From assembly GCA_036507075.1 (NCBI GenBank), contig DASXQR010000033.1, positions 1 to 12,813 of the forward strand: a DNA stretch of 12,813 bases, read 5' to 3'. Under the pieces are notes generated by a model, which had not been told where the DNA came from, did no database searches, and was given only the letters and a program-made list of their open reading frames with translations. Numbering within the stretch: the stretch's first letter is position 1; each line of letters begins with the position of its first letter. Made by a program: the position numbers and the translations under genes. Positions 1 through 12,813 of this stretch are shown piece by piece. Source of the DNA: Acidobacteriota bacterium. Lineage in GTDB: Bacteria; Acidobacteriota; UBA6911; JACQSX01.

Positions 1-132
1 TTCAACCGGCGCAAATCCGCGTCGCGCGGGAAACTTTTCTACCGTCTCGTCCAGCAGGCCGTGCAGGTCGAGCCAGCTCCATTTTCAACTCTGATCAAAC
101 CACAACCTGTAGTACGTGGTGGAGTCAAGTAA
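1..132 (+). CDS. IS1595-family (ISXO2-like DDE) transposase, 3' end (partial)
   Basis: Frame 1 is open from the window edge: FNRRKSASRGKLFYRLVQQAVQVEPAPFSTLIKPQPVVRGGVK*, stop TAA at 130-132. FNRR...RGKLFYRLVQQA is the characteristic C-terminus of IS1595-family transposases (recognised from memory; too short for the ORF track). Confidence 0.8.
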   Translation, partial: FNRRKSASRGKLFYRLVQQAVQVEPAPFSTLIKPQPVVRGGVK

Positions 133-138
133 ATACCC
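1..138 (+). mobile_element. Right end of an IS1595-family insertion sequence; probable terminal inverted repeat ~121-138 (GGAGTCAAGTAAATACCC)
   Basis: The transposase stop lies within this motif and the sequence switches to a simple repeat at 141. The left end is outside the window, so the IR and exact boundary (138 or 139) cannot be confirmed. Confidence 0.6.
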
Positions 139-140
139 CT

Positions 141-198
141 ATTGGTCATTGGTCATTGGTCATTGGTCATTGGTCATTGGTCATTGGTCATTGGTCAT
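141..198. repeat. Perfect heptanucleotide tandem repeat (ATTGGTC)x8 + AT; STRR2-like (TTGGTCA)
   Basis: Eight identical copies counted at 141-196, plus 2 nt. The unit is a rotation of the cyanobacterial STRR2 consensus TT(G/T)GTCA. Confidence 0.97.
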
Positions 199-216
199 GC
201 AGAATGAAAGTTCAGA

Positions 217-267
217 GGCTTGGTGCCTTGGTGGTTAAAAAAAATTGCACCACCAAGACACCAAGCC
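217..267. repeat. REP-like palindromic element, copy 1 (possible terminator)
   Basis: Arms GGCTTGGTGCCTTGGTGGT (217-235) and ACCACCAAGACACCAAGCC (249-267) are 18/19 complementary around a 13-nt A-rich loop. A T-rich tract follows at 272-283. Confidence 0.9.
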
Positions 268-359
268 AGGCTTTTACTTTTTTGTATCTGTATTCCCATT
301 GCAGTGAATGCACAAATCCTGCATGCTCTTGAATACGTAACTTCCTGGGGAGTGCGGCA

Positions 360-2291
360 ATGAAACCGAGATATCTCCTTTTACTGGCTGTATCATTTTT
401 TGCAATCTCTTCAAAAAGCTCCTCCGCTTTCGAATCGTGGAATCAACAGAATTATTCACAATTCGAAAATCACCAATCGCCGATCCGCAATCGACAATCC
501 CCGGCCCGCCCTAATATTCTTTGGATCACCAGCGAAGACAACGGTCCTCACCTTGGCTGTTATGGCGACTCCTACGCGGTAACGCCCAACCTGGATCGGC
601 TGGCGTCCCGAGGCCTGATCTACCTGCACGCCTGGTCGTGCGGGCCGGTGTGCGCGCCTGCGCGCACCACCATTATTTCAGGGCTTTATCCTCCCTCGAC
701 AGGCTCAGAGCACATGCGCAGCACCACTCGCCTGCCCTCGGGAATGAAAATGTACCCGCAGTTCCTGCGCGAAGCGGGCTACTACTGCACCAACAACAGT
801 AAGGAAGATTACAACCTGGAAAAGCCCGGCGCAGTCTGGGATGAATCTTCAAGGAAGGCCCATTGGAAAAACCGAAAATCTGGACAGCCCTTCTTTGCCG
901 TCTTCAATATCGAAATCAGCCACGAAAGCCAGATACGCCGGCGCCCTCACACGCTGGTGCATGACCCGGCCGGGGTGAGGATCCCGGCCTACCATCCCGA
1001 CACGCCCGAGGTGCGACACGACTGGGCGCAGTATTACGATAACCTCACTTCCATGGATGCGGTCGCTGGAGACTATCTCAAAGAAATTGAAACAGCGGGC
1101 CTGGGAGACGACACCATCATCTTTTATTACGGAGATCACGGGTCGGGAATGCCTCGCAGCAAGCGTTGGCCTTACAATTCCGGCCTGCAGGTACCGCTGA
1201 TTGTTTCCATTCCTGTGAAATTCAAACATCTCGCCCCGCGCGAATACGCGCCGGGGGGCAAATCCGAGCGCCTGGTGAGTTTTGTCGATCTGGCGCCCAC
1301 GCTGTTGAGCCTGATCGGCACTAAACCGCCGCCCCTTCTGCAGGGACATGCTTTCATGGGCCGCTATGAAGAGAGGTGGCAGCCTTACATCTACGGCTTC
1401 CGCGGACGCATGGATGAGCGGTACGACATGGTTCGGTCGGTGCGGGACCAGCGCTATGTTTACATTCGCAATTTCATGCCCCACCTGATCTACGGCCAGC
1501 ACGTGGATTACATGTTTGAGACGCCCACCACGCAGATTTGGAAGAAGCTTTACGACCAGGGCAAGCTGGCTCCGCCCAAAACATACTTCTGGGAGAAAAA
1601 GCCGCCTGAGGAGCTCTATGATTTGCAAAACGACCGGGACGAAGTCAGAAACCTGGCGGGCTCACCCGACCATTCACAGATATTGAAGCGAATGGGCCAG
1701 GCACAGCGTGCGCTGTTGTTCAAAATCCGGGATATCGGTTTTCTTCCCGAAGGCGAGATTCATTCCCGATCCAGGGATTCATCCCCGTACGAAACGGCTC
1801 ATGACGAAAGGCGCTATCCGTTGACAAGAATTGCGGAAACGGCCGATGTGGCTTCTTCTCTGAAGGCAAATTCGCTTCCGCGTCTGAAGAAAGATCTCAG
1901 GGATCCGGACGGCGCCGTACGGTACTGGGCTGCACTGGGAATTCTGATGCGCGGCAAAGAAGCAGTCGCAGCCGGCGGGCCTGAGCTGCGAGGCGCCCTT
2001 TCCGATGCTTCGCCTTACGTGCGCATCGTGGCAGCGCAGGCGCTCGCGCAGTGGGGTGGCGCAGCCGATTTGACGAAGGCGCTGGATGTACTGATACAAC
2101 TGGCGCCCGTCGATAAGAATGGAATCTATGTATCCCTGGCGGCTCTGAACGCACTGGACGCGATCGATGACAAGGCGTCTGCTTTAAGTAACGCAATAAG
2201 GACACTTCCAACATCGGACGCATCGGTAGACGCACGCATGCAGAATTACATTCCGCGGTTGATCGATAAGATCCTGGCGGATCTTAAGTAG
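360..2291 (+). CDS. Exported sulfatase (Cys/formylglycine type) with C-terminal HEAT-like repeats
   Basis: 643 aa. Signal peptide MKPRYLLLLAVSFFAISSKSSSA; RPNILWITSED start of the sulfatase domain; CxPxR motif CAPARTTIISG (651-683); YYGDHG; VSFVDLAPT; EELYDLQNDRDE; HEAT-like DPDGAVRYWAALG and LSDASPYVRIVAAQAL. GGGGAG SD-like sequence upstream. Confidence 0.93.
   Translation: MKPRYLLLLAVSFFAISSKSSSAFESWNQQNYSQFENHQSPIRNRQSPARPNILWITSEDNGPHLGCYGDSYAVTPNLDRLASRGLIYLHAWSCGPVCAPARTTIISGLYPPSTGSEHMRSTTRLPSGMKMYPQFLREAGYYCTNNSKEDYNLEKPGAVWDESSRKAHWKNRKSGQPFFAVFNIEISHESQIRRRPHTLVHDPAGVRIPAYHPDTPEVRHDWAQYYDNLTSMDAVAGDYLKEIETAGLGDDTIIFYYGDHGSGMPRSKRWPYNSGLQVPLIVSIPVKFKHLAPREYAPGGKSERLVSFVDLAPTLLSLIGTKPPPLLQGHAFMGRYEERWQPYIYGFRGRMDERYDMVRSVRDQRYVYIRNFMPHLIYGQHVDYMFETPTTQIWKKLYDQGKLAPPKTYFWEKKPPEELYDLQNDRDEVRNLAGSPDHSQILKRMGQAQRALLFKIRDIGFLPEGEIHSRSRDSSPYETAHDERRYPLTRIAETADVASSLKANSLPRLKKDLRDPDGAVRYWAALGILMRGKEAVAAGGPELRGALSDASPYVRIVAAQALAQWGGAADLTKALDVLIQLAPVDKNGIYVSLAALNALDAIDDKASALSNAIRTLPTSDASVDARMQNYIPRLIDKILADLK
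428..502. repeat. Degenerate heptamer array and imperfect hairpin inside the sulfatase CDS
   Basis: Seven consecutive 7-mers at 454-502: ATTCACA ATTCGAA AATCACC AATCGCC GATCCGC AATCGAC AATCCCC. TTTCGAATCGTGGAAT (428-443) pairs with ATTCACAATTCGAAA (454-468) with one mismatch and one bulge. Confidence 0.7.
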
Positions 2292-2305
2292 GAGTGAACG
2301 CCTGA

Positions 2306-2351
2306 CTTGGCACCTTGGTGGTTCAATTCTTTTTACCACCAAGGCACCAAG
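2306..2351. repeat. REP-like palindromic element, copy 2 (inverted relative to copies 1 and 3); possible terminator between convergent genes
   Basis: CTTGGCACCTTGGTGGT (2306-2322) and ACCACCAAGGCACCAAG (2335-2351) are 15/17 complementary. Its reverse complement aligns with 217-267 and 6148-6194, including the loop. Confidence 0.88.
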
Positions 2352-2393
2352 ACCGCCTAACTTTCATACTGCATGACCGATGATTACTGAAAC

Positions 2394-5300
2394 TCAGCTC
2401 AAAAAGCTGAAGGCGGGCGAGATCCAGGAGAACAGGAACCTTCCCAGTGCCGGAAACTGCGCGGCCAGAAAAGTGGCCACGGGCAGCACCGCGTAAGTAA
2501 ACACCTGCGACAAGAAGCGGCGATCCAGCGACAGGCGATTCGGCTCGGTATTGGCGATGCGGCTCAACACTTCGTTTCTGTCCATTTGAATGAATACGGT
2601 GAGCACCATTGTTACCAGAATGGCCAGGGCAATCCAGATGACGCTCACCAGCACCTGCTGTTGCTGGAAGGGATAGGAGGTCAGGGCCAGGATCAAAAGA
2701 ACGCCGCCAACGGTGGAGCAGATAAGAAGATTCTTTAAGTGGCTGAACACGCAACTGGCAAAGAAAGTAATCTGGAGCGCGCAGAAATCTTCCAGCAGCC
2801 GAAACCAGAACTGCGGAAAAGAGGAAACCGCCCTGCGATAAAGCGTGGCAGAATCGACGTTCAATGGGACCGACTTGGGGTCGTCCGGAAGCAGCGATTT
2901 CCCCGGCCGTCTCTCCCAATGCAGCCACAGATGCTTCATCAACTCGGAAGAGAGTGAAAACAGTTTTCTCTGCGTTTCGCTGCACCAGGCCGACGTACGC
3001 AGCCGCCTTTCGGTGGCGTCCTTCAATTCCTTCTCAAACGTTTCTTTTATATCCTCTGTTCCCTGCAACACACTCTTGATTCCTTCCAGCTCTGCTTCCG
3101 TGAAAAACCCGGAAAGATCCTGCGAAATCATGGTGCGGAAGTGATTTGAAATCAGCACCAGCTGATCAACAGACAAACCCAGCTCCGTAACCGACGGAGG
3201 TCTGGCCGAGAACTGCAGGCTGAGCATTCTGGAAAGTTTCGGTGAGAGTCGATCGAAAGCCTCGGCAATGGGATGCCACGCAAGCCGCCGCAGCAGACGC
3301 CGGAACTGATACCAGGTGGACAAAAATCTCAGCCCGGAGCGGATCACACAAAGTAACAGGATCGTGGTGAGAAGAAACGCAAGCCAGTTGAACCACCGGT
3401 ATTCAAAAGTCGCAAATACCCTGTGTCCGACACCGACGGCGGGAAGCAGCGCTAGCAGCACCATCGAACCGATCGCCAGCCCCGGGGAGGTTCCGCAATC
3501 CCAGGACTTGAGACATCGCAGAACCCTTTCCCGGCTGTGAGAGAGATCCGACTCGCGGGGAGGCGAGCCGGGGAACGGATTCAAGCTCTGCAACTGGTCG
3601 GCAAATTCGTGACGCCACAACTGTGACAGTAACCAGAAGTAGACTCCCACGCTCAGGAAGAGCAGCGGCACGATGGGAGAAAGACCGCTGCCCAGAGTGG
3701 TGGCCCGCTCGTAGAGCAGGTTGTGGACCGGCTTGGTTATCAAAAACAACATCCAGAAGCCCGCCACGACAATTACGAGAGCCACCACTCCGGCCGCGGC
3801 CCCCTTCCAGCGCAGGCGCTCTCTGAGCTTTTCCTTCAGAAGGCTTTGGACGAACAGAACGCCGGAGTCAAACCAGATCCCCGCCAGCGCCCAAACAAGA
3901 AGAAACGCCGCGGAAAGCAGACTGAGATTGACCAGATATCTCCGCCCGTCGGGATCACCCTTCAATTCCATAATCGCCGGGATCAGGCTAATCATTACAA
4001 CCAGCAAATAAAGGATCAGAAAAACCGACAGGTAAGAAAACACATACGCCCGATAGGCAATCCACTGAAGCGCGCCGTCAGCGGTGGGGACCGGGCTCGC
4101 GGCGCTGCACCGGCGCCATTCGATGTTGAAGGAGTATCCCCGCACGCCCCATACGGTGTCGCGGACGGCCGCACGCGCGCCCCGCGGGTAATTTGAGATG
4201 TGAAGAAGGCACCACACTGTCAGCAGCGCCACAAATACCCAAAAGGAAATCGGATGTGCAGTCGGCAACCGTTTGAGCTCCGCCCCTCCCGTTTCGGGAT
4301 AAAACCTGAGCGGCCACAGTCTGCTGCGACCTACCGCCGAGATATAAACCGGCGGTGTCTGCCCCTGATTCAAAGTTTCCCTGGAATAAGAAATCACTTC
4401 AGAAGAAGCAGTCTCGTCCCTCTTCAGAACGGCAGTGACCGCGTTATAGACACCCTCGACCGCCCCGTTCGGAAATTGGAGCAATTCACTGGAGGCCGGA
4501 ACCAGTGGGTATGTGGAGACAACCAGCATCCCGCTCAGATCCGTTATCAGTTCAGGATGGGCGTACAGAATATCGCTTTCGAATGTAATCAACTGGGCGT
4601 TTGGCGCATGCGCTCGTATCAGTCGCGCAAGAAACAGCTTGTCGCGAGTGTCCGTGCCGGCCAAGACGATGTAGCGAATTTTCTGGCGCTCTATGGTATT
4701 CAAAATGTGCGCCAGTTCCAGTTCGGCAACGCTTGCCGTCTGACCGGGCGCGTAGGATGGAAGAATGTCGGAACCCGCGGTAATGCCCTCGGCAAGAGAG
4801 AGCGCCACGGCCTTCTCTTTCCACGGGCTTTTTGCGGCTTCCGCTTTCAATCTTTCATCCCGTTCGTAGGCGGCGCGCAGTTGCGAAACGTGCATCGGAT
4901 AACTCGCCTCGAAGGCGGGCATCTGGTCTTCCTTGGCCGCGCCGGAAGCCTTCGGTGGAAGTTTGCCCAAAAAACGACTGCCGTAGGCGCTGGCCTCGGA
5001 AATGATCGCGACCTTGCTGATACTGATCCCGAAGTAGGGAAGGTAGTAGTCGAAGAACGTTTCTTTCAGCAGATCGTCCGCATACACCAGCGGCAGGAAC
5101 GTGGTTTTGATGGTGTACCCGCCTGCGACCTTTGGTGGAAGCTCGAATTTTAGCAGCGCCGGATTGGCGGGGCTGGTGGCGCTGCCCGAGACAAAATAAA
5201 GTTTGACGGCTCGGCTGCCCGAGTCATCGGCCCCTGCTCCTTCGCCGCCCGCCTTTTTCGAACTAAGACTGGTCTTACCGGGATTATGCAATGGAGGTCC

Positions 5301-6065
5301 CGAGTTCTGCCACTCGCTTAGCGCCATGCGCAGCGAAATTGCCGAACCGGAAAACGAAGGGCCTATCAAGGTGATTTCATACGAGCTGGAAAGCTCCATT
5401 ACGGCGTCAAGCGCCCTCATCAACGCCTGCTTCTGGACCCCGGAAGTAGGAGTTTCCCCTACCAGCAGAATCAGCAGCAGGTCCGGATCCTGCAGCGGCT
5501 GAGAAACGTTCGTTTTGCGAAACAGCAGCACGCCGGGTTCTTGACGATACGCTGCATTTTCCGGCGCGTCAGCTTCGCGCAGAGCATTGAGAGGCCAGGG
5601 AAGCCAATGGCTGTCAAACTGGTATCCCGATTTCTGAACACCGCGCTGGATCGCTTCCAGAAAGTCATCCGAAAAGTTGCTGAGGTGTGAATCGCGAGGG
5701 TCGGGAATCGATGCGATCAGAAATCTCACATGCTTGTCGCCTTCATTCGATTTCAAAACTCGATCCGTGATTCTCCCGCGAACAGCCGCACTCAGCCGCG
5801 TGGCTGCAGCCTCTCCGGACTTTTCAGACTTTTCAAATTCCAGCTCAATTCCGTAGAACCTGCCCAGAATCCAAAGATGGTGTTCCGGTGAAATCCTGGG
5901 CGATTCGACGCCCGCCCTTTCCTGCACCCGCGCGCCGGGGCCATTGGGAGCAGAGGAGCTGGAACTCTGGCTCTTGGAAGGACTCCACACTCCGGGCATT
6001 TGCACGCCCAGTGTCAAACCGAGACCCGCGACGACCAAGAATCCAACCCAACGACGCTCATCCAT
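2394..6065 (-). CDS. Large uncharacterised polytopic membrane protein: N-terminal type-I PBP/Venus-flytrap-like domain plus about 10 TM segments
   Basis: 1223-aa uninterrupted ORF. N-terminal hydrophobic anchor/signal (WVGFLVVAGLGLTLGV), Ser-rich linker, a soluble alpha/beta domain to about aa 600 with LIGPSFSGSAISL, FVSGSATSP and KVAIISEASAYG, then many hydrophobic segments from about aa 605 to the C-terminus. The ORF is well supported; the function call is tentative. Confidence 0.8.
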   Translation of the reverse strand: MDERRWVGFLVVAGLGLTLGVQMPGVWSPSKSQSSSSSAPNGPGARVQERAGVESPRISPEHHLWILGRFYGIELEFEKSEKSGEAAATRLSAAVRGRITDRVLKSNEGDKHVRFLIASIPDPRDSHLSNFSDDFLEAIQRGVQKSGYQFDSHWLPWPLNALREADAPENAAYRQEPGVLLFRKTNVSQPLQDPDLLLILLVGETPTSGVQKQALMRALDAVMELSSSYEITLIGPSFSGSAISLRMALSEWQNSGPPLHNPGKTSLSSKKAGGEGAGADDSGSRAVKLYFVSGSATSPANPALLKFELPPKVAGGYTIKTTFLPLVYADDLLKETFFDYYLPYFGISISKVAIISEASAYGSRFLGKLPPKASGAAKEDQMPAFEASYPMHVSQLRAAYERDERLKAEAAKSPWKEKAVALSLAEGITAGSDILPSYAPGQTASVAELELAHILNTIERQKIRYIVLAGTDTRDKLFLARLIRAHAPNAQLITFESDILYAHPELITDLSGMLVVSTYPLVPASSELLQFPNGAVEGVYNAVTAVLKRDETASSEVISYSRETLNQGQTPPVYISAVGRSRLWPLRFYPETGGAELKRLPTAHPISFWVFVALLTVWCLLHISNYPRGARAAVRDTVWGVRGYSFNIEWRRCSAASPVPTADGALQWIAYRAYVFSYLSVFLILYLLVVMISLIPAIMELKGDPDGRRYLVNLSLLSAAFLLVWALAGIWFDSGVLFVQSLLKEKLRERLRWKGAAAGVVALVIVVAGFWMLFLITKPVHNLLYERATTLGSGLSPIVPLLFLSVGVYFWLLSQLWRHEFADQLQSLNPFPGSPPRESDLSHSRERVLRCLKSWDCGTSPGLAIGSMVLLALLPAVGVGHRVFATFEYRWFNWLAFLLTTILLLCVIRSGLRFLSTWYQFRRLLRRLAWHPIAEAFDRLSPKLSRMLSLQFSARPPSVTELGLSVDQLVLISNHFRTMISQDLSGFFTEAELEGIKSVLQGTEDIKETFEKELKDATERRLRTSAWCSETQRKLFSLSSELMKHLWLHWERRPGKSLLPDDPKSVPLNVDSATLYRRAVSSFPQFWFRLLEDFCALQITFFASCVFSHLKNLLICSTVGGVLLILALTSYPFQQQQVLVSVIWIALAILVTMVLTVFIQMDRNEVLSRIANTEPNRLSLDRRFLSQVFTYAVLPVATFLAAQFPALGRFLFSWISPAFSFLS

Positions 6066-6147
6066 AGGAATTTGCCGGGGGAACTTTCACCATAATCGCT
6101 CGAAAGGAAGGAAATTCAACTATTTTTGGTTATGCCAAAGTTTACAA

Positions 6148-6194
6148 GCTTGGTGCCTTGGTGGTAAAAAATTTGAACCACCAAGACACCAAGC
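6148..6194. repeat. REP-like palindromic element, copy 3, in the divergent intergenic region
   Basis: GCTTGGTGCCTTGGTGGT (6148-6165) and ACCACCAAGACACCAAGC (6177-6194) are 17/18 complementary. Arms are identical to copy 1; the loop is AAAAAATTTGA. Confidence 0.92.
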
Positions 6195-6210
6195 CAAGAT
6201 CAATGACCCT

Positions 6211-7230
6211 ATGCGAATTTTCAATTTCCACACCTGCGGCCGCCTATCTTTGCTTTTGGTCGTGAGCGGTTGTCTCTCTTTTGCCCGCGATTCCAAGTTG
6301 CAACTGCTGGAAGAAAGCCGGGTTTCGATGGCCTGCACGTTTTCGATCGCAGCCTACAGCGCCGATTCCGGCGGGGCGTTTGATGCCGTGAATGAGGCCT
6401 TCGGCGAAATAGACCGCATCGACCGTTTGATGAGCCATTACAATCCTAAAAGCGCGATATCTACGCTCAACCGCCAAGCCTCATCCGGCCCGACCGCCGT
6501 AGACCCGGAGCTCTTTGACTTCATTCAGGAGTGCGTCAGATACAGCCGCGAATCCGACGGCGCTTTCGACATAACCGTCGGCCCACTGATGAAAGCGTGG
6601 GGATTCTTCGAGGGAGAGGGGCGCTTTCCGTCTCCCCTTGCCCTCAAATCAGCATGCGGCAGAGTAGGCTGCAGATTTTTGAAACTTAACGCTGCCCGGA
6701 GAACAATCGAGTTCGAGCGGGGCGGAATGGAACTTGATCTCGGCGGAATTGCCAAGGGTTACGCCGTTGATCGGGCTGTAGCTCTGCTGAAGAAACGTGG
6801 AATTGAAAGCGCCCTGGTGAGCGCCGGCGGCAGTACTGTTTACGGTCTGGGACATCCGCCGGACTGCGAAGGCTGGCCAGTCGGCATTCGCGATCCGATG
6901 GGCAACAAAGGTAATGCCGAAACAGTGCTGCTTTGCAATCGAGCTCTGTCGATCTCAGGAAGTTCGGAAAAGTCTTTCCGGCGCCATGGCGTGACCTATT
7001 CGCACGTGATGGACCCGAGGACAGGGCGGCCTGTCCGCGGCATTTTGAGTGTCGCCGTTCTGGCCGACACCGGGACGGCAGGCGATGCCCTGGATAATAT
7101 CTTTTATGTTCTGGGGCCGGTGAAAAGCAAAAGCTACTTGAGCAAGGTTCCGGGAACTGAAGTGATTTTCTTTTTGCCTTTGGGCAGTCGAGCGTGGAAA
7201 TCGGTCAGGTTGAAAAGAAAAAGCCTTTGA
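6211..7230 (+). CDS. apbE: FAD:protein FMN transferase (ApbE family), probable lipoprotein
   Basis: Motifs GAFDITVGPL, LDLGGIAKGYAVD, W-x-VGIRDP, SISG and YSHVMDPRTG. Start reassigned to ATG 6211 (MRIFNF...LLLVVSGC, lipobox-like VSG|C) because the ORF-track extension from 5944 overlaps the opposite gene and reads through a repeat. Confidence 0.92.
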   Translation: MRIFNFHTCGRLSLLLVVSGCLSFARDSKLQLLEESRVSMACTFSIAAYSADSGGAFDAVNEAFGEIDRIDRLMSHYNPKSAISTLNRQASSGPTAVDPELFDFIQECVRYSRESDGAFDITVGPLMKAWGFFEGEGRFPSPLALKSACGRVGCRFLKLNAARRTIEFERGGMELDLGGIAKGYAVDRAVALLKKRGIESALVSAGGSTVYGLGHPPDCEGWPVGIRDPMGNKGNAETVLLCNRALSISGSSEKSFRRHGVTYSHVMDPRTGRPVRGILSVAVLADTGTAGDALDNIFYVLGPVKSKSYLSKVPGTEVIFFLPLGSRAWKSVRLKRKSL

Positions 7231-7303
7231 ACCACAAAGACACAAAGGCACCAAGTGGCTGTCCATCGCATTATTTAGTGTCCTTTGTGCCTCTGTGGTT
7301 CAA
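7227..7303. repeat. Related palindromic element with arms in the opposite order, overlapping the ends of two convergent genes
   Basis: The left arm TTGAACCACAAAGACACAAAGG-CACCAA (from 7227) matches the reverse complement of 7275-7303 (TTGAACCACAGAGGCACAAAGGACACTAA). It contains the apbE TGA (7228-7230) and the last codons (IEPQRHKGH*) of the opposite gene. Confidence 0.85.
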
Positions 7304-8240
7304 TGCTTTTGCTCAGATCCACCACGACATAGGTCGGCATCTCAGGTATCGTGAACTCGGTGATGCCCGCCCTGGCAGTGAAATCTTCCAAATCAATGCG
7401 GCCCTTTCCCACCGCCTGGGCGTAGTTCGCGATGCAGGAGCCTCGCAGCCGAACACGCAGCCCTCCGATAACATTCGCGCCGTAATTAATGAGGTGCAGC
7501 CGGATCCGGGATGCGTCGCCTGTAACCCGGCCGATTACGACTTCGCTTCCGTAAATGCGCAACAGCCGGTTCTCATCGCTGAGTTTGCGGCGAACCTTCA
7601 GCGCAAGGTTACTCGGGTTTTCGGCTTCCGACGCCGGATATTCGGCGCTGCCGATCTGCACGTTGATCGCAAATCTGGGATCGGGCTTCTGCACCAGGCG
7701 GAACATCAAGTTTCTCCTCACCAGGAGATTTAGAACTTCTTCCAGCAGAGGAGAATCGCTTTCCACCACCGCCAGATCCGCCAGCGGCTCCATCCGGTCC
7801 GGCTCGATCTGCTTCAGAAAGGCGAGCATTGCGGAAGCGTCTGGCACGTCGTCGGGATCAATCTTGAGAATCGCGTCGGCGCCGTAGACAAAGGCTTCGG
7901 CCGCGGCCAGCGTCGCCTTGCCCCTGGGGAGATCGTAATAATACTTTCCAGCCGAGGCTTCCCGTAAGAAAAGCCAGCCGCTGGCATTCACCCAGGGCCG
8001 GCGCGTAGGGGAAGCAGTCCTTATATTAGGAGCCACTCCCGGAACCTTCAGGCGGGTGCGTGCCCTCAGATCCGAAATACTCAGCGGCGCCGGCTGAAGG
8101 CCTGCAATCTTCCACTGCTCTACTTCCTCAGGAGGCACGTAAAACTGCTCAATTCCAGCCTGCCGGAGCACGGCAGCCTTTTCCGAGGCTTGGGAAACGT
8201 ACAGCATCGGCATGGAGAGCAAAACCAGAAGAGCCGTCAT
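7275..8240 (-). CDS. Hypothetical protein (321 aa), probable signal peptide
   Basis: ATG at 8240 overlaps the upstream gene's TGA (ATGA overlap, suggesting translational coupling). Hydrophobic N-terminus MTALLVLLSMPMLYV. Beta-rich C-terminus (RLHLINYG...LRVRL...FTIPEMPTYVVVDL) is reminiscent of glycoside-hydrolase accessory domains, unconfirmed. Confidence 0.8.
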   Translation of the reverse strand: MTALLVLLSMPMLYVSQASEKAAVLRQAGIEQFYVPPEEVEQWKIAGLQPAPLSISDLRARTRLKVPGVAPNIRTASPTRRPWVNASGWLFLREASAGKYYYDLPRGKATLAAAEAFVYGADAILKIDPDDVPDASAMLAFLKQIEPDRMEPLADLAVVESDSPLLEEVLNLLVRRNLMFRLVQKPDPRFAINVQIGSAEYPASEAENPSNLALKVRRKLSDENRLLRIYGSEVVIGRVTGDASRIRLHLINYGANVIGGLRVRLRGSCIANYAQAVGKGRIDLEDFTARAGITEFTIPEMPTYVVVDLSKSIEPQRHKGH

Positions 8241-9367
8241 ACCGTGATCTCCTTGACGCGGATTTTCCTCAGATCGCAGACACCCAGACCCAGCCGGGAG
8301 GCATATTCAATATGTCCCGGTTCGCGGATGATGATGTTGACGTTTGGATCCTGATCTCGCAACGCCAACTGGTCCAACTGAAGATACTGCGGCGACCGAT
8401 CCCATACTGAGATCGCGCCTTCGGCTTTGCGCTTGTGCTCGATTACGTCGAGCAGCAGGCGGTCAATGGCGACCGGATCCGTGCCCAACAGGATTCGCTT
8501 GGGATAAAACAGAAAGCGCGGATTGTGCAAAAAAGGTCCGCCGTGCCACACTCCGCGCAGACCATCCATGATCTGGAGAACGGTGCGGGACCGCAGCGGT
8601 TCGACCGCGGCCAGCGTTCCAATGAAGGAATGAGTGAACGAATATCCCCCCTGATGCGACCTTGCCACATTGGAAAAGCTTCCGTAGGCGATATTCTTGA
8701 GGCAGCCAGTCACGCCCGAGGCGCCATGGTCCTTCATGTTGGGGATGTTGACGATCTTGGTGATACGTTCCGAGACCGTCCGGATAAGGTTCGAACGCGT
8801 ATCCTCTTCTCCGAAAAAGTCCACTTCGACATAGGTCGCCGGATCATACTGCCGCACTCCTCCGCGTCGAGCTTCCGCTGCCAGGATTTGCACTCCCGGC
8901 GGAAGGTGCGGAGCATAATTGACGTCGTCAAGTTGATCCTTGTATCTCTCGTAGAGATAAATCTGCGCCGGCTGCACTCCCACCGCCATCAGGTTGCTGA
9001 TGATCTCGGCTACGATCTCCGGAGCAGAAACAACCCTGGGATGGCCGGAGCAATTGACCTTTATTCCTACGACGTCCGAAGGCTGAAAGAAGCGCCGCCA
9101 GGCCTGAACCGGCCTGGACTCGCCGGTCAGGGCGCAGATGCCTCGGGCGATCATCTGGCGTACAACTTCCGCATCCACCCTGTCGGTGGTTTCGTCGATA
9201 CAGTTTGCCGAGCGGACGGAAATCACTCTTCCCCGATAGCGGCCGGGCATGCCGGGGTGACGAGCGGCGCGATAATTACTCACCACGTGGTACCTCGGCA
9301 CAGAGTGAGGATCAGGCAATGGAATCTGGCTTGCCGCGAGTAGTTTCAGAAAAGTTCGACGTTGCAT
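8237..9367 (-). CDS. DUF362 domain protein with twin-arginine (Tat-like) N-terminus
   Basis: DUF362-type motifs DVVGIKVN, IVNIPNMKDHGASGVTGCLKN, LQIMDGL and GTDPVAID. Start reassigned to ATG 9367 (MQRRTFLKLLAA), with GGAAGAGG upstream; the 17-aa ORF-track extension is translated repeat (FRIPHSALRI). Confidence 0.87.
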   Translation of the reverse strand: MQRRTFLKLLAASQIPLPDPHSVPRYHVVSNYRAARHPGMPGRYRGRVISVRSANCIDETTDRVDAEVVRQMIARGICALTGESRPVQAWRRFFQPSDVVGIKVNCSGHPRVVSAPEIVAEIISNLMAVGVQPAQIYLYERYKDQLDDVNYAPHLPPGVQILAAEARRGGVRQYDPATYVEVDFFGEEDTRSNLIRTVSERITKIVNIPNMKDHGASGVTGCLKNIAYGSFSNVARSHQGGYSFTHSFIGTLAAVEPLRSRTVLQIMDGLRGVWHGGPFLHNPRFLFYPKRILLGTDPVAIDRLLLDVIEHKRKAEGAISVWDRSPQYLQLDQLALRDQDPNVNIIIREPGHIEYASRLGLGVCDLRKIRVKEITV

Positions 9368-9375
9368 AAGGCCTC

Positions 9376-9489
9376 TTCCAATGCGGAGTGCGGAATGCGG
9401 AATGCGGAATATATCCAACTTAAGTTTCCTGAGTCGAGATCAAAATCAATCCCTATTCCGCATTCCGCATTCCGAAATCCGCATTGGAA
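9376..9489. repeat. Inverted pair of heptamer (AATGCGG/CCGCATT) arrays forming a 36-bp stem around a 42-bp spacer
   Basis: TTCCAATGCGGAGTGCGGAATGCGGAATGCGGAATA (9376-9411) versus the reverse complement of 9454-9489, TTCCAATGCGGATTTCGGAATGCGGAATGCGGAATA: 34/36 identical. Confidence 0.95.
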
Positions 9490-9505
9490 TCCGGGGGTCC
9501 GAATG

Positions 9506-9550
9506 CTGGGACCTTACGGCCGGGCCTATTTACTGGCGGCCCTTCGGGCC
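9506..9550. repeat. Possible degenerate two-hairpin REP-like element just after the heme-protein stop
   Basis: Imperfect stem CTGGGACC-TTAC-GGCCGGG, linker CCTATTTACTGGC, then perfect GGCCC-TTC-GGGCC (9538-9550). Single copy in the window. Confidence 0.35.
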
Positions 9551-12500
9551 TCAATTCGATTTCCGCAACTGTGCAACGGAGCGCTTTTCACTCAGGCTCT
9601 TCAAGAACGCGAGCATGTCGGCCATCTGGTCAATGCTGATGGCGTCTTCCACTTTTTCCGGCATGGCCGACACGGTGGAAGGCCGGGAATCGGCAATATT
9701 GGTTCGAAGGATTGTCTGCTCTTCGCCTCCGGCACGCCGAAGCGTGATTGATGTGCTGCTTTCCTTTACCACCACGCCGCTGATCGAAGCCCGGTCCTTG
9801 GTTTCGATCAGATACTCTTCATAGCCTGGAGCAATGCTGGCGTTGGGATCCAGTATCTGCGTCATCAGGTCCAGCTTGTTTCGATTGCTCAGACTGGCAA
9901 GGTCAGGACCGAGTTCGTAACCCATCGATCCGATCCTGTGGCACTTGCTGCAATTCTTCGCAAAGACTTCCCTGCCTCGTTCGGCATTCCCGTTTACGCG
10001 CACTGCGGGACGATACCTGTCAATTACCGCCTTCCGATCATCGGCGAGATTGGCGAAGAGCGCTTCGGCCCGTCTCTTTATCTGCGCATCGGAAATTCTC
10101 ATCAATTGTGTTCTCTTTGCCCGGCTGAGCGAGCGCGCATCGATTTTGCCCTGCTCTACCGCATCCAGCAACAACGGGAGCTGGCTGCGCCGCCTCAACA
10201 GCCCTTCCAGCGCGATCTCTCGGATGGAAGGTGAAAATCCAGGCCAGCGATCGAGCAGAACGGCCGTCGCCTTTGCGTCCTCCATGCCCGAAAGGCTGCG
10301 CGCCGCGGCCGATTGAACAGCAATCGGCTCTTTAGCATCAAGCAACCCGGCAAGAAGCGGGATGCCTGTATTTGCCGGATCCAGACTGACCATTTTGACG
10401 GCATTCACGCGGCTCTCGAGATCTGCGTTTGAACTGCGCGCCACTGAGGCCGCTTTGTGAATGGCGCTTTGCAGCGCTGGAGAGCGGGTCAGGTCAACGC
10501 GCGCCAGCACGTTGAGAGCCGCAGCGCGGACCGGCGCCGAACCGGCATCTGCCAGAACCAGCAGTTGCTGTTGAAGGGCGGGCGCCAATCCTAATTTGCT
10601 CTGGGATCCACGCGCCAGTCCTTCTGCCAATCCCTGCAACATCGGCGCTTGCCACCACGGCGCGCCGCTCACATCCTTGTGCACCAGCGCCAGCAGAGCG
10701 GCGATCTCACTTTCCGCTCTTCTGGCGCCGATAATCGAGCTGATGCGCCCGAGGAACTCTTGCTTTCGCTCCGATCCTGCCTGCGCGAACAACGGATCCG
10801 AAACCACCGCATGCAACCATTGTCCGGCGTCGCCCGCGGCCGAGGCGAGCACCGCGATCTGGAACCAGGAATTGTCCAGATGTCGAAACGCGATTTGCCG
10901 CAGCGGTTCAAAAAACTTTCCGGGAGGGAACATGCCCAAAGTGCAGGCCAACTGAAACTGGACTCGATCGTCCGGATCAGCGGACATCGCCGCCAATTTT
11001 TCCTCAATCGCGGAATGAGAGAGTTGCTCTTCGGCCAGCCGAATCGCCTGTTCCCTGACCGCGGGATGAGTATCATTCAACGCCTGAAGTATCGAGCCGG
11101 CATCCAATGCCTCCAACCCCTGCAGAGTCCAGAGGGCGTGAAAACGTGCCTCTGCGGATGTACCCGTGCGCGCCAGCGCTTTCAGTTCGGGGACAGCCGA
11201 TAAATCCCGGCGCTCCACCAGCAGGCGCTGCGCGGTGATGCGCCACCACATGTTGGGATCGGATAAATGCCGCACTAATTGGGCCGCAGGAGCCTCTCTC
11301 AACCGGGGCGCGGACGCGGACCGAGCGTTCTGATGGGAGATCCGGTAGATGCGTCCCCGGCCATGCCCCTCGCGCAGATCGAACGTCACGTCCGGCGGAG
11401 TGTATTCCGGGTGCTCTACAAACTTCCGATAGTAGTCCACAACGTACAAGGCGCCGTCGGGTCCGATGGTGGTGAAAACGGGATGAAACCAGCTGTCCTT
11501 TGACGCCAAAAAATCCCTTTCCGCGAACGCCCGGCTTGCAATGAATGTAGGTCCGCTGGGGCGGAGAATGTCGCAGTGGACCAGATTGTGCACCGGTTCG
11601 CAGACGAAGTACGCATTGCGGTAGGCATCGGGGAAGTTCCCTCCCGTGTAAACAGAATTGCCACAGGCCGAGGTAAAATGCCCGATCTCCGAATCATGGA
11701 TGTGTGTCGGTTTCTCGGTAACAGGGTACACCGTGGCCGCGTTCTCGTGATCGGAAGCCGACTGCATCGCCGACTTCACTCCCAGAAACGGGTTTCGCGA
11801 TAAATAGGAATTCTGTATCACCACATGACGGACGTGGTCGTTATTGAAAACCGTAAAGCGATTGCCGCGCGCGTCAAAGGTATTGCCAAACTGCGAATTC
11901 CCCGCAACTGGTTCCACCTTCAACTGGTCGGGCTTAAACCGAAAATCCATCCCCTTCGCCTGTATTTCCGCGCCCGGGATTTCAGGATGATCGGGAAAGC
12001 GGATGGGCGTTCCCATGTCTCCAAACTCTTTTACAAAATGCCTCGGAACCCAGGTCTTCAGATATGCGCCGTAAATCCAGTTATCGATCCCGTACTGAAG
12101 GCCGTTCATCCGGAGCTGCGGATTGGTCACGGCAAAACCGGTTAAGACCACCTTCTTAATATCCGCCCGGTTGTCGCCATTGCTGTCGGCCAGGTACACG
12201 ATGTCAGGCGTGCAGGTCACCAGAACTCCCCCTTTCCAGGGAAAAACGCCGTTCGGAAAATGGAAGCCCTCTGCAAACACGGAACGTTTTTCAAACCGAC
12301 CGTCCAGATCGGCGTCTTCCAGTAGCACAATCCTGCCCAAAGGTGCAGGATCCACCGGGTAATCGGTCATTTCGACCACAAGAATGCGACCCTGCTCGTC
12401 GAAAGCCATGGCGACCGGATCGGAAATCTCCGGCTCGGACGCCACCAGCTCGATTCTGAATCCTTCCGGGAGTTGAAATGTTTCCAGCTCCTGTTGAGCC

Positions 12501-12586
12501 GAGTAAGGAGGCTGGGAATGTCTGCAGGTCAGATTAGCGCTGCTTAATGTGAACAGGAAAAAGAAAAAAAAGTGCCTGATTCTCAT
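9551..12586 (-). CDS. PVC-type heme-binding CxxCH protein (putative membrane-bound dehydrogenase beta-propeller domain + HEAT-like repeats + cytochrome c domain)
   Basis: 1011 aa. Signal peptide; FQLPEGFRIELVASEP..DPVAMAFDEQGR N-terminal signature (TIGR02604-like); GPDGALYVVDYYR and GRGRIYRI; HEAT-like LSDPNMWWRITAQRLL and DPDDRVQFQLACTLG; heme site CSKCH (9938-9952), GPDL, ILDPNASIAPGY and SAMPE (TIGR02603-like). GGAGG lies 12 nt upstream of the ATG. Confidence 0.93.
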   Translation of the reverse strand: MRIRHFFFFFLFTLSSANLTCRHSQPPYSAQQELETFQLPEGFRIELVASEPEISDPVAMAFDEQGRILVVEMTDYPVDPAPLGRIVLLEDADLDGRFEKRSVFAEGFHFPNGVFPWKGGVLVTCTPDIVYLADSNGDNRADIKKVVLTGFAVTNPQLRMNGLQYGIDNWIYGAYLKTWVPRHFVKEFGDMGTPIRFPDHPEIPGAEIQAKGMDFRFKPDQLKVEPVAGNSQFGNTFDARGNRFTVFNNDHVRHVVIQNSYLSRNPFLGVKSAMQSASDHENAATVYPVTEKPTHIHDSEIGHFTSACGNSVYTGGNFPDAYRNAYFVCEPVHNLVHCDILRPSGPTFIASRAFAERDFLASKDSWFHPVFTTIGPDGALYVVDYYRKFVEHPEYTPPDVTFDLREGHGRGRIYRISHQNARSASAPRLREAPAAQLVRHLSDPNMWWRITAQRLLVERRDLSAVPELKALARTGTSAEARFHALWTLQGLEALDAGSILQALNDTHPAVREQAIRLAEEQLSHSAIEEKLAAMSADPDDRVQFQLACTLGMFPPGKFFEPLRQIAFRHLDNSWFQIAVLASAAGDAGQWLHAVVSDPLFAQAGSERKQEFLGRISSIIGARRAESEIAALLALVHKDVSGAPWWQAPMLQGLAEGLARGSQSKLGLAPALQQQLLVLADAGSAPVRAAALNVLARVDLTRSPALQSAIHKAASVARSSNADLESRVNAVKMVSLDPANTGIPLLAGLLDAKEPIAVQSAAARSLSGMEDAKATAVLLDRWPGFSPSIREIALEGLLRRRSQLPLLLDAVEQGKIDARSLSRAKRTQLMRISDAQIKRRAEALFANLADDRKAVIDRYRPAVRVNGNAERGREVFAKNCSKCHRIGSMGYELGPDLASLSNRNKLDLMTQILDPNASIAPGYEEYLIETKDRASISGVVVKESSTSITLRRAGGEEQTILRTNIADSRPSTVSAMPEKVEDAISIDQMADMLAFLKSLSEKRSVAQLRKSN

Positions 12587-12634
12587 TAGTTCACAAGTCC
12601 TCCACCAGGGTTACATAAGGCGGCGGAGTCGCAA

Positions 12635-12811
12635 TCAAAAGCCGCCCACGTCTGCGATCACGTGCACGTGATCGTCACTGCTGTCCAAATTAGCCGGCAT
12701 TCTTGTACTCACGTTAATGTTTTCCTCGGTACTGGTTGGATTTTGTCCCCGTGCCGTGTCCAGGCCTATCCAAACATGGTACGGCCGACCTAAAGCCCGC
12801 CGCTTTTGGGC
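12635..12811 (-). pseudogene. Possible decayed IS200/RAYT-like HUH transposase fragment, or 3' end of an unknown gene
   Basis: Frame open from the edge: AQKRRALGRPYHVWIGLDTARGQNPTSTEENINVSTRMPANLDSSDDHVHVIADVGGF*. YHVW and DHVHVI resemble the YHIVW and DHVHL (HUH) motifs of Y1 TnpA in the right order. GC-rich hairpins flank it. Confidence 0.3.
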
Positions 12812-12813
12812 GG

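Follow-up and report, generated by a model that had tools for sequence, protein, structure and literature searches.

A bacterial protein family with a Venus flytrap sensor domain and a predicted 7TMIC-type channel unit

A gene of an Acidobacteriota bacterium (assembly GCA_036507075.1, contig DASXQR010000033.1) raises the question of whether a bacterium can carry a receptor built like a class C GPCR. The first-pass annotation of the 12,813-nt stretch of DNA analysed here (the window) had described its 1223-aa product in these terms, as a flytrap ectodomain followed by about seven membrane helices, a helical linker and about three further helices. Judging from structure models, this layout is replaced by another one, a flytrap, three linker helices and, probably, a channel unit of the 7TMIC type (Table 1). 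Whether these proteins constitute an unnamed and widespread class of bacterial ligand-gated channels, their pore having the insect odorant/gustatory-receptor fold and being gated by a Venus flytrap sensor as known from class C GPCRs, appears to us evenly poised.

Table 1 Features of the flytrap-membrane protein, with residue numbers and positions in the window. Counts are out of 243 family members.
Feature	Residues (aa)	Window position	Strand	Basis or conservation
Whole gene	1223 aa	2394..6065	(-)	signal/anchor, flytrap ectodomain, 3 linker helices, 7TMIC-like unit
N-terminal hydrophobic segment	7-25	5991..6047	(-)	hydropathy; signal peptide or uncleaved anchor, then low-complexity linker
Type I periplasmic-binding (Venus flytrap) domain	112-594	4284..5732	(-)	
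GPxFSGS motif	235-241	5343..5363	(-)	G235 216, P236 241, S239 230, G240 241, S241 217; after strand, at helix start (model)
SGSAT motif	293-297	5175..5189	(-)	G294 239; T297 214 + 17 S
ExT/SxYG motif	357-362	4980..4997	(-)	E357 242; Y361 207 + 30 F; G362 233
TM1-TM3	606-744	3834..4250	(-)	helices in model; poorly conserved linker helices
7TMIC-like unit, TM4-TM10	751-1204	2454..3815	(-)	read as S1-S7 of insect odorant/gustatory receptor channels
RxxxLxSGV/LSPxxP extracellular motif, TM5 start	787-800	3666..3707	(-)	R787 242, S796 233
Cytoplasmic helical insertion between long helices TM7 and TM8 (S4-S5 loop)	930-1082	2820..3278	(-)	model helices; couplings
SYPFQ(P) loop, caps TM8 outside	1130-1134	2664..2678	(-)	Y1131 225, P1132 206, F1133 207
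QMxRxxhLS short cytoplasmic helix and loop	1160-1181	2523..2588	(-)	read as S7a; helix at model 572-577; R1163 228, S1168 225
TM10, ends QFP	1182-1205	2451..2522	(-)	read as pore helix S7b; P1195 238, Q1203 173 + 25 E, F1204 201, P1205 228
C-terminal surface helix	1206-1223	2397..2450	(-)	model helix 612-629

The gene and its relatives

The reading frame contains no internal stop, and its start methionine coincides with the starts of relatives in the alignment. One contig from sequencing run X1, possibly the source, spans positions 2200-6195 with one differing letter, and one contig from run X2 spans 2253-5177 with two; since both carry the frame without gaps, the ORF is not an assembly artefact. 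The gene is present once in its genome, and neither Pfam nor NCBIfam supplied a family name for its product.

A word-based search recovered 22 relatives, and a profile built from them matched 7,433 clusters at E<=0.001 and 3,716 at E<=1e-30 among 1.84 billion representatives (clusters at 50% identity; the 150 best matches cover most of the length, and many weaker ones may be fragments). Scanning GTDB genomes gave 167 candidate stretches, of which 135 were confirmed as members of the family, and the 80 loci listed belong mostly to Acidobacteriota, with Myxococcota, Planctomycetota and others. The spread is patchy, with the gene in at least 15 of 401 genomes of the window's phylum and in none of four genomes of its own taxonomic family, while genomes G315 and G327 carry two copies each. 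Several relatives are split into two to four pieces or bear a stop (L010, L025, L035, L045, L052, L067, L072 and L084; G261, G374 and G425), which may reflect assembly error or decay. A distant relative of 984 aa (P0171; L003:208-3162, G025:C159) matches in the flytrap only (E 4.9e-11). By eye, a single linker helix leads in it to seven compactly arranged helices whose S4-S5 loop is short. It may represent the minimal form; a search for further members of the P0171 type found none.

The flytrap domain

Two structure models (pLDDT 81.7 / pTM 0.85 and pLDDT 82.8 / pTM 0.86) and the alignments show a type I flytrap domain with a conserved cleft, placed outside the cytoplasm by the N-terminal segment and the loop charges. 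Its bilobed alpha/beta fold, proposed earlier from motifs, matches LivJ-type proteins over most of their length. The motifs concerned, LIGPSFSGSAISL (aa 233-245, nt 5331-5369), FVSGSATSP (aa 291-299) and KVAIISEASAYG (aa 351-362), lie where the first-pass annotation had put them, and because they are near-invariant in the 243 family members, they represent more than a chance likeness. In mGlu1, amino acids are recognised by Ser165, Thr188, Asp208, Tyr236 and Asp318 (PMC2680970). Residues conserved here follow a similar order, namely S239 (230 of 243), T297 (214), D330 (185), Y361 (207) and D472 (222) or D498 (182), a likeness of sequence order. One or both serines of GPxFSGS probably bind a carboxylate, and by motif order such a serine would correspond to mGlu1 Ser165.

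In fold, the flytrap comes nearest to binding proteins of ABC transporters whose substrates are leucine, benzoates, amides, urea and fatty acids, including the type I periplasmic binding proteins LivJ/LivK (3td9, 4n0q, 4gnr), the RPA0668-type benzoate binders (4evq) and AmiC (1pea). The present domain differs from these by its low identity of 8-16%, the lack of a Pfam match and about 130 extra residues in insertions, and whereas they serve an ABC transporter, it is fused to a membrane domain.

The membrane part and a candidate channel

Hydropathy analysis (19-residue windows, own script, applied to the sequence itself and to the alignment average) yielded one N-terminal hydrophobic segment, consistent with the anchor claimed earlier, seven segments within aa 606-912 (starting at aa 606, 681, 714, 758, 795, 862 and 894; nt 4250-3330) and three within aa 1113-1202 (starting at aa 1113, 1138 and 1184), in agreement with the count that had been made by eye. 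The mean numbers of Lys plus Arg in successive loops (5.1, 0.9, 1.8, 2.0, 4.0, 1.3, 3.6, 0.4 and 3.3) alternate as expected, with one flat pair. Models and alignments place ten membrane helices after the extracytoplasmic flytrap, with the end of the chain outside. The C-terminal motifs recorded before, TSYPFQ (aa 1129-1134) and QMDRNEVLSRI (aa 1160-1170), are present, and the reported absence of an output domain holds, as only the surface helix follows TM10 and the chain ends no more than 27 residues past P1195 in all 238 members counted (members of about 900-1500 aa only).

Of the class C GPCR-like layout, the flytrap stands, and the GPCR arrangement gives way to three linker helices and a probable 7TMIC unit, TM4-TM10. 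A true bacterial homologue of class C GPCRs, with a flytrap, a GPCR bundle formed by TM1-TM7 and a three-helix tail, would agree with the seven hydrophobic segments behind the flytrap and with a Foldseek search of the near-full model, in which GABA(B) receptors rank first (E 4e-6). However, these alignments have an rmsd of 23-26 Å and a query TM-score of about 0.2, hence they rest on the flytrap, and a better full-chain match exists. The class C GPCRs (mGlu, GABA(B), T1R, CaSR) share the flytrap ectodomain with our protein, yet they have exactly seven helices and a cytoplasmic C-terminus, and the membrane parts appear not to superpose (rmsd >20 Å in full-length alignments). Moreover, TM1-4 are the least conserved part (mean top-residue frequency in the alignment 0.17, versus 0.49 for TM8-10), and Pfam 7tm_3 did not match the family genes in 15 genomes. 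We regard such a homologue as very improbable.

The seven-helix unit TM4-TM10 is, on models and alignments, closest to the insect gustatory and odorant receptor channels (Gr43a 8jm9, BmGr9 8vc1, OR5 8z9z, Orco 8z9a, AgamOR28 8v3c), which together with the prokaryotic 7TMICs described by Himmel, Moi and Benton 2023 (bioRxiv 10.1101/2023.08.30.555482) are the closest known systems. Given the inferred topology, the N-terminus of the unit lies inside and its C-terminus outside, its outer loops (21, 12 and 7 aa) are shorter than its inner loops (44, 177 and 22 aa), and its helices 4, 5 and 6 are long and reach into the cytoplasm (41, 47 and 28 residues; model 296-336, 490-536 and 543-570). The last helix is split in the model into a short cytoplasmic part 7a (572-577) and a part 7b in the membrane (589-610). 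Compared with all of these systems, the protein has three extra helices, a signal or anchor and a 480-aa extracellular flytrap in front; in 211 of 237 members, four hydrophobic segments separate P585 from R787, and the odd number of linker helices joins a sensor outside to a unit that starts inside. Differences from the insect channels are the 150-aa helical S4-S5 insertion, the C-terminal surface helix and the ligand site, which in insect receptors lies inside the membrane bundle. The motif TYhhhhhQF, which marks S7b of insect gustatory receptors (PMC11100771), also differs: TY at this spacing occurs in none of 146 members, while five small or hydrophobic residues precede QF in 91 of the 146. 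Pfam 7tm_7 gave a weak match, in register, in the protein's own genome (E 0.26) and none on family genes in 14 other genomes, 7tm_6 and Trehalose_recp did not match, and a PDB profile search gave no link to known 7TMICs. We file the protein as a kind of 7TMIC, neither a gustatory receptor nor a class C GPCR. Ionotropic glutamate receptors gate via a second, type II binding domain, and their pore is of the inverted potassium-channel type. Both are absent here, in distinction from these receptors and from plant GLRs (7lzh, 3om0).

How the sensor may act on this unit was explored by mean-field coupling analysis (243 rows, Neff 207; noisy). The strongest flytrap-membrane coupling, A577-L795 (z 15.1; maximum of the flytrap-cytoplasm control 7.7), joins the last flytrap strands to the top of TM5, with compensating residue sizes, and on models and alignments it indicates a direct contact between the two; the motif at aa 787-800 is thus the probable docking site of the flytrap. 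A further coupling connects P800 and P1132 (z 5.7), TM10 is coupled mainly with TM9 and TM8 (A1148-A1192, F1107-Y1191), and R787, S796, E/D888 and SYPFQP, the invariant residues of the outer side, are grouped at the place where the contact would act. From these couplings and this grouping we infer gating by flytrap closure, via S2 and S5 to S7b. Our favoured reading, to which we give slightly more credence than to its opposite, takes the protein for a ligand-gated ion channel of the 7TMIC fold that carries a periplasmic sensor in the same chain. A small carboxylate (an amino acid, an aromatic acid or a lipid-derived acid) would close the flytrap, whose motion would pass through the conserved outer loops (R787-P800, E888, SYPFQP) to TM8 (S5), and TM8 would drive the pore helix, by analogy with BmGr9, where S5 couples with it. 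Subunits would meet around TM10, the terminal pair Q1203-F1204 might form the gate, like Q443/F444 of BmGr9, and the output would be ion flux (depolarisation or Ca2+ entry), which would explain why the family can do without an enzyme domain or a fixed partner gene.

The loop of the unit that had been noted as a helical linker of about 170 aa (177 aa on average in 146 aligned relatives) is the cytoplasmic insertion, tied to TM8 by the couplings I972-L1091, W1050-E1092 and L1042-F1102. Its presence in all members, with W918, P932 and W1050 conserved, would suit a non-conducting receptor, in which closure alters this domain or the TM9-TM10 loop and thereby a partner encoded elsewhere, a working like that of class C GPCRs in a protein that is not one. 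Adjoining GGDEF-GAF (L011, L028) and adenylate/guanylate cyclase genes (L058, L082) point the same way. Such signalling neighbours, however, occur at 4 of 80 loci, the domain is weakly conserved (0.25) and the strongest conservation sits in the pore-like C-terminal helices, so we consider this alternative unlikely, though it is the foremost of those weighed here.

7TMICs span the tree of life, but what they do has been worked out almost exclusively in insects (Himmel et al. 2023). In that study, the structural step retained only prokaryotic matches with exactly seven helices and the sequence step those with more than six; its main text does not contain 'periplasmic', 'flytrap', 'fused' or 'acidobacteri', and its supplements or Dryad data could list members. 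The 7TMIC fusions named in the accessible part of PMC9998090 are cytoplasmic (MORN, WD40), the accessible parts of PMC11526382 and PMC13466386 mention no flytrap-7TMIC fusion, and in the portions of the literature available to us we found neither such a fusion nor a description of the flytrap-membrane family. If the channel reading is true, no other 7TMIC would be known to carry a sensor domain outside the cell, periplasmic binding proteins would have been wired to ion channels in one more independent way, and a soluble domain would for the first time give access to the ligand of a prokaryotic 7TMIC. The open question of function thereby becomes directly testable, for the ligand on the isolated domain and then for the channel. 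Confirmation would add to the candidate chemosensory channels thousands of proteins that now lack annotation, from Acidobacteriota, Myxococcota and Planctomycetota of soils, establish that the 7TMIC fold can be gated from outside the membrane, and provide a natural channel scaffold for flytrap domains, which engineered sensors already employ. Even without ion conduction, this is a large receptor family whose output has not been described.

Gene neighbourhoods

In the window the gene stands alone, convergent with a sulfatase gene and divergent from an ApbE gene; the remaining neighbours encode a DUF362 protein, a PVC-type haem protein and, in line with these two, a 321-aa protein (7275-8240, (-)) without a match in Pfam, NCBIfam or PADLOC. 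These neighbours, an outward-facing sensor and the absence of PADLOC matches for five family proteins speak against a conflict or defence effector, a sensor-gated pore depolarising the cell on a danger signal, which would share the channel mechanism and not the role. The patchy spread, a tree that mixes phyla, and the occurrence at some loci of neighbouring SLATT (SLATT/DUF4231 at 7 of 80), TIR and peptidase genes would fit such a role, which we nevertheless hold to be quite improbable.

Across the 80 listed loci, no partner gene is common to the whole family. Twenty-one of them have a cluster in which genes for a GMC oxidoreductase, a hydrolase and a patatin are frequently accompanied by one for an FAD oxidase, metallophosphoesterase, S8 peptidase or SLATT protein. 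In one Terriglobia clade (21 loci within L012-L051, e.g. L022:3069-7965), the gene is linked in varying arrangements with a gene for a GMC oxidoreductase-hydrolase fusion, FAD oxidase, patatin, metallophosphoesterase, S8 peptidase or SLATT/DUF4231 protein. A member in G315, which falls outside the GMC-linked clade, is flanked by genes for a multi-pass patatin and an animal-type haem peroxidase (L111:3687-13363, G315:C64), a set that could make oxidised fatty acids. Neighbourhoods of this kind are no more than a hint that the ligands of some members may be lipid-derived. The same lipid-acting enzymes, together with the kinship of the flytrap to ABC-transporter binding proteins, are what a transporter or lipid-handling protein fused to a binding protein would have in its favour, the flytrap capturing a substrate and passing it to the ten-helix domain. 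Yet the gene has no recurrent neighbour that encodes an ATPase or another transporter subunit, the 18 GMC-linked rows of a 69-row tree all fall inside one 23-row clade that excludes the 1223-aa protein, and the best full-length fold matches are channels, making such a fusion an improbable reading.

At Myxococcales-like loci (L031, L033, L041, L044, L047, L048, L053), the gene is flanked by an RNA methyltransferase gene on one side and a RecA-like/IMS/DNA polymerase III alpha cassette on the other, probably a positional effect. Short palindromic intergenic repeats with paired arms of about 25-31 nt occur in the window at 217-268, 2303-2354, 6137-6196 and 7220-7310; they flank the gene on both sides, are REP-like and have many further copies in assemblies. 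A 7-nt tandem array (141-196) and a 36-nt inverted pair of 7-nt units (9376-9489) are ordinary low-complexity intergenic repeats.
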